From IMG/VR virus record IMGVR_UViG_3300033553_000052, positions 1,205 to 65,204 of that record: a stretch of DNA of 64,000 nucleotides; one strand, given 5' to 3'. Positions 1 through 64,000 of the stretch are shown here, one piece after another. The position numbers and the translations under genes are program-made. A model generated the notes under the pieces. That model did no database searches. It saw only the letters and a list, made by a program, of their open reading frames with translations, and was not told where the DNA came from. This stretch comes from a virus (Duplodnaviria > Caudoviricetes). Numbering within the stretch: the first letter of the stretch is position 1; the number at the start of each line of letters is the position of its first letter.

Positions 1-774
1 GGAGATTGCACACATGAAGACGACGTGCGCTTGCCGTTTACTATGGCGGACATAAACGATCACCTGAACAAGCAAAAAACATTCGGACATTACCTTCTTG
101 ACATGGAAGACAAATGCAAACTATTTGCCTTCGATGTTGACCTCGAACAGAACCGACCCCCCACCCCTGGCGAGCCGGAGGGGTTCACGGGAACGTGGTG
201 CGAGCTGCCGGATATCAATTCCCTTTCGGACGACGCAACAGACAATGATTACCAAGCCGCAGTTAAGTACCATTCATTCGACGCGCGCGAAGCGTGGCTC
301 GATAGGGGCAACCCCGGACGTGGATGGCTGAAGTATCAACTGCGCGTGATGGCCGAGAAGCTTTCTCGTACCATCAAGGAAGAGTTTGATCTCCCCGTAG
401 CCTGTGCTTACTCCGGCTCCAAGGGCATCCATGTGTATGGGTTTACCGGAACGGTCCCCGCGCGAGAAGCGCGCGAAGCCGCTGAACTTGTATTAAACCT
501 GCTCGGCGAATTTGAGCTGTACAGGGGCAGTAACTTCTTTAGAACTATAGACCAGACTCCACTAAAGGGGTTTCCCAACTTATCCATTGAAGTGTTTCCA
601 AAGCAGGTTACACTAGACGGTAAGGACTTAGGGAATCTCATGAGATTACCACTAGGGAGAAACATGAAGACACAGGACCCGACATTCTTCTTGGATCAGC
701 GCGCGCCGATGGGCCAGCTGGTTCCTCACCCGGACCCGGTTTCACTTCTTGAGAACGGTTCCCCCTGGTCGTGA
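1..774 (+). CDS. AEP-superfamily primase-polymerase (5'-truncated by window edge)
   Basis: AEP motifs FDVD, SGSKGIHVY and GNLMRLPLG; frame is open back to base 1. Confidence 0.8.
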   Translation, partial: GDCTHEDDVRLPFTMADINDHLNKQKTFGHYLLDMEDKCKLFAFDVDLEQNRPPTPGEPEGFTGTWCELPDINSLSDDATDNDYQAAVKYHSFDAREAWLDRGNPGRGWLKYQLRVMAEKLSRTIKEEFDLPVACAYSGSKGIHVYGFTGTVPAREAREAAELVLNLLGEFELYRGSNFFRTIDQTPLKGFPNLSIEVFPKQVTLDGKDLGNLMRLPLGRNMKTQDPTFFLDQRAPMGQLVPHPDPVSLLENGSPWS

Positions 775-2771
775 CGGATCCAATCTCACTCAGCGACAGG
801 CTAGAGGCTGCTCGCGCTAAGGTTAATAGCGCACCACAGCCGCCTACTATCCCCACGGCCCCGGTCCCACCGAAGGTCAAGTCAGCTCCCGTCTCGTTCA
901 TGGCAGAACAAAAGCCAGAGGGTGACGCGGAACTTGACCGGCTCATCGAGAGCCTAGACATCATCGACACCTACAACAAGTATGCGAACAAGGGCAAGGT
1001 AGCGGCTAACGGTAAGGTCGAGGGCATTATGGTGTCCTGCCCGAACCCATCTCACCCTGACAGAAACCCTAGCGCCTGGATCAATACAGAAAAGCAAACT
1101 TGGTTCTGCCCTGGATGCGCCGAAGGTGGAGACAAGTTTGACATCGCCGCTTGGCACTTTGGTATGCCGGTTCCCGGCTACAAGGTAGGAAAGAACTTTC
1201 ACGACCTACGGAGAAGGATAGCAGAGGACAATGGATTCACATTCCAAAGGACACTCGCCGGAAACATCACAATCCCGCCAAGTCCAGCACCTCCAGAAGT
1301 TCCTACTGCCGCTGTACTCCCTACGGCTGTACAGCCCACGCCACCGACGACAACGTTTGACGAAGACGGAAAGAAGCTTACGCTTGTTCGCGAGTCTGAC
1401 CCGATCGTTCCGCCAGTAACCGAGCTTCCTGTTGGGCCACTTGCCTCACTTGAAGAAGCCGAGGACATAGAACTTAAGTGGCGCGAGATTGTTCCAGAGA
1501 ATACGTTCCTAAGCACATGGATGGCACAGACAACAATTGACGACGTACCTGAAGAATATCACTTCTGGAACGGGCTACTCGCAATCAGTATGTCGCTTGG
1601 TCGTGACGTTACACTGAAGGACTTCCGTCCGGTGTACGGGAATCTTTTTATCTGTATCCTAGGGCGTACGGGTTCTGGAAAGTCAAAGGCGAAATACTAC
1701 CTTGACAGCCTCATGGAACGCGCGCTTCCGTATGAAGCGAGCAACCCATTCAGTAAGGGCGTACTTCGTGTATCCGGCCTTGCGTCAGCAGAGGCGCTAA
1801 TCTGGATGTTCCAGAAGGAGATCGAAGACCCTACCGCACCAAGGGGAAGTAGTCCAGACCTGTTTCCCGTTCGTGGCATCGTTGACTATAGCGAGTTATC
1901 GAGCATGGTTGGAAGGACACAGAGGGCAGGTAACGTTTTGGTACCGACGCTCATGCAGTTCTACGACATGGAGAATACGGTAGAGACGGTCTCACGCACG
2001 CACGGCATCGAGAAGGCAGTCCAGCCGTACGCATGTGCCGTGACGACTAGCCAGCCCAAGTCACTGCGCGGACTACTGACGACTACCGATGCTGATTCTG
2101 GATTCCTTAACAGGTGGTTCTTTGTCGTCGGCAAGGAGAAGAGGCGCTTAGCAATCGGCGGCGTTCAGGTTGACGTCACGCCAGCAATCAAGCCACTTGC
2201 AGATATCCAAGGCTGGGCAAGCATGGCCGGTGGAATAGACTGGAGTCAGGAAGCACAAGACAGGTTCACAACCTTCTTCCACAATGAACTACAGCCGACC
2301 ATGCGGGAGGACGAGACGAACCTGCTAAACAGGATGGACCTGTTATGCAAGAAACTTATCCTACTGTTCACGGCGAACATGAAGAGCAAATCAGTTCCGG
2401 TAGAAGCCGTTGACCAGATGATGAAGGTTTATCCATACCTACGGGAGTGCTATGGTATTCCTGGAGCGCACGTTGGAAGCACACTACAGAACGAAGTCAG
2501 GGAATCTATACTGAAAGTAGTAGTAGATCACCAGACCAAGACTGGCAAGGGAGCAACCAACAGGGACATCACACGCAGACTAGCCCGCCGAAAGTATCAG
2601 CTAGATCTGTACAACAGAACCATGAAGTACATGATCGAGATCGAAGAGTTAATCATAATGCCAAGTGACAAGGGTGCCGGACGCCCAACCGTAAGATACG
2701 GTGTCGAAGATCTTTCTGAATGGAAGACCAATAAACCAGCAGACGCCTCAAGCAAGGCGGCTACAGCATGA
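771..2771 (+). CDS. DNA primase/helicase: CHC2-like zinc finger + DUF3987-like P-loop NTPase
   Basis: CPNPSHPDRNPS...WFCPGC zinc finger; Pro-rich linker; Walker A GRTGSGKS; DSGFLNRW motif; GTGA overlap with prim-pol. Confidence 0.75.
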   Translation: MTDPISLSDRLEAARAKVNSAPQPPTIPTAPVPPKVKSAPVSFMAEQKPEGDAELDRLIESLDIIDTYNKYANKGKVAANGKVEGIMVSCPNPSHPDRNPSAWINTEKQTWFCPGCAEGGDKFDIAAWHFGMPVPGYKVGKNFHDLRRRIAEDNGFTFQRTLAGNITIPPSPAPPEVPTAAVLPTAVQPTPPTTTFDEDGKKLTLVRESDPIVPPVTELPVGPLASLEEAEDIELKWREIVPENTFLSTWMAQTTIDDVPEEYHFWNGLLAISMSLGRDVTLKDFRPVYGNLFICILGRTGSGKSKAKYYLDSLMERALPYEASNPFSKGVLRVSGLASAEALIWMFQKEIEDPTAPRGSSPDLFPVRGIVDYSELSSMVGRTQRAGNVLVPTLMQFYDMENTVETVSRTHGIEKAVQPYACAVTTSQPKSLRGLLTTTDADSGFLNRWFFVVGKEKRRLAIGGVQVDVTPAIKPLADIQGWASMAGGIDWSQEAQDRFTTFFHNELQPTMREDETNLLNRMDLLCKKLILLFTANMKSKSVPVEAVDQMMKVYPYLRECYGIPGAHVGSTLQNEVRESILKVVVDHQTKTGKGATNRDITRRLARRKYQLDLYNRTMKYMIEIEELIIMPSDKGAGRPTVRYGVEDLSEWKTNKPADASSKAATA

Positions 2772-3088
2772 GTATCATCCAGCCTTACAACAGCAACCCC
2801 GTTCTGCCTAACTGGCTTGCCGAAGAGATCGTTAACGAGATCACCGACCCCAAGTATCAGAACCGTACCCACGGAACACGCTCGTGCCACAACGCGGGAT
2901 GCACCGGGCCACTGTGCAAGAAGTTCAACAAGGACAGACAGCGCGAGTGGTACAGAAAGCAAAACCCCCTGAAGGCCCACCCTCGTCCGGGTTCCAAAGA
3001 TCCAGCACTAGATAAGTTCCTTGACGAGGTTATTGCCGTCCATGTCACGGAGCGTCGCGCACGCACAGCACTAAGGCCCACAGGTTGA
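2768..3088 (+). CDS. hypothetical protein with HGT-x4-GC-x4-C metal-binding motif
   Basis: HGTRSCHNAGCTGPLC motif seen in small actinophage proteins; ATGA coupling. Confidence 0.7.
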   Translation: MSIIQPYNSNPVLPNWLAEEIVNEITDPKYQNRTHGTRSCHNAGCTGPLCKKFNKDRQREWYRKQNPLKAHPRPGSKDPALDKFLDEVIAVHVTERRARTALRPTG

Positions 3089-3089
3089 G

Positions 3090-3221
3090 ATGAAGACCTT
3101 CTTGATTCTTTTGATCGTACTATTTGGGCTAATACGAATTAACAACGACGACGCCTGCGAGTTATGCGGCGAAAGTACTGATGGCGACGCGCTATGTAAC
3201 AAGTGCGCCAATATCCTATAG
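3090..3221 (+). CDS. 43-aa membrane-anchored CxxC protein (not in ORF track)
   Basis: MKTFLILLIVLFGLIRINNDDACELCGESTDGDALCNKCANIL*; starts 1 nt after previous stop. Confidence 0.5.
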   Translation: MKTFLILLIVLFGLIRINNDDACELCGESTDGDALCNKCANIL

Positions 3222-3232
3222 ACAAAGAGAAT

Positions 3233-3280
3233 CAGGCCGGTACTAAGCGTGCGGACGCTAGTACCGGCCTGACCTCTTTA
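3233..3280. terminator. likely bidirectional terminator at convergence point
   Basis: CAGGCCGGTACTA...TAGTACCGGCCTG inverted repeat between convergent transcription units. Confidence 0.7.
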
Positions 3281-3612
3281 TACTCCAGGTTACGCGATGC
3301 CCTCGTGTGTCCCGTTTCAGAATACCAGCATAACTCACAATGCGAGCTCAGCCGCTTTGGGCAGCATGTGTGGCGGGAGGAACAAGCAAGAACTTCCCGA
3401 TACTGCACAATGCACCCGCGATGAGTTGATACTAGCCGGGGCGATAGCCTCAAGCGATCACCTGAAGTACTTGTTACCAGTGGTAGGGGACCGGCAACGT
3501 GCCGAGCCTACCACCGCGTACCCCCTGGGGCAAACGCCACGCCACCGCCACGCCACACTTCGACACGGCGCGAGCGTCGGTTCACCCCAGGGTTACAGCT
3601 GAGTTACTTGAT
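3280..3612 (-). ncRNA. candidate ~330-nt pseudoknotted structured RNA (RNA-A)
   Basis: At least 7 helices of 7-14 bp whose non-WC pairs are G.U only on the minus strand; no credible CDS; lies between a leftward operon and a terminator. Confidence 0.6.
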
Positions 3613-3621
3613 CTGAATTAA

Positions 3622-3819
3622 CTATGTAATACCGTTAGACTTCCTAGTGAGCGCCAGCATACAAGGCCCACACATTTCGCCTTCGTTCTCGCTACTGAAC
3701 CAGCCGGGGTCTGCGTCCTCGTGATTAGGTGACGGCCACAGGTTGTCGATCAGAACGATAGGGTTATATACCTTGGCGTCTTCAGGCTTGACCGTAAAAC
3801 AGAAGTCACACTTCTTCAT
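3622..3819 (-). CDS. small zinc-finger-like hypothetical protein
   Basis: MKKCDFC...MCGPC; start 3819 preferred (GAGG RBS). Confidence 0.65.
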   Translation of the reverse strand: MKKCDFCFTVKPEDAKVYNPIVLIDNLWPSPNHEDADPGWFSSENEGEMCGPCMLALTRKSNGIT

Positions 3820-4087
3820 GGGTCTCTTCCTTTGTGGCAGTCGCCGGGGCAACGAGGGCGTTGAGCATTCCCCATGCTGTCACGGTGGGCATATAGCGCT
3901 CGTCATCAATAACCGGGCCATTCGCCTCGTGCCAGTGCATCTCTGAACATATGCGATCCATCGCGTCAGTCTCGGGGCCGGCGAGTATGGCGGCGATCTT
4001 CTTTGCGGCCTCGTCGGCATCCTGATCAAAGTGGCCTCTAAAGTGGCGCAGATACTCAGCCGCTTCTTCTAACGCATCCTTAGTCAT
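3806..4087 (-). CDS. hypothetical protein
   Basis: Tightly packed leftward operon; AGGAGG RBS. Confidence 0.7.
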   Translation of the reverse strand: MTKDALEEAAEYLRHFRGHFDQDADEAAKKIAAILAGPETDAMDRICSEMHWHEANGPVIDDERYMPTVTAWGMLNALVAPATATKEETHEEV

Positions 4088-4299
4088 CGGTTCCTCCTAA
4101 CGTTGCGCCTAGCATGATCGTATGCCACATTGAGGCTTGCGTCTTTAATGTCGGCAACACTACTACCACTGCCGCCGGTTGTAAACAGTTCGAAGAACTC
4201 TGCTAGTTGCTCATCTGTTAGGTGGGTGATCTCTAGTTCGATAGCCGCACGCAGTATCTGCCGTCTAACTACCGTCTCGGGCTCTGGCTTATTACTCAC
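4084..4299 (-). CDS. hypothetical protein
   Basis: 4-nt overlaps with both neighbours. Confidence 0.7.
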   Translation of the reverse strand: MSNKPEPETVVRRQILRAAIELEITHLTDEQLAEFFELFTTGGSGSSVADIKDASLNVAYDHARRNVRRNR

Positions 4300-4526
4300 A
4301 GTAGTTCCCTTTTCCTTTCGCCTGACTCAACCATCCAGACTTCGTAGACACCGGCGCCAACTACCAGACTCTTCACTTCCCACAACTTACCGTTCTTGAT
4401 TGTCATGTTGTGAAGGAACATGGCCCGCGCCATCTTGGTGTTCACTCGCTTCGCCTTGTTGGTCGCGGCAAGCTCGAACATTAATATCCCGGCTTCCTTC
4501 TCCATGCGCTGGTCTTCTGCTTTCAT
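4296..4526 (-). CDS. hypothetical protein
   Basis: ATGA overlap; AGGAG RBS. Confidence 0.7.
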   Translation of the reverse strand: MKAEDQRMEKEAGILMFELAATNKAKRVNTKMARAMFLHNMTIKNGKLWEVKSLVVGAGVYEVWMVESGERKRELL

Positions 4527-4870
4527 TCTTGGTCTCCTAGCCTCTCGTGCCAGATTGTATGGGCCTGTTTATAAGATGCCTCGACTAACATAGAGCAGAC
4601 TCCACAGCGATGAATAGAGCTCCAGGCAGAGTTTAAGCCGTCCACGCGGGCAAAGAAGATTGTCAGCTCGTTATGTGTGTACGTGTTGAGGCTTCCGGCA
4701 ATCGGGCCTGACTTATGCTTCGGCCTAACCGGCTCCGGCTTCTTGGGACAGAGGTGGAGTGTGTTTTCTATCGTCCACCCGTTTGCCAACGCCACCTCTA
4801 GAGATGCCGCCCAAGCGAGACAGCCCGGCGCGTCGCAATAGACACGCTCGCTACCCACGAACTTACTCAT
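4523..4870 (-). CDS. Cys/His-rich hypothetical protein
   Basis: CDAPGC...HLCP and CGVC...H..WH motifs; start at 4870 overlaps upstream stop. Confidence 0.65.
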   Translation of the reverse strand: MSKFVGSERVYCDAPGCLAWAASLEVALANGWTIENTLHLCPKKPEPVRPKHKSGPIAGSLNTYTHNELTIFFARVDGLNSAWSSIHRCGVCSMLVEASYKQAHTIWHERLGDQE

Positions 4871-5060
4871 AGCAGTACGGGTGTTTCCGGTTGTGAACCT
4901 TGCCACCTATGTCGTGACCGGAGTGAGTTAACGGTTCTCCGCATGCTCGGCACATGTGCTGACCTAGATCGCACCTAGTACACAACTCATACATGCGCTT
5001 GCCGTTGTGCTCCGGCATGATAGTACTGGCTGTGATGTACCGCTTCTCTTCGTCAGGCAT
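4863..5060 (-). CDS. small zinc-finger-like hypothetical protein
   Basis: CTRC...CRAC...H motifs; coupled to neighbours. Confidence 0.65.
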   Translation of the reverse strand: MPDEEKRYITASTIMPEHNGKRMYELCTRCDLGQHMCRACGEPLTHSGHDIGGKVHNRKHPYCYE

Positions 5061-5464
5061 CAGTACTCCATCTTCCAGTCGTACGTCTCGCCGCCGATGA
5101 ATGTCTTGTGTGATCCGCTGTGACCGTTACCCATATTACAGATCCAACCCTTGCGGGGATTAAGCATCCCGCATGATGTCGTCGCGGCAGTCGCAGGAAA
5201 GGGTGGACGCTCGGCTGTGTAACGTGTCGCCATATCGACCGGCCCGTTCTTCATTGCCCACGATACTGCGTCGCATGCTTCAACCCACACGTCGCCGAAG
5301 ATACCACTGTCGATAAGTTCCTGCGCTCGCTTGCTGTAGTAAATTAGAACCGAGTTGCCTTCGCGAGCTCCTTCCCACTCTTTCTTCATCGTGTCACTAG
5401 CGGAGTTGTCAATCAGGAACAAGATCTCCGCAAGCTTACTCCGTAACGTTTCAGCATCTATCAT
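5060..5464 (-). CDS. hypothetical protein
   Basis: C-terminal C...C...GHSGSH motif; coupled starts/stops. Confidence 0.7.
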   Translation of the reverse strand: MIDAETLRSKLAEILFLIDNSASDTMKKEWEGAREGNSVLIYYSKRAQELIDSGIFGDVWVEACDAVSWAMKNGPVDMATRYTAERPPFPATAATTSCGMLNPRKGWICNMGNGHSGSHKTFIGGETYDWKMEY

Positions 5465-5742
5465 AGCCGCACCGCCCTGCGCAGGTCAGTTGCGAACGTG
5501 AGTACCCACGACGCTATATCAGCTGCCCTTTTAATTACAGCCTGCTCCGCCGCAGTCTCCAATGCACTAGCCTTCATGTCAGCCGCAAACAAATCCCACA
5601 GATGAGATTGTTCTTTCATGGAAACAGTTTTACTAGCCGCTAGCCACGCCAGTCTCACTTCGTTCTCAGTTGGTGTCGCTGGGTGCTTAGATGTGGTGTG
5701 TACCTTAAGCCAAGTTTTGTTTTGTGTTTCGTGATCAGTCAC
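5461..5742 (-). CDS. hypothetical protein, first gene of leftward operon
   Basis: Immediately downstream of the promoter at 5791-5819. Confidence 0.65.
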   Translation of the reverse strand: MTDHETQNKTWLKVHTTSKHPATPTENEVRLAWLAASKTVSMKEQSHLWDLFAADMKASALETAAEQAVIKRAADIASWVLTFATDLRRAVRL

Positions 5743-5790
5743 GTCATGCCCCTATCTGCTTGTTCTTCTTGCGTCCGCACGTACCCGTGT

Positions 5791-5819
5791 AGCATACCAC
5801 GCGCGTACCCCCGTGTCAA
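5791..5819 (-). promoter_or_regulatory. sigma70/HrdB-type promoter for leftward operon
   Basis: TTGACA-17nt-TATGCT with extended -10 TG. Confidence 0.8.
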
Positions 5820-5914
5820 GGCGGGATCTCTACGCACGCGTACTGGCGGCCATGTGTAGTCACACACAAGAACATACTTTCATATTTCTAAAACCGACTG
5901 CATTCTAAAGGTAT

Positions 5915-6380
5915 TGTGTCAACTGGGAAAACCCGCCAGCAAGCCAAAACAGTGACGTATTGTTGACGATACCGTTGACGAAATTATTTGGAGCATAAGC
6001 CCTGGTAGATGTCACAATGGGGCGCCGACGATGGCCCGAAAATGGATTTCGTCATCGCCAAAGCCAAAGTTTGGAAAAGCGTCTGTATTGTTTTGATGAG
6101 TCTGGCTGTATGACGAACCAGGTGCTTTTCTGTGGGGGGACACTAACTTCGGTACGTCGGCGTTGACACATAGAGAAATACTATATATGTTCTTATACTA
6201 TCTCTATATCTACTAGGTACTATACACATAATAATATCGTCAACGGTTATGGCAACAATACGGCAACGATACGTCAACGGACTTACTAGGATGATGACGA
6301 TACACGACGACTTCCCTATGGATGCCACTCGTGGGAACGTACAGGGGGGACGGGACATTCAAGACTTCGGTTGACATAAC
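5915..6380. other. candidate replication origin / control region
   Basis: Repeated GTTGAC/GTCAAC motifs; 28-bp imperfect inverted repeat 5954-5981/6237-6264; AT-rich tract ~6170-6238; between divergent operons. Confidence 0.5.
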
Positions 6381-7023
6381 GACTGTGACACTACGCATTT
6401 GGTAGCAGATCACGTAGCGATCGACTTTGCAAAAGAAGAGTCTTGAAAAATTTGATATGTACCGAGGCGTGGAAGAGGGAAGCGGGGGCCGGGGGGTCCG
6501 GATTTTATTGAACCTTTACCATTCTTTGCCAAACCTTTAATTCCCCGTTGGTGCCGATAATGAACGCTATCGGCACAATTACGCAACGCGGGCATTGCGT
6601 AATTCGATCTTTTGTTGCGACTCGCGACATATGTTTGCATGCCGCGCCTAGTAGGACAGGACCGGGCGAGCACGCTCCAGCGCGCGCCACGTCACGCCGC
6701 GCGCCGATATCGCGCGTACGGGCCTCCCGTGTGCCTCCTGGTGTGATCGTGCCCGGAAAACATTCCATGCCAGTACGCGGCAACCTAGCGCCTCTTGGTA
6801 AAAGTTTGACAAGTCGGGTAAAGGTTTGGTATTTGGGGTAGACACGCCTCCCCGGAAGTGATAGTCTTTGGTTATAACAAAATATAGACGCTAGGGAATT
6901 GACGCGGACGCCTCGCTCAGGCGGGGACGCATGTTCTCGGTTAGTCTGTTTTGTTATATCGCACGAAATTTTTACGGCACGACAAGACAGGTGTACTCTC
7001 ACTCTAGTAACGGAGGCTTGGTC

Positions 7024-7164
7024 ATGGTAACGGCAGGTGAGCTCTCACGAGCAATCATTGAAGCGTGCTTTATGGGGAACCCGCGAGGGCTCTCGCCAGA
7101 CCAGGTCTCCGTTCTAATCGCGGAGCACTTGGTAATCTTCGAACAGGAGGGCTCTCATGCCTAG
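7024..7164 (+). CDS. small hypothetical protein
   Basis: GGAGG RBS before ATG 7024 (shorter than track ORF 6931). Confidence 0.55.
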   Translation: MVTAGELSRAIIEACFMGNPRGLSPDQVSVLIAEHLVIFEQEGSHA

Positions 7165-7405
7165 TATCAGCACACATCTCGACCAGGACCTGGCTAACGG
7201 CCAGGCTGTACAGGTGCACTCTCAGGTAACGCTCGACGGCGCGACTGGAGTAGTAGTGCGCATGCGAGGAGCGCTAGGCTGGTTCCTGTATTTCGATCAG
7301 GAGAGCTCTAGTAAGTGTGGAGAGGTGGCTCGGTGTTTCGACACAAAGGCTGACCTCGACGACCACATGAGGCTCTGGCTAGCGCGAGGCACGTTCGACA
7401 TCTAA
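7157..7405 (+). CDS. hypothetical protein
   Basis: RBS in repeat AACAGGAGGGCTCTCA (7142-7157). Confidence 0.7.
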   Translation: MPSISTHLDQDLANGQAVQVHSQVTLDGATGVVVRMRGALGWFLYFDQESSSKCGEVARCFDTKADLDDHMRLWLARGTFDI

Positions 7406-7420
7406 CAGGAGGGCTCTCAA

Positions 7421-7564
7421 ATGAGGATTCACATGTGCGGGCCGTGGTCTATTCCTGACGGCCATGGCGGGCGAGTGTGTAGCGCGTGCGGGACTCCGGT
7501 CCCGGTACTGGCTAACACGAGGCGCGAAACGATGACGGGGAAGGCTCCGTCTCGACCATTCTAG
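7421..7564 (+). CDS. 47-aa Cys-containing protein (not in ORF track)
   Basis: MRIHMCGPW...VCSACG...SRPF*; preceded by second copy of AACAGGAGGGCTCTCA (7404-7419). Confidence 0.6.
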   Translation: MRIHMCGPWSIPDGHGGRVCSACGTPVPVLANTRRETMTGKAPSRPF

Positions 7565-7573
7565 AAATAGGAC

Positions 7574-7602
7574 TTGACGCGCTAGTCTAGACATGCTAGG
7601 CT
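7574..7602 (+). promoter_or_regulatory. cassette promoter
   Basis: TTGACG-17-TAGGCT, extended -10 TG, followed by AACTAGGGAGG RBS. Confidence 0.75.
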
Positions 7603-7629
7603 AGGCTCAACGAACTAGGGAGGCGCATC

Positions 7630-7821
7630 ATGCGCAAGGGCTGGAAGAGTAACGCTGTCGGCGGCGTCTATACGCGGACGATGGCTGGGGCTGACTATGA
7701 GGTCATGTATGTCGGCGCGGGCCAGTGGGATGTCATTAATGATGTCTACACAATTTTCGCTAGTTTCGACTCGGCTGACGCGGGTATGCTAGCGGCGGAA
7801 CGCCACGCGGCGCAAAACTAG
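7630..7821 (+). CDS. small early hypothetical protein
   Basis: Own promoter and RBS. Confidence 0.75.
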   Translation: MRKGWKSNAVGGVYTRTMAGADYEVMYVGAGQWDVINDVYTIFASFDSADAGMLAAERHAAQN

Positions 7822-7863
7822 GACTTGACAACGACTAGCGGGCATGATAGGCTAGTACCAACG
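7820..7863 (+). repeat. 44-bp direct repeat copy 1 containing promoter TTGACA(7825)-17-TAGGCT(7848)
   Basis: AGGACTTGACAACGACTAGCGGGCATGATAGGCTAGTACCAACG, identical at 8108-8151. Confidence 0.9.
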
Positions 7864-7889
7864 GAACAACGAAAACTAGGGAGCGAGAA

Positions 7890-8102
7890 ATGTTCAAGGT
7901 ACGCGTGACATGGGAGGGCGAGGTGCTGTTCGAGCGCGACCTCGAGAGTGAGATTCTAGCGGCGGCGCTGTATGACAGCACTGTCTCGGACTATCGGCGC
8001 CGCGATGACGACGTGAGCGAGGGCGTGAGCGTGTCACTGATCGACACCGAGAGCGATAACGTCCGCGCCGAAGGGACCTTCGCTGGAGGGCGATTCTTCT
8101 AG
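7890..8102 (+). CDS. small acidic early hypothetical protein
   Basis: Flanked by the two 44-bp repeats; AACTAGGGAG RBS. Confidence 0.75.
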   Translation: MFKVRVTWEGEVLFERDLESEILAAALYDSTVSDYRRRDDDVSEGVSVSLIDTESDNVRAEGTFAGGRFF

Positions 8103-8107
8103 AAAAC

Positions 8108-8151
8108 AGGACTTGACAACGACTAGCGGGCATGATAGGCTAGTACCAACG
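8108..8151 (+). repeat. 44-bp direct repeat copy 2 containing promoter TTGACA(8113)-17-TAGGCT(8136)
   Basis: Identical to 7820-7863. Confidence 0.9.
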
Positions 8152-8176
8152 AACAAACGAAACTAGGGAGCATGAA

Positions 8177-8401
8177 ATGGCAAGGGTGAGCAAGGTCAGG
8201 ACTGACAAGGTTCGCGTGGGAGACTTCTACATGGAGCACTTCGTGAACGGGTACGGGTCTGGCGCACAGGGAGAGGTGATCTCCGTCACACAGACGCGGT
8301 GGAATGCCACCATGAAAGAGGGGCTGTTTGTCATCATGCTCAAGGGAGGGCTCCCTGTCGATGCAATGGGAGGCAACCTCGTCTGGGTGGAGCGCGACTG
8401 A
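8177..8401 (+). CDS. small early hypothetical protein
   Basis: AACTAGGGAG RBS after promoter repeat. Confidence 0.75.
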   Translation: MARVSKVRTDKVRVGDFYMEHFVNGYGSGAQGEVISVTQTRWNATMKEGLFVIMLKGGLPVDAMGGNLVWVERD

Positions 8402-8628
8402 TGGCGACACGCGGCACGAGCCGAGCGTATATCGACGCAGGCGAGCACGAACAGGAGAAGGCGCGCCGAGCCTATAGCGAGGCAGACTGGGCGCGCTGGG
8501 CGGCAGGCGAGGCATACGCGAACGGCAACGATCTCGAGGGTATCGCGTACGGGAGGCTGGCTCTCCAGTACACAATCGAGGGCAACCTCCACCACGAGCG
8601 GCACCGTAAAGTGCAGGCAAAGGGCTAG
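8401..8628 (+). CDS. small hypothetical protein (MATRGTS...)
   Basis: TGATG coupling to upstream gene; start 8401 preferred over track start 8299. Confidence 0.65.
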   Translation: MATRGTSRAYIDAGEHEQEKARRAYSEADWARWAAGEAYANGNDLEGIAYGRLALQYTIEGNLHHERHRKVQAKG

Positions 8629-8656
8629 TAAAGTTTGGTTAATCTAGGCAGTCGCC

Positions 8657-8685
8657 TTGACTTCCTAGGTCAGCCATGCTAGACT
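8657..8685 (+). promoter_or_regulatory. cassette promoter
   Basis: TTGACT-17-TAGACT, extended -10 TG. Confidence 0.7.
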
Positions 8686-8773
8686 AGAAACACAGCGGGA
8701 CGAAAACTAGACAGGCTCCATACGCGGACGCGCCTCTCCGGAGACGACGCAGGAATCTATCGAGGTCAGAATG

Positions 8774-8802
8774 TTGACAAGTCGCGCTAGGTGTGATAGA
8801 CT
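8774..8802 (+). promoter_or_regulatory. cassette promoter
   Basis: TTGACA-17-TAGACT, extended -10 TG. Confidence 0.8.
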
Positions 8803-8837
8803 AGTAACAACAGCACAAACTAGGGAAGAAGGGTATC

Positions 8838-8972
8838 ATGTACGAGACCTGCGTCGCATGTGGCGAGCCGGTAGACTACTGCCAGGGCGGGCACGGAGCA
8901 CCGTGTGAGTCCTGCAACGGGTACGAGCGCGGCCACGAGGCAGACTGCCCCGAGGCGAAGGTCAAGGGCTAG
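8838..8972 (+). CDS. 44-aa Cys/His-rich protein (not in ORF track)
   Basis: MYETCVACGEPVDYCQGGHGAPCESCNGYERGHEADCPEAKVKG*; downstream of promoter 8774. Confidence 0.65.
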   Translation: MYETCVACGEPVDYCQGGHGAPCESCNGYERGHEADCPEAKVKG

Positions 8973-9002
8973 TAAAGCCCTAGCAAATTCTTGACAAGTG
9001 AG

Positions 9003-9031
9003 TTGCAATATCCGGCCAGCCATGGTAGGCT
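9003..9031 (+). promoter_or_regulatory. cassette promoter
   Basis: TTGCAA-17-TAGGCT, extended -10 TG, then AACTAGGGAGG RBS. Confidence 0.7.
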
Positions 9032-9067
9032 GGCAACATGACAAGCGAGAAACTAGGGAGGTAGAAA

Positions 9068-9478
9068 ATGCTCGACACGGCAACAGACGCGGATAGACTC
9101 CGCGAAACGATGGAGGCGCTCGACGCCAGCATGCTGACGCGACAGCCACAGTACGCACGGCTGACCATAGCGCTCGGCTTAACCGTCGAGGGCTTCGTGC
9201 CAGGCGAGATCTTTGCGGAGACCTTCATGATGGAGGCGCTCGAGGCGCTAGCGAGGCAGGGCAGGTACGTGGTGCCAGCCTGGGCAGGCGTGAACGGCGA
9301 GCGCTGTGTAATCTCGGACTTCATCCTGGATCAGCACTTGACAGCAGGCGAAATTTCTGCTAGACTGAACGTGTCAGTCAGTACGGTACGCAGGCACATC
9401 GGAGCGCCGGACACGGTACTCGGTCGCACCCAAGGCTGGCGTGTTTCCACCATGCTAGCGCGTATGGTAAAGGAATAG
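9068..9478 (+). CDS. HTH DNA-binding protein
   Basis: C-terminal LTAGEISARLNVSVSTVRRH...PD...GRTQGW (AlpA/excisionase-like HTH pattern). Confidence 0.7.
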   Translation: MLDTATDADRLRETMEALDASMLTRQPQYARLTIALGLTVEGFVPGEIFAETFMMEALEALARQGRYVVPAWAGVNGERCVISDFILDQHLTAGEISARLNVSVSTVRRHIGAPDTVLGRTQGWRVSTMLARMVKE

Positions 9479-9497
9479 TAAAAGTTTCCGATTCGAC

Positions 9498-9526
9498 TTG
9501 ACAACCGAACCGGGGAGGTGTAGGGT
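9498..9526 (+). promoter_or_regulatory. promoter for 9647 gene and downstream RNA region
   Basis: TTGACA-17-TAGGGT. Confidence 0.75.
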
Positions 9527-9646
9527 AGTTATTAGTAGGGAACAAGCACACAAACGAAAACGGCGAACGGACCAGCCTACGGGTAACGTGCCACACAAAC
9601 AATCGAGACACAAGTCTCAACAAGCCTTCGAAAGGGGCGCAGTATC

Positions 9647-10474
9647 ATGGCAAAGACTGCCAAGCAGGACGAGATCGAAGTTGAAGTGACCGAGGTCGAG
9701 GTTGCCGAAGAGGCGATTGACCTCACCGCGTTCGAGACTGCCGTTAGCGCGGCAGTGGCTGGCGCCGACGAGAACACGGGCGAGGTGCCCGAGGTCGGCG
9801 TGGCGGCAGTGCGGGACGCGTACCAGGCTCTGCCCGGTATCAAGGCGAAGAACGCCGCGAAGGCGAGCCTGAGCGACCAGCTCAAGCAGCACCTGGCTGA
9901 CATGAAGATTGTGGAAGCCCGGAGCGTCATGGTCCTGACCGAGCGGGCAACGGTGGCGGGCAAGTCGAGCGCTCCGAAGCGCGAGGTTGACTACCAGGAG
10001 CAGTTCGAGTCGAAGGTTGCGACCCTCACCCTCGCCCTGTACCTGGCCCAGAAGCAGGTCCCCGAAGGCGTCGATGCCGAGGCCGGAATTGCCAAGGCAA
10101 CCTCCCTCGCCGGAGAGGCGTTCCCCGAGGCCCTCGACGTCATGGCCGATGAGGACTCCGAGACGGAGAGCGCGCTGATCAAGGCGGCTGTCAAGTTGGC
10201 AACCTCGAAGGCCCGCAAGGGTGGCACCCGAGTCTCGTCCGGCGAGCGCCGGGACCTCGGAGCGCACATCTCGGAAGCGTTCGACTCGGTTGAGTCGGGC
10301 GTGTTCCTGAGCGTCGCGGCCATCAAGAAGTTCAAGGGGAGCGTGTACGGCGACGACCAGCCCTCGGCTGGTGCCATCACGAACCGTCTCGAGCCGAAGT
10401 CGGGCAAGCCTACCACGATCGACGGCGTGACTGTCGAGCACCGTGACGGCAAGCTGGGCGCGGTCAAGAACTAG
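9647..10474 (+). CDS. Ala/Glu/Lys-rich protein, probably highly expressed; possible C-terminal winged helix
   Basis: Strong G/C third-position bias; C-terminal QPSAGAITNRL motif. Confidence 0.8.
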   Translation: MAKTAKQDEIEVEVTEVEVAEEAIDLTAFETAVSAAVAGADENTGEVPEVGVAAVRDAYQALPGIKAKNAAKASLSDQLKQHLADMKIVEARSVMVLTERATVAGKSSAPKREVDYQEQFESKVATLTLALYLAQKQVPEGVDAEAGIAKATSLAGEAFPEALDVMADEDSETESALIKAAVKLATSKARKGGTRVSSGERRDLGAHISEAFDSVESGVFLSVAAIKKFKGSVYGDDQPSAGAITNRLEPKSGKPTTIDGVTVEHRDGKLGAVKN

Positions 10475-10479
10475 CACGA

Positions 10480-10650
10480 ACCAGCCCCTCCTAGCCAAGG
10501 CCTGAGGTCTTGTGCCAGGCTAGGAGGGGCGGGGCGGTGAGACTCGGTTAGCCGAGGTCTCTAGGCTCAAAGCCAGCCGTCCCGCGCAGTAAGAAAGCCG
10601 GAGGTGCATCATGCCCTGACTGCCAGCAAGACTGCAAACATAACTGAATA
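10480..10650 (+). ncRNA. structured non-coding segment (RNA-B 5' part)
   Basis: 13-bp stem GCCCCTCCTAGCC/GGCTAGGAGGGGC, then a multibranch GGGGCGGT/GCCGTCCC enclosing two hairpins; no ORF. Confidence 0.45.
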
Positions 10651-10655
10651 GTTTG

Positions 10656-10775
10656 GTGAGCGTGCGTTCTCATAAACAACTCAACCCCCCCTGAGCTGAC
10701 CTACCGAGGACGTAAGGCGGCGACTAGTCTCCATAGACACAGTAGCCAGGCAGGTTCGAGTCCTGCCACGCTCGC
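10656..10775 (+). ncRNA. tRNA-like element 1 (non-canonical)
   Basis: T-arm GGCAGG-TTCGAGT-CCTGCC (10749-10767); 3' strand ACGCTCGC pairs with GTGAGCGT (10656-10663); enlarged core, no standard anticodon loop, no encoded CCA. Confidence 0.6.
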
Positions 10776-10813
10776 GAGTTACATCAAGACTTTTCCCTCG
10801 TCCGGGAAGAGGT

Positions 10814-10904
10814 TAGGCCGAGCGAGGTTCACAATCTACCCGTGAACTGTCGCGAGGAGCCATCTCCCTAGGGTGGCAGTCAGGTTCGATTCCTGACCGG
10901 CCTA
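10814..10904 (+). ncRNA. tRNA-like element 2 (non-canonical cloverleaf)
   Basis: 7-bp acceptor TAGGCCG/CGGCCTA; long arm GGTTCAC/GTGAACT; arm GCCATC-TCCCTAG-GGTGGC; T-arm GTCAGG-TTCGATT-CCTGAC. Confidence 0.65.
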
Positions 10905-11005
10905 CGCGGAACAAGCAACAAGCAAGAGGCTGGACATTTTCTAGCGGGTAGGCTAGTACCAGGCTCGACTTGACAAACAACCAGAGTTAGGGTAAAGGTG
11001 CAATC

Positions 11006-11932
11006 GTGAACGATCAGACTCCAAAGTTCGAAGAACAGATGAGCGGCGTGACTTACGGCTCAGGAGAGCCGCACGGCATTCTGTGCGGGAAGGGCCACAG
11101 GCATGCCACCGTTGAGGCAGTGCGAGCATGCTACGGGAGCGACGCGAACGCGGCGCGGTCCTGGGACAGCCCCAGCGGCATGCCGCGCGCGGTCCCGGTC
11201 CCCCCGGACATGGCCCTGGCAGGGGCTACACGTCCCTCTGTAGCGTCCGGCGACACTAGGCGCGTGATACATACCAGCGCGGCTCCAACGGACGCCCAGC
11301 GCGATACCGTGAAGCGGCTCGGCGGCACGATTCCCGAGGATGCCACGCGACTCCGCGCGAGTCAGATCATTGACCGGCTGATCGAGATGAAGGAGACTCG
11401 TGACCGTCGCCTCAAGGAGCAGGCTGACGAGGAGGATGCCGCGCCGAAGTTCCACAGCACTAGCCTGGGACTGCCCGCAGAGATGTTGTTCTCAATTAGG
11501 GAGGGCAGGTACGCGGTCAGTGTCGAAGGCACCAAGCGCCTGGACTTCGTGCGAATCTCACACATCAAGGCGCGACCCGGCAAGCAGGTCAGGTTCGCGG
11601 GATGCATGCGAGTGCAGACCCAGCACGGCGAACAACTCAAGGAGCGTGCGATTATCTCACCGAAGGGCGAGGTGCGGCTCATGAGCCAGACGATGCCAGC
11701 CGAGTACCTCACGAAGATCTTCATGCTGATCATTGTTGACCAGCGGAGTACGGCCATCCTGTATGGCCGGGAGAAGGGTCAGTGCTGCCGGTGCGGCAAG
11801 CAGTTGACTGACGAAAGGTCCCGCCACTATGGCATCGGCCCCGAGTGCGAGAAGCACTTGCCCGAGATCATTGACGAGTTGGACGAAGCCGAGGGCGTGT
11901 ACGTGCCCGGACAGATGCTCGAGGAGGCGTAG
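11006..11932 (+). CDS. DUF6011-like zinc-finger domain protein
   Basis: C-terminal CCRCGKQLTDERSRHYGIGPEC motif. Confidence 0.75.
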   Translation: MNDQTPKFEEQMSGVTYGSGEPHGILCGKGHRHATVEAVRACYGSDANAARSWDSPSGMPRAVPVPPDMALAGATRPSVASGDTRRVIHTSAAPTDAQRDTVKRLGGTIPEDATRLRASQIIDRLIEMKETRDRRLKEQADEEDAAPKFHSTSLGLPAEMLFSIREGRYAVSVEGTKRLDFVRISHIKARPGKQVRFAGCMRVQTQHGEQLKERAIISPKGEVRLMSQTMPAEYLTKIFMLIIVDQRSTAILYGREKGQCCRCGKQLTDERSRHYGIGPECEKHLPEIIDELDEAEGVYVPGQMLEEA

Positions 11933-11934
11933 TC

Positions 11935-12258
11935 ATGGGACTCGAGTTCAGGTTCGCACAGCCCGACAAGCAAGAGCTGATGCCGTACTACATGGAGGTG
12001 ACTGTGTGGGAGAATGGCATTGGAGACCTTCTCGATGAGTTGATGTCCGGCGCGGCTAAGGCGCTCACCTTCATCCCGCCGTCGAGGCAGGTCGGCAACC
12101 TGTACATGACTCAAGCCGGCGAGAACGAATGGGAAGTGTGGGACTCGTGGGGAGGTAATCCTAACGACATGCCAGTTCATTACCTCAAGGACGCTAAAGA
12201 CTTCCCGAACTATGTGATGTTTGAGATACCCGAGGCGGCATGGAAGGGAGTGAGGTAG
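11935..12258 (+). CDS. hypothetical protein
   Basis: GGAGG RBS; operonic. Confidence 0.75.
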   Translation: MGLEFRFAQPDKQELMPYYMEVTVWENGIGDLLDELMSGAAKALTFIPPSRQVGNLYMTQAGENEWEVWDSWGGNPNDMPVHYLKDAKDFPNYVMFEIPEAAWKGVR

Positions 12259-12259
12259 C

Positions 12260-12585
12260 GTGCTCAAATGGGAATAGATAAAGACCTGTCAGGGCAGGGC
12301 TGGTAGACGCGGGGAAGCGTAGATCAGCAAAGACCAATAGGCCCTGAGCGGCGTTACCTCCTCGTGCTGAGGGCGGGGAGGTAACGCGAGGGGAGATAGC
12401 CGCTCCATCAGCGTGACCTGGCAGGCATGCCGGGGCGTCCTGAGAAAAAGGCTGACTGGTAAGTGATCGGAAGCCACAGTGTGAGCTGTGTGAATCTGAA
12501 GACGCTTGTAGATCGGACTCGACTATCTCTCAAACTGAAGTCCAAAGTGAGCACCTCGAGAGAGCGATGGTGTTCGGCCAGTCGG
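12260..12585 (+). ncRNA. candidate large structured RNA (RNA-C) with pseudoknot
   Basis: 15-bp hairpin 12351-12387; closing helices 12285-12293/12417-12425 and 12452-12459/12578-12585; GTGA (GNRA) tetraloop 12475-12490; long-range pair 12391-12399/12523-12531; G.U pairs on plus strand. Confidence 0.65.
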
Positions 12586-12716
12586 AGGGTAAAGGATTAC
12601 GGCGAGACAACAAGGGGCTCGCAACGTTTGCATAGTGCGGTTCGGAGTTCTAAGTGGCTGGTCCCATTCTCCGTCGTTGCCAGAGATGCAGGAGGGTTCG
12701 ACTCCCTCCCCCTCCA
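12584..12716 (+). ncRNA. tRNA-like element 3, resembling a tmRNA tRNA-like domain
   Basis: GGAGGG...CCCTCC-A acceptor; stemless TAAAGGATT D-loop; helix 12599-12606/12669-12677; T-arm GGAGGG-TTCGACT-CCCTCC. Confidence 0.55.
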
Positions 12717-12768
12717 CGTGAACCTACCAACGAGTCTGATTACTAAGCGATACAAGTATCGCAAAGCC

Positions 12769-13305
12769 ATGGGTATAGAACTATACGAACAGATGTGGAA
12801 GACCAAGAGGAAGATCGAATACTTCTTTGACCTAGGCTTCTCGTGTGAGTCAATAGCCAGCGGGACAGACACGGCGCAGGCTACCGTACACAACTGGCTT
12901 ACCGGCGCTCATCCTCGAATTGAGATCGTGAACGCGAATAAGGTTAGGGCCTTGACTGTTGGCGTATTGTTCGATAGGGCGCCGGACAAGAGCAAGGTGC
13001 CCGTGTACGCAACGAGGCGAAGGGTTGAAGCCCTCCGTCGCCTTGGATGGACGACACGCGACATTGAAGCGCGAATGATTGTCAGCTGTAAGGTTAGCAA
13101 TACACTCAAGAATAGTAAGCAGGTTCGGGCGAGTGTCCATCGGGATATCGCCAGGGTGTATGCAGAACTTGAGCACAAGAAAGGTTCTTCGTTGCGCGGT
13201 GCCATGCAATCAGCAAGGCAGTTGATACCACCGCCAGCGGCCTGGGAAGACATAGACGACCCGCGAGGATGGCCTCGTGGAGTTACAAACGAGATACTCA
13301 TTTAA
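12769..13305 (+). CDS. HTH DNA-binding protein (actinophage type)
   Basis: HTH ESIASGTDTAQATVHNW plus TRRRVEALRRLGWT...PPAAWEDIDDP; start 12769 preferred over 12463. Confidence 0.7.
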   Translation: MGIELYEQMWKTKRKIEYFFDLGFSCESIASGTDTAQATVHNWLTGAHPRIEIVNANKVRALTVGVLFDRAPDKSKVPVYATRRRVEALRRLGWTTRDIEARMIVSCKVSNTLKNSKQVRASVHRDIARVYAELEHKKGSSLRGAMQSARQLIPPPAAWEDIDDPRGWPRGVTNEILI

Positions 13306-13327
13306 CTTATAGGAAGCGAGGCGCGTC

Positions 13328-13834
13328 ATGGGATCAAAGTTCTTAAAGACTACAGGGCGTAATGGCATGCCGCTCATGGGCAAGGGTATCGACCTTGTTG
13401 AGGGAGGCGGGTGGCATCCAGTTATCGAGGGAGACCTTGCCGAGAACGTGAACGGCTACCACATGTGCAGAGATATCCAAGATGTATGCACCTGGGCCGG
13501 GCCGGAGCTTTGGCTCATGGAGGGTAGAGGCGAGTGGCTTACCGGCGAGGATGCCGCTGTCTGTAATGAACAGCGCCCCATCGCGAGACTGATGGACGAG
13601 CACGACTGGAGGAAGTTTGCAGTCTCCAGGCTACGCCAGGAGATAATTCTCGCCGGGCCGTCGGAGATTACGAGCACACTAGGAATGTGCGCCTCGTCCT
13701 CCGACCCGTGGCTGACTATCGGCTGGCCAATACGAGAGAAGCTTTACAAGAAGCCAAGCCTAGTAAGGTTTGTTAATCGACACTACGAAGCGCTACTCGG
13801 GGTAATCGAAGAGGCGAGAGGAGAATTGATATGA
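13328..13834 (+). CDS. hypothetical protein
   Basis: GAGG RBS; operonic. Confidence 0.7.
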   Translation: MGSKFLKTTGRNGMPLMGKGIDLVEGGGWHPVIEGDLAENVNGYHMCRDIQDVCTWAGPELWLMEGRGEWLTGEDAAVCNEQRPIARLMDEHDWRKFAVSRLRQEIILAGPSEITSTLGMCASSSDPWLTIGWPIREKLYKKPSLVRFVNRHYEALLGVIEEARGELI

Positions 13835-14274
13835 ACACAAAGACTGCAGTGATCAGTTACAGTGCGGCGTTCTTCGCTGGGATAATTGTTATGGCCTCGA
13901 GTACTCCTACCGACGCTAACCAGTCGCAAGAGGTTCAGACCGTAATCAAGTACAAGACTGAAGTTGTTACGGAGACGATAGAGACAAACGTCTTTCCCGA
14001 GTCCTGTCTTGATGCCCAGCGATTCTCTAAGATGATTCGAGATGACGTAAGCGCTGTCGCCGCAACCATGGGTGAGCAGTTGCAGATAGCCTCCGAAGCA
14101 AGACTTGCCATCAATGGATCGAACTATCTTAACCTGAACGATATCGTGCTCGACCAGCGTGACCTCGAGAATAGTATGCGTGCTGGGTACACTAATCTTG
14201 CAAATGTTCAAAGGTCGCTCGACCTTGCGATTGCTGACTGCGACGCCGCGATAGCCTCTGGGCTAGACTCCTAG
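13831..14274 (+). CDS. secreted/membrane-anchored coiled-coil protein
   Basis: N-terminal hydrophobic segment AVISYSAAFFAGIIVMA. Confidence 0.7.
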   Translation: MNTKTAVISYSAAFFAGIIVMASSTPTDANQSQEVQTVIKYKTEVVTETIETNVFPESCLDAQRFSKMIRDDVSAVAATMGEQLQIASEARLAINGSNYLNLNDIVLDQRDLENSMRAGYTNLANVQRSLDLAIADCDAAIASGLDS

Positions 14275-14306
14275 GGTTTGACAACCCTGGGAATGTGTGC
14301 TATACT
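14269..14306 (+). promoter_or_regulatory. strong promoter overlapping a hairpin
   Basis: TTGACA(14278)-17-TATACT(14301); TCCTAGGGTT-TGAC-AACCCTGGGA hairpin centred on the -35. Confidence 0.8.
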
Positions 14307-14332
14307 ACAGTCATAACTAGGAAGGGTAGGGA

Positions 14333-16453
14333 ATGAAAGAGTCAAGCGAGTCGGAGGGGCGCAATTGTGCAAACTGCGTCTTCAACCTCCGAACAAACGA
14401 ACAGACATCTGAGTTCGGTCTGTCTATCGGCACGGACACCTGTGGCGCTGGCCTTGGCCCGACTGGAATACCAGGCGGCACGGCCAAGCAGAACCTCAAC
14501 GTAGGGAAACTTAAGGCCGCTTCGTGTGACCAGTACAGCAAGGGCGACGGTAGCACGTACGCCTCGGAGCCTGGTGCCGAACGCAAGAGCCCAGTCGTTA
14601 TGCTTCCGAACCCAGCGACCTTGTCGGACGCGAGGCGAGGTAACGCCAAAGAGTCTGGCTCGAGGTGTACCGCCTGTGCGTTCTTCATTCCACCAGCCGC
14701 ATCGCTCAGTGCGGGGCTGTGGAACGCTGGCATCTGTGCCGCGCGTGGAATACTTATCACAACTAAGAGCATGCCCGATGCGGCTGAGGACTGTGCTGAC
14801 AAGACCGTCGGAGCAAGGCGTGATGACCTGCTCGACTGGAACGCATTGGCACCCGAGTACTCGAAGTCAATGCAGGTAGCGTCGGCCACAGGTTCATTCG
14901 ACAGGACCAGTGTTGCCCCCGAGGTTTACGAGACTGATGCACCAGTCAAGGATGAGGACAAGGTGCGTGGCGTCAGGGCCTGGCGTGAGGTGAACAATCC
15001 CGAGGGCGCGTCGTCTGTCATGCTACCGATCTTCGACCCCGAGTTCTTTGACGAGGACATTCGCAAGGGCATCCCCAAGACTGGCGACGACGAGCACCCG
15101 GAAGAGTACATCGACCACCTCGGGCTTGTCTACAAGACCGCAGTTCTATGGATGCACCTGGACGAGACGCCTACCCTGTGGGGCGGCGCAGGCTCTGGTA
15201 AGACAGAGTTCTATCGTCACATGGCTTGGCTCATGGGGCTACCCTTCAACCGTATCAGCATCACCGCCTCGACCGAGGTAGAGGACCTGGCCGGGAAGAT
15301 GCACTACGAGCCGACTCGAGGCACCTACTTCCAGTACGGGCGCATGCCCAAGGCCTGGAAGTCCCCCGGCATTGTCTGCCTTGATGAGCCTAACGTTGGC
15401 CCGCCAGACGTGTGGCAGTTCATTCGCCCGCTCACTGACAACAGTAAGCAACTCGTTCTTGATATGAACGATGGCGAGCGTATCGACCGCCACGAGTTAG
15501 CGTTCCTGGGCCTCGCTATGAACCCTGCCTGGGACGTGCGCAACGGTGGCACGTCGATGCTGGCCGACGCGGACGGCTCAAGGCTTGCACACATCTTCGT
15601 TGACCTGCCCGAGGAGAAGGTCGAGCGTGATATCATTCAGGCTCGCGTGAAGCTCGACGGTGCCGAGATCGACAAGCCCGTCATGGATGCCATTATGGGA
15701 ATCGCAAAAGATCTCCGTGCAATGTCTCGCAATGAGACGCTTCCGATTACGTGGGGCGTACGTCAGCAGATCAAGGTCGCAAGGGCGCTTAGGTTCTTTG
15801 AGATGCCTCAGGCGTATAGGCTTGCGGCGGCTGACTACCTCGAGCCCGAGCACCAGGAGATGCTGCTCGACGTTGTTAAGTCACACGCGCCAGCCACCAA
15901 GGCCAGGCCTGTTGGACCGGCAAGGACTCGCGGCGAAGTGCCGGTGGACACTGATCGCAAGAAGGCTAGCGATGAGCTGAGGAAGAAGCTGGGTATTCCA
16001 TCTGCGCCGACGCCTCCGCCGATGCCTCCTATGCCGCCCACACCTCCACTGACGCCAGTGTGGGAGGGCGCCGCAGATGCCGCACCAGCCAGAACTGTAG
16101 GCAGGTCTATCTCGTTGAGCACAGATCCGTTGTCAACCGTCGATTATCTTTCCCTCGGGGAGAGGGGCGACGGAGGTCTATCAATAAGTCACAGCAGCTT
16201 CTTGTCTGATCGCGAGTCACTTGGTTCTGTCATTAACCAACTCAAGACCATGAACGCTGGGTCAAGTGCAAGGTTTCAGCACAAGTTAACCGGCATGGGA
16301 TATGATCTTAAGTTGATCAGCCCCGATAACACTAGGGTTCAGATCAACGGCGACAATGGCGACGTAAAGATGATGCCGGTTGAGAACTTCTTGGCGGACA
16401 GGAGTGTCACTGACCTCGAGTTCATATCACTAAGTGAAGAGGTGCCGTTCTAA
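14333..16453 (+). CDS. MoxR/CbbQ/CobS-like AAA+ ATPase with Cys-rich N-terminus
   Basis: Walker A GGAGSGKT, Walker B VCLDE, AMNP sensor-1; two CxxC-F repeats at N-terminus. Confidence 0.85.
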   Translation: MKESSESEGRNCANCVFNLRTNEQTSEFGLSIGTDTCGAGLGPTGIPGGTAKQNLNVGKLKAASCDQYSKGDGSTYASEPGAERKSPVVMLPNPATLSDARRGNAKESGSRCTACAFFIPPAASLSAGLWNAGICAARGILITTKSMPDAAEDCADKTVGARRDDLLDWNALAPEYSKSMQVASATGSFDRTSVAPEVYETDAPVKDEDKVRGVRAWREVNNPEGASSVMLPIFDPEFFDEDIRKGIPKTGDDEHPEEYIDHLGLVYKTAVLWMHLDETPTLWGGAGSGKTEFYRHMAWLMGLPFNRISITASTEVEDLAGKMHYEPTRGTYFQYGRMPKAWKSPGIVCLDEPNVGPPDVWQFIRPLTDNSKQLVLDMNDGERIDRHELAFLGLAMNPAWDVRNGGTSMLADADGSRLAHIFVDLPEEKVERDIIQARVKLDGAEIDKPVMDAIMGIAKDLRAMSRNETLPITWGVRQQIKVARALRFFEMPQAYRLAAADYLEPEHQEMLLDVVKSHAPATKARPVGPARTRGEVPVDTDRKKASDELRKKLGIPSAPTPPPMPPMPPTPPLTPVWEGAADAAPARTVGRSISLSTDPLSTVDYLSLGERGDGGLSISHSSFLSDRESLGSVINQLKTMNAGSSARFQHKLTGMGYDLKLISPDNTRVQINGDNGDVKMMPVENFLADRSVTDLEFISLSEEVPF

Positions 16454-18948
16454 TGTCAGTCAACACAGTCAAGGACGCCACGCCTGTAGCCGAGGCGAAG
16501 CTCGCACTGGCTAACTTCAATAAGCTAACTCCGTCACTAAGCGGATTCGCGAGTGCGTTGATCGGTAACAACGTTTCAGTCGTGGCCGGTAAGGGAACAT
16601 ACTCGGACGGCAAGACGATTACCATTCGCCCGCCTATGTCGCTCGCGACGACACCCGAGCACAATAGAAAGGCGTGCGACAAGCGCGACACCGACACAAG
16701 GAAGATGACGTGCCCGGCGTGCGCGAACCGGGAGCATGTTGTGTCTGTGTTCTTTCACGAGATCGGACATATAGTCTTTGACTCGTTCGTTGACTACCAA
16801 CTGTACGAAGTAAGTAAGGTAATCGAGAACGTGCTAGACGGTTCATACGAGCGCACCAAGGCAAGCAAGAACATTGTCCTCCTAAAGGGAATGAAGCACC
16901 CGCTCATGACAGTGGGCGGCGTGCTCAATAAGTTCATGCCGCTACTGATCAACGCCGTAGAGGATGCTCGAGTAGACAGTAATATGGCGAAGGTGAGGCC
17001 TGGGACAGCCGCAATGCTTGAGGCTGAATACCTTGACGTTGCAATCAATGGACTGGTGCAGACTGATGGAACAGTCAACATGTTCGGCGACCTCGACCTC
17101 AACACTCAAATGATGCTTCACATTCTGTCGATAGCAAAGGGCTACCAGGCCGCGCCCGACCTGAAAGAGTATGTACTCGAGTCAGTGAAGAACGAATCGG
17201 TGGCCAGTCTCATTGATGGAATCAAGAACAATAAGAGTCCACTGGATTCCTTCAAGTCGGCGTTTGCCCTGTTGGTAGCGTGCCAGGCCATTGGGTTCTT
17301 TGTCTACGACGAGGCACACACTTATCTGCCTGAACCAGAGCCCGAGGAAGAACACGAGCCAGAGGGTGATGGCCTTGAGAACGAACCCGAGGAGGGTAAG
17401 GACGATGGAGAATCAGCGGATGAGTCGGATGATCGAAGCGATCAATCAGATGACAGCGATGAAGCCGGAGGTACTGGAGAGTCTGGAGGCGATGACGCAG
17501 GCACTGGCGAAGATCGAGATGCCGACCATTCAGACTCCGACGATGCCGACAGTGACACTGAACCTGACCCCACATCAGGTGGCGGGGATACGGAAGCTGA
17601 CGTGGAGTCAACCGAGGAGGATAGGGAAGACCCTGAAGGTGGAGCTGATGATGACGCCGCCTCCGATGGTGACTTGGACAACGAGGGCGACGAGCCAGCC
17701 GATGCCGACAGCGTGGATGGAGAAGAAGCTGACGCCGGGGAGGACCCCACTTCTGAAGAGTCAGGCGCTGACGGAGAAGACGAAGATGGATCTGACGAAA
17801 GCGAAGATGGTTCTTCATCCGGAGGAGAGGGTGCCGGGGATAAGGCCGACACTGGAATGGACGCCGGGGGGGATTCTGATGACGATTCTTCTGATGAGTT
17901 CGAGGATGGAGAACCTGGAGACGGAGGGTCCGGGTCGGCAACACCACGGCCCTCAGCGGAAGAGTTTGGCGACGACACGGCCAGTGCGGAGGAGATGATT
18001 GAAGCCCTGTCCGGCCACGCTGAGGCAGAGGGTGACGACGAAGACGCCAAGCTTATTGAGATGGTGGTGATGAGCGCCGAACACTTCGACGAGGTGTCAA
18101 CCGTCATTGCCGGCGTTGAGTTCCTAGGAAGCGAAAACTTTCCGAGGTACATGTCCCGCTTTAAACTACCCAAGAGTGAGCAGACCGTACCAGAGTCAAT
18201 CATTGCGCCGTCACTACTTCACATGCGCAGGGCATTCGCAGATAACGCACTCGCGAACCGACAGCACAACAGAAGGTCTGGCCGCGTCAACTCTCGTGTA
18301 CTAGGGCGGCGTGCTTGGAACGATGACGACAGGTTGTTCTCCAAGAAGTCAATGCCAGGCAAGCGTGACTATGCAGTGCTCATTGGCATTGACATCTCAG
18401 GCTCGACTATGACCATCGGAGGTTCTCACGGGAGGATTGCGGAGAGGTCAATAGACGTTCCAACGATACACATTGAGTTGCTGGCGGCATATGCGCAGGC
18501 TGAATTGTGTCACCGCCTTGGTATCAAGTTCTCGGTGTTCGCTCACACGGGCGAGGGTGACATGCTTCAGATATACAAGATCAAGGAGTGGGAGCAGTTG
18601 TGGGACGACAAGGCTAAGCGCCGCTTGTTCGATGCAGTACCCTTGGCCGCTAACCTCGACGGCCATACCCTCGAGTACTACCGCAAGGAGCTCGACAAGG
18701 TTCGGGCTACAGACAAGATCCTCATGTACTACTCGGATGGCAGTATGCCTCGTGAAAACTACAACGAGGAGCTGATGATTCTCAAGCGCGAGATAGCAAC
18801 ATGCAAGAAGCGCGGCTACGTTCTAATGGGCGTTGGTGCCAGGACAGATGCACCTACTAAGCATGGACTCGACACCGTGAGGATTGATTCCATGAACGAC
18901 CTTCACAAGGTAGTAAAGCACCTCGGCAAGCAGATCGAGGGGTTGTAA
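16453..18948 (+). CDS. CobT-like VWA-domain protein (AAA+ partner) with acidic linker
   Basis: HEIGH and NAVEDARVD N-terminal motifs; long D/E/G/S-rich linker; MIDAS DISGST and YSDG; TAATG coupling to ATPase. Confidence 0.85.
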   Translation: MSVNTVKDATPVAEAKLALANFNKLTPSLSGFASALIGNNVSVVAGKGTYSDGKTITIRPPMSLATTPEHNRKACDKRDTDTRKMTCPACANREHVVSVFFHEIGHIVFDSFVDYQLYEVSKVIENVLDGSYERTKASKNIVLLKGMKHPLMTVGGVLNKFMPLLINAVEDARVDSNMAKVRPGTAAMLEAEYLDVAINGLVQTDGTVNMFGDLDLNTQMMLHILSIAKGYQAAPDLKEYVLESVKNESVASLIDGIKNNKSPLDSFKSAFALLVACQAIGFFVYDEAHTYLPEPEPEEEHEPEGDGLENEPEEGKDDGESADESDDRSDQSDDSDEAGGTGESGGDDAGTGEDRDADHSDSDDADSDTEPDPTSGGGDTEADVESTEEDREDPEGGADDDAASDGDLDNEGDEPADADSVDGEEADAGEDPTSEESGADGEDEDGSDESEDGSSSGGEGAGDKADTGMDAGGDSDDDSSDEFEDGEPGDGGSGSATPRPSAEEFGDDTASAEEMIEALSGHAEAEGDDEDAKLIEMVVMSAEHFDEVSTVIAGVEFLGSENFPRYMSRFKLPKSEQTVPESIIAPSLLHMRRAFADNALANRQHNRRSGRVNSRVLGRRAWNDDDRLFSKKSMPGKRDYAVLIGIDISGSTMTIGGSHGRIAERSIDVPTIHIELLAAYAQAELCHRLGIKFSVFAHTGEGDMLQIYKIKEWEQLWDDKAKRRLFDAVPLAANLDGHTLEYYRKELDKVRATDKILMYYSDGSMPRENYNEELMILKREIATCKKRGYVLMGVGARTDAPTKHGLDTVRIDSMNDLHKVVKHLGKQIEGL

Positions 18949-18959
18949 CCTCGTCCGGC

Positions 18960-19025
18960 CACGGGCGGGGCGTGACATGTGCGCAAACAAGGCTGGTTGC
19001 AATTCCCGCGCCCGTGTGATAGGGT
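18960..19025 (+). promoter_or_regulatory. promoter within 3' arm of hairpin
   Basis: TTGCAA(18997)-17-TAGGGT(19020); CACGGGCG...CGCCCGTG inverted repeat. Confidence 0.65.
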
Positions 19026-19080
19026 AGGGCCACCGACCAAGCGCGGGACTCATTCTCAACACAACGACAGGAAACGAACC

Positions 19081-19485
19081 ATGGAAACTGATCTCAAGGC
19101 CCTTGAGGGCAAGAAGGTCGTAGTCACGACTGGCGGCGAAGAGCTTGAAGGAACTGTGGAAACAGGCTCCCCGCTCGGCATCGTGCTCAAGCCCAAGAAC
19201 TCTTCGCGGTCCCTGCTGATCGAGGCGAAGGACATCGACACCATTGTCGAGGCGAACTCCGGCCCCAAGAAGCTGAAGCCTCGTTCACTCCCCTCCGTCT
19301 CGAAGGGTAAGTTCCGTGAGCACCTGCTCGAACGCCACGGCTACCCCCTCGCTGACATTCAGGCGATGACCGAGGATGCTGCGGAGACGTTCCACGGCAC
19401 CATCGAGCACGGTCCTCTCGGCCACTTCCACCGTGAGGTTACTCCGGTCGAGGACGCCATTGCAGAGGCCGAAGCGGCAGTGTAG
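19081..19485 (+). CDS. hypothetical protein (possible Sm/SH3-like N-terminus)
   Basis: Start 19081 with AGGA RBS; strong codon bias. Confidence 0.75.
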   Translation: METDLKALEGKKVVVTTGGEELEGTVETGSPLGIVLKPKNSSRSLLIEAKDIDTIVEANSGPKKLKPRSLPSVSKGKFREHLLERHGYPLADIQAMTEDAAETFHGTIEHGPLGHFHREVTPVEDAIAEAEAAV

Positions 19486-19491
19486 TTCCAT

Positions 19492-19524
19492 TCGGGGACC
19501 AGTCGAATTAAGGCTGGTCCCCGA
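19492..19524 (+). terminator. hairpin/terminator
   Basis: TCGGGGACCAG...CTGGTCCCCGA inverted repeat after stop. Confidence 0.55.
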
Positions 19525-19606
19525 ATGCTAAGCATAGGGTTGTACCAACGGGTAGAAATTGGGGCTAGAGGTGCCAGTAAAGGAGCGCGACGCGCAACGC
19601 GAGCGC

Positions 19607-20374
19607 ATGATAGCAAGTGAGCTTAAGAAGTATCCGTATGTCTACAGCTGTGAAAAGCCCAGGTGTGGATACCACGTAGCATGCAAGTCAATAGACGATG
19701 GAATAGAAGAGGAGATGTTTCACATGTGCCCAAGGCGAGCGGAGATCGAGACGGATAGTACCGGCACCTCGAGAAGGGTTACTGCGGTACAGGCCGCATG
19801 GCGACTGTTCGACGCCAAGTTCGCCGAGTACAAGAAGGGTGGATTCTCGGAGATGTACGGCGAACAGATCAAGGGCGAGCTGACTGGCATGAGCCAGATT
19901 ATCTTTCTGATGATGAGACCATACTATGAGTCGCGCGACGATATCGTGCGTGAGGTAATGGCCAGGCACGAGGACCCTGATCGCCGCACACCAGGCATAG
20001 GTTCGATCACCATGATGCCAGAAGAGGGTGGCTCTCCCTGGGGTCCATCGCTCGGTGGAGGTTACACGAGTGAGCCTTCGAACATGATCGACCCTCCCTA
20101 TGGATACCCGCAGGAACTAGTTGACGAGGCACGGGAACTCTTTAAGTCACACAGCAAGAAGGCTAGGGACCTAGAGGCGGCGGCGAGGGCAAGGGCAAAG
20201 CAACCCGTCACAAAAGAGAAGCCTCGTGCTACCGGGACAGTCAAGCGTGTGTTCACCGAGGAAGAACTTACCGGAATCAGGAATGCGAACTCCGCAGGGT
20301 TTGACTACAAGATGATTATGGCGGCTTACAACTGCACCATGGAGGACCTTAAGGGCATCCTCCTTCCGGACTAA
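19607..20374 (+). CDS. hypothetical protein
   Basis: Long ORF, start uncertain (19559-19607); C-x4-C and H-x-C motifs. Confidence 0.7.
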   Translation: MIASELKKYPYVYSCEKPRCGYHVACKSIDDGIEEEMFHMCPRRAEIETDSTGTSRRVTAVQAAWRLFDAKFAEYKKGGFSEMYGEQIKGELTGMSQIIFLMMRPYYESRDDIVREVMARHEDPDRRTPGIGSITMMPEEGGSPWGPSLGGGYTSEPSNMIDPPYGYPQELVDEARELFKSHSKKARDLEAAARARAKQPVTKEKPRATGTVKRVFTEEELTGIRNANSAGFDYKMIMAAYNCTMEDLKGILLPD

Positions 20375-20736
20375 TGGCACGGGCAAAGCGCGAGGAGCCG
20401 TGCATGTTCTGCGGAACCGCGCCGTGCTCGTGCAAATCCAAGAAGGAAGTACCCAAGCCAGAGCCCAAGGTTATCGAACACGAGCCGGCAGTTGAGCCGG
20501 AGATCCACCCCACCGCAAGTGTTCCGAGAGTTAAGTACTCGAACAAGATCTCCATGAACGTGCCGAAGTTTGGTCAGGCAAGTGACACCATGTCTTATGC
20601 GGTTGGTGTATTGATCTTGTCTGGGATTGTCCACGAGGACGACGTAGAAAGGTTGCGCTCATCTGTGGGCAGGGTGGCCGACGTTGACACAAAGAAGCGT
20701 ATCAGGGAATGGAAGGTGAGGAACGGTGAAGCGTAG
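20374..20736 (+). CDS. hypothetical protein with N-terminal Cys cluster
   Basis: CMFCGTAPCSC; TAATG coupling. Confidence 0.7.
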   Translation: MARAKREEPCMFCGTAPCSCKSKKEVPKPEPKVIEHEPAVEPEIHPTASVPRVKYSNKISMNVPKFGQASDTMSYAVGVLILSGIVHEDDVERLRSSVGRVADVDTKKRIREWKVRNGEA

Positions 20737-20989
20737 TCTACGCGAATGGGCGCTAAACGTTAGCGAAGGCAAGACGTCCAAGCCGAGATCACTTACCGAA
20801 CCAGAGATCGCAGACTTCCTCTCGGCGTCATATCAACCGCCGTCAAGGCGAACGAAGGCGGCGCTACTGATCTACCTAAGCTCGTGCAATAGGGTGCGAT
20901 ACAAGCGGCTACAGAAGGACTTCGAGTGGGCAAAGAAATGCCTACAGGAGGCCGGACTTAATCCAGAAGATGCGAGGTTCCTACTATGA
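20726..20989 (+). CDS. hypothetical protein
   Basis: Overlapping starts/stops. Confidence 0.7.
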   Translation: MKRSLREWALNVSEGKTSKPRSLTEPEIADFLSASYQPPSRRTKAALLIYLSSCNRVRYKRLQKDFEWAKKCLQEAGLNPEDARFLL

Positions 20990-21714
20990 GGACAGTTAAA
21001 CTTCCTGATGGTATGACCATGCGCGTCGATGACATAAAGGTAGACAGGGGAATCTACACATACAAACTTGTATGCGACCACCTTGTCTCGGGATGTCTCG
21101 ACCACGAAAGGTGTGAGATAAAGTTGTGGCCGGAGGGTATCTCGACTAACTGTTCTGGCGGAGACGATTGTCTACACTTGTTTCCGGCCATGTCGGCAGG
21201 GCTTGGGGCGGAGCGTATTGCTAGCATACTCGAACTCGAGGGCGGTCGTTCTGTTCAGGCTGTTGTTCCATTATTCTTCCTTGGGAATGAACTCGTCAAG
21301 GCTAGCGTGAAGTTAAATCGTATTGACACTGCGGCTGGCAAGTTCGCTGAAGTAGTTATCGACACTCCAGTAAAGGGCGCTGGACAGAACACTGTCCTCT
21401 ATACCGCGGGCGGCAAGATGTACCACTCGATAGGGGTGGTAGGGCACGGAGAGAATTACGACACAATCAAGACAATGATCTCTGCGTGGTGCTTGTATAT
21501 GTCGAACGACATCTTAGATTCAGACGTGCGCAAGGAGGGTCCTTATGCATCGTGCATGTCGCATAGGCACAGGAGCTTCCTTGATAATGAGACGCGAGCA
21601 AATAGTTTAGCGTCGGAGAAGAAGGATCTTGCACTGTTCGCACTGACTGGGCTGTGCCCGGTGTGCCGTAGGATCGAGAAGGTTAAACTAGAAGACGTGC
21701 CCGTACCTTTCTAA
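20986..21714 (+). CDS. hypothetical protein ending EDVPVPF
   Basis: ATGA coupling; Cys motifs. Confidence 0.7.
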   Translation: MRTVKLPDGMTMRVDDIKVDRGIYTYKLVCDHLVSGCLDHERCEIKLWPEGISTNCSGGDDCLHLFPAMSAGLGAERIASILELEGGRSVQAVVPLFFLGNELVKASVKLNRIDTAAGKFAEVVIDTPVKGAGQNTVLYTAGGKMYHSIGVVGHGENYDTIKTMISAWCLYMSNDILDSDVRKEGPYASCMSHRHRSFLDNETRANSLASEKKDLALFALTGLCPVCRRIEKVKLEDVPVPF

Positions 21715-21723
21715 GGAGTAGTA

Positions 21724-21960
21724 ATGTTTACAGGCGAATACAAATGCAGTTCATGTGGGAAGAACCCTGGCAATCCAGATCTTCTCGTCGTGAAGAAGGT
21801 AATGTTTCAAGAGCTCGGCGTTAACCCAAGGACGCTCAAATCAAGGACAGCCGGGTGGCTGTGTCCACAGTGCATAGCCAAGGACCCGGACTGGAAGCGT
21901 CCGCCCTACTCGTCGCCAGGCACGGCGGAGTTTAAGCAGTCGCCGATCGGAAGCGCGTAA
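21724..21960 (+). CDS. small zinc-finger protein
   Basis: CSSC...CPQC; AAGGAG RBS. Confidence 0.75.
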   Translation: MFTGEYKCSSCGKNPGNPDLLVVKKVMFQELGVNPRTLKSRTAGWLCPQCIAKDPDWKRPPYSSPGTAEFKQSPIGSA

Positions 21961-22544
21961 TGGCGAAGCGACAGTACCCAGGCATGAGGACCAGTGTGCA
22001 ACGGGCCAACAAAGTGTCCGAGAATAAGTTGGCTTGGGTAAAGATCAATACGATTACAATGTCGTTCTTCAGGCAAGACGGAGAGTTCCTTGAGGGGCTT
22101 CCCGAGTCAGAAGATATCAGAGCAGAGTATCGTGGATACACTGAAGATGATGGGGACCAGATGGTTCTCACGGTTGAGACATATAACTCATTGTCGTCCA
22201 TCCCGCTTAGCGAGATGACGTACAATGAACTCATGACACTCAAGATGTTTGTGTCAACAGCAATTGATGAAGCATTGCCTGTCGCGAGTGTGCGTGACAG
22301 GCTGTCACAGGAGGCATTAGATGATTACGGCGACGATTCTAACGCAAGAATCTATAGATCAGTTCCTGAACTATTTGTCCGAAAGGGGAAGGGCGGCGAA
22401 TACAATCAGAGCATATGGGAGCGATCTGCGGGGTCTTATGCAATGGTCAAGTTCCCCGGTAGAGCAAGACAACTTCCAGACGATGACGGCGCGGTGGCTC
22501 AACGACACGAGGGCGACGGCATCCCCGAAGACGACTTGTCGTAG
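21960..22544 (+). CDS. hypothetical protein overlapping recombinase gene by 224 nt
   Basis: TAATG coupling to upstream gene; fills the gap before the recombinase. Confidence 0.65.
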   Translation: MAKRQYPGMRTSVQRANKVSENKLAWVKINTITMSFFRQDGEFLEGLPESEDIRAEYRGYTEDDGDQMVLTVETYNSLSSIPLSEMTYNELMTLKMFVSTAIDEALPVASVRDRLSQEALDDYGDDSNARIYRSVPELFVRKGKGGEYNQSIWERSAGSYAMVKFPGRARQLPDDDGAVAQRHEGDGIPEDDLS

Positions 22545-23139
22545 GCTTGTATCCGCGAAGTCATACGCCAAGTGGTCTGGGATTGGAAACATTCTCGATG
22601 ACTACAAGGCCCCGACGCCTGGACGAGCAATGCCGCACCCGCTCCCCGAAGGTATCGAGGGCGTGAAGCTCATGTGTCAGTCCACTAACGACCCCAGCAA
22701 GCGCGCTTTGTTTGCGTTGCAGGGAATGGCTGGCCTACGAGTAAGTGAGGCGCGATCACTGCACAGCGACAACATTGATATCCAAGACATGATGCTTACT
22801 GTGCGCGGTAAGGGTGACAAGACGCGGGCTGTTCCAATATCCAACTCGGCGTGGCCCTTCGTTCTCGATGCGTACAAGGCGTCACTAGAATCTGGCATGC
22901 CGCTTGTTAACCTATCCGACCGTGGGGCACGTAAGGCAGTGACGGCGGCGGGACATGCGCTAGGATTCAAGCGTGACATTTCCAGCCACGACCTGCGTGC
23001 GACTGGCGCCACCCACCTGTACAACCAGACCAAGGACATCAGGGTTGTGCAAGAGTTTCTAGGTCACGCAAGTTCGGTTACAACGCAAGTCTATACCGGC
23101 ATCTCAATAGACGCAATGAGGAAAGGACTCGAGTTCTAA
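22321..23139 (+). CDS. tyrosine recombinase (XerC/D-like)
   Basis: N-terminal FLNYL.ERG..NTIRAY..DL; catalytic GLRVSE, GKGDK, HDLR, LGH and TQVY; CAGGAGG RBS. Confidence 0.9.
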   Translation: MITATILTQESIDQFLNYLSERGRAANTIRAYGSDLRGLMQWSSSPVEQDNFQTMTARWLNDTRATASPKTTCRRLVSAKSYAKWSGIGNILDDYKAPTPGRAMPHPLPEGIEGVKLMCQSTNDPSKRALFALQGMAGLRVSEARSLHSDNIDIQDMMLTVRGKGDKTRAVPISNSAWPFVLDAYKASLESGMPLVNLSDRGARKAVTAAGHALGFKRDISSHDLRATGATHLYNQTKDIRVVQEFLGHASSVTTQVYTGISIDAMRKGLEF

Positions 23140-23345
23140 TGGACGAGATGCTAGAACATTACTACTGCTATGACACAAAGGTCTTTGGTAGCATACTTGA
23201 TGACGTAAGGGTGCAGTGCATTGATGCCTCGTTTGAGTCGGGGAATGCTGTAATCCTTCATATGCACCCGTACGACGACAACAAGTGCGACATGAAAAAG
23301 AGCATGCACGAGCGCTACGAGAAGGGCGTGAGGGTCAATGAATAG
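23139..23345 (+). CDS. hypothetical protein
   Basis: TAATG coupling. Confidence 0.65.
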   Translation: MDEMLEHYYCYDTKVFGSILDDVRVQCIDASFESGNAVILHMHPYDDNKCDMKKSMHERYEKGVRVNE

Positions 23346-23517
23346 GGGCGAGCTGTTAAGTGCTTCGCTTAATCTCGTTTCGTGGACAGCGCCAGACGGG
23401 ACACGCTACGGGCGCGATGCCAAGGGAGGTTGGATTCGCCTTGGGTATCAAACCGGAATGACTGATGCACACATGATCGAGTACGTCAAGCAACTGGAGT
23501 CACGCAATGACAGATGA
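23338..23517 (+). CDS. 59-aa hypothetical protein (not in ORF track)
   Basis: MNRGELLSASL...ESRNDR*; overlaps both neighbours and fills the gap. Confidence 0.6.
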   Translation: MNRGELLSASLNLVSWTAPDGTRYGRDAKGGWIRLGYQTGMTDAHMIEYVKQLESRNDR

Positions 23518-24289
23518 GCCGGTAGGCAACAAGTGTAAGGCCTACGTCAAAGACGACAACGGCAACAAGCACAAGTGCGGAACGATTCTCCCGAAGGGCT
23601 ATCCAGAATGCCGCAACAAGAAGAACCACATGTGGAGATTCAAGAGCGGATACTGTGCTATCGGATGGTGCGAGGGAACTAACTCCGTCGATGCCAAAGG
23701 TACGCCAGTCAAGACGTGCCCACACTGGATGAAGTGCAACTGCGATTGCCACGAGAAGCTCGACAAGATGTTCGCAATGACAGACACACCGCGCATTGAG
23801 ATCGAGAACCCAAAGTATTCCACGCCAAAGAGTCAGTACTGGATGCCAGACCGTTCGATGAGCGGCCTCACTGTGGAAGATGAAAACGGCGAGGAAGTTC
23901 AGAGGGCAACCACACTTCTGGAGACGCGAGTCAGTAAGCACTTCAATGACACGGAGACGGGCAAGCGCGCGCGAGGCAAGCTCGAGTACGAAGTCCTTGA
24001 TGTGTGCCGCAACTTCGCCAAGGGATTGCTTGAGGTTGAGGTCTTGACTCCAACTACTATCGCAATGGAGATCGACGAAGTCGAGCCGCCCTCGGTTGGG
24101 GCAATCGGCGCAGTGTTCGACCGCTGGGTTAAGTTGGGGTTCGCTGTGTGCGAAAAGTCTCCGGTTAGGTTTACCTCGTTCACGGCTGATGGACTTCAGT
24201 ACGGATTGGAGACACTCAAATCAAGGGCTAAGCGAAACAAGAAGAACGCAATCGCAAGTCAAGCAAGAACCTTGCGACCGAAGGGATAG
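23507..24289 (+). CDS. Cys-rich N-terminus + winged-helix DNA-binding protein
   Basis: CNCDCH motif; RGKLEYEV...LTPTTIA...PSVGAI...G.A...P.RF wHTH-like pattern. Confidence 0.7.
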   Translation: MTDEPVGNKCKAYVKDDNGNKHKCGTILPKGYPECRNKKNHMWRFKSGYCAIGWCEGTNSVDAKGTPVKTCPHWMKCNCDCHEKLDKMFAMTDTPRIEIENPKYSTPKSQYWMPDRSMSGLTVEDENGEEVQRATTLLETRVSKHFNDTETGKRARGKLEYEVLDVCRNFAKGLLEVEVLTPTTIAMEIDEVEPPSVGAIGAVFDRWVKLGFAVCEKSPVRFTSFTADGLQYGLETLKSRAKRNKKNAIASQARTLRPKG

Positions 24290-24291
24290 CA

Positions 24292-24594
24292 GTGAGGTCA
24301 GACAAGACGGTGGATGCGGCCATGAAGGACGTGAACATGCCCCCGAGGATCTTCCTGTACACACTTGATCAGATCTCGTACATGTTGGAGATTCCCCTCA
24401 AGACATTAAAACTAAGCTACACGTACTTCCAGGGGATATCTACCGGCCCGAAGAATCGCCACATGATTCTTGCTAGAGACATCTCAGTGCCGGGCACTGG
24501 TCAAGCAGACTGGCGCGTAGCCGAGACCGAACTAACAAGGTGGATGAAGCTCAAGGGGTTCCGGTTCATGAGGGGCGGGCGGCTCATCGATTAA
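24292..24594 (+). CDS. putative excisionase-like HTH protein
   Basis: LYTLDQISYMLEI...WRVAETELTRWM pattern. Confidence 0.6.
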   Translation: MRSDKTVDAAMKDVNMPPRIFLYTLDQISYMLEIPLKTLKLSYTYFQGISTGPKNRHMILARDISVPGTGQADWRVAETELTRWMKLKGFRFMRGGRLID

Positions 24595-24614
24595 TGTCTC
24601 GGCGAAGGCCGGGG

Positions 24615-24643
24615 TTGACATTGTGAAAGAAAGATGCTATGAT
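24615..24643 (+). promoter_or_regulatory. strong promoter
   Basis: TTGACA-17-TATGAT with extended -10 TG. Confidence 0.8.
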
Positions 24644-24657
24644 TGGCAGATGCGAAA

Positions 24658-25038
24658 ATGAGCAATGCAGGCATTCGTTACGCCGAAGATAACCTAGGCG
24701 CAAACGCCACATATCTTGAGGCACTGTCCATCGAGGACAAGGTGGCTCTAGAGCAAGAAAAACTGCTACAGTTACGCAAACTAATAACGGATCTAACTCG
24801 GGAACTCGCAAACAAAGGCGTAGACATGCCGAATGTTGCAGACTCCAAAACTAGGACAACAGAGGTAGATGAGACTAATGAAAGAATTAGCGAGTGCGAA
24901 AGCACTATTGCACTCCTCCGCATGCAACACGCATCGAGGGTCGCAAGAATCACGGAGCTGGGCGGCTACTTCATCTTTCTCGCCTCACTCAAGACTGCGC
25001 AGTCAAGCCGTTCTGTGCCGCCTGGCTACCCGTGGTAA
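24658..25038 (+). CDS. coiled-coil hypothetical protein
   Basis: ORF downstream of promoter; start 24658 preferred. Confidence 0.65.
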   Translation: MSNAGIRYAEDNLGANATYLEALSIEDKVALEQEKLLQLRKLITDLTRELANKGVDMPNVADSKTRTTEVDETNERISECESTIALLRMQHASRVARITELGGYFIFLASLKTAQSSRSVPPGYPW

Positions 25039-25044
25039 TGCACA

Positions 25045-25848
25045 ATGAAGACAACGATAAATCCCATCGTCAGTACGCTAGCAGATAGCGGACTCTCGTT
25101 CGTTCCGAGGGTCACGATCTCGCACGACGATGGAGGGCTCGAGTTTAACGACTTCGGTCTGTCCCTGAATCAACGCCAGTGCCTCATTATGCTTGGAGCA
25201 ATTCGCCAGCGCATAATGTGGGCACCAAGAGAACTTGCCGTAGGCATGGTCTTGTGCGATTCCAAGGACTTCGAGCATGGAAACCCCACGAAGGACTTTC
25301 CTTGGGAGACCTCTAACTTCACTAAGCCAGATGACTTCGCGGACGGAGATCATCTTGACTGTGGTGCCTGTATGTTCTCGCACTGGACGAAGGACGAAAC
25401 AGCCAGGCGTGGAAGCAGGCCAGCACTATGCACCGAGTCTGTTATCGTGCCAATGCTGATCGCCTCGAATCCAGACGTGAAGTATAACGGCGCAGAAAAC
25501 CTTGACATCGAGTACAAGGTTGGGGCCATGTCGTTTCAGAAGTCATCCATCAAGCCTATCGCAGATCACATGAGATCATTCAGGCTAAGTAGCATGCCTG
25601 CATACTCAATGACCACAACGATGGCGCTTAACACTAATCTTGGATCGGGGTTCAAGTACTCCGTTCCCAGCCTCGCAAAACAAAGTATTGTCAACGAGGA
25701 GAAGTACCCGTTACTATCAACAATCCTACGTGAGGTGCGTGACGTAGTAACAAAGCCAACACCTGCAAGATCGAGCGAAGGAGGGTTCCTAAGTGTTGGA
25801 ATCACTGACGCCCCTACGAGTGGGTACACTGGCACGTTTTTCAGTTAG
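25045..25848 (+). CDS. hypothetical replication/recombination protein
   Basis: CGAC..HW...PALC motif; directly upstream of SSB. Confidence 0.65.
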   Translation: MKTTINPIVSTLADSGLSFVPRVTISHDDGGLEFNDFGLSLNQRQCLIMLGAIRQRIMWAPRELAVGMVLCDSKDFEHGNPTKDFPWETSNFTKPDDFADGDHLDCGACMFSHWTKDETARRGSRPALCTESVIVPMLIASNPDVKYNGAENLDIEYKVGAMSFQKSSIKPIADHMRSFRLSSMPAYSMTTTMALNTNLGSGFKYSVPSLAKQSIVNEEKYPLLSTILREVRDVVTKPTPARSSEGGFLSVGITDAPTSGYTGTFFS

Positions 25849-25885
25849 GTCAATATAAACGACACACAAGCAAAGGATTACCCTC

Positions 25886-26602
25886 ATGGGATTTTTCGAT
25901 GGTGGCGGCAAGACCGTCAAGTTCCTCCAGCCTGGCGACACAGCTCGTGGAATCATCGTCGGCCAGTTCGACCAGCGTTCGGGAGTTACCGTCCCGTACC
26001 TTGAGTCGCAGCAGAGCGACTACACCACAAAGGAGCCGAAGACCTACAAGGATGGCAACCCTGTTATGCAGGCGACCATTCAGATCCAGACCGCAGAGCG
26101 AGTCGATGACGACGACGATGGTCAGCGTACCATTTACGTCAACAAGACTCGCATGAAGCGTGCGATTCAGCAGGCACTCCGAGACGCAAAGGTTCCTAAC
26201 CTGCAGATCGGTGGAAGCATCGTTCTGTGGATGACGGGATCAGAGGCATCGGATGGTGGCGGCTCACCGGCCAAGACCTTCAGTTGCCAGTACGAGGCAC
26301 CCGCTGGTGGACTTTCGGTGGCGCCCTCTGCACCGGCACAGCCCGCCGTTGCACCGGCACCCGTGCAGAGCGCGGCCCCGGCACCCGTCGCGGCGGCTCC
26401 TGTGGCACCGGCACCCGTGGCACCCGCACCAGCGGCGGCACCGGCACCCGTAGCACCAGCACCTGCACCAGTGACTGCCGCTCCGGCGCCTGCGGCACCC
26501 GCCGCACCCGCCGCTCCTGCAGCACCTCCGGCACCGCCTGTTGCTCCAGTGGCACCAGCCGCTCCTGCAGCACCTGCGTCGGATTCTGACCTACCCTTCT
26601 AG
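25886..26602 (+). CDS. ssDNA-binding protein (actinophage type) with Ala/Pro tail
   Basis: F.QPGD..G.I...DG.P.MQ...DDDDGQRTIYV core; long AP-rich linker; acidic DSDLPF tip. Confidence 0.75.
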   Translation: MGFFDGGGKTVKFLQPGDTARGIIVGQFDQRSGVTVPYLESQQSDYTTKEPKTYKDGNPVMQATIQIQTAERVDDDDDGQRTIYVNKTRMKRAIQQALRDAKVPNLQIGGSIVLWMTGSEASDGGGSPAKTFSCQYEAPAGGLSVAPSAPAQPAVAPAPVQSAAPAPVAAAPVAPAPVAPAPAAAPAPVAPAPAPVTAAPAPAAPAAPAAPAAPPAPPVAPVAPAAPAAPASDSDLPF

Positions 26603-26620
26603 GGCAAGGTCTTGTACCGC

Positions 26621-26660
26621 CTAGTGGGGTCGCCTTTGCTAGCCAGCGCGGCCCCACTAG
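26621..26660 (+). terminator. hairpin after SSB gene
   Basis: CTAGTGGGGTCGC...GCGGCCCCACTAG inverted repeat. Confidence 0.5.
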
Positions 26661-26684
26661 GCCCACAAGAAGAAGGGTAAAGAA

Positions 26685-27176
26685 ATGGATATGCCAACAC
26701 CGGAAGAAATCGTGAGGGGACTCGCCGCAGGCGCTGACCTTCATCGAATGGAACAAGAGCACAAAGCCGCGAACATCTACAGCCTGTTTGCTGAACTTAG
26801 CCAAGATCACCTGGTAGGACTTGCGAACATGCTCACGGCGATCTCGGAGGCCAATAACCCTCGTGCATCTGCCGCATTCTTCGAGGGGTTCGCAAGTGCG
26901 AGTATTGAGTCAAGGTTCGACGTCTGTGCCATCCATGGGGTAAACCATGACGTTGAGGCGCTCGCTAGTTTGGCGAACGTTAGTACCGAGACTCGTGACG
27001 ACGTAGAGCCTGTCAATCCACAGGAGCCTTTGCTCATGGAGAAGTACCGCCTCGTGCGAAACGGAGACCTCTTCATGTGCGCGGATTGCGGAATTAGGTA
27101 TCCAAGCCTTCAGGATCGGATGCTCAAGGCTCCGGACGACTGCCACGGATGCCACGACAAGTCAGCACACGGATAA
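26685..27176 (+). CDS. hypothetical protein with C-terminal zinc finger
   Basis: CADCG...CHGCH. Confidence 0.7.
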   Translation: MDMPTPEEIVRGLAAGADLHRMEQEHKAANIYSLFAELSQDHLVGLANMLTAISEANNPRASAAFFEGFASASIESRFDVCAIHGVNHDVEALASLANVSTETRDDVEPVNPQEPLLMEKYRLVRNGDLFMCADCGIRYPSLQDRMLKAPDDCHGCHDKSAHG

Positions 27177-27185
27177 GGAGTAGGT

Positions 27186-27455
27186 ATGTATCAGGTAAAG
27201 ATTACCAACGACGTACACGGCACGGAGATCGAGCTCAGCGGAGACAGGATTATGGTCGTCGTTGGAACGATGGAACTCTCGCCGGCCTCGGTTGTTGACT
27301 CGACACTCAATGACAGTATTCACGACTGGGAGCAGCTTATGCTCGAAGCCGACGAGCATGCGATCGGAATGTCACACGAGGGGGAGCAGACACTCTTCGA
27401 GGCCGAGGGACTTAATGACGATGGAACCGAAAGGTCAACGGAGGAATCAACATGA
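27186..27455 (+). CDS. acidic hypothetical protein
   Basis: AAGGAG RBS. Confidence 0.7.
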   Translation: MYQVKITNDVHGTEIELSGDRIMVVVGTMELSPASVVDSTLNDSIHDWEQLMLEADEHAIGMSHEGEQTLFEAEGLNDDGTERSTEEST

Positions 27456-27889
27456 TGAAGTGGAAGATTATTTCTGCAATCGCGGTTGTGCTAATTGCAG
27501 GATGCACTGGCCCGCAAGATACGGTAACAGTGACAGAGACCGCCGAATCGGCGCCAATAGTCGAGGCCGTCGTAACCACGGAGCCAGTCGTTACACCAGA
27601 TCTACCGGCGGAACTAACAAGCGCCGACTGGGAGACGATTTACATTGGAACCATTCGCACAAGCCTCGACGCTCAGTATGATGTAATTTCTGACAGCCAG
27701 TTCATCGAGACTGGGTATGTAATTTGCGATGCCCTGCGTGCTGGTAACTCTGTTGAAGACGTTGCACTTACGATTATTGGCAGTGGCTTTGACCCTGCCG
27801 CCGGTGGTACTATTATGGGAGCGGCAATCGGTGCATTTTGCGACGAGTACACGCCTGATATGGATTTGTTTTTCAGTCAGTATAACTAA
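27452..27889 (+). CDS. lipoprotein, DUF732-like
   Basis: Signal peptide with lipobox LIAGC; G..IC..L..G.S...AGG.IMGAAI..FC pattern. Confidence 0.75.
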   Translation: MMKWKIISAIAVVLIAGCTGPQDTVTVTETAESAPIVEAVVTTEPVVTPDLPAELTSADWETIYIGTIRTSLDAQYDVISDSQFIETGYVICDALRAGNSVEDVALTIIGSGFDPAAGGTIMGAAIGAFCDEYTPDMDLFFSQYN

Positions 27890-27900
27890 GCACAAGAGCC

Positions 27901-27946
27901 CGACCATGGTGCGATGTTGGCCCGTACCTCCATCGCACCATGGTCG
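27901..27946. repeat. perfect 16-bp inverted repeat
   Basis: CGACCATGGTGCGATG ... CATCGCACCATGGTCG between lipoprotein and helicase genes. Confidence 0.8.
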
Positions 27947-29434
27947 CCTAGAGTAAGGATTATAGTGCCAGAGCCACGCAAGAGCCTTGAGCCATGGATT
28001 AAGGACTCCGTAAAGTACTATGACCACCAGGTCGATGGGGTACGAAAGCTTAGTCGAATGGAGTCATTCCTTCTTGCCGACGACATGGGACTAGGTAAGA
28101 CCCTACAGGCACTGACCGTCTTTGCTATCGACGTCATTATGAAGAGAGCAAATCAAGCAATCGTCGTCTGCCCGGTAACTCTCAAGGGCAACTGGATTAG
28201 TGAGATCGACGTGTTTACTAGGTTTAGTAGGGTAGAACTTGGAAGGGGACCACACCGTCCCGGCAAGTCTAATAGGCCACTAGCCAAGGCGGCACGGGAT
28301 AAGCAACTCGCGGAGTTCGCAAAGATCAGTGGCCCGAAAATTCTCGTAGTCAACTACGAGCAAGTAGTATCACACCTGTCCCAGCTCAATCGCATGGGCT
28401 TCGACATTGCAATCTTTGACGAGGCTCACTACATGAAAAGTCCCGGCGCAAAGCGGACCAAGGCCTGCATTAACCTGCGTGCAAGCAGAAGCTTCATGCT
28501 CACCGGGTCGCCGCTACTGAATCAGGTTGACGAGCTCTGGACTATCTTGCACAGGATTGATCCTGTCATGTATCCAAATTACTTTACGTTCCGCAGTCGC
28601 TACTGCGTGTTCGGTGGATACAAGGACAAAGAGATTATTGGCATTCAGAACGAGAACGAATTGACAATGCGCCTACAGTCTGTTATGCTACGCAGGTTGA
28701 AGAAGGATGTTCTTGATCTACCGGACACTCAAATAATTAAGCGCCAGGTGGACCTTGCACCCGAGCAGCAAAAAATGTACGACGAAGCAATCGAAGAGTT
28801 GCGAATCACCAGGGTTGATGACCTAAGTCCACTTGATATCGAAAACGGCATGGTCAAGTTGCTTAGGCTTAAGCAGATTTGCGGAACTACAGCAACACTT
28901 CTCGGCCCCGACCATGACGTTTCGTCCAAGCTTGACCTGGCAATTAACGATGCGGTAGAGTTAATTGGCCGTGGCGAGAAGGTTATCGTCTTCACACAGT
29001 TCCGCGAGGTTCAAGCTTCCTATACAAGAAGGTTGCTCAAGGCCACGAAGGCCCCGATATGGGAACTTCACGGCAACGTCGAGCAATCTATGCGCCAGCC
29101 CACAGTGGATGCATGGAGCGCTCACGATGGCCCCTCGGTTATCGTCTGCATGCTACAGGTAGCGGGCATCGGACTCAATATGGTCGCCGCAAGGTACCTG
29201 CAGTTTCTCGATAAACTATTTGTGCCAAAGCTTAATCAACAGGCGATCGACAGGGCGCACAGAATTGGACAGAATCTGACGGAACCCGTTACGGTACTTG
29301 AGTATATCGCGAGGGACACGATCGAACTCAGGGTCGAGCAGATCAATAAAACAAAGACTAAACTCTTCAACGACGTAATCGAAACGTCCTCCTGGAAGCG
29401 ACTACTACTTGCGGAGATAATGAAGAATGACTGA
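27914..29434 (+). CDS. SNF2-family DNA helicase (start may be ~27965)
   Basis: LADDMGLGKT, DEAH, LTGSP, GIGLN and QAIDRAHRIGQ motifs. Confidence 0.9.
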   Translation: MLARTSIAPWSPRVRIIVPEPRKSLEPWIKDSVKYYDHQVDGVRKLSRMESFLLADDMGLGKTLQALTVFAIDVIMKRANQAIVVCPVTLKGNWISEIDVFTRFSRVELGRGPHRPGKSNRPLAKAARDKQLAEFAKISGPKILVVNYEQVVSHLSQLNRMGFDIAIFDEAHYMKSPGAKRTKACINLRASRSFMLTGSPLLNQVDELWTILHRIDPVMYPNYFTFRSRYCVFGGYKDKEIIGIQNENELTMRLQSVMLRRLKKDVLDLPDTQIIKRQVDLAPEQQKMYDEAIEELRITRVDDLSPLDIENGMVKLLRLKQICGTTATLLGPDHDVSSKLDLAINDAVELIGRGEKVIVFTQFREVQASYTRRLLKATKAPIWELHGNVEQSMRQPTVDAWSAHDGPSVIVCMLQVAGIGLNMVAARYLQFLDKLFVPKLNQQAIDRAHRIGQNLTEPVTVLEYIARDTIELRVEQINKTKTKLFNDVIETSSWKRLLLAEIMKND

Positions 29435-29645
29435 TGAAGTTAAAAAGTATTATACGGTAGCTGAACTCGCAAAAGGGTTCTACGTTGAGAGCTCCACTGT
29501 TAGACAGTGGGTTCATCGTGGGCTAATTAAGCCACTCCCAGATAAGATTAAGGTAGGCCCCGGTCGTCACACAAGCGTGTTCTCGGTCGATGAGGTAAAA
29601 AGATTCTCTCAAGGAAGGTACGGAAATGAACGACAACAAGGTTGA
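29427..29645 (+). CDS. MerR/excisionase-like HTH protein
   Basis: YTVAELAKGFYVESSTVRQWVHRG. Confidence 0.75.
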   Translation: MTDEVKKYYTVAELAKGFYVESSTVRQWVHRGLIKPLPDKIKVGPGRHTSVFSVDEVKRFSQGRYGNERQQG

Positions 29646-30312
29646 CGACGTGCACGAGTCACTACTCGAGGAGTGTCAGCGCTGGATCAAAGACAACACA
29701 GACGAATCAGCCGAACCAAAGATGATTTGGTGCGATGTTGAGACGTCTGGCCTTGACTATGACAGCGATATGCTGCTCGAGATCGGCTTCATTGTTACCA
29801 ACGAGCACGGCAAGATAGTTCCCGATGGTGTCTTTCAGAGTGTCGTCCATGTGCCGACGACTGACAACTGGATCGAAGCAGTTGACCCTTACGTCAGGGA
29901 CATGCACACGAGGTCAAGGCTTATTGAGGAGCTCGAAGTGTCGTGGCCGGAATTGGAGAACCTCGAGATCGTCGAGAACAAGGCGGTCAAGTTTCTGAAG
30001 GGACTCTTTGGCGAGGACATGGCGAGCCTGAGACTTCCCATCTGTGGGTCGTCAGTCGGCTTCGACAAGCGCTGGATCGAGAGCCGCTTGCCGAACCTGT
30101 CGAGCCTGTTCGGCTACAGGGTCGTTGACATCTCGTCGTTCAGGATTGTTGCCGAGATGCTCAACCCCGACCTTAACGAGCGACCCACAGACTGGAGGGG
30201 ATTCGCCGCTCATCGAGTCATTCCAGATATGATCGACACGATTGGCGAGTACCTGACCCTCACCGGACAGACCGACGCAAGCAACGAGTCAATCCTTAAG
30301 GACAGAACGTGA
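29626..30312 (+). CDS. orn: oligoribonuclease (DEDDh)
   Basis: WCDVETSGLD, LLEIG..VT, MHTRS, GSSVGFD, YRVVDISS and HR..PD motifs. Confidence 0.8.
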   Translation: MNDNKVDDVHESLLEECQRWIKDNTDESAEPKMIWCDVETSGLDYDSDMLLEIGFIVTNEHGKIVPDGVFQSVVHVPTTDNWIEAVDPYVRDMHTRSRLIEELEVSWPELENLEIVENKAVKFLKGLFGEDMASLRLPICGSSVGFDKRWIESRLPNLSSLFGYRVVDISSFRIVAEMLNPDLNERPTDWRGFAAHRVIPDMIDTIGEYLTLTGQTDASNESILKDRT

Positions 30313-31439
30313 CAGACACCTCAGTTACATTTGAGAACGCGGCGCTATCCGAAGCAATCAAACGTGTGAGTAGGGTAGCGCCAAAGAGTGGAGAGGCGTA
30401 CGACAAGGCCGCTGGAATTATTATTGAGGTAAACCCAAGCTGGGACATGGTACTAATCAAGGCAACTAACCTTAGTATCTACTATTCCGAGTGGGTTGTT
30501 GCTACCGCAATTTCAGGCGTTGGTGCGAGCTGGAGAATCTCTACTGAGGTATTCACACAGATCACATCGAGGCTTCCTATCGGGTCCGGCAAGCAGGTCA
30601 TACTTAGCGAGAAGGACAATAAGCTTCAGATCAAGTCCGGTGCCTTCAAGGCGTCCATCGGACTAATCAGGGCGGGCTACTACCCCGACTGGAATCAGTT
30701 TGATCCAGAAGGAACGGAGCCGGTCGAGGAGCTTGGCTCAAGGATTGAGCAGGTGGCATGGTGCGCAGTCAAGGGCATGTCACAGGACTCGCTTAGTGGT
30801 ATCCGCTTTAACGGCAAAACACTGGTAGCCACCGACAAGTACAGATTGGTCTCGGTGCCATGTGTCGCGCCGCATATCGAAAAGGACGTGGTGATTCCGG
30901 CGTCAATTCTCGCGTCGCTCATTAGTCCGTCTGGCGCAACAAGGATCGGCCTGTCCGGCGATCAGATGTTTATCGTGCCGAATCAGTACACGCAAATCAG
31001 GTGCCTCGTCTACGGGGGTGACTACCCGAGGGTCGAGGGTATCATGCACAGGGACCACCCTCAGTCCATTAAGATTGATCGTCTTCCCTTTGTTGATGCA
31101 ATGAATCGAGTTGCATCGGCGGACACTCGAAACAGAATGCCCGAACTCAGTATGTTCATCGGCAACGAGTCCATCGCACTATTCATGGAGGACTCGTCCG
31201 GCGGAGACAAGACCATTGATCAGATCGAATACGCAGGGCAGGCTGTACATGAGCGCTTCCGAGTGTTCATTACGCCTGGCTCACTGGTTGACGCGATTAC
31301 GGCCTCGCCTTCGGACTCGATCGAATTGTTCTACGATACGACAAACAAGATGAAGACACTTCGAATCGCTGGTGGCAACGGCTACGAGGCCTGGGTGATG
31401 CCGAGAAGTGGAATCCGACAGGTACAGGAAGAGGAATAG
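30309..31439 (+). CDS. dnaN: DNA polymerase III beta sliding clamp
   Basis: 376 aa; ATNL, LSGI, VATDKYRL, GDYP and terminal VMPR motifs. Confidence 0.85.
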   Translation: MTDTSVTFENAALSEAIKRVSRVAPKSGEAYDKAAGIIIEVNPSWDMVLIKATNLSIYYSEWVVATAISGVGASWRISTEVFTQITSRLPIGSGKQVILSEKDNKLQIKSGAFKASIGLIRAGYYPDWNQFDPEGTEPVEELGSRIEQVAWCAVKGMSQDSLSGIRFNGKTLVATDKYRLVSVPCVAPHIEKDVVIPASILASLISPSGATRIGLSGDQMFIVPNQYTQIRCLVYGGDYPRVEGIMHRDHPQSIKIDRLPFVDAMNRVASADTRNRMPELSMFIGNESIALFMEDSSGGDKTIDQIEYAGQAVHERFRVFITPGSLVDAITASPSDSIELFYDTTNKMKTLRIAGGNGYEAWVMPRSGIRQVQEEE

Positions 31440-31442
31440 GGA

Positions 31443-31793
31443 ATGAGTGAAAAGATCATCGGGACCTTTTATGTGTCAGGCCCAATGACTGGGATCGAAA
31501 AGTTTAATTTCCCGGCATTCGAGAAGGCGGCGGCGACACTCAGGGCACTGGGCTACGCCGTACGCAGTGCCCATGAAGTAAAGCATGACGAGCCGGAAGG
31601 CAAGGGTTCGCTAGCGTGGGAAGAGTACCTTCGCGGAGACCTAATTGCAATGCTGTCTCACTGTAACGTCGTCCTGGTCCTACCGGGATGGACGGACAGT
31701 CGAGGCGCGAAACTCGAGGTTCATGTTGCCGAGGCTCTCGGTATGCCCATCTACACGCTAGACGACGAGGGAAACATAGAGAGGTTGAAGTAG
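31443..31793 (+). CDS. DUF4406 / nucleoside deoxyribosyltransferase-like protein
   Basis: YVSGPMTG...NFPAF...LPGW..SRGAKLE. Confidence 0.85.
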   Translation: MSEKIIGTFYVSGPMTGIEKFNFPAFEKAAATLRALGYAVRSAHEVKHDEPEGKGSLAWEEYLRGDLIAMLSHCNVVLVLPGWTDSRGAKLEVHVAEALGMPIYTLDDEGNIERLK

Positions 31794-31794
31794 C

Positions 31795-32037
31795 ATGAAA
31801 GACGAAGACATCGAACGTCAAGTAGAGGCGTGGCGCAAAGATATCGCCGAGGAGGAGGACCTGAATAAGTACATCAAGGAACTCAAGAAGGGTCTCACGT
31901 GGAAGATGCGAGTTACGATGCTTCTTAACGTCGTGGCTACGGTCGTTATCTTTACTGTGCTGTTCTCGATTGTCGGGCTCTTTGCATGGCTCCTAATCAA
32001 ACTCCTACTTGCGGCCATTGCGAGCGTTGGCTCGTGA
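31795..32037 (+). CDS. membrane protein
   Basis: Long C-terminal hydrophobic stretch. Confidence 0.7.
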   Translation: MKDEDIERQVEAWRKDIAEEEDLNKYIKELKKGLTWKMRVTMLLNVVATVVIFTVLFSIVGLFAWLLIKLLLAAIASVGS

Positions 32038-32576
32038 CAACCCCACTAGAACAGTGGTTCGTCTTTGATGTGAACCCTTACCCTTGGAAGGTTCCGCCCA
32101 TTACGGCGGGTCGCAAGGGTAAGGGAGTGTTCCCGATTGTAGGCAGAGATGCCGGCCTTCACTCCTACAAGGAGGCGATCAAGGAACAACTCACACGCAT
32201 GCCGCACTGGAAAGTTGAAGGACCTGTCATTCTTCATTTGTGGTTCTATCGCAACGTCCCGACATACAAGACGCGCGCTGGGCGGCTAGCAAAGAAGCAC
32301 GATGCCGACACAACGAACCTCCAGAAGGCAGCAGAGGATGCACTGCAGGGCTTCTTGTTCGACAACGACAGGGACGTTGTTCTTGTCATGTCGCATCGTG
32401 TGGAGCAGTCAGGTGAGACCACTGGAATGCTAGTCGCCTGCGTTAAGCCATACGAGGGTAACGGCGTTCTATTCCCCGATGAAGTGCAGTCACAGATTGA
32501 TGAAATGAAAGCGAGATACGACTTCCCGCCGGACGACAGAAGTATCGAAAGCGACCCCGAAGACATCCCCTTCTAA
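32034..32576 (+). CDS. rusA: RusA-like Holliday junction resolvase
   Basis: DTTNLQKAAEDAL.G.LF.ND.DV motif; GTGA-coupled start 32034 preferred. Confidence 0.8.
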   Translation: MTTPLEQWFVFDVNPYPWKVPPITAGRKGKGVFPIVGRDAGLHSYKEAIKEQLTRMPHWKVEGPVILHLWFYRNVPTYKTRAGRLAKKHDADTTNLQKAAEDALQGFLFDNDRDVVLVMSHRVEQSGETTGMLVACVKPYEGNGVLFPDEVQSQIDEMKARYDFPPDDRSIESDPEDIPF

Positions 32577-32590
32577 TCATTGGAATAGCC

Positions 32591-33313
32591 TTGACAACTC
32601 ACGCTCTAATCTGGCACGGCGATGGCGTCGAGCTTAGCAAGAAGCTTAAGCCCGGCACCATCCAGTCTGTTATTACAGATCCTCCGTTCGGCGTTGACAA
32701 CCTCTCAAATATGGCGACCACCGCCGTGGGCAAGGAGTACGCCCGCAAGATTGCGAATGACGAATCGCCAGAACTGGCAATGGAGATCTTCACTAAGGTG
32801 ATGGCGGCGCTGATTCCATCCATGAAGGACGAGTCGGACATTTACATCTTCACGGCCCATCAAGTGCTTGAAGAGTGGCTCGCATTCACCAGGGAACTTC
32901 TCGAGCCGTACGGGTTCCGTCGCAAGGCCATACTGGTGTGGGAGAAGGACGGGCCTGGAATGGGCGACCTCAATACCTGGGGAATGGGTTGCGAGTTCAT
33001 CCTTTACTACAAGCGTGGCAACCGGGAACGTGGTGCGGCAAGGCGCAACAACGTTCTTCACATCTCACAGTTGCGACCTAACGAGTTGATTCACCCGCAC
33101 GAGAAGCCACAACAACTCCTCGAGTTACTGATCAAGCACTCGGTTAGCAAGGGAGACTGGATCGTTGATCCGTTCGCCGGCTCTGGAAGCCTTGTTAGGG
33201 CGGCGCGTGGCCTAGGCGTTAACAGCATTGGCATGGAGCTTGACGAAAAGAACTACACGCTCGCACTAAAGAAGCTCGAAGAAGGCGAGGGCGCAGGGTT
33301 CGACTTCGGCTAG
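32591..33313 (+). CDS. orphan beta-class N4C/N6A DNA methyltransferase
   Basis: TDPPF catalytic motif before HPHEKP and DPFAGSG SAM motif; no neighbouring endonuclease. Confidence 0.85.
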   Translation: MTTHALIWHGDGVELSKKLKPGTIQSVITDPPFGVDNLSNMATTAVGKEYARKIANDESPELAMEIFTKVMAALIPSMKDESDIYIFTAHQVLEEWLAFTRELLEPYGFRRKAILVWEKDGPGMGDLNTWGMGCEFILYYKRGNRERGAARRNNVLHISQLRPNELIHPHEKPQQLLELLIKHSVSKGDWIVDPFAGSGSLVRAARGLGVNSIGMELDEKNYTLALKKLEEGEGAGFDFG

Positions 33314-33335
33314 GAAATAAACTGGCGAGAGTCAC

Positions 33336-33364
33336 TTGCAAATTGGTGCGCGGTGCGGCATGAT
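33336..33364 (+). promoter_or_regulatory. possible promoter upstream of whiB
   Basis: TTGCAA-17-CATGAT. Confidence 0.45.
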
Positions 33365-33419
33365 AGGGCGTAGCATTACGGTGCCAGCATGTCAACCCAC
33401 GTCACAAGGAGCGTTACGA

Positions 33420-33940
33420 ATGTCAGAGGCAAGAGAAGTCCGGCCTGTAATCTTTGGTCAAACCGGAAGAGTGAGGACGGACTTCCGGCCACTTAACGAT
33501 CCGACAGTGGAGGAAGAGAAGCCCCTCCCAAAAGACGCACAGACTGGCTTGACCTCGCGGCCTGCGCAGGAACCGCCCCAAAGCGAAGGGGCAAAGAAGA
33601 TGAAGTCCAAGACCCCTTCTTCATCGACAAGTTCGGCGGAGGCCACGCCGGAAAGCTCCAGTGCTTCTCTTGTCCCGTCGTTGCTGAGTGTGAAGAATAC
33701 AGAAGAAGTCGAGGAATCAGCCACGGACTCTGGGGCGGACGAAACGAAGCCGACCGAGGAGAAGAGCTGGACGACGACGGTTCCGGAGGATCAACTTCTT
33801 CCGACGCCGGGTCCGCCGACTCCGACGATTCCAAAGCTCCCCTTCTAGTAGACGAAAAGATAGACTCGTGGGTAGACTATCTTGACGACATAGAAGAACC
33901 AGACGACCCAGCCGCATTTGAGATAGACGAAGAAGATTAA
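33420..33940 (+). CDS. whiB: WhiB-family Fe-S transcription factor expressed via -1 frameshift (join 33420..33533, 33533..33940; ~173 aa)
   Basis: -1 frame reads DWLDLAAC...DPFF...CFSCPVVAEC...HGLWGG then an acidic tail; in-frame TAA at 33494 and no start codon before the Trp; slippery C-CCA-AAA at 33527-33533; stop abuts the next gene's RBS. Confidence 0.8.
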
Positions 33941-33949
33941 GGAAACCAA

Positions 33950-35113
33950 GTGCATCCAAAGACAATCTCGGCGTCGGCGCTAAATACAGCCGACATGTGC
34001 CTTGCCAGGTACCAAGCAGAGAACATTCTGTTTACGCCAACCAACGCGGACAAGTCTGCCGCTAACGTTGGAACAGCCTGCCACGCGGCGCTGGAGAACT
34101 ACGTCCGTATTGTCTATATGGAGAGGGCACAGAAGCCATCGTTTGATCTTCTCGGAACGCTGTACGATGTGGCGTTCAAGAAGACCTTCGACACGGTGGA
34201 AGCAAGCGGCCCGCTCTTTGATGACGGCTTCGACCTACTCAAGCGCTGGTTCCTTCGCACCGACTTGAGCGATGTCACCGTTGTCTCGGTTGAGAAGAAG
34301 ACGCGGTTCCCTATTCCGACTAGCCAGGGCGACATTCCCTTTACCTACATCGTTGACAGGGTTGACCTGATTCAAGAGGGAGACCGAAAGATTCTCCGGA
34401 TCGTTGACTACAAGACCATTCGGGCCTTCTTGTCACACGATGATGTGCGCGAGAAGCTTCAGGCTCGTGTATATGACTTGATGATGCGTATTGAGTGGAA
34501 GGGTCAGGGCATTGACGAGTTCCAAGTCGTGTTCGATCTGCTTCGACACGAGCAGGTTGGTGTTATCTTCAGTGCCGAAGAAGCAAAGGAAGCCTACTAC
34601 GGAATCATCGCAAGGGCAGAACGTATCCTTGCCACGCCAGACGAGAACCCACCAGAGACGCTAAACCCGGAGTGCCCGTACTGTGTTCGCAAGACACAGT
34701 GCCGAGCGCTAAGGAAGAATATTCAGGGCGGCGGTCTATTCTCAATCCCCGACATCGACGCGGCAGTTGGCATGCGGCACGAACTTGACAGCCAGTCAAA
34801 GGGCCTCAAGTCAGCCATGGAGGAACTGGACTCGTACATCATCGAGTACTCGAAGCAGAACGACGCGCTGACGTTCACCACAGATGACGACCATCGGGTG
34901 ACGATCTCCGCTCGCAAGACCAGGGACGTCAACAACACAACAGCCGCCTCGATACTTGGCCCCGAACTGATGAAGCGTTATGGCAAGATCGGAGTCGGGG
35001 ACATTGACCAGATCATTAGGGATGAACTTGTTGACGCCGAGACTGCGGAGAAGTTACGCAAGGCAATCGGCTTCAAGCTGAGCGCCCCATCAATTAAGAT
35101 CACAAAGAAATGA
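33950..35113 (+). CDS. Cas4/RecB-like PD-(D/E)XK exonuclease
   Basis: C...GTACH, VEKK, VDRVD, IVDYKT, QARVY and CPYCVRKTQC motifs. Confidence 0.85.
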   Translation: MHPKTISASALNTADMCLARYQAENILFTPTNADKSAANVGTACHAALENYVRIVYMERAQKPSFDLLGTLYDVAFKKTFDTVEASGPLFDDGFDLLKRWFLRTDLSDVTVVSVEKKTRFPIPTSQGDIPFTYIVDRVDLIQEGDRKILRIVDYKTIRAFLSHDDVREKLQARVYDLMMRIEWKGQGIDEFQVVFDLLRHEQVGVIFSAEEAKEAYYGIIARAERILATPDENPPETLNPECPYCVRKTQCRALRKNIQGGGLFSIPDIDAAVGMRHELDSQSKGLKSAMEELDSYIIEYSKQNDALTFTTDDDHRVTISARKTRDVNNTTAASILGPELMKRYGKIGVGDIDQIIRDELVDAETAEKLRKAIGFKLSAPSIKITKK

Positions 35114-35272
35114 CAATGTTGGTCACGGTATGGCCCGGCAATGGCTGGGGGAATCTCGATTCTAACGGCCCTTTATTGTTGGGGTGGCTGGTTGCACCTA
35201 TCCGGGTCCAGAATCTAGCCAGCGCGGCGCTGGTGGCCAGCCGCAGGCAACACACGAGGGAAGGGTAGCGCC

Positions 35273-35455
35273 ATGGAACGTGTCACATGTCCGACGTGCG
35301 GCAAACTGGTAACGGCAATGAGGCTTGAACTTAACGACGTTACCGGAAGTGTCACCTACTCATGTGGTGATGTCTACACATTCGACGCAACAAGTCCCCC
35401 GAGGATGAAGAACAACAAGACACCAAAGAAGAGTCACGACATACGGATATACTAG
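35273..35455 (+). CDS. small zinc-ribbon protein
   Basis: CPTCG...SCG; GAAGGG RBS. Confidence 0.65.
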   Translation: MERVTCPTCGKLVTAMRLELNDVTGSVTYSCGDVYTFDATSPPRMKNNKTPKKSHDIRIY

Positions 35456-35460
35456 AAGAG

Positions 35461-35500
35461 CAAAAGGCGCGACCCAATCCAACGGGCCGCGCCTTTTCTC
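35461..35500. terminator. bidirectional intrinsic terminator between early and late arms
   Basis: AAAAGGCGCG...CGCGCCTTTT with T-tracts on both strands. Confidence 0.85.
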
Positions 35501-35503
35501 TGT

Positions 35504-35923
35504 CTACTGCATTTCCACAAGTGGTGGCGGAGGTGCAACTGTTACTCCAAGCTTTTCTAACTGCTCTACGAGCATCCTGTCATACTCAAGGTGGGCGTAG
35601 ATCTGGTGATTGTAAAGCTCCATCTGATCTCCGCGCTTGTTCTCGATGAGCTCAAGATCGGACACCCTGTTGCGCATGTGTTCGAGATTAAGGTTAAGCC
35701 TTTTGTTTTCATCTTCGAGCCGCTGAACTATTCCTCCGGCAGCCTGACTGATGATATTTGTAGCCTCGGCGCTCAACTTCCTTCTGTTCACCATGGCTGT
35801 AATGATGGCAACAATCACTGCCGTGATGCCAGATGAGCTGATAAGTAAGATGAGCGTACTGATGTTATTCTGCGACTCCGCTATAGCCGAGTTCGCCGCC
35901 ATGATTACCATTGGCAATAGCAC
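35504..35923 (-). CDS. lysis-cassette membrane protein (1 TM + coiled coil)
   Basis: TM ILLISSSGITAVIVAII then heptad repeats; last gene of lysis cassette. Confidence 0.7.
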   Translation of the reverse strand: MLLPMVIMAANSAIAESQNNISTLILLISSSGITAVIVAIITAMVNRRKLSAEATNIISQAAGGIVQRLEDENKRLNLNLEHMRNRVSDLELIENKRGDQMELYNHQIYAHLEYDRMLVEQLEKLGVTVAPPPPLVEMQ

Positions 35924-35926
35924 GCT

Positions 35927-36361
35927 CTACTCACCAATCCTTTCGGTTATATTACCGCCGCGCTTTATTACAGCCCTGACTACTACTTCGATTCTTACCC
36001 ACTGTATTAGGCACGCAACCCCAAGCATGGTAAAAAGAAAGGCTATTGGGAAATACGATTCATGGGCAAGTATCAACATTATAGCAGCGTTTGTCCAGCA
36101 CAGCGCCGATAGGGTAATGAGCCCAACTTGTTCAAGGAGTAGGCCGGTACTTCTTTTTTCCATCCTCACGCCCACTAAGGTCAGGATGGAACCAAGTGCG
36201 AATGCAACTCCCCATGGGATATTAAACCAGGTAGGAATGTTCTCGCTTATCTCTTTCGGCCACAAGACGCCGAACACAGATGCACCGCCAACAACGACAG
36301 AGCCAAGCATGGCGATCACCTCGAACGGGTGCCTACCAGAGTTAACTACTCTTGGCTCCAT
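35927..36361 (-). CDS. lysis-cassette 4-TM membrane protein
   Basis: Four hydrophobic segments. Confidence 0.75.
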   Translation of the reverse strand: MEPRVVNSGRHPFEVIAMLGSVVVGGASVFGVLWPKEISENIPTWFNIPWGVAFALGSILTLVGVRMEKRSTGLLLEQVGLITLSALCWTNAAIMLILAHESYFPIAFLFTMLGVACLIQWVRIEVVVRAVIKRGGNITERIGE

Positions 36362-36786
36362 TTCTGCTCCTGCGTGTCTGACTCCCGATACGCCACACCG
36401 AGTAGTGCGAATAGTACGGACAGTGCGATGTAGGTAAATATCGCCGTGAGTGCAGTCGCTTCGTTAATGACAGCGCCAATCATAAAGCAGATGGCAAAGA
36501 ACGCAGACCACGCTGACGACAAGAACATTCCAATGACGACCAGCTGAAGTCTTCCAGATATCGAGCCAACGATAGATAAAGTTCCGGCGACGGCAATAAC
36601 GATGCCCCATGTTGCCGGAGAGCCAGGCACCCTAAGTGCGACTTCGAGCGAGTTTCCCGACCAGCGGGTAGTCCCTCCGGCAATAATAAAGGTGCCCTGG
36701 ACGATACCGTAAACGGCGAGCACTCGAACAAACGACTGCACTATCCATTGCGATAGCCTTGGGTAAAGCCTGAGCTCCTTCTGCAT
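36346..36786 (-). CDS. lysis-cassette 4-TM membrane protein
   Basis: Four hydrophobic segments; AGGA RBS. Confidence 0.75.
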   Translation of the reverse strand: MQKELRLYPRLSQWIVQSFVRVLAVYGIVQGTFIIAGGTTRWSGNSLEVALRVPGSPATWGIVIAVAGTLSIVGSISGRLQLVVIGMFLSSAWSAFFAICFMIGAVINEATALTAIFTYIALSVLFALLGVAYRESDTQEQKWSQE

Positions 36787-36823
36787 GAGACGGATTTCCT
36801 GTCCTTGTGAGTTAGGGGATTAC

Positions 36824-37123
36824 CTACGGAGTGTTCGGAAGCGGGCTGGTGGCGTTCTCAATCATAGGAGCAACGCCGGTGGGCTTCCACAGCGTCTCGT
36901 ATGCGAACGTACTCACTGTGATAACCAGGATGACGTCCTGATACCAGTTGCCAGTGAAGCCGTTGGTGCCCATGATGGTAACGAGGGCGACCACGATAGA
37001 GATCAGCACGCTGATGAGAATGCGAAGCCAGCGAGAGAACCTCGGCTGGTTAATGAGGGCCGTAATGGCTGGCGCAAAGAGCGAACCAGTCAACACAAGG
37101 ATAACAAACTCGGACGATTCCAT
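36824..37123 (-). CDS. holin
   Basis: 3 TM; ALINQPRFSRWLR...LWKPTGVAP.IE..TS actinophage holin-like pattern; follows endolysin. Confidence 0.75.
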   Translation of the reverse strand: MESSEFVILVLTGSLFAPAITALINQPRFSRWLRILISVLISIVVALVTIMGTNGFTGNWYQDVILVITVSTFAYETLWKPTGVAPMIENATSPLPNTP

Positions 37124-37167
37124 CTTGTTCCTCCTAGAACTTTCTTGTTGTTGTTGTTCAAGGTAAC

Positions 37168-37228
37168 AATCTACCAGCGCCAGCCATGGGTGGCAAGCCG
37201 CCCATTATGCAACAATGGCGCTGGTAGA
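37168..37228 (-). promoter_or_regulatory. hairpin with embedded promoter between endolysin and holin
   Basis: TCTACCAGCGCCA/TGGCGCTGGTAGA stem; minus-strand TTGCCA(37196)-17-TAGATT(37173) with TG extension. Confidence 0.55.
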
Positions 37229-37243
37229 CTGTCGCCTTATGGA

Positions 37244-38803
37244 TTACACGTAGAACACATAGTCCTCACGAAGGCCAACTTGGAGGTCCACGTGGCTGAC
37301 CTCGCCAGACCACTTGCGAACTTCGATGCCGTGGAAGCCTCGTCCCTTGAAGAACTCGGGGCCACGGTTCGCGTCGAAGTCGGCTGCTAGTCCATCCATG
37401 TGGGCGGAGTTTGAGGTGCCGCCAATCTTGGTGTTGTAAGTCGGGTCACGGTAGCCCGAGACAATGCTGATACCGTTGGGGTATCCGTCTGCGCGAACCT
37501 TCTCCAGCTTGCGAACAAGAGCGCCATGAACCTGTGACACCTTGCACCCTGCGTTACTGCCGCCGCACGGGCAACGGAACTCGGAGAGTGCGAAGTGTGG
37601 CGAGATGCGGTAGCCGTTCTTGACGGCGATATCTGCATCCTTGGTAGTCAATTCGCCGAACACTCCGTCAACTCCGATTCCCAGCCATGTCGAGGCTTCC
37701 TGCCATCGGATCGTTGACTCCCGACGCTTGGCGGCAGTTCCAGAACGAAGACCGACCGCCTTGAAGAATGCGTCCTGCTCGGCGGTGGTGTAGATCTTGG
37801 GTGCCGGAGTGGGCGGAGGAACGACCACAGGAGGATTCAAGAGCTTCACGAGTTCGGCTCGTGCCTTAGTAAGCGTGAGCGGCCCGACAGCGCCATCTGG
37901 TTCCAGCCCGAACTTCACCTGGAACATTTTAGTGCGGGAGTCTGTGGCGATGCCAAAGTCTTCATCGACAGTCAGGCCCTCGATGCTCGGTGCGAACACG
38001 GGTAGCAGTTCATTGAGGAGCTCCTGCCATTCCCCCACGTCGGCGCCAGTTGCACCCTTCATGAGTACCCTATCACCAAGAACCAGGACGGGCTTCTCGG
38101 AACCGTACAGTGGTCGGACGAAGCCGACGACTCCGGTCTGACGGAAGCGACGTGCCACAGAGTCAGAGGTGTTGCCCTCGATTGTCGTGATGTAGCCTTG
38201 TGCGTTCACGCCCTCTTCAACGAAGCCGACGTGGGCGACAGGAGGCTCTCCTCGACCGGCTGGCGACACACCGTCCCACATAAAGAAGACGAGGTCACCA
38301 GGCTTGGCTGCTGCCACACTGGTAAAGAATGCCGCCTTGCTCTGTCCCCATGCCACTCCGGAAGGCGTCCAGGCAGTCCAGGGGAAATCAGTTCCCTTGG
38401 TCAGTCCCGCCTCGGCCAGTACCACGGAGGTGAACATCGCACACCAGGCGCCAGTCGGATTATTGAAGATGCGACCGAACTCCGTCTCGCCGTTCGCATC
38501 TTCCTTGACTCCAATGTAAGAGCGAGCAATTCTCAGTACGTCTGCGATCTTGGTGTCCGCGGGAAGCTCTGGAACATCTGGATCATTCGGAAGCTCCGGC
38601 TCGTTACCAGTCTCGATCGGGTCTGGCTCCGGCACTGGAACGGGTACTGGGTCGGGGTCTGGCACGGGAGTTGGTACGGGTACAGGTTCTGGAACAGGTA
38701 CAGGTACGGGGTCAGTAACAATCACCTTAATCCCGCCCGGCGTGAAGATCCCCTTAAGGAATGCACTCAGCGCCCTAATGAACTTAACGAGTAACTCGGT
38801 CAT
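37244..38803 (-). CDS. endolysin: CHAP + peptidoglycan-binding + M15 peptidase
   Basis: WCAMF...HVGFVE...IEGNT (CHAP); DFG..T...FQ...GL..DGAVGP.T (PG-binding); FALSEFRC...SGYR...NSAH..GLAAD (M15); N-terminal PV repeats. Confidence 0.9.
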   Translation of the reverse strand: MTELLVKFIRALSAFLKGIFTPGGIKVIVTDPVPVPVPEPVPVPTPVPDPDPVPVPVPEPDPIETGNEPELPNDPDVPELPADTKIADVLRIARSYIGVKEDANGETEFGRIFNNPTGAWCAMFTSVVLAEAGLTKGTDFPWTAWTPSGVAWGQSKAAFFTSVAAAKPGDLVFFMWDGVSPAGRGEPPVAHVGFVEEGVNAQGYITTIEGNTSDSVARRFRQTGVVGFVRPLYGSEKPVLVLGDRVLMKGATGADVGEWQELLNELLPVFAPSIEGLTVDEDFGIATDSRTKMFQVKFGLEPDGAVGPLTLTKARAELVKLLNPPVVVPPPTPAPKIYTTAEQDAFFKAVGLRSGTAAKRRESTIRWQEASTWLGIGVDGVFGELTTKDADIAVKNGYRISPHFALSEFRCPCGGSNAGCKVSQVHGALVRKLEKVRADGYPNGISIVSGYRDPTYNTKIGGTSNSAHMDGLAADFDANRGPEFFKGRGFHGIEVRKWSGEVSHVDLQVGLREDYVFYV

Positions 38804-38824
38804 GATCTCTCCTATTGGTGGCGA

Positions 38825-39151
38825 CTACGCGCCAGTGTTGGTGCTGTCGGTCATGCCAGACATCAGCCTGGCAATACGGATCAGGTTCCGCTCTACCTCA
38901 ATCACCTCGCGCACGATTGCCTTCATGTAAACGGCAGGGTTGGCGTTGATCTGAGCGTTCGTGGCCGTGGTGCCATCGGCAAAGTCCCGCAGGACTTGGA
39001 TGCCGTCGATCATCGTGAGAATCGACGCTCGTGTGCTGTCTTGCAGGCTAGTGATTCTCGCCTCATCCGGCATTGGGTCCTCGGCATAGGGTCGCGGCGT
39101 GTCGTCCGTGAACACGGGGACCACGGAATCTTCAGGCGTAATATCTGTCAT
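38825..39151 (-). CDS. hypothetical (tail-associated) protein
   Basis: ATGA coupling to minor tail gene. Confidence 0.7.
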   Translation of the reverse strand: MTDITPEDSVVPVFTDDTPRPYAEDPMPDEARITSLQDSTRASILTMIDGIQVLRDFADGTTATNAQINANPAVYMKAIVREVIEVERNLIRIARLMSGMTDSTNTGA

Positions 39152-40233
39152 GAGATCTTCCTTATTTTCAAGAAGCCGGACATTGCTATTCCTGCGATGA
39201 TTGATATTCCGTCATGTGCGGTCGCTGGAGTGTGCGTTCCCGTCTCCTGCCAGTTAAACAAGGCGTATGCGTAGCAGTTCACGGCCACGATTGAGCTGTA
39301 GGAAGTACGGGCGGCAGTGGCGGGTCGTGAGATTCGAGCAACAAGATATGAATCGACTGCCGTGCCGCCACCGGAAGGCGACCAAAAAAGCATCGAATCT
39401 ACGTTGTCCTGATATGACCTGAGAGGCCCGTTAGTGTCAGAACTGTACTGGGTCACCCGGTAGTAGGTGGTAATTGTGTCCACACCCGCTTTGCGTAGGC
39501 GGCTGTATATCGTTGACCCGGCAGTGGTGTTGATATGCCCAACTATTTCATAGTCATCTCCACCAAGACCATCAAATATTCCATTGAGCGAAATGGCGGT
39601 GCAGCCAGAGAACGTTACTGTGCCGTCAGCTGCAACACTCGCGGAACCCCCGGAAACCTGCACGGACGAGGGGATTACGCCAGAGATAGCGGCATCAACC
39701 GCGCTCTTCAGTCCTTCCGGAGTTACGGCGCGCGTAGTGTCTGTGCCAGCAAGGGCTTCTGCGTTGGTGGCCGTTTCGATAGTGCCCTTGGCTGTAGTGC
39801 TCGACGCTGGCAGGCGTGCCGTGGCAATCGTTCCCGCTGTAATCTTGCTTCCGTTTAGGTTTGGGATACGGGCGTCAGCAAGGACACCAGTCGTTATGTC
39901 GTTGCCGTCCCAGACCTTATCGTCAACGTACTGCTTATTGGCAACGCCAGTCCCGTCCCAGGACTTGATGTCTGCAATGAACTTGTCAGTCTTGATACCG
40001 TCAACTCGTACCACATCGCCGATACTCAGTAGTGAAGCGAAGTGACCAGTGTTAACCGTGACCGGATCAACCTCGCCGGTAAAGATAACATCTGCTTTGA
40101 AGTTAACTGCATCAACAGAATCAACCGTAGCGTACTGATACCTCGGTCGTATCTTCTGCAACGTGTCTTTAACAATGTCCTCAATGACATCACGCATCTT
40201 CATCGAGAACGACAAGTCCTTCATGTCGGCCAT
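39148..40233 (-). CDS. minor tail / fibre protein
   Basis: ITTGVL..ARIP / ITAGTI..ARLP repeats; G.IETATNAEA..GTD..RAVTP fibre motif. Confidence 0.8.
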   Translation of the reverse strand: MADMKDLSFSMKMRDVIEDIVKDTLQKIRPRYQYATVDSVDAVNFKADVIFTGEVDPVTVNTGHFASLLSIGDVVRVDGIKTDKFIADIKSWDGTGVANKQYVDDKVWDGNDITTGVLADARIPNLNGSKITAGTIATARLPASSTTAKGTIETATNAEALAGTDTTRAVTPEGLKSAVDAAISGVIPSSVQVSGGSASVAADGTVTFSGCTAISLNGIFDGLGGDDYEIVGHINTTAGSTIYSRLRKAGVDTITTYYRVTQYSSDTNGPLRSYQDNVDSMLFWSPSGGGTAVDSYLVARISRPATAARTSYSSIVAVNCYAYALFNWQETGTHTPATAHDGISIIAGIAMSGFLKIRKIS

Positions 40234-40237
40234 GTCC

Positions 40238-43200
40238 CTACCCTACCACGGTGATACGTTTGCCCACACTTGACATTTGTCCGAGGCCAAGGGGGATGGT
40301 CAATGAAGAGAGGAGGAATGTAGTCGGGTCGCCGCCGTTGTCGATAGTCTCAACGCTGTCTGTGAACCCAATGATCTCGCCAACGTCGAGCCACGGAAGC
40401 AATAGCGAGGCGAATGAAATCTCAAACTCTTCAAGAGAGTGCACTGCTAAGAAGCTGTCGGCTACCGCTTGCGCCTGAATGTCTGTCTGAATAAACGAAC
40501 TAACGTACTGGTAAAGCCTATCGCCGATCTTGTCTACCGACGTAGGCGAGTTAATGTCGGTGTTAATTGCTTCGCCTGATGCTGGAAGAACTGAAGCGTC
40601 AGAAGAATCGCCCGTTACAATAACGTGATTATACAAGCGCGAATCTGATGTGGACTTCTCCCAACTAACGAGCTGACCTTCAGGTCCTGGGTGGATGACA
40701 ATGGACGGAGACGTCAAGGCAGGATCGTTGTACTGGCGCATCACGAGGTAGCCGTACGGATCGAAGTAGATCTCGTAGTCGTACGAGTCTGCTATGTCCT
40801 TGATAGCATCCCAGCGAGTAACGCCGCGCTCGTAGAAGAATGATCTGTTTACGGTGATGCCGGTTGCGGGAAGGTTGCGCCTAGTAATTCCTGCTGCGCC
40901 CGCGATAGAGGCGATAACAGATTCAAGGGCTAGTCCGGTAGTAAACTGTGTAGCGTATGCGAACTTAGAGTTCAGGCACTTCTTGGTGTAGTCCCTGCCG
41001 GTAAGCTTTACCGTGTGAGGGAAACTTGAGTCCGTGATCCTGTCGATCATGAACTCGCCGATCTGAGTTTCCCAAGTGGTAATCGGTTCGTAACTGTCTA
41101 GCCAGGTAATAGATGACTTTAGAAGATTCACGAATTGTGGATCTGCGTATGAAGACTTCTGTCCCTGGAAGGTTAGGGCGACAAGTCTTCCGCCTGTTGC
41201 AACGTCAGATATAACGCCGCCGAGTGCCTTTGCTGGATCGGAGACGCCTTCTGCGATACGCGACCATCGGGGGTCTGTGATCGTGTACTCTTTTGTGCCG
41301 GAGGTAACTAGAGTACTTGTTGAGGCGTTAGCGCCAGCGGTCCAGGCGTAGGTGTTCTGGTCGTTGACTGTACTGCCGTCAAAGTAGTCGCCCGAGTAGT
41401 CGCCCTCGACCAGCAGAATGTCGTCCCACCACACGTCAGAGCCGCCACCACCGTCGCCGTTCTGGATGCGAATGAATGTCGTGCCGGTGGCGTCGGCTGG
41501 CACGGTGAACGTGCCCCTGACGAACCACTCACCCGCCGCATTTTCGGGCACATCGCTGTACGTGACGCTCGGCTCGTTCTGCCCTCCTGGGGTGTTGAAC
41601 GCGACACGGAACTTGCGCCAGTTACCTGCATAACCAGCGGTCAACCCCTGCTCGGCGCGCACCGTCCCCATCATTGTGAACGTCTTACCAGCAACGCTCG
41701 CGGGCATCGTCACAGGAACCGAGTGGAACGTATCAGACGAGTTTGAGAGTGCTCGCATACGGATGGACTTGCCGCCCGACGTTGACCAGTGAGACGACTG
41801 CCAGGTGACCCGACCTGGTGCGGGGCCTGACGGTCCACCGGGTACGCCTGGCGCTGTCAGCACACTCGCACTGGCGTTCGCGGTCCCGACCCACGACTGC
41901 GTCAGGTCCCCGTCGTACAGGTACGAGGGCGAGGCGTTCGCGGTGCCCTCCCACGCGGGCAGGTAGCCCTGGGTGGGGGACGTGGAGCCGTCGAAGTAGG
42001 TGCCTACAGTAGAGCCAAGTTCAACAATCGGGCCAGCAAGCGCATAATCCGCTCCAGAGGCACCGTTGTAAGTAGTGAGCAAGATTGCCCAGTTACCCGT
42101 TGAGCCGGGAGTGAAGGTCAGGGAGACTTTCTGCCACCCGACAACAGAGGTGAATACTGCGGATTGCGGGGCGTAGGTAGCAAGCGCGCCGAGACTGACG
42201 CGAATCTGTAGCCCGGTCTCAACGGCGGAGGTATACACCCAGATAGACAACGTGTAGATGACACCCCCAGTGAGCGCCATTGAGGTTCCGGCGTCCCGAC
42301 AGCCCCATATTGCAGTGATCCCGGTGAGTGTGCGTCGTCCCCAGAACGACGGCAAGTTATCCGGGGCGGGGACGAGCACGCCAGGGTTGGTCATGTTGGG
42401 GTGACGTTGCCACGACGCGCCAGTTACGTCGGGCTGACCCACCAGGTTCCTCCGCACCTTGGGCGGGGTCGTGCCGTCGAAGTAGGTGTTGACGGTGGAG
42501 GAGGCCTCGATCAGCACCCTGTCGAGTCGGAGGACGGTGACAGATGCGCCGGTCCCGTTCCTCCACACGTCAAAGTAACTCGTGCCAGGGGTTGCCGAGG
42601 AAGCCCAGGTGACGGACACGCGAGTGGTCTGCCCAACGACGAGGCCCGAAATGGTGAGGTTAGCCCTCGTGCCAGCCGCGTCTGCGGTACGCAGTATCAA
42701 CGTCGAGAGGTCACCGCTAACGGGGGTGATGTCGATGGAGGCGGTGTGCGTTGTGCTCCCAGCGAGTGTTACCGGGTAGTTGACGCCAGACTGGTTTGTC
42801 GTCTGTAGGGTCAGTTCGCCAGCCGCTACGCCCTGAGTAATGCCAGAGCCAGTTGTGACGCGCGTGATGGTCCCGCCAGCGTTAGCAACCCACCCTGTCG
42901 TGTTCGTCTCGAAAGATGGATTCTGAACGAGGTTCCGGCGCACTTCCACCGTGCCGCTGGCCGTCTCAAACGACGGGTTCGTGAACAGGTTGGTGAGCGA
43001 CTGAACAGTGTTCTGGAAGGGACTCCAACCATTACTTACTAGGTGTGCGGACGTAGGCACTGGGTTAATCATTCCGGTAGCAGAACTTACGCTCGACACT
43101 CCGGTAAGGTTAGCCTCGACCCACCCCGTTGCGTCCTTGCCCTGCAAGAACACTGACTTGCCGGCGTTGTATGCATCCAGTGCGATATCAAGTTGCGTCG

Positions 43201-43678
43201 GAGTTGAGCCACCGAGAAAGACAAAGATATCATATCCACTTACGTCGGCGTAAGCTGTCGCACTTGTCCTGATCGTAACGTCCTTGAACCCTAGCGACGA
43301 CAGGGTTGTGCGGAAGTTGGACGCGATATATCCGTCTGCCGCCAGTGCTTCTTGTTTGTCGCCAATGACAATAATCTTTGGCTGATAGCCAGTCTCGTTA
43401 ACAACCGCCCCACGAAATACCTTGATGATCTTGTCGTACCAGAATGCACCAGGACCAGTGACAAGTCCACCGTCAGAGTTATTAAGCACCAAGTCAAGCG
43501 AACGACGCTCGCCTCGACTGTAGTCGGCATTGACCGATCCATCAACAAGTCTTACCTTGTCATCTCCCGCCCATCTGGTGACCCCATCCTTCTCGTAGAT
43601 CTCCACCCTTCTTGTGTGGTGGGTTACGGGAGCGACAAACTCCCTTACCACTACATCTGGCGGGGTAACGTTGGGCAT
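40238..43678 (-). CDS. minor tail (hub-like) protein with large nested carbohydrate-binding-like insertions
   Basis: DGSV..D...ERRSLDL N-terminus and IGEFMID...GRD...YFDPYG C-terminus separated by ~770 aa with NPSFET/YFDG/W.GTANAS repeats. Confidence 0.8.
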   Translation of the reverse strand: MPNVTPPDVVVREFVAPVTHHTRRVEIYEKDGVTRWAGDDKVRLVDGSVNADYSRGERRSLDLVLNNSDGGLVTGPGAFWYDKIIKVFRGAVVNETGYQPKIIVIGDKQEALAADGYIASNFRTTLSSLGFKDVTIRTSATAYADVSGYDIFVFLGGSTPTQLDIALDAYNAGKSVFLQGKDATGWVEANLTGVSSVSSATGMINPVPTSAHLVSNGWSPFQNTVQSLTNLFTNPSFETASGTVEVRRNLVQNPSFETNTTGWVANAGGTITRVTTGSGITQGVAAGELTLQTTNQSGVNYPVTLAGSTTHTASIDITPVSGDLSTLILRTADAAGTRANLTISGLVVGQTTRVSVTWASSATPGTSYFDVWRNGTGASVTVLRLDRVLIEASSTVNTYFDGTTPPKVRRNLVGQPDVTGASWQRHPNMTNPGVLVPAPDNLPSFWGRRTLTGITAIWGCRDAGTSMALTGGVIYTLSIWVYTSAVETGLQIRVSLGALATYAPQSAVFTSVVGWQKVSLTFTPGSTGNWAILLTTYNGASGADYALAGPIVELGSTVGTYFDGSTSPTQGYLPAWEGTANASPSYLYDGDLTQSWVGTANASASVLTAPGVPGGPSGPAPGRVTWQSSHWSTSGGKSIRMRALSNSSDTFHSVPVTMPASVAGKTFTMMGTVRAEQGLTAGYAGNWRKFRVAFNTPGGQNEPSVTYSDVPENAAGEWFVRGTFTVPADATGTTFIRIQNGDGGGGSDVWWDDILLVEGDYSGDYFDGSTVNDQNTYAWTAGANASTSTLVTSGTKEYTITDPRWSRIAEGVSDPAKALGGVISDVATGGRLVALTFQGQKSSYADPQFVNLLKSSITWLDSYEPITTWETQIGEFMIDRITDSSFPHTVKLTGRDYTKKCLNSKFAYATQFTTGLALESVIASIAGAAGITRRNLPATGITVNRSFFYERGVTRWDAIKDIADSYDYEIYFDPYGYLVMRQYNDPALTSPSIVIHPGPEGQLVSWEKSTSDSRLYNHVIVTGDSSDASVLPASGEAINTDINSPTSVDKIGDRLYQYVSSFIQTDIQAQAVADSFLAVHSLEEFEISFASLLLPWLDVGEIIGFTDSVETIDNGGDPTTFLLSSLTIPLGLGQMSSVGKRITVVG

Positions 43679-46572
43679 TAGGAGACTTCCTCGTAGGGGA
43701 TGGACATGTCGCCCATCTCAGCCATTCCGGTTCCAGGAAGTGGCGTCCAGTTCGGATTACCGAGTCCGACCTGGAACGTCCTTCCGAACGGAGTGCGAAG
43801 GTAGACGTACTTACGCTTTCTAACCAGGTCCTCAATAGCAGAACGGAACGGGCTAATCCTGTCGGTACCTCTAACCTTTGATTCGATCGTACCAGAGTAC
43901 CCGAGCTCGTCTCCAACATCACGGTGGCGACCTCGCCCAATGACATGGGTTGTAGCAGACTCAAACTCGAGCACCGAAGCATCGCTAACAACTCCGGGAA
44001 TCATAACACTCTTTGAGTTATCTTCAGTGTCGATGAACCAGTACTTGCTTACGCTTACGACAGATACCCTGTTGTCGGTAACTTCATTACTCTCATAGAC
44101 GTAGTAGCCAACAGGACTTTCGACGTCCGCCTCTGACCTGATCGCCACCTGCGTTACCGAGTAGATGTAACTATAGCCGCTCTTGAACATGTAGTCAAGG
44201 TGGCTACGAGCATTGATGTCTGTCAGCACAACAAGCAGTTCCCAGATAGATTCAGTCTGTATCCTGCGGTAGACCTTCCATGCGACGAACGCAGGGTCAG
44301 GGTCTGACCCGTTCCACTCGATCCTGACGTACCCAAGATCCTCTACGCCGGAGATGTCAACGTTGTATCCAATGGCCGGTGGAGACTCAAACACTGACGA
44401 GAAGTTTGATGCGTCTGAACCAACGATGCCGTTACTGTCCGTCACTGTAACAACAACGTAGTAACTCGTGCCGTTGAGTAGCACAACAGACGGCGGCGTA
44501 GCCGTCAAGACCACACCGGCAATGACACTTGACCAGACGAGATCGTTGGTCAGTGTTTCGTAGATAGACACATTGGTACTCGCCTGGGTTCCACCAGAGA
44601 ACAGGCTTAGCGTCCAGTTGATTGTTGGCGAGCCGGAGTCTACCGTTCCACCAGATGCAGGAAGCGTAACTGCAACACTCGGCGGATCGGTAAGCGTAAA
44701 CAGGCCGTACCCACTCCATGCGCTAGGAGTGTCGCCCCCGTCCCATACCATGACGCGCCAGCGAAGCGTTGTGTTCTTGTTTCCAGCACCCACCGCTACT
44801 GCAATAGTAGTCTGCTGGTTAAGGAGTGTAGTAACAAGTGCAACCTTGCCGCTGTCGTAAAGAGATGTTCCGGTTGCGTTGTTTTCGATAACAAGCCTGT
44901 AGGCTGACTGGACATCGTACGGACCAAGGTCTGTAAAGTTAAACACGAAGTTAGTTGTTGCAAAATACTCGTTTACCGCACTGGCGGTAGGTGACACCAC
45001 TGAACCGGACGGAGTGTGCGACTGAATGTAAGAGACTGCAGTACTCCATGCAGTGACATATGCAGTCGCTGTATTAACAACCTTGACTCGAACGTACCAC
45101 GTACCTACCGACAAGTACTGTAACGTATCGGCAACGGTGTACGAGTTATCTACCGACTGTGCCGTGACATTTAGCGTAGCCGTGATAATACCTGATGCAA
45201 AAGTAGCGCTCTTCGAGAACTCTGCAACTATCTGGCTGGCCGAATACAATCCCAGTGAAGTGACAATCACACGGGGGTAGCCTACGCCTACCGTGACGGT
45301 CTGGCCCGTCGTCGGTGTGGTGATCGTAGGCGTACCGCCCGCAGTGGTGAACGGCTGTACGGTTGAGTATGCGCCATTGCCAACAACGTTAGCAGCACGC
45401 ACCTTGCCGAAGTAACCCATGCCGGACAGTAGACCCGAGATTGCTATTGGCGAACCAGAACCAGCAAACGTCTTTACGTTCTGAGTGAACCCGGCGTCAG
45501 TGGCAACCACAAGACTGTACGACGTGATTGCAACTCCACCATTGTCTGCCGGTGGAGTGAATGTCGCGCTTCCGGATGTTGCAAGAAGACTTCCGAACGC
45601 AAGGGCAGTGGGTGCCCCAGGCACAGTGGCCCCTGAAGTAAAGGTTGCGTAAGCGCCATAGGCACTGTCGCCAACGCCGTTTGTTGCCTTGAGCCTTGCG
45701 TAGTAAACGGTAGCCGGGTCGATGCCAGTGAAGTCGTACGGCGATGCGGTCGGAAGAAAGGTAAGAAGTCCAGTTGTGAACCCAGTATCCTTTGCAACCT
45801 GAAGCGTGTAGCCCGTGATCGCTGAACCATTGGCAGCCGGAATGGCCCAAGCCGCACGAGCGCCGTCTACAAGAATGTTGCTGATTGTTGGCGCACCAGG
45901 CGTACTCGGCACAGCCGATGCCGCAACGAAACTCACAACAGCCGACCATGTGGATGCGCCGACAGCGTTGTAAGCCTTGGCCCTCATGTAGTACGTCACG
46001 CCAGCGAGAAGGCCAGTTACAGTATCGCCTCGGTTGTAAGTTCCATGCAAGGAACTGAAGTCCGAGTTGTTATCAACCTGAATATCGTAGTCGGTAATGG
46101 CTGAACGGTTGTCGGGCGGGATGGTGCAGGTCACTACGGCAGTCGTCGTCGTAATCGTGTTGGCGCTTACAACAGGAGCGCCCGGTGCTGCGTTAAGTGT
46201 CGTCAGTCCGAGTGATACGCCGACCGAGCCACTTGTTCCAAAGGTTGATGTTCCAGTAGCACCATAGGCTACCGTGAACGTTACCGTCTTTGTGCCGTCT
46301 GAGTTGTGGGCAATAGTGAAGTACTGATCAATAAACAGGAGCGACCCGCCAGCGGGCACACTAAACGGTCCAGACCCAGACCACGCCGCAGACCCACTAA
46401 CCGACTTAGATATTGAGCTGTTATTATACGACGTGGTCGTGCCGTTATTAATCAGGTATCCACGAACACGAACATAAGAAGTATTGGCGGCGAAGTCGGA
46501 GGAGATCTCGTCTACATAAATACGCCACTGGCCGATGCCAAGAGAGCCAACGTTAACTATGGCAGTTGCCAT
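43678..46572 (-). CDS. minor tail protein with fibronectin type III repeats
   Basis: Three P.AP...NG..IT.Y...L...T.YY.R.KA.N.VG repeats; follows tape measure. Confidence 0.8.
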   Translation of the reverse strand: MATAIVNVGSLGIGQWRIYVDEISSDFAANTSYVRVRGYLINNGTTTSYNNSSISKSVSGSAAWSGSGPFSVPAGGSLLFIDQYFTIAHNSDGTKTVTFTVAYGATGTSTFGTSGSVGVSLGLTTLNAAPGAPVVSANTITTTTAVVTCTIPPDNRSAITDYDIQVDNNSDFSSLHGTYNRGDTVTGLLAGVTYYMRAKAYNAVGASTWSAVVSFVAASAVPSTPGAPTISNILVDGARAAWAIPAANGSAITGYTLQVAKDTGFTTGLLTFLPTASPYDFTGIDPATVYYARLKATNGVGDSAYGAYATFTSGATVPGAPTALAFGSLLATSGSATFTPPADNGGVAITSYSLVVATDAGFTQNVKTFAGSGSPIAISGLLSGMGYFGKVRAANVVGNGAYSTVQPFTTAGGTPTITTPTTGQTVTVGVGYPRVIVTSLGLYSASQIVAEFSKSATFASGIITATLNVTAQSVDNSYTVADTLQYLSVGTWYVRVKVVNTATAYVTAWSTAVSYIQSHTPSGSVVSPTASAVNEYFATTNFVFNFTDLGPYDVQSAYRLVIENNATGTSLYDSGKVALVTTLLNQQTTIAVAVGAGNKNTTLRWRVMVWDGGDTPSAWSGYGLFTLTDPPSVAVTLPASGGTVDSGSPTINWTLSLFSGGTQASTNVSIYETLTNDLVWSSVIAGVVLTATPPSVVLLNGTSYYVVVTVTDSNGIVGSDASNFSSVFESPPAIGYNVDISGVEDLGYVRIEWNGSDPDPAFVAWKVYRRIQTESIWELLVVLTDINARSHLDYMFKSGYSYIYSVTQVAIRSEADVESPVGYYVYESNEVTDNRVSVVSVSKYWFIDTEDNSKSVMIPGVVSDASVLEFESATTHVIGRGRHRDVGDELGYSGTIESKVRGTDRISPFRSAIEDLVRKRKYVYLRTPFGRTFQVGLGNPNWTPLPGTGMAEMGDMSIPYEEVS

Positions 46573-49500
46573 TATCGGCTACCTCCGCTTCCTGCTAGGT
46601 CGCCAAGATTCTCAAGGAACTTCTTCGCGTCGTTCGGGTCTGTAATGTTCGGGAAGGACATGTCACCATAGAAGTTGTTGTTCTGTGTCGAGGCTGAACC
46701 AGACGCCCCGCCGTTGAGTGTGGCATTCGATCCGGTTCCGGCAACTACCGACCTGGCCGCGAGGGCTGCGTCGGTTGACATGCTAGCAATGGCGAACCTG
46801 TTGGCATCACCAGCAGTCCTCAAGATGCTTTCCGAAATGCCCGTTACCGTCTTGAGGATTCCAGGCAGTCCCGAGCTAAGCCCCTTCTCGAGGCCGTCCA
46901 TTATCCATCCACCGGCGGGTACAAGAAGCTTCAGATCGTATTGCTTTGGCCCCTTGTGGTCGGAGATCCATGTGCCAATACCGCTAACAAACTTCTTGGT
47001 ATTCTCCCAGACCTCCTTCATTCCGTCCCAGAATCCCTGGATGATATTCTTTCCAGCATTCTTTAGGATTGTGTTCAGGTTTCCGAGTGCCGTTAGAATG
47101 TTCCCAGGAAGATTAGTGAACCAGGTCTTAGTGCTTTCCCAGATGTTCTTGATGCCGTCCCATAGGCCGGTAATCAAGTCGCCACCCTTGGTCACAAGGA
47201 ATGTTACGGTGTTACCAAGGGCGGAGGCTGCCTTGCCGGGAAGTCCAGTGAACCAGGACACAACGCTACTTACCAGTGCACTGATCTTCTCGATCGCTTG
47301 ATCCTTGAGGTTAATGAACCAGGCGATGACCGACCCGACAAGTTCGACAACCTTCTCTATCGCCTTATTCTTGAGGTCAACGAACCAAGATATTGCCGCT
47401 GTCACAAGGTTAGTAATAAACTCAAGTACCTTGCCTGGGAGGCTCTTGAACCACTCGATGATGGCCGTAATCATATCGGGGATAATCGAGTGCCCAACGA
47501 GTACGTCAGACAGCCACTGGAACGCTCCCACAACTCCATCCTTGATTCCAACGACGACACCCCAAATGAGATCCCACGCCCCACGGAACACCGCGTAGAT
47601 AAGATCCCATGCGCCCATGAAGATGTCAACGATGCCCGCCCAGGCCATAGCCAAGTCACCCGAGAAGATTCCCCGGAAGAACTCAACTAAACCAGCGAAG
47701 ACTCGTATGATGGCGGTGACGATACTGACAACAGTGTTAATGAGCGGCACGATAACATTCGCAACAATGTTAGAAATGATGATTGCGAGTACGCCGACAA
47801 ACCCAACGATGGAGGCGACAACAGCACCAATGACTTGCATTATCACCGGGAACGCAGGCTGAATCTTTGCCCAAGCATCTCGGAAACCCTGGAACACGCC
47901 GCCGAATGCATCTCCGAACTTTGCGAACTCGGGCTCAAGATTGGCCCACGCCTTACTGAAGGACGCCTTGATCTCGTCCCACAGGCCGGAGAACGGCTCG
48001 GTAATCTGTGCCCACCAACCGCTCGCCGCCGACCCGATAGTCGTGTCCGAGCCAAACAGATCTCCGATACTCCTGAATGGTGCCCACCAGTCCACTGCAC
48101 CTGCGGCATCAACAATACCCTGCCAAAGGTTGCCGAAGATTGGCGATACGTTAGTTGCCCACCACTGCTGGAACTGTCCCCACCTTGCCTTGATGGGGCC
48201 AAAGATGTCCATGTCATTAAACATCGTGGAGGTCGTGTCCATGAACTCGTCAAGCCAGGTCTGAATATCCCCCTGGTCGTCGCTGATTGTAAAGGCGTCG
48301 CCAACGTCGGGGAACGCCCCGCCTGCGGCACCGTAGAAGTTATCGAGTGCCGGAGACTGGGAACCGGCTCCGCCCCTGGCAGATGCTAGCGAAGCCTCCA
48401 TGTCCTTGGCGGCACTGATGACTTCCTCGATGGCATCGCGGATACCCGTGATCTCGTCGTTCAGTCCCGAGTAGACTTGCTTCAATGCGTCGAGCGTCTT
48501 GGACTGGGTATCGTAAGCAAGTTGCGCCGCGTTTACGCTAGCGTTGGCCGCGTCGAGCAGTACCTGCTGGTCGCCCAGCGCCGCGTTAGAAAGATCGTAC
48601 GCAGCTTGAAGCTGGTCAACTGCAACCCTCTGTGTCTGCAGGCCGGTGATGATATCACCGAACGGAAGCTCGCTGTATGAATTAGCGAGCTGGTCAATCT
48701 GCCTCGTCAGTGGATCGAACGCAAGCGACTGCTCTAGATCGAGTATTTCGCCGGTGCGCTGCAGTGCATCTAGTTGCGTCTGCAGATCATTGAGTGGAGC
48801 AACCTGTCCCTTGATGACATCGCCCTGGCCCTGGAGTACATCAATCTGATCCTGGTAGGTCTGCAGGATATCTCCGCTTGCGCCACCGGCCCGAAGGTCG
48901 GCCTGCGTACCACGTAGGGCTTCGATCTCTCCGTTGAGCGATGCGAGCTGGCCCTGGAGGTCAGACAGGCTAACGTTGTTCAGTTGCAGCATCTGGAGCT
49001 GCAGCGCCTTCTCCGCCATCTGGTTATCGAAGATTGCATCGGACATTGCGCGCATGCCTTCGATGGGCGTGCTCGCAAAGTCACTGAGTACCTGCTCTGC
49101 TTCGCTAAGGCTGTTGCTCAATACGTTCGTGCTATCGGACAGTAAGTTAAACTGGTCCTGAACAATCTTCGCACTGTTCTTGGCGTTCTCAAGCGAATTG
49201 GACAGTCCGTCAACGATAGCCTGCTGTGCATCCACAGCCGCAGACACTTGGTCAAGGTCGGCCTGTAGTGGTCCGAGCTGGGCGATGAGTGCATCGTATG
49301 CGCTAGCCGCACCAGGCCCAGCACTTCCGCCAATGGTTGACCGCTCTTGTGACTGAGTGAACGCCTTGTACTCGGCGAGGAATCCGGCAACAGCGCCACC
49401 GAAACTACTGAGGGAGTTGTAGGCACTTCGCATGTGCCCCTCGATGACGGTTGCTACAAGTCCAAACTGCTGACCAACGATTGCGAGTCCGTTTGTAACG

Positions 49501-51707
49501 TTCTCAACGAGCGACGGGGAGTGGCGTGCGAACGGGTTGATGTAGGAGAAGAACTCGTAGATCTTCAGGGCAACTACCTTGACCATGTGAAGTACCGCCA
49601 TTAGCGGCGCACGCACACCCTCGGGTAGCCTCTGCATGCCATTACGAATTGCCACAAGCGCACGGTTCCAGAGGTCAGTGATTCCCTGCCACGCCTTGCC
49701 GATTGGGGTAGTTGCATCGCCAACCTGCCTTGCGATGTTGCTAAAGAACTCCCCTATTTGCTTCCTAAAGATTACAAGTATCGCAACGACTGCAATAATC
49801 GCAATGCCCCACGGGCCGGTAAGGAACCCAATAATGGCAGTGCCCCACGCAGAGAGCATTGGGATGATAACGGCAAGTCCACGCATGATAGCCGGGCCGA
49901 TACCAGCAAGGCCCTTCATAATTGCAGGGCCGATACCCTTTATTACTCCAATAAGCTTTGGGCCTAGACCCTTGAAGCCTGCAACAAACCTTGCAATGAA
50001 TCCACCGCTAGCAGCCGCTCCCGCTCCCGCTGCCCCTGCGCTAAAGGTATTAAACGACATTCTCGTCATTACCGTACGGTTCATGCCTCTAACCATTGAG
50101 ACATTATAGGCTGTCGCCCATGCGTTGCCAGCCACCGCGCCGCCAACTGCGGACTGCTCTGCCATAGTAGCCTGCGCCGTGCCCATGGTGGCGACGACCT
50201 TTGCAATAGTCTTGCGAACGCGACCTGCCGCACCGCTAACCGAACCTGCAACGGCACTCACGGCACCGCCCACCAAACCAAACACGCCAAAGAACTTAGT
50301 TACCAGTCCACCAATCGACCCCATTAGAAGGCCGATCCTTCCGATGGCAACCGCGAGCGAACCGAGGAGTACAAGTGGCGGGCCTAGCACCGCAAGGAGC
50401 GCGAGGAACCCAATTATAAGCTTCTGTAGACCTGGATCAAGCTGGGAGAACTTCTTTATGAGTGTTGCAAACGATCCAACGATCCAAAGGATCTGAGGCA
50501 TCAGCTGGGCGAGCACTTCCATGAGGGAGTTCTGAATCACAATGCCAGCGCGCTTCACGGCATAGGGACTGGAGCTAAGTACGGAATTAAGCTCATCGGA
50601 GGCCAGTCGAGCGACATCGGCCTTCCTTGCCAAGAGCTCCAACGTCTTCGTGTAGTAACCATTCGTCTCGCTATTGCCATCAACGTGGTAAGCGAGCTCG
50701 CGCATGAGGACGTCGAACTTGTTGATCTGTCTACGTGAGGCAATGGTGGACGACATCACTCCGGCTTGCGCCGAGATCATGTCCTGACTGGCTCCATCTA
50801 GGTGCATATATGCATCAGCAAGAGTCTCGAGGCGCTCTGCGCCATTAAGGCTCGACCAGGACACTTCGTCGATCTCAATACCAACGGCCTTCATGAGGTC
50901 ACGTGCCTCGCCGGTCGGGCCAAGCATACGAGAGAGGATCGTCTTGAGTGACGTTCCTGCCTCGCTTGCGCTACCTGCCGCAGGCGACAATGCCGCGATC
51001 ATTGCAGCAAGGTGCTCCACGTCAACACCGGCAGACCGGGCAGCTGATGCGGAACGACTCATACCTTGGACGAGTCCGCCCATCGTTGCGCCGGTCGTGT
51101 TCTCTGTAGCGTTAAGAACCTCGATGATTCCGACAAGGGTCTTCGTATCGGCACCATACTGAGCCTGAATGGCGATGAGTGCCTGCGTGGCTTCTGCTGC
51201 CTCAAGTTCACCGAGGACCATGGTCTTAAGTGTAGTCTCAACCCCGCGCGCTAGTCCGCCGCCCATCGCGCCAGCCGCAGCCCAGTCTGCTGCGATGTTA
51301 GCGACATCTGCGCGGGAGGTTGCGTACTTCACGGACAGGAGGTCGAACGCCTTGCCGAGGCCGTTAACGTCTTCAGCGAACCGTGCAGGTCCGGTCGCCG
51401 CGTCGCCGTAGACCTTCTGAATACGAACCATTGCGGCTTCGTTATCGAGAACAAGTTTTGTTACCATATAACCTGCGGCGGCTAGCGGTAGCGTGAAGTT
51501 GGCAACGAGCTGACGACCGGCCCACTGCATCTGCGAACCCCACTTGGAGATGTTCGCAAACGCCTGCGAAGTAATCATGCCAGTGCTCGCGACAGCACCC
51601 ATGCCCATCTGTGCTCGGAGCATAGCGACCTCGGCCCTGAGGGCCTCGATCTCCTTGCGCGCGTTCGCCGCCATTACGCGAACGGTAATGTTCATCATCG
51701 AGTTCAT
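46572..51707 (-). CDS. tape measure protein
   Basis: 1711 aa Ala/Gly-rich helical repeats; SEAGTSLKTIL motif; downstream of tail chaperones. Confidence 0.95.
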   Translation of the reverse strand: MNSMMNITVRVMAANARKEIEALRAEVAMLRAQMGMGAVASTGMITSQAFANISKWGSQMQWAGRQLVANFTLPLAAAGYMVTKLVLDNEAAMVRIQKVYGDAATGPARFAEDVNGLGKAFDLLSVKYATSRADVANIAADWAAAGAMGGGLARGVETTLKTMVLGELEAAEATQALIAIQAQYGADTKTLVGIIEVLNATENTTGATMGGLVQGMSRSASAARSAGVDVEHLAAMIAALSPAAGSASEAGTSLKTILSRMLGPTGEARDLMKAVGIEIDEVSWSSLNGAERLETLADAYMHLDGASQDMISAQAGVMSSTIASRRQINKFDVLMRELAYHVDGNSETNGYYTKTLELLARKADVARLASDELNSVLSSSPYAVKRAGIVIQNSLMEVLAQLMPQILWIVGSFATLIKKFSQLDPGLQKLIIGFLALLAVLGPPLVLLGSLAVAIGRIGLLMGSIGGLVTKFFGVFGLVGGAVSAVAGSVSGAAGRVRKTIAKVVATMGTAQATMAEQSAVGGAVAGNAWATAYNVSMVRGMNRTVMTRMSFNTFSAGAAGAGAAASGGFIARFVAGFKGLGPKLIGVIKGIGPAIMKGLAGIGPAIMRGLAVIIPMLSAWGTAIIGFLTGPWGIAIIAVVAILVIFRKQIGEFFSNIARQVGDATTPIGKAWQGITDLWNRALVAIRNGMQRLPEGVRAPLMAVLHMVKVVALKIYEFFSYINPFARHSPSLVENVTNGLAIVGQQFGLVATVIEGHMRSAYNSLSSFGGAVAGFLAEYKAFTQSQERSTIGGSAGPGAASAYDALIAQLGPLQADLDQVSAAVDAQQAIVDGLSNSLENAKNSAKIVQDQFNLLSDSTNVLSNSLSEAEQVLSDFASTPIEGMRAMSDAIFDNQMAEKALQLQMLQLNNVSLSDLQGQLASLNGEIEALRGTQADLRAGGASGDILQTYQDQIDVLQGQGDVIKGQVAPLNDLQTQLDALQRTGEILDLEQSLAFDPLTRQIDQLANSYSELPFGDIITGLQTQRVAVDQLQAAYDLSNAALGDQQVLLDAANASVNAAQLAYDTQSKTLDALKQVYSGLNDEITGIRDAIEEVISAAKDMEASLASARGGAGSQSPALDNFYGAAGGAFPDVGDAFTISDDQGDIQTWLDEFMDTTSTMFNDMDIFGPIKARWGQFQQWWATNVSPIFGNLWQGIVDAAGAVDWWAPFRSIGDLFGSDTTIGSAASGWWAQITEPFSGLWDEIKASFSKAWANLEPEFAKFGDAFGGVFQGFRDAWAKIQPAFPVIMQVIGAVVASIVGFVGVLAIIISNIVANVIVPLINTVVSIVTAIIRVFAGLVEFFRGIFSGDLAMAWAGIVDIFMGAWDLIYAVFRGAWDLIWGVVVGIKDGVVGAFQWLSDVLVGHSIIPDMITAIIEWFKSLPGKVLEFITNLVTAAISWFVDLKNKAIEKVVELVGSVIAWFINLKDQAIEKISALVSSVVSWFTGLPGKAASALGNTVTFLVTKGGDLITGLWDGIKNIWESTKTWFTNLPGNILTALGNLNTILKNAGKNIIQGFWDGMKEVWENTKKFVSGIGTWISDHKGPKQYDLKLLVPAGGWIMDGLEKGLSSGLPGILKTVTGISESILRTAGDANRFAIASMSTDAALAARSVVAGTGSNATLNGGASGSASTQNNNFYGDMSFPNITDPNDAKKFLENLGDLAGSGGSR

Positions 51708-51814
51708 TAGATAACCTCGATGGTATTAACAGAGTTCTGGCGAGCTTTGTGCTTGATGTTTTTGCCAGCCGGGAGTAGACTCTCAACCTTGCTGGCCACA
51801 GCAGTATTGCTCAC
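51707..51814 (-). CDS. 35-aa ORF translationally coupled to tape measure (not in ORF track)
   Basis: GTG-SNTAVASKVESLLPAGKNIKHKARQNSVNTIEVI*; AAAGGGG RBS; TAATG overlap with TMP start. Confidence 0.5.
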   Translation of the reverse strand: MSNTAVASKVESLLPAGKNIKHKARQNSVNTIEVI

Positions 51815-51867
51815 TTTGACCCCTTTGGACTTTGCGTGGACTGTCCGTTAAGGGCCTCGTTGTGCCC

Positions 51868-51920
51868 GACAAGAAAAGAATAGACCGGACGCTGGCGATT
51901 GTCAACCTGCGCCCGGCCTA
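51868..51920 (-). terminator. intrinsic terminator with embedded promoter
   Basis: TAGGCCGGGCGC/GCGTCCGGTCTA stem followed by TTCTTTTCTT; contains TTGACA(51905)-17-TATTCT(51882). Confidence 0.7.
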
Positions 51921-51941
51921 AACGTACACATAGCCGAATAA

Positions 51942-52720
51942 CTACCTTGACCTACTTCTAGGCTTGTTGCTCTCGGCCTTTCGCTTTCTTTCGTCCTCCG
52001 CGTCCTTCTTTCCCTGGAGATCCCAAATAATCTCCCAGTACCGAAGGAGCTCTGGGTCCTGTGCGTAGACCCCGCCTTCCAATGGAAGGTGAGCCCATTT
52101 CATTTTCGAGCATGTTGCAAACATTCTTATTGCACTATGCGGATTAGTTATGGGCTCACCATTCACAAAGTCTCTGGCCTGGCGAAGGAAGACTATTCCC
52201 CCGCTTCCCTCTTGACTGCGGCCTCGCGAAGCTCGTTGAGGTTCTCGATCTCGCGATCAATGTCCTCGACCGTCATGTCAGTAAGGAGCCACGGGTTGTA
52301 CTTGCGGCAGGCCTTCTCGATGCCCTCGACAATCACCGGGTCCGCCATGGCGAGCCACTTCTCGAAGCTGTTTGGACCCGCCTTCTGGTGGAAGTCCACA
52401 AGCTCCGGCTTGCCGTCGGAACCCTTCTTGAACATGTGCCAGCCGACGACACACGTCATAAGAAGCGCCTTGCGCTCTGCTGCCGGGTCAGCCTTAAGGC
52501 GAGCGTCACCAGTGTTCCTTGCGACAGTGATATCGCTTCGAGTGTCGTTCTGGTACTTGGACTTCTCTCCCTCGTTCATCTTCTTGATCTCGACGTACTG
52601 CTCGCCGTCAGGAAGGAGGTGCTTCGTGGTATCCGAGAAGCCCCAGTAGTCAACGAACACCTGCTCTTCGGTTGCTACTCCGGCAGCTGCGGCTGCTTCT
52701 ACGTCCATGTTGCTTTCCAT
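51942..52720 (-). CDS. tail assembly chaperones G/GT with -1 programmed frameshift
   Basis: ORF 52193-52720 ends GCG GGG GAA TAG; slippery GGGGGAA (52196-52202); -1 frame reads GIVFLRQARDFVNGEP... into ORF 51942-52166. Confidence 0.9.
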
Positions 52721-52754
52721 TATTGGCCCTCCTTGAGCCTAGTGTGCTTTAGTA

Positions 52755-52807
52755 AAGAGGAACAACCCGGACCCTACGCACGTTGATAACGGCATAGAGT
52801 CCGGGTT
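52755..52807 (-). terminator. terminator after major tail gene
   Basis: AACCCGGACTCTATGC/GCGTAGGGTCCGGGTT stem followed by a U-rich run. Confidence 0.65.
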
Positions 52808-52827
52808 GTGAGTAACCTCTCGATGCG

Positions 52828-53841
52828 CTACGCGATGGCGGCAGCACCATTCTGCACCACAACGGTCATAATGTCAACACCGGGGGTGGGGCGTACGGCC
52901 TGCATCTCGACATCGTTCTCAAGGATGTCGTCGCCGGACGGTGAGAATGCGAACGGCTTGAGGATCACCTTCGGGAAGGTAAGCACGATGCTCGACTTGA
53001 CTGCCGTGGCACCGACGTTCTCGTAGGTCTCGCAGGTGATAACAAGCGGGCTCTTGGTGGTGATACCACCGGGAGCCGTAGCCGCCGCAGTTCCGTAAGT
53101 TGCCTGACGGAACGTCGTCTCATCCTGGTGACGAAGCTTCACGGACAGCGTGATCTCGCGGCGCTTCGGCGTCAGGTCGTTGATGAAGAACGAACCAAGG
53201 CGGAAGTCGTCATCCTCGAAGTTGTTGCTGATATCAAGGCTGAACGACTTGGCCGGCAACGTAACACCATCGTAAGTCATGTTGATGTTCGTGCCGACGA
53301 TCATAGGCGAGTTGTCCCAGATGGGGGCAACCTCGGGTACGGCGTTCACCGTCTGCAAACGCGCGATGAGTCCACACGTTCCGGTCAGGTAGCCATTGGC
53401 CTCGGCTTCCAGGTGGAACGTGTTGACCACGACATCGAGATAGTCGTACGCGTCAAGACCAGACCCGATTCGCTCCTGAACAGAAAGGAACGGAAGTTGT
53501 CCGGCATCTGATGGCGTGATGGTGTGCTGCGTTACGCCAACCGCGGGAGTGGCCGCAGTGGTGACTGCGGTTCCAAGTACGGCACGAAGCAGCGTGGTAA
53601 TCGCTTCGAGTCGAACGTAGAAATCAAAGTCACCGCTGTAGGACACGGTGCCAAGGTACGCATCAACAACATCTCGGCCTCCGCCGATCTCTGCGTCTGG
53701 CACCATAAGCTCCCTGTTGGGAGCAAGCGAGCCGCTGCGAAGTTTCATCGCAACGCCTGTAGCGTTGTCAAGGGTTGCGGCTACGCCAGCGGCACTCTGA
53801 GTGCCGAGAATGATCTGACCGGCCTGCGAGCTGAATCCCAT
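52828..53841 (-). CDS. major tail tube protein
   Basis: 337 aa; position upstream of chaperones; TQHTITP...P..SVQ and F.L.I.NN motifs. Confidence 0.85.
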   Translation of the reverse strand: MGFSSQAGQIILGTQSAAGVAATLDNATGVAMKLRSGSLAPNRELMVPDAEIGGGRDVVDAYLGTVSYSGDFDFYVRLEAITTLLRAVLGTAVTTAATPAVGVTQHTITPSDAGQLPFLSVQERIGSGLDAYDYLDVVVNTFHLEAEANGYLTGTCGLIARLQTVNAVPEVAPIWDNSPMIVGTNINMTYDGVTLPAKSFSLDISNNFEDDDFRLGSFFINDLTPKRREITLSVKLRHQDETTFRQATYGTAAATAPGGITTKSPLVITCETYENVGATAVKSSIVLTFPKVILKPFAFSPSGDDILENDVEMQAVRPTPGVDIMTVVVQNGAAAIA

Positions 53842-53844
53842 GGC

Positions 53845-54162
53845 TTACTTATCCTTTCCACTTGCGGGAGCCTTCGCGCCCTTGTTGTCGTCGGGAGCAG
53901 GCGGCTGGACAGCATCCTGCACTACGACCGCTGGTGTTGATGCGCTTGCGCGGCCCGCCCGAAGACGTTGCTGATACTCGAGCTCCGTCTTCAGTTGAGA
54001 TTCTTCGGACTTAAGAGACCTGAGCTTTACGGCCTCCGACGCCTTGGCCTCATCGGCCAGGCGTTCATTGAGCAGTTGCTTGGTCTGTGCCCGAAGATCG
54101 GCGTTGACCTGCTCCTGCTTTTCTACTTCGGTAAGCCCCTTGGGGTTACTCGTCTCAGACAT
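53845..54162 (-). CDS. hypothetical coiled-coil protein
   Basis: Start 54162 with GGAG RBS. Confidence 0.7.
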   Translation of the reverse strand: MSETSNPKGLTEVEKQEQVNADLRAQTKQLLNERLADEAKASEAVKLRSLKSEESQLKTELEYQQRLRAGRASASTPAVVVQDAVQPPAPDDNKGAKAPASGKDK

Positions 54163-54673
54163 TAGTGATCTCCGTCTCCACAACGTACTCTAGGTTTGAC
54201 AGGTGGTAAAACGAGCCTTCGATCTCATTACTAAGGAATCGCTGGCCCTGAACGGTTCCCTTCTTAAAGCTTTCCGTGTAGCCAAACTCGGTTGACTGCA
54301 GTTGGCCCAATGCTACACGAAGCGGTAGGTCCATGGAAAGCTTGGCGCGGACGATACCGGCGAGCGTAGCCGCTAGCTGGAGTCCCTCCTCCTCGTCCAT
54401 GTGCTGGATGAACGTCTGAATGCCGATGACATACTGGTTGATCGTTGACCCTGTCCTGGAGTCAATGCCAAGCATCTCGGTGGAACCTTCTTGTGGACTC
54501 CATAGTGCGGCTGTAATTCCGATAGCCTGGACCGGGTCGCCCTTTCTTATCGGCCTAGTGTAGATCGCTATGCCGTCTGAGTCTCCGATGGCTGGGTCGA
54601 TCTTCTTCAGCTCCTGCTTAAGTAGGAGGACAATGTTGTTCGGGAAGCTCGTGTTATTGGGAGTTACTGCCAT
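54155..54673 (-). CDS. putative tail terminator
   Basis: Size and synteny between neck and tail-tube genes. Confidence 0.55.
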   Translation of the reverse strand: MAVTPNNTSFPNNIVLLLKQELKKIDPAIGDSDGIAIYTRPIRKGDPVQAIGITAALWSPQEGSTEMLGIDSRTGSTINQYVIGIQTFIQHMDEEEGLQLAATLAGIVRAKLSMDLPLRVALGQLQSTEFGYTESFKKGTVQGQRFLSNEIEGSFYHLSNLEYVVETEITNV

Positions 54674-55196
54674 TGCCGTATCCTTGGATGAAGTATGCGA
54701 GGTAACTCATGATTGCGAACATGTCAGTAGCGTTGACAGCGAGTACCGGCCTCGGCACAGTATTTCCTCCGCCAACCTGAGCACGGCGAACCTTGGTCTT
54801 GAGTGCTCCTGGAGGAGACTTGTGCGGGTAATGGAGCGAGGTGTTTCCAGTTCCCTCGTGGGTGATGTCCCCAGTCCCCTGCGTTATATACTGCTCCATA
54901 TCGTGTGTTCTCACGTTGATAGGATGACTCCCGGAAATACCGAAGAAGTCTCCACTGACAACACCCGCTTCTCTTATCTTTACCGTGGTCGGCTTCAATG
55001 GTGCCCACTTGCCCGAAGCGTCGTCACCCTCGGCGCTGAACCGCGCATGCGCCCGCTTCTGCAGGTAGGGGGTAACGCTTGCCTCTAGGAATGATTGCAT
55101 ACCCACAGGAGAGAAGACTGCGTCAAGATGATTGAGCATGAGTGTTACGCCAGCACCGTCGCCCAGCATAACAACGTCCATCGTCACGGTAGTCAT
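54654..55196 (-). CDS. virion morphogenesis / tail completion protein (Mu gpG-like)
   Basis: RF..EG....KWAPLKP.T and C-terminal P.RP.L motifs. Confidence 0.7.
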   Translation of the reverse strand: MTTVTMDVVMLGDGAGVTLMLNHLDAVFSPVGMQSFLEASVTPYLQKRAHARFSAEGDDASGKWAPLKPTTVKIREAGVVSGDFFGISGSHPINVRTHDMEQYITQGTGDITHEGTGNTSLHYPHKSPPGALKTKVRRAQVGGGNTVPRPVLAVNATDMFAIMSYLAYFIQGYGNGSNSQ

Positions 55197-55690
55197 TAGC
55201 CACCGCCGTAAGGCATAAGTCCAGTTGGGCTTGTCATGGTATTAAACGCCTCAACAGCAGAGAATGCGTCAACGTTGTAGACTCCACCACGACGCTTCCC
55301 CTCGCTAAATGTATCAAGCTTTGGTGCTCCGTAAAGTTCTGGTGATCCAGTCGCGAGCGCCTTTAGCGCGTCAAGCGAGTTCCTGATCAGCATGAGGCCG
55401 TACGCGTGAACCTCTGTATCTTCGCCACCTGCGGTGAGTGCCGTAAGCAGTCTTCCTGATGCGAGGTGTGCGTTAATGTTCTTGAGTGTAAGAATTGCGA
55501 TGCGAGAATTAGATACGAGTTCGTCAGGAATGATCGGCGTGGCATAAACGGAACCGAGCTTAACGTCAATCTCGTCTGCTGCACTGATGATGTATGTAGC
55601 AACATCAACAGTCGAGGGAAGTGGAACGTTTCCAACAACGAGATCCTCGACAGCGCAATAAGCCCCAGTCACCACAGCCACGTCGATCAC
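55196..55690 (-). CDS. head-to-tail adaptor (Mu gp36/DUF1320-like)
   Basis: AYC..EDL...I..A.DEID..LG..Y.TPI pattern. Confidence 0.7.
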   Translation of the reverse strand: MIDVAVVTGAYCAVEDLVVGNVPLPSTVDVATYIISAADEIDVKLGSVYATPIIPDELVSNSRIAILTLKNINAHLASGRLLTALTAGGEDTEVHAYGLMLIRNSLDALKALATGSPELYGAPKLDTFSEGKRRGGVYNVDAFSAVEAFNTMTSPTGLMPYGGG

Positions 55691-55699
55691 TCCTAACTT

Positions 55700-55873
55700 T
55701 TACTTGGAGGCAGGTGCGGCAGGTGCCGCCGGAGCCTTGTTGTCGTCAGTGGACTCTTCGTCCGTCTTGTCGGGGTTCTCGCGCTTGGGAGGCTCGGGAA
55801 CGGCGTAGAGGTTTGTCGCGTACTCGGGGGAGACGCCAACGATTTCGTTGGGGTCCTTCTTCTTTGCAGCCAT
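55700..55873 (-). CDS. 57-aa protein after major capsid gene (not in ORF track)
   Basis: MAAKKKDPNEIVGVSPEYA...PASK*; AAGGAG RBS. Confidence 0.7.
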   Translation of the reverse strand: MAAKKKDPNEIVGVSPEYATNLYAVPEPPKRENPDKTDEESTDDNKAPAAPAAPASK

Positions 55874-55896
55874 GGCTGCTCCTTAATCTATTAAGG

Positions 55897-55937
55897 CCGT
55901 ATGCCGGAGGCGGGAGATGACCCACCTCCGGCAACGG
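55897..55937 (-). terminator. hairpin after major capsid gene
   Basis: TGCCGGAGGTGGG/CCCGCCTCCGGCA stem. Confidence 0.6.
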
Positions 55938-55950
55938 ATGGTTAACGTCA

Positions 55951-57135
55951 CTACAGGGTGAGGTCCCAGGTGTACGTCTTGTCGAGGTGCAGGAAGACCG
56001 GGAAGGCCTTGATGCCAGTACCTCGGTCGGTGCCCCACGGGTCGGGTCCGGTGTCCTTCTCCCACTCGTAGAAGCCGGGCGACCAGTTGCCCTCGGGGTG
56101 CGGCGACGTGAGCGTCTTGGCGAAGCCAATCTGCGTGTCGTCGAACTCGTTGAGCTGGGCCTCATCGGGCAGGAAGATCACGCGGTTCTCAGGCATGAAC
56201 CTGTTGTTGGTGATGTTCTGTGCGCCGACTGCACGAGTCCGGTAAACCGAATCGTACACGATGAAGTCGATGCCAGTCTGCTCCTTGATGAGGTCAATGG
56301 CGTACTGCGGGCCATAACCAGGAATCAAGTAGTAGGGATCACCCGAGACAACGCCACCAGTTCCGTCTCCAACGAATCCGGCCTTTGTGCCGAACTTCGA
56401 CGCGCGAGCCATGCGAAGCAGGGCCTTCTTGGAAATGATTGCGCGGTTGGTGTGAACGCCGTAGAGGTCGTACATCGTCTCATCGACGGCAATGATGTCG
56501 TTGATCGGATCGTGAGTCGCAGCGGCGTAGGTGCCAGACGCAGGAGCCTGCGCGGACTGTCCACCGGGGCGACCGTAGTCAACCGAGAACTTGATCTTGC
56601 CATCGTTGTACGCGAGTACACCGGCGGAGAGGCCCGTCATGATGAGCCACTCAAGTCGGTTGTCGAGCTTGCGGCGACGCAGGGCATCGTCGCGAGCAAT
56701 CTTGGACGCGAAGTCCTCGGTCTGCGACGTGACGGTCAGTGGGAAGTTGTTACCCGCCGCCAGCTCCGCGAGGCGTGCGTACTCGCGATAGCGAGCAACG
56801 TCCGATGCGGAGTAGTGGTCCTTGAGTGCCCAGTCGATGACGGACGCGCGGCCCTGGCCGAGTGCCATGTCATCCTTCTGAGCAAGCTCCGACTCTGCAT
56901 CTTCGGCGCGTGCGGGAGCAAGACCGGAGGTCAGTCCCTGCACGTAGTCGAAGATCACTTCGTCGGTAGCGACCTCTTGGAACGGTGCGACCACGGACAG
57001 GCCGATGTGGTCCTGAGGCTTTTCGATCTCTCGAATCTGCCCGAGGGCGACCTCCTTGCGCACCAGTCGATCGAGCGGCTGAGGAGCCATGAACTGCTGG
57101 CTCCCGCCACCCGGAGTGTGCTGGGTGATAGTCAC
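55951..57135 (-). CDS. major capsid protein (lambda gpE-like)
   Basis: 394 aa, strong codon bias; RLEW...G......VDYG.P and DP..D motifs; follows decoration protein. Confidence 0.85.
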   Translation of the reverse strand: MTITQHTPGGGSQQFMAPQPLDRLVRKEVALGQIREIEKPQDHIGLSVVAPFQEVATDEVIFDYVQGLTSGLAPARAEDAESELAQKDDMALGQGRASVIDWALKDHYSASDVARYREYARLAELAAGNNFPLTVTSQTEDFASKIARDDALRRRKLDNRLEWLIMTGLSAGVLAYNDGKIKFSVDYGRPGGQSAQAPASGTYAAATHDPINDIIAVDETMYDLYGVHTNRAIISKKALLRMARASKFGTKAGFVGDGTGGVVSGDPYYLIPGYGPQYAIDLIKEQTGIDFIVYDSVYRTRAVGAQNITNNRFMPENRVIFLPDEAQLNEFDDTQIGFAKTLTSPHPEGNWSPGFYEWEKDTGPDPWGTDRGTGIKAFPVFLHLDKTYTWDLTL

Positions 57136-57147
57136 TTTTCTAGCTCC

Positions 57148-57618
57148 TTAGCTGAAGAGGATTGACAGGGTCTTCTGGCCAACAAGGCCAGCTGCTGTGG
57201 TATTGCCAAGGGCGCCACGCACACCAGAGATGCGCTCGATGCACCAAGCCTGAACAACGCGAGCTTCAACCGTAACGGCGATCTGCTCATCGTGCTCCAG
57301 GAGCTGCCACGGAAGGAAGGTATCGTTGATACCCACGATGTTCGTGAGGGTCTGACGACCGTCGAGTGCGTTGGCATCGTAGGGGCCTACGAGTCCAACA
57401 TCTGCAGCCGTTGAAGTTCCAACGGCCGAGGTGATCTTTGCCATGACTTCGCCAGACTGCAGAATCTTCTGCGTCGAGCCGTCAATGGTCTCCGCTGCGA
57501 CTGAAGATGCGGCAACCGTGAAACTTTCGGTCTTGACATCTCGAGTCGAACGAAGATACGTGTTCTTACCGAACGGGGTGTACGCCGCAGGCGCCGGACC
57601 CCTGTCGAAAGAAGGCAT
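57148..57618 (-). CDS. head decoration protein
   Basis: L.SG.VMAKIT...GPY...A.DGRQ...GI motif; between scaffold and capsid. Confidence 0.75.
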   Translation of the reverse strand: MPSFDRGPAPAAYTPFGKNTYLRSTRDVKTESFTVAASSVAAETIDGSTQKILQSGEVMAKITSAVGTSTAADVGLVGPYDANALDGRQTLTNIVGINDTFLPWQLLEHDEQIAVTVEARVVQAWCIERISGVRGALGNTTAAGLVGQKTLSILFS

Positions 57619-57631
57619 CGTTTACTCTCCT

Positions 57632-58873
57632 TTACAGTGTGAAATCAGGATCGAGGGCAACGAGCTTCTTGTAGGAAGCCATTTCCTTGATCGACTCGGG
57701 TGACTTGCCAGCGCGTCGGTGCTGCTGCACCGTTCCACGCAGGATCTCAACTTGGTCGTCCTTTACCGCTTCCTCGGCGCTTGCGCTACCGACACGGAAC
57801 TGATCGACCTTGCCAAGAACGGGGTTGACGGGCGCAACGACCTGCGCGGCCTGCCATGCGATGAACTGATCTTCGCTCAAGCTCTTTGCGAACTCGACCG
57901 TTGAGTCAGTGTTCGACGCGAGAATCTTTCCATCGTTGACGAGTCCGTTAACGAACTCGACGCGGGCAGCCTCGATGGTCTCCTTGCGGAACGCCTCGAG
58001 GACGCTGATGTGTTGCTGAACAGCTGCGTAGTCCTGAACCTGCTTGCCCTCGAGGGCGAACGACATAACACCGTTCTCCTGTGAGTGCTTCACGACGGGC
58101 TGAGCTGCGACAACAGGCTCTTCTACTGCCGGTGCCACAGCGGGAGCCGAGTGTGCTGAAACTTCAGGCACAGCCGGAACCACGGGAGCGGTGGGCAGCG
58201 TCGGAGCAACAGGCGTAATTACCTGCTGATCTGCTGACATGCTTTCCTCCTCAATGATCCTAGTGTTGCTATTGCTCTTCGAAAAACCATTCAAGCCCTC
58301 AACGGCTGGAATGTCAACATACGCCACGCCGAAGTACACGGGGAAATACTCTGCGCCGTCGTTCGTGATGTAAGTTCCCACTTCAGCGGAACGGTTCCGC
58401 CAAAGGCCCGACTTGATTGCCTTCTGAGCCTCGGGGTCGAGGATCTCATAAGACGCGATGAGGTAGTCGTAGTTGTTACCGTCGTGAGTGCTTTCACGAT
58501 TCTCCACGGTAAGACCGTTGTGATATCCAACGACCTTTCCGTTTCCTTCCTGACCACTAACAAGGAAGCCTGGGTGTCCAGATCGAACCGGAACGTCGGC
58601 AAGAATGTTGCGGCTACGAAGCATGTTGTAGTTACTCGCCATCGAGTCCAGGTGCATGCGCTCCCATGTGTTGCGCCTGCCCATGCTGTCTTCGAAGCTT
58701 CCTGACCGGAAGACGGCGACGTCACTTACCGTAAGGACCGTGTCGCCAGCTTCGTTCTTCGAGAACGTGAGCTTTGGCGCGAGACCCTTGGCAATGTCGC
58801 CGACGCTGAACATCATTGACGATGCCGTGGCGATTGGTCCTTGCAGTGTTTCAGTACTCATAGTGGTGTTCAC
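57632..58873 (-). CDS. capsid maturation protease / scaffold
   Basis: G.H...VG...SAE...GVA.VDIPAV.GL (Mu gpI-like protease pattern) followed by Ala/Pro-rich scaffold region. Confidence 0.75.
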   Translation of the reverse strand: MNTTMSTETLQGPIATASSMMFSVGDIAKGLAPKLTFSKNEAGDTVLTVSDVAVFRSGSFEDSMGRRNTWERMHLDSMASNYNMLRSRNILADVPVRSGHPGFLVSGQEGNGKVVGYHNGLTVENRESTHDGNNYDYLIASYEILDPEAQKAIKSGLWRNRSAEVGTYITNDGAEYFPVYFGVAYVDIPAVEGLNGFSKSNSNTRIIEEESMSADQQVITPVAPTLPTAPVVPAVPEVSAHSAPAVAPAVEEPVVAAQPVVKHSQENGVMSFALEGKQVQDYAAVQQHISVLEAFRKETIEAARVEFVNGLVNDGKILASNTDSTVEFAKSLSEDQFIAWQAAQVVAPVNPVLGKVDQFRVGSASAEEAVKDDQVEILRGTVQQHRRAGKSPESIKEMASYKKLVALDPDFTL

Positions 58874-59178
58874 CTTACCCCATCGTCATGTGTGCCAGCA
58901 ACCTGCGCCGGTAATGTTTCGTCATCAACCAACTTCATCGAGTCGTCAACCTCCTTGAGCTGCGGTCGCCCGGAAACTATTTTGATCTTGTGGACACGAA
59001 GACATTCTCTGCAGCGAATCTTTACCTGCGCGTCAGCACTGATAAACAGTTCAGCGTAGATGCGGCTTTGCTTGTAAACCTTGACATGGATGAATAGTTC
59101 TTTGTTTTCATCTAGGCCGTAGACGGCAAGTAGAGGATGCCTTGTGCAGAAGCATCGGATCTCATTCTTGTGATGCAT
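58870..59178 (-). CDS. small zinc-ribbon protein
   Basis: RCFC...LL...IRCREC motif; between portal and protease. Confidence 0.7.
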   Translation of the reverse strand: MHHKNEIRCFCTRHPLLAVYGLDENKELFIHVKVYKQSRIYAELFISADAQVKIRCRECLRVHKIKIVSGRPQLKEVDDSMKLVDDETLPAQVAGTHDDGVR

Positions 59179-59183
59179 CTCGA

Positions 59184-60530
59184 CTACGTCGAATCTTTTG
59201 CGATCAGTGTTTCGACCTCTTCAAGTTTAAGCCCAAGCGACTGACCGAGCTCCACGAGGTCAACGCTAACCCGACCGTCTTTAACGAGCTGGGTAATAAT
59301 TGCCTGCGTTGCTTCCGGCTGCGTCTTTCCCATCTTGTGAAAGATAATCTTCGGCCTACTTACGTTGGGGCCGAAGTTATAAGTCGCCATACCGGAGATG
59401 ATGTACTTGTTGATATACTCGGCCCAGTCGCCGGCAATGGCATTGAGTTGCCACAGGTACATCTGCATGTGCGACACGCCAAGGTTATACGAGCCAACGT
59501 CGGCGGTACGCATAAGCAGTAGCGGTGTAAACAGCGCCAACGAAATCTCTTCATCAAGTCTAGTCATGTAGCGCTCGAAGTCAGCGCCACGCATCTGCGA
59601 TTCAAGGTACTCGATATCGTAATCGAAGTTGTTCGTCGATTCCCCGGTAGAGTTGTTAGCGCGATCAGACGGCAGCACCACGGCGCTGCGTGACCTTAGT
59701 GCAGTAAGGATGCTTCCCATAAAGTCAGTAGAATCAACCTCGCCGTCTGTGGTTGTTACTGTATCCCCAAGTGGCGCACGGCCAACTGGAACCGGCTCAC
59801 CAAAGCGCTCGAAGTAACGGTTCGAGAACAGGTGCATGAGCGTACTGAAGAACCATGGCTGGAAGGCTGACTTGAGAAGCTTGCGCCCCGTGTAGTCGCC
59901 GTTCTCCATGAGCAACGGATACCAGTACGAGTTGGGAACAGGTATAACCCACGGCGAGCCGACTTGCTTAATTCCGTCGAACACATTCAGCTTCGGAGGT
60001 TTCTTGTTCTTGTTATCCACGCCGGGAGGAATAGTTCCCTCAACGACCTTCCAGTTGACGGAAGCCTCCTCGGGGGCAAGGTCCTTGATCTTCGTCAACT
60101 GAACCGTGCGGCCCTGAAGATCATTCTCCCACTGGAGGATGCTCGGCGAGTAGCCAGCCCAAAACGCCTGCGACATCGCACGGACAAGTCTTGTCCAGAT
60201 TGCTCCGAGGTTCTGCGTGACATGCTCCGTCACCCGTGCATCGTCGCACTCGATGTGCCAGTCAAGCTGGTGGAGCATAAACGTCAAGACGGACAGCGAG
60301 CTGTTTACTTGGTAGTGAGTTGACATCTGTCGGAAGTCCTTGACGTTGAGCCTCGACAGGTCGAACTGAACTACACCGCCGCCAGGAAGGTTAATGAACT
60401 GCATGTCCCTGCCAGCCCACGGGCCGAACGACTCTCCTATAACGGGAGCGGAAGTGGGACTTTTAGCATGGCGCTTGATCTTCTCTTGATCAAAGGGCTT
60501 GCCATTGGGTCCATAAATAACCCCGGTCAT
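59184..60530 (-). CDS. portal protein (DUF935/Mu gp29-like)
   Basis: GYS...W, G..LL...F, ERFG.P..VG and D.EIS...GSYNLG..H motifs; follows terminase. Confidence 0.85.
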   Translation of the reverse strand: MTGVIYGPNGKPFDQEKIKRHAKSPTSAPVIGESFGPWAGRDMQFINLPGGGVVQFDLSRLNVKDFRQMSTHYQVNSSLSVLTFMLHQLDWHIECDDARVTEHVTQNLGAIWTRLVRAMSQAFWAGYSPSILQWENDLQGRTVQLTKIKDLAPEEASVNWKVVEGTIPPGVDNKNKKPPKLNVFDGIKQVGSPWVIPVPNSYWYPLLMENGDYTGRKLLKSAFQPWFFSTLMHLFSNRYFERFGEPVPVGRAPLGDTVTTTDGEVDSTDFMGSILTALRSRSAVVLPSDRANNSTGESTNNFDYDIEYLESQMRGADFERYMTRLDEEISLALFTPLLLMRTADVGSYNLGVSHMQMYLWQLNAIAGDWAEYINKYIISGMATYNFGPNVSRPKIIFHKMGKTQPEATQAIITQLVKDGRVSVDLVELGQSLGLKLEEVETLIAKDST

Positions 60531-60548
60531 TATGTCTCCGTCTCCATG

Positions 60549-63326
60549 TCATTTATGCCAAGATGGGAACTGCGGCCCTTGGGGCGTTGGAGCCGTTGGG
60601 GGTATCGGCGCGCTTAGCCCAGATAGTCCGGCAAGCAGTCCGCCATAGCCTCCGTCAAGAGCTCCGCTAGAGCCGATACTAAAGGGCTCTCTTTTATCTG
60701 AAGCAGTCGGCTCACCATACCCGGTTCTAGCGACGCGCGCAACGCGACGATACTGCCGGTCGCCCATTAGGGTATAGACCACGCCTGCCAAACAGTCTGC
60801 CACGTCCTTCGATCCACCTTGCGGGTGATCGACCTTGTGCCCAGACTCTGAAAGTTCACGCAGTTCCTTGTTGGCTATGTTCACCTTTGTTACGTCGCCA
60901 CGATTGAGGAACGTAATATACTCTGGCCACTCTACACGACGCTCGTAGATAGCCTCGCGTAGATCGTAGTACGGCGCGGTAGTCTTATCCACTGACAAGT
61001 AGTCGGACGGGATCTTCCTCTTGTTGAGCTGCTGCCTCGTGTCAGTGCTGTTGTGAACGAAAACTCCGGACTCAAGTGCGAAGTTCTGATGCGTCTCTAT
61101 TGACAGGTCGTACACGTCCTCAACATCACCCATGCGCACGACCTTTACGACCTTATGGTTGTTAGCGGCGATGTGCATCTTCCTAAACTCAGCCCAACCT
61201 CTAAACCCATTCTCGCGCAGACGAGCGTAAATAATATCCTGAGACCAGCCGGTCTGGAGGGTCACCTCGCGACGGGATAAATGAGCATACGCACGTAAGT
61301 CTTCAATCGTTACATCGAGCCTACGTCGTCGCGCATCTAAGCCAGTACGCTCTGTGTTGGACTTCGAGATAGCAGTACCAACTGATTCTCTGCGCTCATC
61401 GGTCCAAAATTCAGAACGGTTGTGATGTGCATTATGTTCGCTGCGCAAGATAACATCAAGGTTACTCGGATCATTGTTTAGCTTATTGTGATCCTTGTGG
61501 TGACGAATGAATCCTTCAGGCGCTTCGCCGGCAATCGCTCTGTGAGTGTACTGCCAGCGCAACGAGGTTGCAGAGGTCGGCTGCGCGATCTGCTCGTAAC
61601 TTTCAATTATCTGGCGATACAGTGGCATTAAGGACTGGCCACTTAGTAAATCTTGCGCCTCGACATAAGAACCGTTACGCAGCATGAACCTATGATCAGG
61701 CGTGCATCTAATTACCTCACCATTATCAAGGTGAACCTCAAGCACTTCCTTGGTGCTTGTTTTCCACGCCTTCTGAAGTTTACCAGCAGTTATCTTCCCG
61801 GTAGCACTATCAACAGTGTAAGTACTCACGCCACCCTCGGGATAGAGTTCTGCAAGTTCCTTCATTGTCAAAACCCTGCCATCAAACAATGGCACCCGCG
61901 TATCTCCCGTGAGACACTGGAACCCGTCCATGGTGACCTTCGCGAGCTTGAACTTTCTTTCGTCCGCTATCTCATACAAGATGCGACGAATGTCTCCGAG
62001 GATGATCTCTGTACCTGGTGCAGCTTTGATTCGCATAAGGAAGTCAAAGGTAATGTAAGGCTTAAGTTCGTCTTCGATTTCAACTAGACCACTCACGTGA
62101 CCCATCGCGAGGCCCAATGCGTCTCCGTTTGCGGACACGGCAATGTCGATATGTGCGACTCTCTTTATTGTGTCGGTAGCAACTACCTCGCGATGCAGTG
62201 AAGGATGCACCGGGTCCGACCCCACGGGGACGTACGCGGGCGATTCCTGGTCGCGGTGCGAAGCCTCCCAGCGTTCGTGGCATTCGTCTATGCGATCAAC
62301 CAGGGAGATGAACGGCGAGTCTGCAGCCGGAGGAATACCGGCCAGGTCGCGTAGCGCCTTCTCGGGGTTGTTCTTAAAGCTCGCGAGGTACGACAGTGGA
62401 ACCTCAATAATGAATGCGCTATCAACAAGCCCCGCCGCCAACTTGGGGACCACGGACTTACGTCTCGTGTCATAGTAGAAAGACTTTCGATTACCATCTT
62501 CGTCCGTGAACTTATCCCACCCCAGAGATTCCCAGATAGCCATCGTCACAACGAGCGCTTCCGGGTCCTTCTCGAGCTCTTCTTTTTTCTTTTGCATGAA
62601 GCCAGACGTCTTCTTCATCTGGCCGATTACAATAAGAAGTCCACGGTGCTGTCCGGTTGTCGCGTCGTTAAACCGAGAGTCAATTCTTGCGTGGATTGTG
62701 TCATACCCGGACTCCGCAAAATCTTTGTTGGCGGTCTGCTTATGCGAGTCACCCTCATCAAGGATGCCGCCAAGAATGTTATACCCCTCGAACGATGTCT
62801 CCGCAGAGTTTCCTGGCAACACCCAGATATCTTTTGGAAACCTCAGTTGATTCTTAAAGTCCTTATCATACATGCAGTTTCGCTTAAACCAGGGCGAGTG
62901 CTCGATGCGAGCCTTGATGTCCCCGAACAGAACTTCCTTCGCCTGGTTCTCGGTCGTTGACATGAGCATGAAAGCGATACGTGAGCCGTCCATTAGTCCG
63001 AAGTACTGCTGGGGATTCTTGAGACAACTTACCCAGTGAACCATGTACGGGATTGCGATACTCGCGAACGTGGTCTTGCCGATGCCGATGCCGCCTGTAA
63101 AGATAGCGCGCCGTACAGCCGAGACGGTCTTTGGGTTGATCGTCCCACCAAAGATTCCAATGAGCGCACGCTTAACTCCGGTCCTAACCTGATCCTCAAT
63201 GTTGAGGTACTCGGGGCCTAGAAACTCTTCGATAGTTGCCGGACGCTCGGTGAACTGTGGGTTATCCTTTAGGAACTCCAGTTCACCTTCTAGTGCGCGA
63301 ATATCGTACTTAGTGCTACCTACCAT
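60549..63326 (-). CDS. terminase large subunit with intein
   Basis: Walker A GGIGIGKT, Walker B ILDE, RNase H-like HIDIA and DHP..GSKDVAD. Confidence 0.9.
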   Translation of the reverse strand: MVGSTKYDIRALEGELEFLKDNPQFTERPATIEEFLGPEYLNIEDQVRTGVKRALIGIFGGTINPKTVSAVRRAIFTGGIGIGKTTFASIAIPYMVHWVSCLKNPQQYFGLMDGSRIAFMLMSTTENQAKEVLFGDIKARIEHSPWFKRNCMYDKDFKNQLRFPKDIWVLPGNSAETSFEGYNILGGILDEGDSHKQTANKDFAESGYDTIHARIDSRFNDATTGQHRGLLIVIGQMKKTSGFMQKKKEELEKDPEALVVTMAIWESLGWDKFTDEDGNRKSFYYDTRRKSVVPKLAAGLVDSAFIIEVPLSYLASFKNNPEKALRDLAGIPPAADSPFISLVDRIDECHERWEASHRDQESPAYVPVGSDPVHPSLHREVVATDTIKRVAHIDIAVSANGDALGLAMGHVSGLVEIEDELKPYITFDFLMRIKAAPGTEIILGDIRRILYEIADERKFKLAKVTMDGFQCLTGDTRVPLFDGRVLTMKELAELYPEGGVSTYTVDSATGKITAGKLQKAWKTSTKEVLEVHLDNGEVIRCTPDHRFMLRNGSYVEAQDLLSGQSLMPLYRQIIESYEQIAQPTSATSLRWQYTHRAIAGEAPEGFIRHHKDHNKLNNDPSNLDVILRSEHNAHHNRSEFWTDERRESVGTAISKSNTERTGLDARRRRLDVTIEDLRAYAHLSRREVTLQTGWSQDIIYARLRENGFRGWAEFRKMHIAANNHKVVKVVRMGDVEDVYDLSIETHQNFALESGVFVHNSTDTRQQLNKRKIPSDYLSVDKTTAPYYDLREAIYERRVEWPEYITFLNRGDVTKVNIANKELRELSESGHKVDHPQGGSKDVADCLAGVVYTLMGDRQYRRVARVARTGYGEPTASDKREPFSIGSSGALDGGYGGLLAGLSGLSAPIPPTAPTPQGPQFPSWHK
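61050..61916 (-). mobile_element. 289-aa intein with HNH homing endonuclease in terminase nuclease domain
   Basis: FQ/CLTGDT start; CTPDHRF block B; HHKDHNKLNNDPSNL...H...H HNH; VYDL...HQNF...VFVHN/S end. Confidence 0.95.
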
Positions 63327-64000
63327 CGTCGTGCTCTATGATCTTGTGGTCGATGGTCTTGGCCTCAATCTCCGCTACCTCGTTTACCGCACCCCTGTTT
63401 GCGATACCTTCGAGCACGCCACGAATCATATCCGGAGTAATGTCCTCACGCTTAACACCATGCGACTCTAGGGCACGAACGGCTGACCCCATAAGTTCTT
63501 GCGGCGTCTGCTGTGCAACGATGGCCGTGCCGCCGATCATGCCGAGGTTGACTGTCGTTCCACCTCCAGCCAGCTTCGGGTCAATGAGCTTGGCTACCTT
63601 TACGCCAGCGTCAAACAGATCCTTAAGGCGCTTGTCGGTTTCGAGAAAGCGCTCACCCGTCTTGTCTTCATGCTCGAGATCCTGCTTAACTCGCTTGGAT
63701 TGGATATTAGTAAGTTCGACAAGCCCGTCGATGATAAGGCTGGCATCGCGAGTTCCAAACAACTTACTAAGATCAGCTGACCCTGTACCTGCCACGCTAC
63801 ACACCGCCCCTTCCCTGTAGAACTTACATTTGTTTGACAACGAACAAGCGTTACAGATGATGCCGTCTTCTGGCCCCATCTTCATCCTACCGCCGACGGT
63901 TGTCTGTGTCAACCAGGATTCCCTAATACCTTCGTATTCGTACTGCCCGGCCTTTGTATCAAGGTCAATTCCCGAGGTTGCAACTAGGGAAAACTTTACA
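63316..64000 (-). CDS. Cys-cluster protein upstream of terminase (possible small terminase); 5'-truncated
   Basis: Frame is open to the window edge; CNACSLSNKCKFYREGAVC; overlaps terminase start. Confidence 0.6.
   Translation of the reverse strand, partial: VKFSLVATSGIDLDTKAGQYEYEGIRESWLTQTTVGGRMKMGPEDGIICNACSLSNKCKFYREGAVCSVAGTGSADLSKLFGTRDASLIIDGLVELTNIQSKRVKQDLEHEDKTGERFLETDKRLKDLFDAGVKVAKLIDPKLAGGGTTVNLGMIGGTAIVAQQTPQELMGSAVRALESHGVKREDITPDMIRGVLEGIANRGAVNEVAEIEAKTIDHKIIEHDDGR

What the first reader, a model, noticed from the sequence alone, without database searches (positions are those of the whole stretch)
3280..3612. Unannotated ~330-nt multi-pseudoknot RNA at the end of the leftward operon (RNA-A)
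Seen: on the minus strand this ORF-free gap forms a dense helix network. Helices (plus-strand coordinates): 3422-3436/3324-3337 (14 bp, 1 bulge), extended by 3414-3419/3342-3347 and 3400-3406/3361-3367; 3580-3592/3523-3535 (13 bp); 3507-3514/3480-3487. Three long-range crossing pairs: 3595-3603/3347-3355, 3551-3558/3368-3375 and 3468-3475/3381-3388. The non-WC pairs are G.U only when read on the minus strand, the strand of the upstream operon, and a terminator follows at 3233-3280. Inference: a large structured ncRNA in the spirit of phage ROOL/GOLLD-class RNAs. I cannot assign it to a named family. Some pairings may be mutually exclusive.
Basis: partly seen in the sequence, partly recalled or inferred. 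Interest (0 to 1): 0.85.

Follow-up and report, generated by a model that had tools for sequence, protein, structure and literature searches.

The report
Hairpin-rich 3' tail of phage operon
A 400-base non-coding gap between two converging phage operons holds one exceptionally stable strand-specific RNA hairpin, two weaker ones and a two-way terminator, which looks like an ordinary structured 3' untranslated tail, not a demonstrated large complex RNA.

Summary
The minus strand folds far better than the plus strand: -150.9 against -118.2 kcal/mol, z -4.25 against -1.29.

The fold is three hairpins in series plus a terminator, not a knotted network:
- SL1, 3523-3592
- SL2, 3475-3520
- SL3, a 191-nt rod at 3280-3470
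- a two-way terminator, 3224-3279

Only SL1 stands out. It is the most stable of 21,312 70-nt folds in the window, with z -6.08 and 7 G.U pairs.

The whole-region z is not unusual for this genome. Four control windows gave -3.76 to -4.53.

The three "crossing" helices are 3 of 36 possible helices of 8 bp or more. Shuffles give 22 ± 5.6.

The gap scores as non-coding by codon usage, has no Pfam match and no Rfam match.

No homologue turned up anywhere, so covariation cannot be tested. Relatives have only 20-147 nt at this junction. No RNA data exist.

Verdict: most likely a structured 3' UTR with a stabilising hairpin, specific to this lineage. The ROOL/GOLLD-like reading is unsupported but not excluded. 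Interest is low.

The parts
3622..3822 (-). Last gene of the leftward operon: a 66-aa Cys-rich small protein. The ORF listing gives 3622-3852 from a TTG start.
   Evidence: ORF. Codon score +0.22 bits/codon. The ATG at 3822 preceded by AAGGAAG was read from the sequence. No PHROG, Pfam or IMG/VR relative.
3593..3621 (-). 29-nt A+T-rich linker between the stop codon and SL1.
   Evidence: Sequence. No sigma-70-like promoter was found in 2900-4200.
3523..3592 (-). SL1: a 70-nt hairpin of 29 bp (18 G-C, 4 A-U, 7 G.U). It is the most stable local RNA fold in the window.
   Evidence: -48.4 kcal/mol, z -6.08, 0/200 shuffles as good. The plus strand gives -30.5, z -2.72. It has the lowest MFE of 21,312 70-nt folds; the next is -43.4. 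The bases after the stem are GGGUACGCGG, so there is no U tract.
3535..3556 (.). Exact tandem repeat of 11 nt x 2 (GTGGCGTGGCG on the minus strand). It forms the 3' arm of the upper part of SL1.
   Evidence: No other exact copy in the window and none in IMG/VR for the 22-mer.
3475..3520 (-). SL2: a 46-nt hairpin of 19 bp (2 G.U), 2 nt after SL1.
   Evidence: -26.3 kcal/mol, z -4.03. The plus strand gives -21.6, z -2.71.
3280..3470 (-). SL3: a 191-nt irregular rod-like hairpin of 66 bp (10 G.U). Its significance is doubtful.
   Evidence: z -2.72 with 3/200 shuffles as good on the minus strand; z -1.96 with 7/200 on the plus strand. The genome-regressed z is -2.04, and 11 of 298 sampled windows are as low. 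The MFE frequency is 0.105, reached by 1 of 298.
3224..3279 (.). Two-way terminator hairpin: a near-perfect palindrome of 24-25 bp, with an A tract and a U-rich tract forming its outer pairs.
   Evidence: z -9.30 on the minus strand and -8.50 on the plus strand. Inverted repeat I1 is 14 nt and 100% complementary. It starts 3 nt after the stop of the 3090-3221 gene. The simple terminator scan did not call it.
3090..3221 (+). Last gene of the rightward primase/helicase operon (43 aa).
   Evidence: ORF. Codon score +0.15.

Best explanation
The gap 3222-3621 is the long structured 3' untranslated tail of the short leftward operon (3622 to about 5867).

Proposed mechanism (inferred):
- RNA polymerase leaving the last gene transcribes SL1, SL2 and SL3, and stops at the two-way terminator 3279-3224. 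That is the only hairpin here followed by a U-rich run.
- SL1, with SL2, starts 30 nt after the stop codon and has no U tract. It therefore acts as a very stable barrier to 3'-to-5' exonucleases, or as a double-strand-specific RNase site, and not as a terminator. It sets the stable 3' end and the half-life of the operon mRNA.
- SL3 is mostly spacer.

Shown: the hairpins, their predicted stability and rank, their strand specificity, and the non-coding nature and position of the gap.

Inferred: transcription, its end point, and the stabilising or processing role.
For: - Position. The terminator hairpin abuts the rightward operon's stop codon (3221 to 3224) and lies 340 nt from the leftward operon's stop.
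- Strand. The structure is minus-strand- and RNA-specific. SL1 and SL2 together have 9 G.U pairs and no A.C 1x1 mismatch on the minus strand.
- Rank. SL1 is first of 21,312 70-nt folds.
- Company. At least 6 of the other 16 top hairpin clusters in this genome also sit just downstream of a gene or at a convergent junction.
- Non-coding. 6/6 gap ORFs have negative codon scores, -0.04 to -0.43 bits/codon, against 9/9 positive neighbours. There are no Pfam or PHROG hits, and the 101-aa ORF finds only itself among 5.8 billion proteins.
- Termination. Mycobacterial RNA polymerase needs a U tract to terminate (PMC3993855; title and start of abstract seen in the listing). This argues that SL1 and SL2 are not terminators, if the host is an actinobacterium.
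Against: - No expression data of any kind. Only two DNA runs, which may be the source of this DNA, hold the region. They show no variants, and the one RNA run laid gave nothing.
- No homologue, so no evidence of conservation.
- In 14 of 26 related loci the same convergent junction is visible with a gap of 147 nt or less, or with the flanking ORFs overlapping. None of the 26 has a comparable gap there (crude ORF map). The element is therefore dispensable in this phage group and could be a recent insertion or scar.
- SL3's energy is unremarkable.
- The whole-region z is matched elsewhere in the genome.
- SL1 differs from this phage's other gene-end hairpins, which are near-perfect Watson-Crick palindromes of 13-18 bp.
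- The host is unknown.
Confidence: 0.5

Rival explanations
1. Apart from the two-way terminator, the gap is functionless DNA. It would be a recombination scar, a decayed gene or a recently acquired fragment, and its predicted folds would lie in the tail of what this genome gives by chance.
For: - The whole-region z is matched by 4 control windows, and the regressed z of -3.03 is close to the next-best -2.91 among 636 windows.
- SL3 is at z -2.04 against the genome.
- The crossing helices are within chance.
- Relatives lack the segment.
- No homologue was found.
- The GC content is 0.576 against 0.549 for the window and about 0.52 in the flanking genes, which fits a foreign origin.
Against: - SL1 ranks first of 21,312 folds, is 5 kcal/mol beyond the strongest terminator windows, and is 18 kcal/mol better on the transcribed strand.
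- 9 G.U against 0 A.C in SL1 and SL2.
- A six-frame tblastn against 29 related loci found no gene remnant; best E 0.33.
- Compact phage genomes rarely keep 340 nt of junk. This last point is general knowledge, not tested here.
Confidence: 0.25
2. One reading: a discrete, large, specifically folded non-coding RNA of about 330-400 nt with tertiary contacts, doing a job of its own during infection, in the manner of ROOL, GOLLD or other large phage-associated RNAs.
For: - The fold is minus-strand-specific, with z -4.25.
- The ensemble is well defined: the centroid nearly equals the MFE, and SL3's MFE frequency of 0.105 is reached by 1/298 windows.
- There is an excess of possible helices, 36 against 22 ± 5.6.
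- The GC content is above its surroundings.
- Actinophages are known to make abundant stable non-coding RNAs from non-coding parts of leftward early operons (PMC5712189; passages read).
Against: - No Rfam match.
- No multi-way junction; the fold is three serial hairpins.
- Each proposed pseudoknot helix competes with nested helices and is individually expected by chance.
- No homologue, hence no covariation.
- No tRNA genes in the window.
- No promoter-like site.
- The covariance model of SL1+SL2 finds nothing in the relatives.
Confidence: 0.12
3. A DNA-level element next to the primase/helicase genes, such as a replication origin or a protein-binding site, using the exact 11-bp x 2 tandem repeat as iterons.
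For: - An exact 11-nt tandem repeat, about one helical turn, at 3535-3556.
- It lies about 750 nt downstream of the primase and helicase genes.
Against: - Only two copies, and no further copies in the window.
- The region is G+C-rich, not A+T-rich.
- Folds with DNA parameters are not significant.
- The G.U bias points to RNA.
- Relatives with the same replication genes lack the segment.
Confidence: 0.06
4. The gap encodes a protein: the 101-aa plus-strand ORF 3297-3602, or a small minus-strand ORF.
For: Open frames of 101, 73, 73, 40, 32 and 30 aa exist.
Against: - All six have negative codon scores, like 105 spurious ORFs (mean -0.18).
- No Pfam hit at threshold and no PHROG hit.
- The 101-aa ORF finds only itself.
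- The plus-strand ORF starts after the terminator and has no Shine-Dalgarno sequence (read from the sequence).
Confidence: 0.03

Closest known systems
Stabilising or processing hairpins in 3' UTRs at operon ends (REP-type stabilisers; lambda sib retroregulation through RNase III). Recalled from general knowledge, not from a call.
   Same: - Very stable hairpins just downstream of the last stop codon, on the transcribed strand and upstream of the true terminator.
- Placed at the end of a leftward phage operon, as sib is.
   Different: - No sequence relation was tested or claimed.
- SL1 is unusually long (29 bp), G.U-rich and built on a tandem repeat.
- No cleavage or stability data exist for it.
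Two-way intrinsic terminators at convergent gene junctions
   Same: 3224-3279 is a near-perfect palindrome with an A tract and a U-rich tract on its flanks. It sits at the convergent junction, as the short junction gaps in relatives also suggest.
   Different: - The U run is interrupted (UUCUCUUUGU on the minus strand, CCUCUUUAUACU on the plus strand).
- The consensus scan did not call it.
Abundant stable non-coding RNAs of Cluster A mycobacteriophages (L5, D29, StarStuff), made from the ~500-bp non-coding region downstream of Pleft (PMC5712189; passages read)
   Same: - An actinophage-type genome.
- A non-coding stretch several hundred bases long, with no ORF conserved or longer than about 30 codons, belonging to a leftward operon.
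   Different: - Those RNAs come from the 5' end of the operon and are shown by RNA-seq and Northern blots.
- Here the stretch is at the 3' end and has no expression data.
- There is no sequence similarity to any record in the phage collection. That L5 and D29 are in that collection is my assumption, not checked.
ROOL and GOLLD large ornate RNAs (Rfam; bioRxiv 10.1101/2024.12.08.627333, seen only as a search listing with the start of its abstract)
   Same: A large predicted structured RNA in a phage context.
   Different: - No match to any of the 4227 Rfam models.
- Much simpler architecture.
- Sizes and tRNA association of ROOL and GOLLD are recalled, not tested. No tRNA genes occur in this window.

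Membership tests
ROOL / GOLLD (Rfam large RNAs) | Match to the family covariance model | tested here: not met
   cmscan of the whole window at gathering score gave 0 matches. For 3150-3700 at E<=10 there were only 4 matches (two H/ACA and one C/D snoRNA models, one Brucella sRNA), all with E>1 and far below gathering score. That both families are in Rfam 15 is recalled.
ROOL / GOLLD (Rfam large RNAs) | Conserved multi-stem junctions and pseudoknots supported by covariation | not testable with these tools
   No homologue was found. The single-sequence MFE has no multi-way junction.
Canonical intrinsic terminator | G+C-rich hairpin followed at once by a U tract (element 3224-3279) | tested here: inconclusive
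   The hairpin is met strongly, with z -9.3 and -8.5. The U runs are short and interrupted. The consensus scan found 0 sites in 2900-4200; its limits are a loop of 3-8 nt and at least 5 T in a window of 8.
Canonical intrinsic terminator | U tract after the hairpin (elements SL1 and SL2) | tested here: not met
   The bases after SL1 are GGGUACGCGG and those after SL2 are ACAAGUACUU.
6S RNA | A rod of about 180-200 nt with a large central bubble, and a match to the Rfam 6S models | tested here: not met
   SL3 is a 191-nt rod but has only small internal loops and one 9-nt bulge. No 6S model matched at E<=10. The defining features are recalled.
tRNA / tmRNA | Detected by ARAGORN | tested here: not met
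   0 genes in the window.
MITE or other DNA-level palindromic element | Long Watson-Crick inverted repeats that are equally good on both strands, and multiple copies | tested here: not met
   Outside the terminator, only inverted repeats of 12-13 nt at 77-85% complementarity. DNA folds have z -1.47 and -1.05. There is no second copy in the genome.

The most novel reading that the evidence does not exclude
The 3' tail (SL1-SL2-SL3-terminator, about 400 nt) is processed from the leftward operon transcript into a discrete, very stable, lineage-specific non-coding RNA that accumulates during infection. SL1, a G.U-rich 29-bp hairpin built on a GUGGCG repeat and the most stable fold in the genome, would act as a decoy or sponge for a host RNA-binding protein, RNase or defence sensor. 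That would make it a new orphan class of phage RNA.
Probability: 0.1. Interest if true: 0.55.

Novelty: new member of a known kind. Interest (0 to 1): 0.2.

Why it matters
If the ordinary reading holds, this is one more structured 3' UTR and terminator arrangement at a convergent junction in an uncultured actinophage-like virus, and it is useful only for annotation. It would matter more if SL1 or the whole tail proved to be a stable RNA species. Actinophage non-coding RNAs are known to be abundant and even toxic to the host, yet their functions remain unknown (PMC5712189, passages read). With no homologues and no cultured host, the question is not directly testable now.

The practical lesson concerns method. 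A dinucleotide-shuffle z of about -4 on a 333-nt window is reached at several unrelated places in this genome, including antisense to the capsid genes, so it should not be read as evidence for a structured RNA without a genome-wide control.

Tried and rejected
Homologue searches that found nothing:
- megablast and blastn against 50,697 phage records.
- blastn and nhmmer against 8 IMG/VR loci and 18 metagenome loci found through the helicase.
- BLAST over 5 whole related virus records; best E 0.03, an 18-nt chance match.
- The genome-contig scan with the helicase gave one irrelevant Bacteroidota locus at 29% identity.
- The two adjacent small proteins have no IMG/VR relatives.
- Exact-motif scans of IMG/VR: a 17-mer gave 2 chance hits with no flanking similarity; an 18-mer and the 22-mer repeat gave 0.
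- The covariance model R1 of SL1+SL2 found itself (134.8 bits), a 22.4-bit, E 0.23 plus-strand match at 3523-3627 that overlaps the modelled region, and a 14-bit, E 4.8 junction hairpin in L020. It found nothing in 5 whole relatives or in 3 loci from two Rhodococcus phages.
- The closest relative, L011 (helicase 82% identical), ends about where the gap would begin.
- L012 (60% identical) continues with plus-strand genes and has no gap.

Sequencing runs:
- No RNA holder is listed.
- Two DNA runs that may be the source of this DNA hold the region, with no variants.
- X3 covers only 2703-2888.
- The RNA run X4 laid nothing.

Other ideas tested and dropped:
- Decayed gene: six-frame tblastn against the related loci, best E 0.33.
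- Antisense target or paralogue within the phage: no shared or inverted word of 13 nt or more; 4 words of 12 nt against about 2.6 expected.

Calls that gave no result:
- The search of earlier findings was not open.

Not done:
- A covariance model of SL3 or of the full 333 nt (calibration time).
- Protein-database searches of the other gap frames (low prior, high shared cost).

Full report
**Context**

The window is bases 1205-65204 of a 65.2-kb IMG/VR virus record with direct terminal repeats. Its genes are those of a siphovirus:
- a primase (25-774) and a helicase/primase (771-2771);
- a Cob-chelatase-like ATPase pair, a sliding clamp, RusA and a methyltransferase;
- an integrase-like gene, an endolysin, a tape measure protein, a major head protein, a portal and a terminase.

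The helicase is 22-34% identical to those of Rhodococcus, Gordonia and Tsukamurella phages. An actinobacterial host is therefore likely but not shown.

Plus-strand genes run to 3221. A short leftward operon of small genes runs from about 5867 down to 3622. From about 6900 the genes are on the plus strand again, judged by codon score and base skews. The finding is the 400-nt gap 3222-3621 between these converging blocks.

The minus strand of 3280-3612 folds to -150.9 kcal/mol, with z -4.25 and 0/100 shuffles as good. The plus strand gives -118.2, with z -1.29 and 10/100. With DNA parameters neither strand is significant, at z -1.47 and -1.05. Whatever signal there is therefore depends on G.U pairs, that is, on RNA of the minus strand.

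The MFE of 3222-3640 is not a network but four hairpins in series:

| Element | Coordinates | Size |
|---|---|---|
| SL1 | 3523-3592 | 29 bp |
| SL2 | 3475-3520 | 19 bp |
| SL3 | 3280-3470 | 191-nt irregular rod, 66 bp |
| Terminator palindrome | 3224-3279 | 25 bp |

**Is it more than chance?**

The answer differs by element.

*The whole region.*
- A composition-regressed scan of 636 windows of 333 nt puts the target 2nd (-3.03). The window that overlaps it ranks 1st (-3.44). The next values are -2.91, -2.88 and -2.86.
One of them is antisense to the head genes.
- The strand asymmetry ranks 8th of 318 raw, and 6th after composition correction.
- The 333-nt z-score therefore lies at the edge of this genome's own distribution, not beyond it.

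*The crossing helices.*
- The minus strand can form 36 uninterrupted helices of 8 bp or more. Shuffles form 22.2 ± 5.6, and 1/60 reach 36.
- Part of the excess comes from a G/U-rich tandem repeat that pairs with many partners.

*SL3.*
- z is -2.72 with 3/200 shuffles as good on the minus strand, and -1.96 on the plus strand.
- Against 298 sampled genomic windows its energy is at z -2.04, with 11 as low. Its MFE frequency of 0.105 is reached by only 1 of 298.
- That comparison flatters a window cut exactly at a closing stem.

*SL1 is the real outlier.*
- It folds to -48.4 kcal/mol with z -6.08 and 0/200 shuffles as good. The MFE structure makes up 45% of the ensemble. The plus strand gives only -30.5.
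- It is the lowest of 21,312 folds of 70 nt across both strands. The next values are -43.4, one of them the terminator window at 3217-3286.
- It has 7 G.U pairs in 29 bp, and SL2 has 2 in 19. Neither has an A.C 1x1 mismatch, which would be the plus-strand equivalent of a G.U pair.
- Its upper 3' arm is an exact 11-nt x 2 tandem repeat at 3535-3556.

*The terminator.* The hairpin is confirmed, with z -9.3 and -8.5.

**Is the gap coding?**

Mechanical ORFs exist, of 101 aa on the plus strand and 73 aa on the minus strand among others.
- All six score negative by a codon-usage log-odds trained on this phage's long genes: -0.04 to -0.43 bits/codon. That matches 105 spurious ORFs, which average -0.18.
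- All nine neighbouring small genes score positive, at +0.05 to +0.33.
- There is no PHROG hit, and Pfam gave one sub-threshold chance match.
- The 101-aa ORF finds only itself among 5.8 billion proteins.
- Six-frame tblastn against the related loci finds no gene remnant.

**Known RNA families**

- No Rfam family reaches gathering score anywhere in the window.
- At E<=10 the region gives four chance matches with E>1.
- There are no tRNA or tmRNA genes.

**Homologues**

I found none. The searches and their outcomes are listed under Tried and rejected.

Synteny is informative, though. By a crude greedy ORF map of 26 related loci:
- 14 show the same plus-to-minus junction downstream of the helicase, with a gap of 147 nt or less or with overlapping ORFs;
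- 5 are ambiguous;
- 7 have no junction within the DNA fetched;
- none has a gap like this one.

The ~340 nt are therefore specific to this lineage. The closest relative, L011 (82% identical), ends just short of the site.

Public runs give no variants and no RNA.

**Interpretation**

The only hairpin with a U-rich 3' flank is 3224-3279. It sits 3 nt after the rightward operon's stop and 340 nt after the leftward operon's stop. SL1 and SL2 have no U tract. Mycobacterial RNA polymerase, at least, needs one to terminate (PMC3993855; title and start of abstract seen in the listing).

The simplest reading is that leftward transcripts run through SL1, SL2 and SL3 to the two-way terminator. That gives a roughly 400-nt structured 3' UTR. 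In it SL1, with SL2, would be a stabilising or processing hairpin 30 nt after the stop codon, and SL3 would be largely spacer.

This phage's other strong hairpins are mostly at gene ends too, but they are 13-18-bp Watson-Crick palindromes. SL1 is therefore atypical among them.

I put this reading at about 0.5. The alternatives are:
- functionless scar apart from the terminator, 0.25;
- a DNA-level site using the 11-bp repeats, 0.06;
- coding, 0.03.

**Comparison with what is known**

It works like 3'-UTR stabiliser or processing hairpins and convergent-junction terminators (recalled general knowledge).

Its closest actinophage precedent for a transcribed non-coding stretch is the abundant stable RNA made downstream of Pleft in L5, D29 and StarStuff (PMC5712189, passages read). 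That RNA is at the 5' end of its operon and is shown experimentally. There is also no sequence similarity to any record in the phage collection.

**Verdict**

The helices are real, the strand bias is real, and one hairpin is truly exceptional.
- The interpretation as a multi-pseudoknot ROOL/GOLLD-like RNA is not supported, but it cannot be excluded without homologues or RNA data.
- This is an ordinary kind of feature in an orphan sequence, and interest is low (0.2).

Noticed in passing
window 5700-11000: The leftward block is short. Codon scores and the AT/GC skews switch to plus-strand genes from about 6900. The real gene at 9617-10498 appears to be the plus-strand ORF 9647-10474 (0.53 bits/codon), not the minus-strand ORF (0.08). 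The A+T-rich stretch 5868-6142 (GC 0.455) is a likely divergent promoter region.
   Followed up: partly
window 10475-11005: This is the largest ORF-poor stretch of the window, about 500 nt between plus-strand genes. It has very strong hairpins: 10471-10540 folds to -41.7 kcal/mol, and 10480-10812 (+) has z -3.87.
   Followed up: no
window 56880-57212 (+): This stretch is antisense to the major head and decoration genes. It gives the lowest shuffle z seen here for a 333-nt window, -4.53. I used it only as a control.
   Followed up: no
window 60549-63326 (-): The terminase large subunit is unusually long at 925 aa. It has an HNH endonuclease match at residues 588-642 and a helicase-like match at 470-566, which suggests an inserted or fused module.
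   Followed up: no
window 3090-3221 (+) and 3622-3822 (-): Both genes that flank the gap encode very small Cys-rich proteins of 43 and 66 aa with paired CxxC motifs. The 43-aa protein has a sub-threshold double-zinc-ribbon match (E 0.0099, below the cut-off).
   Followed up: partly
L036 4371-6853 (Rhodococcus phage ReqiDocB7, record 68370-70852): A 2.48-kb stretch between gp098 and gp099, downstream of the helicase block, has no annotated feature. It holds only small ORFs and has no Rfam match at gathering score.
   Followed up: partly
window 22321-23139 (+): A short (272 aa) tyrosine-integrase-like gene lies in the middle of the replication and early region. Whether the phage is temperate was not examined. 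The genome-contig scan gave one locus, a Bacteroidota MAG with a 29%-identical partial match.
   Followed up: no

Follow-up and report, generated by a model that had tools for sequence, protein, structure and literature searches.

RNase P, RNase Z and the CCA-adding enzyme recognise tRNA through its acceptor/T-arm half. Ends that resemble tRNA are also found on RNAC and RNAD of phage T4. These two small non-tRNA RNAs come from the T4 tRNA gene region, and the literature cited here gives their roles as still unknown (PMC3014915, PMC9697503). Mycobacteriophage DS6A encodes a tmRNA-like RNA that consists of the tRNA-like domain (TLD) only, with an acceptor, a D-loop analogue and a T-arm but no anticodon arm (PMC4131195). 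Y RNAs of the YrlA type, which occur in mycobacteria and mycobacteriophages, are tRNA mimics with a T-arm, some of them cleaved by RNase P and CCA-tailed; their tRNA-like domain is permuted, their 5' and 3' ends forming the Ro-binding stem (PMC4201824). The non-tRNA substrates of RNase P include the phage M3 RNA (not the module M3 discussed below), C4 RNA and mRNAs (PMC11143913).

The locus described here lies in a 64-kb window (64,000 nt, the whole stretch of DNA that was analysed) of a 65,204-nt record, the source being an uncultured actinobacteria-type phage. Two long non-coding gaps in its early-gene region hold three modules on the coding strand, M1, M2 and M3, which are best read, on sequence grounds, as tRNA-derived RNA elements that would mimic tRNA without decoding. 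M1 (10656..10775, + strand; core 10658-10774, 117 nt, MFE -45 kcal/mol) has an acceptor stem GAGCGTG/CACGCTC, an inner arm of 7-8 bp, a linker UAAGG, a pre-T hairpin, a T-arm (10749..10767, + strand; GGCAGG/CCTGCC around TTCGAGT) and a discriminator G. M2 (10814..10905, + strand; about 91-92 nt, MFE -43 kcal/mol) has an acceptor of 6-7 bp, (T)AGGCCG/CGGCCT(A), and its interior consists of a 32-nt long arm with a 9-nt loop, a linker GAGGA and a 19-nt hairpin, followed by the T-arm (10879..10897, + strand; GTCAGG/CCTGAC around TTCGATT). M3 (12584..12716, + strand; 133 nt) runs from the 5' strand of its acceptor (GGAGGG/CCCTCC) through a 5' motif, AAAGGATTACGGC, and an inner region of ~84 nt to the T-arm (12691..12709, + strand; GGAGGG/CCCTCC around TTCGACT) and a discriminator A. 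The first-pass annotation had described modules with CA and a 6-bp T-stem around a TTCGANT loop, and they are present as described, with CA directly 5' of the T-stem in all three and every T-stem perfectly Watson-Crick. The acceptor-like stem of 6-8 bp that it had placed on the T-stem is likewise there, with 8, 7 and 6 contiguous pairs in M1, M2 and M3. An acceptor stem stacked on a T-stem with a 7-nt TTCRANY T-loop is thus found in each module, while a D-arm and a 5-bp anticodon stem with a 7-nt loop are found in none; the coaxial minihelix and the consensus T-loop are kept, and idiosyncratic helices replace the D-arm and the anticodon arm. The 3' tails (G-CGA in M1, C-GCG or A-CGC in M2, A-CGT in M3) carry no encoded CCA, which, like the lack of a canonical D-arm and anticodon arm, confirms the earlier description. 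Missing CCA is normal in this host group, since more than half of the tRNAs of M. tuberculosis need CCA to be added (PMC10673834).

As had been predicted, ARAGORN calls no gene here by default, and allowing introns at the default threshold still yields none in the window region. A scan against Rfam gives no match at gathering score, and RF00005 (the Rfam tRNA model), searched over all 65,204 nt of the record, has no hit even at E<=10. That neither program calls the modules agrees with the view of them as real but non-canonical, and sets them apart, together with the lack of a D-arm and a 7-nt anticodon loop, from canonical phage tRNAs. Annotation pipelines miss such elements in phages, because they call tRNAs with ARAGORN and tRNAscan-SE. 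The modules could in principle be functional decoding tRNAs of an unusual kind, M2 for example being an amber suppressor without D-arm whose 11-12 bp arm presents U-CUA in a 9-nt loop. The length of M2 (91 nt) and its arm lengths do match a class II tRNA, its loop AAUCUACCC contains U-CUA, and ARAGORN with introns calls a module of the related phage ReqiDocB7 (see below) as tRNA-Thr with a 35-nt intron. However, the D-stem in that call is poor, an anticodon loop of 7 nt with U33/R37 is absent from all three modules, and the intron-permitting search is silent on the window region itself. Moreover, TAG is the commonest stop codon (25 of 63 ORFs of at least 150 aa) and reading through it leaves the longest ORF at 1711 aa, all of which makes a decoding role very improbable.

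The T-arms stand out from the background of the phage. GGTTCRANTCC has three exact matches in the 64-kb window, all on the + strand and all at M1-M3, against a mean of 0.21 in shuffled windows (at least three matches in 0 of 100 shuffles), and a repeat search of the window groups the three T-arms into a single direct-repeat family of 19 nt. A relaxed T-arm regular expression also matched sites 1436, 29365, 37152 and 49054, which were dropped as chance matches, being inside ORFs or on the opposite strand and without GG..CC closing pairs. The acceptor-like helices were compared with shuffles of the 247 nt upstream: as many contiguous pairs as the 8 of M1 arise in 201 of 5000 shuffles, as many as the 7 pairs of M2 in 516 of 5000 and as many as the 6 pairs of M3, unremarkable taken alone, in 1456 of 5000, counts that make the three jointly improbable. 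The modules had also been presented as a family with a shared architecture, which holds for the acceptor/T-arm and fails elsewhere: compared pairwise, the inner segments have no significant similarity (220, 428 and 440 of 500 shuffles score as high). TCTCC, noted earlier in the arm preceding each T-arm, does occur in all three, but as a shared motif it is what chance would give, since one or more 5-mers are shared in 568 of 2000 shuffles. A single sequence family is therefore not borne out.

Pairing alone is no proof of selection, because a tRNA gene that suffers an internal indel retains its two acceptor strands in any case. The modules might then be decaying tRNA pseudogenes, functionless remnants of a tRNA cluster like that of Rhodococcus phage Perlina after internal deletions or insertions, in which acceptor pairing would survive for free. 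The mutually unrelated inner parts would be consistent with such an origin, as would the weak structure of M3, whose MFE z-score (-0.56) is not significant. Against it, M1 and M2 fold far more stably than shuffles (z -3.40 for M1; z -4.22 for M2, 0 of 200 shuffles), with significant folding of their inner regions, and each of the three modules has kept all of its 12-13 stacked pairs and the T-loop consensus, although its remainder is unrecognisable. About 1 kb of non-coding DNA is, moreover, kept here in an otherwise compact genome. Together with the comparisons below, these points lead us to regard decay as improbable.

Relatives of the locus point to where the modules may have come from. The gene upstream of M1 encodes protein A (9647..10474, + strand; phrog_6708, function unknown), which serves as a synteny anchor. 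In Perlina, its homologue is followed by tRNA-Asn, tRNA-Met and tRNA-Ile and then by an uncalled module of 128 nt, and the 17-nt core of the M1 T-arm is identical to the T-arm of the Perlina tRNA-Met. M1-M3 share with these three tRNAs the slot, the strand, the T-loop consensus, a 7/5 or 6/6 acceptor/T stack and the lack of an encoded CCA. With tRNAs in the Perlina slot itself, M1-M3 have the look of elements derived from ordinary tRNA genes of phages. A slot syntenic with real tRNAs would suit decay as well, yet ReqiDocB7 keeps a long module there, of 130 nt, and no canonical tRNA. Occupying a slot that holds tRNAs in a relative is also what M1-M3 have in common with T4 RNAC and RNAD, from which they otherwise differ, there being no sequence relation, no such Rfam match and another host phylum, and M1-M3 being known from sequence. 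M2 leads to a different phage, Gordonia phage Octobien14, where a 29-nt stretch consisting of its T-arm and adjoining bases has a 93% match in an unannotated mini-module, and M3 resembles an unannotated module (113 nt) in Mycobacterium phage JoeDirt, with 89% identity over the 3' 37 nt of M3. The elements in Octobien14 and JoeDirt lie in short intergenic gaps on the gene strand, unannotated or beneath tiny 'hypothetical protein' ORFs.

A further sign of a tRNA origin is that the 3' 25-mer of M3 exactly matches the end of a class II tRNA-Leu(CAA). It also bears on the idea that the modules are fragments of the attP type, in which an integration site includes the 3' end of a tRNA gene of the host. 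Incomplete tRNA genes are often left behind or carried by integrative elements (PMC9897764), and the phage encodes a tyrosine recombinase of 272 aa at 22321-23139. However, a scan of a collection of 185,579 species' genomes with the M3 3' 25-mer alone found it in a single contig, in a tRNA-Leu of Desulfobacterales and in no actinobacterium. Each module, furthermore, has the 5' acceptor strand besides the 3' strand, and there are three of them, with the recombinase gene 9-12 kb away. An attP origin is thus extremely improbable.

That the stems are maintained is best seen where they differ between phages. Comparable modules recur in related phages, and their stems are kept through compensatory changes. 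Between the Perlina and ReqiDocB7 modules, the acceptor and T stems are kept through four double changes. Octobienvirus mini-modules are kept in four phages with a compensatory T-stem change. Across M2 and the mini-modules of Octobien14, Syleon, Kudefre and Sephiroth, all 36 of the 36 T-stem cells are paired; both sides differ in 4 of the 6 pairs, and the covariation score is reached in 0 of 500 shuffles, although orthologues are pooled in these counts with modules that may be paralogous or of independent derivation. Covariation was counted formally on the T-stem alone, because MAFFT left the 5' acceptor strands of the mini-modules unaligned, and the JoeDirt 113-nt module (7 records) yields none, because its copies are all identical or 99% identical. 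A relative at ~90% identity was found in one metagenome run, with contigs that reach M2 but not M1 or M3. Here, the 39-nt spacer 10775-10813 has 9 substitutions and 2 indels, while the 92 nt of M2 have 4 listed substitutions (the contig may hold up to 4 more), none of them in the acceptor, T or hairpin helices; in the long arm, 10826 G>A and 10848 T>C change a G:U pair to A:C. Better conservation of M2 than of the flanking spacer speaks against decay, as does the retention of the mini-modules with a compensatory change. On balance, we are fairly confident that M1-M3 are real, selected tRNA-like structures.

The modules are nevertheless not a fixed feature of this slot. When loci with at least 500 nt downstream of a protein A homologue were considered, a + strand T-arm was present within 3 kb in only 5 of 36 (the five loci representing 4 distinct phages), so that the modules are dispensable in most relatives, and their absence from the other 31 is a further point in favour of decay. 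Hits at L005, L006, L018, L022, L023, L027, L046 and L002 (minus strand) were set aside for a weak T-arm, a missing acceptor partner or an implausible acceptor, and L050, which has a good T-arm and a 7-pair acceptor, was dropped for its position, 5' of the protein A match and on the minus strand. Closer relatives of protein A, at 65-77% identity, exist on further contigs. Other searches were empty or nearly so: single-protein scans of IMG/VR with two flanking proteins gave no relative, a 2.5-kb blastn against phages matched only a 76-nt coding stretch, and exact-pattern scans of IMG/VR for the 3' ends retrieved Octobien14's own record only for the M2 type and none for the M3 and M1 types. Uncalled modules of 38-130 nt are nonetheless present in Perlina, ReqiDocB7, Octobien14 and JoeDirt; in the window and these four phage genomes, 11 uncalled T-arm modules stand beside 18 ARAGORN genes, 2 of the 11 (Perlina 59367 and Octobien14 71223) failing the acceptor criterion, and T-arm-plus-acceptor matches occur in shuffled sequence at 0.05-0.35 per genome.

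The surroundings of M1-M3 offer a clue to what these tRNA-derived elements may do. The first-pass annotation had them adjoining large RNAs, and the two long non-coding gaps do contain RNA-like leaders, one 5' of M1 (10475..10655, + strand; z -3.78, 0 of 200 shuffles) with a terminator-like hairpin at about 10483-10530, and one 5' of M3 (12259..12583, + strand; z -4.47, 0 of 100 shuffles) with a near-perfect hairpin at about 12351-12387. It had proposed two functions, processing handles and decoys, and either may apply. Its further suggestion of an undescribed RNA-based phage system exceeds the evidence. The leader of M1 has no + strand ORF of at least 40 aa, and no sigma-70-like promoter is found between 10475 and 10657. 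The gene between the two RNA regions (11006..11932, + strand) has a C-terminal DUF6011 domain and a phrog_6032 match, and the one 3' of M3 (12769..13305, + strand; phrog_1590) has an HTH-like N-terminus; ORF 12463-13305 is an over-extension of the latter, its PHROG match beginning only at residue 119. A look-up of RNA data sets covering 10470-12770 came back empty, and the one metatranscriptome run of the same study gave 0 contigs on the stretch. In the mechanism we propose, M1-M3 would be co-transcribed with the neighbouring genes, host RNase P would cut at the 5' end of the acceptor stem, and RNase Z or exonucleases, with the CCA-adding enzyme, would complete the 3' end. Cleavage would punctuate the transcript, give the structured leaders upstream their 3' ends and free stable tRNA-like RNAs of about 90-130 nt. 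A comparable arrangement is that of mascRNA/MALAT1, in that a tRNA-like element 3' of a structured RNA would set the 3' end of that RNA via RNase P, but mascRNA is eukaryotic, whereas processing of M1-M3 is a proposal. On RF01684 the Octobien14 mini-module has a weak score of 25.3 bits (gathering score 42.5), and M1-M3 have no match. Such processing and punctuation might well be the main role of the modules, and we put it forward tentatively. Processing, if it occurs, would make them the counterpart of tRNA punctuation in a bacterial virus, and they would supply abundant small RNAs early on in a phage group that teaching and therapy collections use widely.

Another possible role follows from what the modules retain. 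Once processed and CCA-tailed, such minihelix-plus-elbow RNAs could act as decoys or sponges that titrate a host factor reading the acceptor end or the elbow of tRNA, candidates being DUF1814 nucleotidyltransferase toxins (the MenT/AbiEii abortive-infection family) and, for M3, SmpB, as with the TLD of tmRNA. The mini-modules, 38-56 nt long, retain no more than the parts that such factors would recognise, and the mycobacterial MenT toxins of the AbiEii family modify tRNA acceptor ends (PMC7450476, PMC10435456). The tmRNA model RF00023 aligns end-to-end, if weakly, with M3 (16.1 bits) and with the JoeDirt 113-nt module (15.7 bits), and M3 has GGATTACGGC at the position of the tmRNA GGAUUCGAC. 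However, in M3 only the ends align (local E 7.4e-4, with 84 nt in place of 322), its score is far from the gathering score of 47, and it has A3:U70 rather than G3:U70; the DS6A TLD, by comparison, was located at 43.2 bits with the same model and carries G3:U70. M3 further differs from DS6A and the tmRNA TLD in its ~84-nt insert, M1 and M2 are without the tmRNA-like 5' motif, and GGATTACGGC could equally be a remnant of the D-arm of a class II tRNA. The module of L047, a candidate relative of M3 that had been taken by eye for a G3:U70 TLD, is not recognised by the tmRNA model. ARAGORN finds no tmRNA at its default threshold, and the idea that M3 ends a larger tmRNA was rejected, there being no upstream 5' partner and the ARAGORN calls needing a relaxed threshold and giving implausible tags.

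No cognate host defence or partner gene was found in the phage, searches for TROVE, CCA-enzyme and RtcB being negative, and nothing links the modules to any toxin. TROVE (Ro60/Rsr; PF05731), the neighbour expected of a Y RNA gene, has no match in the phage record; M1-M3 have no match to the YrlA or Y RNA family models of Rfam even at E<=10 and differ from YrlA in that their own 5' and 3' ends pair as an acceptor beside the T-arm. A decoy function is, in our view, unlikely. Quite unlikely, too, is the wider reading that actinobacteriophages carry recurrent, unannotated 'elbow-only' tRNA mimics, in which a GG-bearing linker accompanies the acceptor stem and T-arm, the body measures 7 to about 100 nt and the whole 38-133 nt. 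Host tRNA-processing enzymes would excise them, and they would serve as decoys for factors reading the tRNA acceptor end or elbow, for instance AbiEii/MenT-type nucleotidyltransferase toxins or SmpB. If true, such decoys would add an RNA mimic to phage counter-defence.

The modules M1 (10656-10775), M2 (10814-10905) and M3 (12584-12716), all on the plus strand, are real, tRNA-derived and non-canonical. Their T-arms are exactly as described in the first-pass annotation and were grouped by a repeat search as one repeat family. The motif GGTTCRANTCC is found three times in the window, always on the plus strand and at a module, against an expectation of 0.21, and none of 100 shuffles reached three. 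The T-stem of each module abuts a helix made with a strand 89-132 nt upstream, with eight contiguous pairs in M1, seven in M2 and six in M3 (201, 516 and 1456 of 5000 shuffles, respectively, did as well); these helices are jointly unlikely, that of M3 being unremarkable on its own. Relative to shuffled sequences, M1 (z -3.40) and M2 (z -4.22) fold much better and M3 (z -0.56) does not. As previously noted, no CCA is encoded in any of them. The TCTCC put forward as a shared motif is due to chance, a common 5-mer being present in 568 of 2000 shuffles, and the inner segments of M1-M3 display no significant similarity, so that the proposed family is reduced to the shared acceptor/T-arm. Within these inner segments, the 9-nt long-arm loop of M2 (10833-10841, AATCTACCC) contains T-CTA, an amber-anticodon-like triplet, and M3 (12621-12635) has a four-codon frame, GCA ACG TTT GCA TAG, with Ala codons at its start and a stop at its end, which may faintly recall a tmRNA tag frame and is too short to mean much.

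In line with the earlier expectation, ARAGORN called zero tRNA and zero tmRNA in the window, and nothing in the window region with introns allowed at the default threshold. There was no Rfam match at gathering scores, nor did RF00005 match anywhere in the phage at E<=10. A decoding role is unlikely since TAG is the commonest stop in the window (25 of the 63 ORFs of at least 150 aa). A role as attP is also unlikely considering the position of the recombinase gene and the genome scan with the last 25 nt of M3. At 272 aa, this tyrosine recombinase (22321-23139, plus strand; PF00589, 89.8 bits; phrog_1 integrase) is rather small by the standard of integrases. Near its gene no attP of the T-arm type was observed, and the 65,204-bp IMG/VR virus record, of which the window is a 64-kb part, has direct terminal repeats.

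An idea of the origin of the modules came from related phages. Downstream of its homologue of protein A (the phrog_6708 product encoded upstream of M1), Rhodococcus phage Perlina carries tRNA-Asn, tRNA-Met and tRNA-Ile; these are followed by a fourth element, an uncalled module of 128 nt that combines an acceptor stem and a T-arm with a long inner arm. The equivalent slot in ReqiDocB7, a phage whose genome lacks canonical tRNAs altogether, holds a 130-nt module. Both share the 5' motif GTAGCTGG, and their acceptor and T stems are kept through four double substitutions. The 17-nt T-arm of M1 is identical to that of Perlina tRNA-Met, while the 3' 25-mer of M3 is identical to the end of a class II tRNA-Leu(CAA), its sole match in a genome collection of 185,579 species. 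On this evidence, the most fitting view of the modules is that they derive from tRNA genes of phages.

Similar elements recur in other phages. The 3' end of M2 matches a site in Gordonia phage Octobien14 that carries no annotation (29 nt, 93%). In this phage, three mini-modules of 41-44 nt, each with an acceptor and a T-arm plus a linker of 10-12 nt, lie in short intergenic gaps of the early region (locus L052, 1703-1746, 2492-2533 and 2826-2868). An orthologous module of 56 nt is present in Syleon, Kudefre and Sephiroth, with a T-stem changed from TGAGG/CCTCA to TGGGG/CCCCA. When the modules of these four phages are aligned with M2, a set in which orthologues are mixed with possible paralogues, all 36 T-stem cells pair, four of the six pairs have changed on both sides and the covariation score is reached by none of 500 shuffles. 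The 3' end of M3 matches (37 nt, 89%) an unannotated module of 113 nt that Mycobacterium phage JoeDirt carries with tRNA-Lys on one side and tRNA-Asn on the other, and that is also present in four near-identical phages. JoeDirt has two further modules, of 38 nt and 108 nt, the latter (L083, 1666-1773) overlapping gp43, a 45-aa 'hypothetical protein'. Modules in Octobien14 and JoeDirt abut or overlap such tiny ORFs (Octobien14 gp139 is another), which may be spurious calls. The window and four phage genomes together contain 11 uncalled modules alongside 18 genes called by ARAGORN; two of these modules (Perlina 59367 and Octobien14 71223) fail the acceptor criterion of the script, and shuffled genomes give 0.05-0.35 T-arm-plus-acceptor matches each. 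The modules are not universal: among 36 loci that extend for 500 nt or more past the protein A homologue, five (four phages) have a downstream T-arm. In a metagenome relative (L039), two T-arm modules after the protein A gene echo the M1-M2 pair: a minihelix of 10 bp, its 15-nt linker including TGGATT, and then ACC (2529-2590), and a module of about 124 nt with an acceptor of only 5 bp (~2803-2926). The true tRNA cluster of Octobien14, just downstream of a 'nucleotidyltransferase' gene, includes a lone T-arm hairpin, GGGGG TTCGATT CCCTC, directly after tRNA-Lys (L061 1495-1520; record ~57721-57746), for which no acceptor partner was found.

One metagenome run yielded short contigs of a relative about 90% identical, of which a 255-nt contig spanning 10749-11006 covers M2 and the last 26 nt of M1. 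The 39-nt M1-M2 spacer has nine substitutions and two indels; the 92-nt M2 has four listed substitutions (10814, 10821, 10826 and 10848), with at most four more in the contig unlisted. These affect a base that terminates the acceptor stem or lies outside it, a junction base and a long-arm G:U pair beside a bulge.

An end-to-end alignment of M3 to the tmRNA model scores 16.1 bits (local E 7.4e-4), with GGATTACGGC at the position of tmRNA GGAUUCGAC, and the JoeDirt 113-nt module behaves similarly (15.7 bits). The tRNA-like domain (TLD) element of phage DS6A was located at 43.2 bits and has G3:U70, whereas M3 has A3:U70 and scores far under threshold. M3 would be at most TLD-like in its working, and lies outside the tmRNA family. 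DS6A also has, within the 330-nt gp50-gp51 gap and opposite to the gene strand, a minus-strand T-arm followed by ACGGCGC-ACCA (L054 ~6364-6387; record ~36.36-36.39 kb), which may be a tRNA 3' fragment and is perhaps attP-related.

RNase P, RNase Z and the CCA-adding enzyme read the acceptor/T-arm part of tRNA, which is the part conserved in all modules. M1 and M2 lie in a non-coding gap (10475-11005) with no plus-strand ORF of at least 40 aa, and M3 in another (12259-12768), where an ORF covering M3 (12463-13305) was rejected as an over-extension because it matches the PHROG only from residue 119 on and loses nothing in score when shortened. Antisense ORFs offered nothing convincing. Upstream of M1 and M3, plus-strand leaders (10475-10655, z -3.78; 12259-12583, z -4.47) are significantly structured, have no Rfam match and contain long near-perfect hairpins (~10483-10530 and ~12351-12387), the former located directly after a stop codon and looking like a U-less terminator. 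The modules lie on the gene strand, 3' of structured leaders, a position that favours a role as processing handles for host tRNA-processing enzymes, which would also yield small stable RNAs; the main rivals are that they are decoys or plain decay products. No TROVE, CCA-enzyme or RtcB gene was found in the phage. As for the host side of the favoured processing role, a review includes phage RNAs and mRNAs among non-tRNA substrates of RNase P (PMC11143913), and most mycobacterial tRNAs are described as having their CCA added as a rule (PMC10673834). Literature searches turned up no account of elements like these in phages of actinobacteria, the nearest matches being T4 RNAC and RNAD, of unknown function (PMC3014915, PMC9697503), YrlA (PMC4201824), the DS6A TLD (PMC4131195) and the abundant non-coding RNAs made early by cluster A mycobacteriophages (PMC5712189).

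Window proteins are 25-38% identical to those of phages that infect Gordonia, Tsukamurella and Rhodococcus and have genomes of about 75 kb, namely Montyvirus-like phages, TIN3/TIN4, ReqiDocB7 and Perlina. The genes flanking the modules, encoding phrog_6708, a DUF6011 protein and phrog_1590, are of unknown function. Upstream of the DUF6011 gene, 10930-10990 (…AGGCTAGTACCA…TTGACA…) resembles the stretch preceding its ReqiDocB7 homologue (L004 4360-4400), TTGACA-16 nt-TATAGT-CTAGTACCA, a likeness that may reflect a shared early promoter motif.

Follow-up and report, generated by a model that had tools for sequence, protein, structure and literature searches.

A conserved slippery heptamer and a very probable -1 frameshift into a WhiB gene of actinobacteriophages

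A WhiB transcription factor encoded by a metagenomic virus is very probably produced through a genuine and conserved -1 programmed frameshift, in which a tandem slip at the heptamer C_CCA_AAA would yield a 173-aa leader-WhiB protein beside a 142-aa unshifted product. Comparison of related loci shows that the frame break and the canonical heptamer have been kept across very diverged relatives, and the substitution pattern of one relative (P0003) shows that the -1 frame is under purifying selection; that slippage actually takes place, at whatever rate, is an inference. A reading of the window from its letters only (the sequence-only reading) had proposed that WhiB is reachable solely via a -1 slip, and this proposal is strongly supported by the retained heptamer, the retained frame break and the selection evident in P0003. 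WhiB-like proteins are the commonest regulators carried by actinophages, and their expression and use are poorly known. The predicted mechanism is a canonical one, and the recoded gene family appears to be new, widespread and mis-annotated.

The window, i.e., the whole stretch of DNA that was analysed, is a 64-kb part of a 65,204-bp IMG/VR virus record, on which direct terminal repeats are present. The WhiB locus (Table 1) is set in a replication and recombination module, which comprises in this order an SNF2 helicase, a weak clamp-like match (PF02768, 22.4 bits, under the Pfam cut-off of 27), DUF4406, RusA, an N6/N4 DNA methylase, the WhiB locus itself and a PD-(D/E)XK nuclease. A DNA methylase is annotated upstream also in the records of the cultured phages ReqiDocB7, TIN4, Woes, GTE7, Monty and Perlina, where it either adjoins the leader ORF (ReqiDocB7 and Perlina) or lies a few small genes off (TIN4, Woes, GTE7 and Monty). 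Scans of the stretch for Rfam families and tRNA genes returned neither.

Table 1. Features of the WhiB locus and its immediate neighbours (window coordinates)
Feature	Position	Strand	Basis
N6/N4 DNA methylase, upstream of the WhiB locus	32591-33313	+	Pfam PF01555, 5.8e-22
Shine-Dalgarno (SD) AAGGAG of the leader ORF, 8 nt ahead of ATG 33420	33406-33411	+	sequence, start-candidate table
Frame-0 ORF P0002, 142 aa, ATG 33420, TAG 33846-33848	33420-33848	+	sequence
Leader, 38 zero-frame codons (MSEAREVRPVIFGQTGRVRTDFRP...PLPK), common to both predicted products	33420-33533	+	P0003 identity, HMM
TAA closing the WhiB frame upstream	33494-33496	+	sequence
Open WhiB (-1) frame P0001, TAA 33938-33940	33497-33940	+	sequence
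SD-like internal GGAGG, 13 nt before the heptamer, candidate stimulator	33509-33513	+	sequence, family count
Slippery heptamer C_CCA_AAA and invariant next G	33527-33534 (heptamer 33527-33533)	+	sequence, family alignment
Post-slip -1 frame, 135 codons and TAA; WhiB domain and 59-aa acidic tail	33533-33940	+	Pfam, phrog_472
Zero-frame continuation, 104 codons and TAG, Ser/Thr/Pro-rich, overlapping the WhiB domain	33534-33848	+	substitutions, resampling, fold model
WhiB domain, P0001 residues 17-88	33545-33760	+	Pfam, alignment, fold model
Cas4-like PD-(D/E)XK nuclease, downstream	33950-35113	+	Pfam PF12705, 5.2e-19

The two reading frames are arranged as the sequence-only reading had described them. 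An ORF with a ribosome-binding site starts at ATG 33420 and crosses the heptamer, where the zero frame reads CTC CCA AAA, and GGAGG is found at the spacing given there. The two product sizes hold as well: without a slip the ORF ends after 142 aa, and a -1 slip would join 38 leader codons to 135 codons of the other frame, thus giving 173 aa and a terminal TAA that lies 9 nt before the start codon of the nuclease (GTG 33950). The full WhiB signature (W-x5-C, DPFF, C-x2-C-x5-C and GLWGG), said to lie in a frame closed by TAA 33494 and startless before the domain, was verified base for base in the -1 frame.

The assignment of this frame to WhiB is supported by several comparisons. P0001 scores 35.5 bits against PF02467 (curated cut-off 23.6; E 1.5e-8; residues 17-88), matches phrog_472 at 3.9e-11 and matches the PDB chains of WhiB, WhiB1, WhiB3 and WhiB7 (1.4e-5). 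The cysteine codons of the domain are located at 33563 (Cys1), 33662, 33671 and 33689, with GLWGG downstream of them, yielding a C-x32-C-x2-C-x5-C spacing plus the G[ILV]WGG turn, and residues C23, C56, C59, C65, G77 and W79 are invariant across an alignment with 12 homologues. AlphaFold block-mean pLDDT values reach 87-91 for P0001 residues 51-90. Among the matches listed from a search of 1.84 billion representatives, the closest WhiB homologue is 44% identical.

Reading the window codon by codon in the WhiB frame from 33497 to Cys1 reveals no ATG, GTG or TTG, and none of the near-cognate codons CTG, ACG, AAG, AGG or ATH was read before Cys1 either. Short homologues begin with M-x-R-A-A-C, four residues ahead of Cys1, where the window has L-D-L-A-A-C instead. 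Read-through of the upstream TAA from an ATG at 33389 in the WhiB frame was considered as an alternative entry and rejected on three grounds: no SD precedes ATG 33389, TAA also serves as the stop codon of WhiB itself, and the relative in sample X3 carries a 1-base deletion at 33406, i.e., within that ORF.

Were the frame break due to faulty sequencing or assembly, or to a frameshift mutation of recent date, the window copy would be a broken version of a true or ancestral gene with a continuous leader-WhiB ORF, and one added base within the C or A run (33522-33533) is all it would take to restore this ORF. Logan contigs of two samples from the same study (X1 and X2) are identical to the window at this site, matching it over 32870-36000 with zero differences and zero indels; one of the contigs may be the source of the window, which makes their independence partial, and contigs drop rare variants, so that a minority variant with an extra base might exist. 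In samples X3 and X4 relatives are represented by short contigs only, and the heptamer lies outside them.

A different line of evidence comes from P0003, the one relative that a protein search retrieved for the frame-0 product; it aligns with P0002 over 100% of the length at 57% identity, and its leader shares 24 of the 25 N-terminal residues with the window. P0003 is known from its protein alone, in which Y-P-K is compatible with the heptamer. The codon changes past the heptamer, as inferred from the protein and explainable by single bases, number 23, 6 and 2 at zero-frame positions 2, 1 and 3, respectively (23 versus 6 for positions 2 and 1; binomial p 0.0023). Zero-frame position 2 is the wobble position in the WhiB frame, where the changes are of a synonymous type. 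At 63 of the 73 core positions the -1 frame of P0003 is able to encode the residue found in the window WhiB, compared with 48 of 73 in the +1 control, and 63 was reached in 0 of 5000 permutations; all four Cys positions are still possible. P0003 contains no Cys or Trp ahead of the equivalent of the W, which excludes any NTG codon from its -1 frame there.

From the P0003 codon pattern it follows that the frame break is older than the split between the window and P0003 and that the WhiB frame has been under purifying selection since, and such an age together with such selection is incompatible with an error or with a pseudogene in decay. The -1 relation is moreover found in 18 of the 19 loci described below (the exception, L004, has WhiB in the same frame as the leader, with an intervening stop), despite the metagenomic members' nucleases being only 29-38% identical to that of the window. 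A continuous leader-WhiB protein was found neither among 5.8 billion proteins nor in the 150 WhiB homologues listed out of 215. We thus regard an error or a recent mutation as extremely improbable; the extra base by which the sequence-only reading thought its proposal might be overturned is absent from the X1 and X2 contigs and is not implied by P0003.

Searches for near relatives at the DNA level and with single proteins yielded little. The window from 33300 to 34000 gave no blastn match in INPHARED, a degenerate DNA pattern for DKFGGGHAGK had no match in viral or genome contigs, and neither IMG/VR nor the JGI metagenomes yielded a near relative when scanned with P0001, the nuclease or an alignment of P0002 and P0003, one of these scans returning a single locus, L001. 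In this IMG/VR locus a small ORF, WhiB and the nuclease follow each other in that order, and its WhiB is 38% identical to that of the window. Alignments of the nuclease then served to gather L003, L004 and L006-L009, and an alignment of the -1 products to gather L013. The resulting family encompasses 19 loci, nine of them metagenomic (the window, L001/L005, L003, L004, L006-L009 and L013) and ten from cultured phages (ReqiDocB7, RobinSparkles, Perlina, Reynauld, Gmala1, GMA3, TIN4, Woes, GTE7 and Monty). All loci were analysed with the same script, as were 11 cultured records; the eleventh, mycobacteriophage Fruitloop (cluster F), is not a member, and neither are L015, L016 and L018, all of which feature ordinary WhiB starts and unrelated upstream genes.

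The members share the synteny of a leader ORF and WhiB followed by a Cas4/PD-(D/E)XK nuclease (the nuclease of L013 being left out of account). The nuclease directly follows WhiB in the window and most loci, and two to three small genes intervene in RobinSparkles, Gmala1 and GMA3. A canonical heptamer occupies the homologous in-frame spot in 16 of the 19 loci, namely as in-phase CCCAAAA plus G in 12 (the window, L006, L007, L008, L009, L013, ReqiDocB7, RobinSparkles, Perlina, Reynauld, Gmala1 and GMA3), and as in-phase CCCTTTA plus G in four (TIN4, Woes, GTE7 and Monty). In RobinSparkles and Gmala1 the heptamer is the exact point at which the -1 frame opens. When six of the metagenomic members are aligned as DNA, CCCAAAAG is the sole invariant block, and in each of five loci of 5-7 kb the heptamer is the single CCCAAAA, both strands counted. 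Conservation in related phages, which the sequence-only reading had named as a check, was found for the frame break in 18 of 19 loci, for a canonical heptamer in 16 of 19 and for an SD-like element in 7 of 16.

The coding content around the heptamer is conserved, too. Directly past it the -1 frame encodes PK[RS]L[IV]C[ST]G[IV]C or PFRC[TN]G[IV]C, farther on C.CGEG and then L..A.FL...W, and these peptides occupy a stretch without any start codon. The exchange of CCCAAAA for CCCTTTA alters the zero-frame residues from P-K to P-L and keeps the slipperiness, as would be expected of a recoding signal and not of a protein motif. When two of the -1 products were compared with INPHARED by tblastn, 157 and 241 records were matched, with at least 80% query coverage in 22 and 106 of them, respectively. 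The figures of 241 and 106 belong to the L013 product, and phages of Gordonia, Rhodococcus and Tsukamurella are among its matches listed. The INPHARED matches usually straddle two annotated features, "hypothetical protein" and "WhiB".

The leader itself follows a recognizable pattern, consisting of M...P-[VFL]-x-F, 8-12 residues, [DN]-F-[RS]-P, an acidic stretch and x-P-K at the heptamer. A profile HMM of the leaders of 13 other members, built without the window and without P0003, ranks the window frame-0 ORF at the top of 1223 six-frame ORFs (E 5.5e-5; next 0.63). A two-sequence leader HMM gave a weak match; pairwise comparison of P0002 with the leaders of single relatives by BLASTP and hhalign gave no significant match, a direct PHROG scan of P0002 no match and the protein atlas no usable match. 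The leader ORFs of cultured members belong to phrog_14812 (unknown function) or phrog_6890 (labelled endonuclease). Judged by the 13-leader profile, the window leader is a member of a conserved leader-protein family. The frame-0 ORF, which is present with 142 aa as the sequence-only reading had described, is hence more than a carrier of the slip site.

The part of the frame-0 ORF beyond the heptamer is a different matter. The window and L006 are short forms without a Cys-rich linker, and therefore the zero frame of the window runs across the entire WhiB domain. Selection on this zero-frame tail of the 142-aa ORF was considered and rejected for the window, since the tail stays open in 32% of synonymous resamplings and the substitutions track the WhiB frame. 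Furthermore, no secondary structure is predicted for the tail (pTM 0.12, from a shallow alignment and thus weak as evidence). The 104-codon tail is probably not selected as a protein and looks incidental.

Can the arrangement be explained by two independent overlapping genes without any recoding, WhiB being started internally by a non-canonical codon or by reinitiation and the heptamer being kept for another reason, e.g., for P-K? The leader is indeed a separate gene in three relatives (L001/L005, L003 and L004), where the heptamer is absent and WhiB is provided with a start codon; the module can thus do without the fusion. An ATG shortly precedes Cys1 in several members, by 5 codons in L008, L009, ReqiDocB7, Perlina and Reynauld and by 10 codons in Gmala1 and GMA3, and RobinSparkles has a GTG 34 codons before Cys1; to judge from these codons, the eight phages might produce WhiB as a separate protein with no need to slip. 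P-K, moreover, doubles as an amino-acid motif. Against this stand eight of the 19 members without ATG, GTG or TTG before Cys1 in the WhiB frame (the window, L006, L007, L013, TIN4, Woes, GTE7 and Monty), the window lacking near-cognate codons too. The -1-frame peptide motifs are kept far upstream of any candidate start, the four members with CCCTTTA have given up P-K and stayed slippery, and the codon preceding the heptamer ends in C in every case. Two genes without recoding are accordingly a very unlikely explanation.

The heptamer is not a common element of this genome. Across 67 crude genes with 19,007 codons, in-frame X_XXY_YYZ heptamers occur 26 times (8 with Y = A/T), and in-frame CCCAAAA occurs once, namely at the WhiB locus; from these counts some 0.01-0.03 heptamers are expected in the 22-codon zone in which a shift could rescue WhiB. 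In E. coli, which is not an actinobacterium, V_VV.A_AA.R heptamers rank among the most efficient ones, and C_CC.A_AA.A supports more than 0.1% frameshifting without stimulators, according to passages of Sharma et al. 2014 (PMC4066793).

As to stimulators, GGAGG appears 71 times in 55,212 coding nt, from which 0.006 occurrences are expected in a spacing window of five positions. Among the 16 heptamer loci, GGAG or GAGG ends 9-14 nt upstream in seven, as compared to a background of 6.4% (binomial p 3e-5, kinship being ignored), and the element is missing or out of range in nine. The help of an upstream SD, as put forward in the sequence-only reading, is thus backed by the window and by the enrichment across the family, and it is not a general feature of the family; in the window the element may stimulate the slip. 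The downstream GC hairpin (~33557-33576) proposed there is not supported. A local stem does exist at 33546-33577 (-10.4 kcal/mol), 12 nt past the heptamer as against the 5-9 nt looked for in a stimulatory structure, and the downstream fold of the window is no stronger than that of shuffled sequences (z 0.17 and 0.22). The same applies to all six members folded, none of which beats its shuffles (z -1.36 to 0.46), including the two with plausible stems, L013 (a 10-bp hairpin 5 nt past the site) and L007 (a long imperfect stem 6 nt past it).

Transcriptional slippage is known in bacteria and phages and generally needs runs longer than 3-4 bases. An RNA polymerase that adds a base in the C/A run would provide part of the mRNA with a continuous ORF and yield the identical fusion protein. 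The runs at the WhiB locus, however, comprise only 3-4 bases (CCC, AAAA) and those of CCCTTTA are shorter still, and in passages of Sharma et al. (PMC4066793) transcriptional slippage is tied to the 7-base homopolymers AAAAAAA and UUUUUUU. The strict codon phase in all 16 loci is a prediction of tandem tRNA slippage and not of polymerase slippage. A slipping polymerase is consequently very improbable as the source of the fusion.

Under the favoured -1 programmed frameshift, ribosomes would initiate at ATG 33420 and translate the conserved 38-codon leader. A fraction of them would slip back by one base at 33527-33533, where tRNA-Pro and tRNA-Lys would re-pair on CCC AAA, and GGAGG 13 nt upstream would pair with the anti-SD of 16S rRNA and probably aid the slip. 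Slipped ribosomes would produce the 173-aa leader-WhiB fusion, the sole predicted route to the four-Cys WhiB domain, and ribosomes that do not slip a protein of 142 aa in which this leader is followed by an unstructured tail. The slip may serve to hold WhiB at a fixed ratio or at a low dose, a hypothetical role that includes the dose control put forward in the sequence-only reading, or the leader motif may deliver WhiB.

We lean slightly towards a broader reading, according to which the locus would represent a second conserved actinobacteriophage frameshift beside that of the tail chaperone. A short host-directed leader (P-V-x-F...D-F-R-P) would be slip-joined to WhiB, the overlap would be truly dual-coding, the frequency of slipping would determine how much free leader protein is made relative to leader-WhiB, and the gene would be un- or mis-annotated in many phages. 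In terms of this broader reading the slip occurs at CCCAAAA or CCCTTTA, and long forms are joined via a Cys-rich CxxxC...CxCGEG linker.

Should the slip be confirmed, this would be a transcription factor whose only form is a frameshift product joined to a conserved leader, and such an arrangement would point towards constant stoichiometry or a low dose. It would also point towards a functional tie of the leader motif to WhiB, given that three relatives encode them side by side as separate genes. Under the same premise phage WhiB annotations need correction, and frameshift predictors, whose training sets now consist almost entirely of tail chaperones, would have a second conserved family to learn from. 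Since cultured members grow on the laboratory strain Gordonia terrae 3612, the slip is directly testable.

In the full-text literature, subscription journals being outside the scope, we found no description of WhiB frameshifting. The frameshifts dealt with in passages of PMC12646305 and PMC11751726 concern a primase or tail chaperones and not WhiB, and among the 2476 joined genes of the PRFect paper (PMC10885494) 2397 are tail chaperones and 79 hypotheticals, WhiB being unmentioned in the main text. In the cultured member records the annotation of WhiB is absent (TIN4 and GTE7), reduced to a 33-aa stub (Woes and Monty) or given a late start (the other member records).

The putative fusion resembles several known systems in part. 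With Wbl proteins (PF02467, phrog_472) it shares the C-x32-C-x2-C-x5-C spacing, the G[ILV]WGG turn and a domain score above the curated cut-off; unlike these, the window WhiB lacks a start codon and would be joined to a 38-aa leader read in a different frame, and its C-terminal tail of 59 aa is acidic, whereas some Wbl proteins have a basic tail. The primase halves gp50 and gp51 of mycobacteriophage Bxb1 likewise stem from two overlapping ORFs of an actinophage, presumably united by a frameshift or bypass, yet passages of PMC12646305 describe the mechanism as unclear and report no canonical heptamer, in contrast to the canonical and conserved heptamer of the WhiB locus. The combination of X_XXY_YYZ with an SD-like element some 10-14 nt upstream (13 nt in the window) recalls dnaX tau/gamma and IS911/IS3 OrfAB. 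In these systems, however, a downstream stem-loop or pseudoknot is proven, whereas none is supported at the WhiB locus, and the product here is a regulator and not a polymerase subunit or a transposase.

The closest parallel in layout is the G/GT -1 frameshift of the tail assembly chaperones of tailed phages, reportedly described by Xu, Hendrix and Duda in 2004, a work cited in PMC11751726. Both cases involve a conserved -1 slip in a phage gene, predicted for WhiB, that gives rise to two proteins with a common N-terminal part; in both the position is kept while the sequence diverges, and lineages differ in their slippery motif. The extension at the WhiB locus, by contrast, is a transcription-factor domain and not an assembly protein, and in 8 of 19 loci it has no alternative expression route. 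The G/GT shift is, in addition, routinely annotated in GenBank records, as opposed to the WhiB shift, for which a join annotation is present in 0 of the 10 cultured member records. A candidate G/GT frameshift of a tail assembly chaperone is also found in the window, at 52720-51942 on the minus strand.

In the long-form members of the leader-WhiB family, the stretch that separates the heptamer from WhiB encodes, in the -1 frame, a CxxxC motif followed by CxCGEG, and the resulting four cysteines could constitute a second metal site. This Cys-rich linker is overlapped by a low-complexity zero-frame tail, which is itself fairly conserved among the cultured phages Woes, Monty and TIN4, and therefore the region may be truly dual-coding. 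The WhiB of the window ends in a strongly acidic tail with one predicted helix (residues 122-130 of the WhiB-frame product, P0001). A comparable tail was found neither in the 12 aligned WhiB homologues nor in the four further family members that were aligned (L006-L009). L-P-F closes the zero-frame product in three cases: the window (at 33837-33848), its relative P0003 and the Rhodococcus phage Reynauld (at L026 1172-1183); since these ends lie at non-homologous positions relative to WhiB, the likeness is probably a coincidence.

Coordinates of the features discussed
Feature	Position	Strand	Details
In-frame G_GGA_AAC heptamer	window 31769-31775		6 codons upstream of the DUF4406 gene stop
Intergenic region	window 33314-33419		5' of the leader ORF
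Acidic C-terminal tail of WhiB	window 33761-33937		59 aa; DDDGSGG...EEPDDPAAFEIDEED
Tail assembly chaperone gene and -1-frame ORF	window 52720-51942	minus	chaperone: phrog_3096, 3.1e-56
Cys-rich linker	metagenomic loci L007 2129-2390, L008 2244-2400, L009 2576-2750, L013 2300-2470; cultured members L019-L029		-1 frame

The GenBank records of TIN4 (KR011064) and GTE7 (NC_016166) leave WhiB without any annotation, and those of Woes (KU998240) and Monty (KU998241) annotate a 33-aa stub only. For the label “endonuclease”, which the leader ORF (phrog_6890) carries in RefSeq and PHROG, no support was seen.

In the intergenic DNA upstream of the leader ORF, a permafrost relative (X3), which is approximately 92% identical to the window across 33094-33436, has one base inserted after 33378 and one base deleted at 33406. 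Both indels are consistent with the intergenic region being non-coding; no sigma-70-like promoter was found there on the plus strand.

Elsewhere in the window, the -1 frame following the heptamer in the DUF4406 gene closes after 7 codons, and hence this heptamer is probably without significance. After the tail assembly chaperone ORF come a 74-aa ORF in its -1 frame and, further downstream, a 1711-aa ORF, taken to be the tape measure as judged by its size and position; this is the usual G/GT arrangement. Within the 67-nt permissive zone of the chaperone/74-aa ORF pair, a canonical X_XXY_YYZ heptamer is absent, and the sole feature noted is a run of five G immediately 5' of the TAG.
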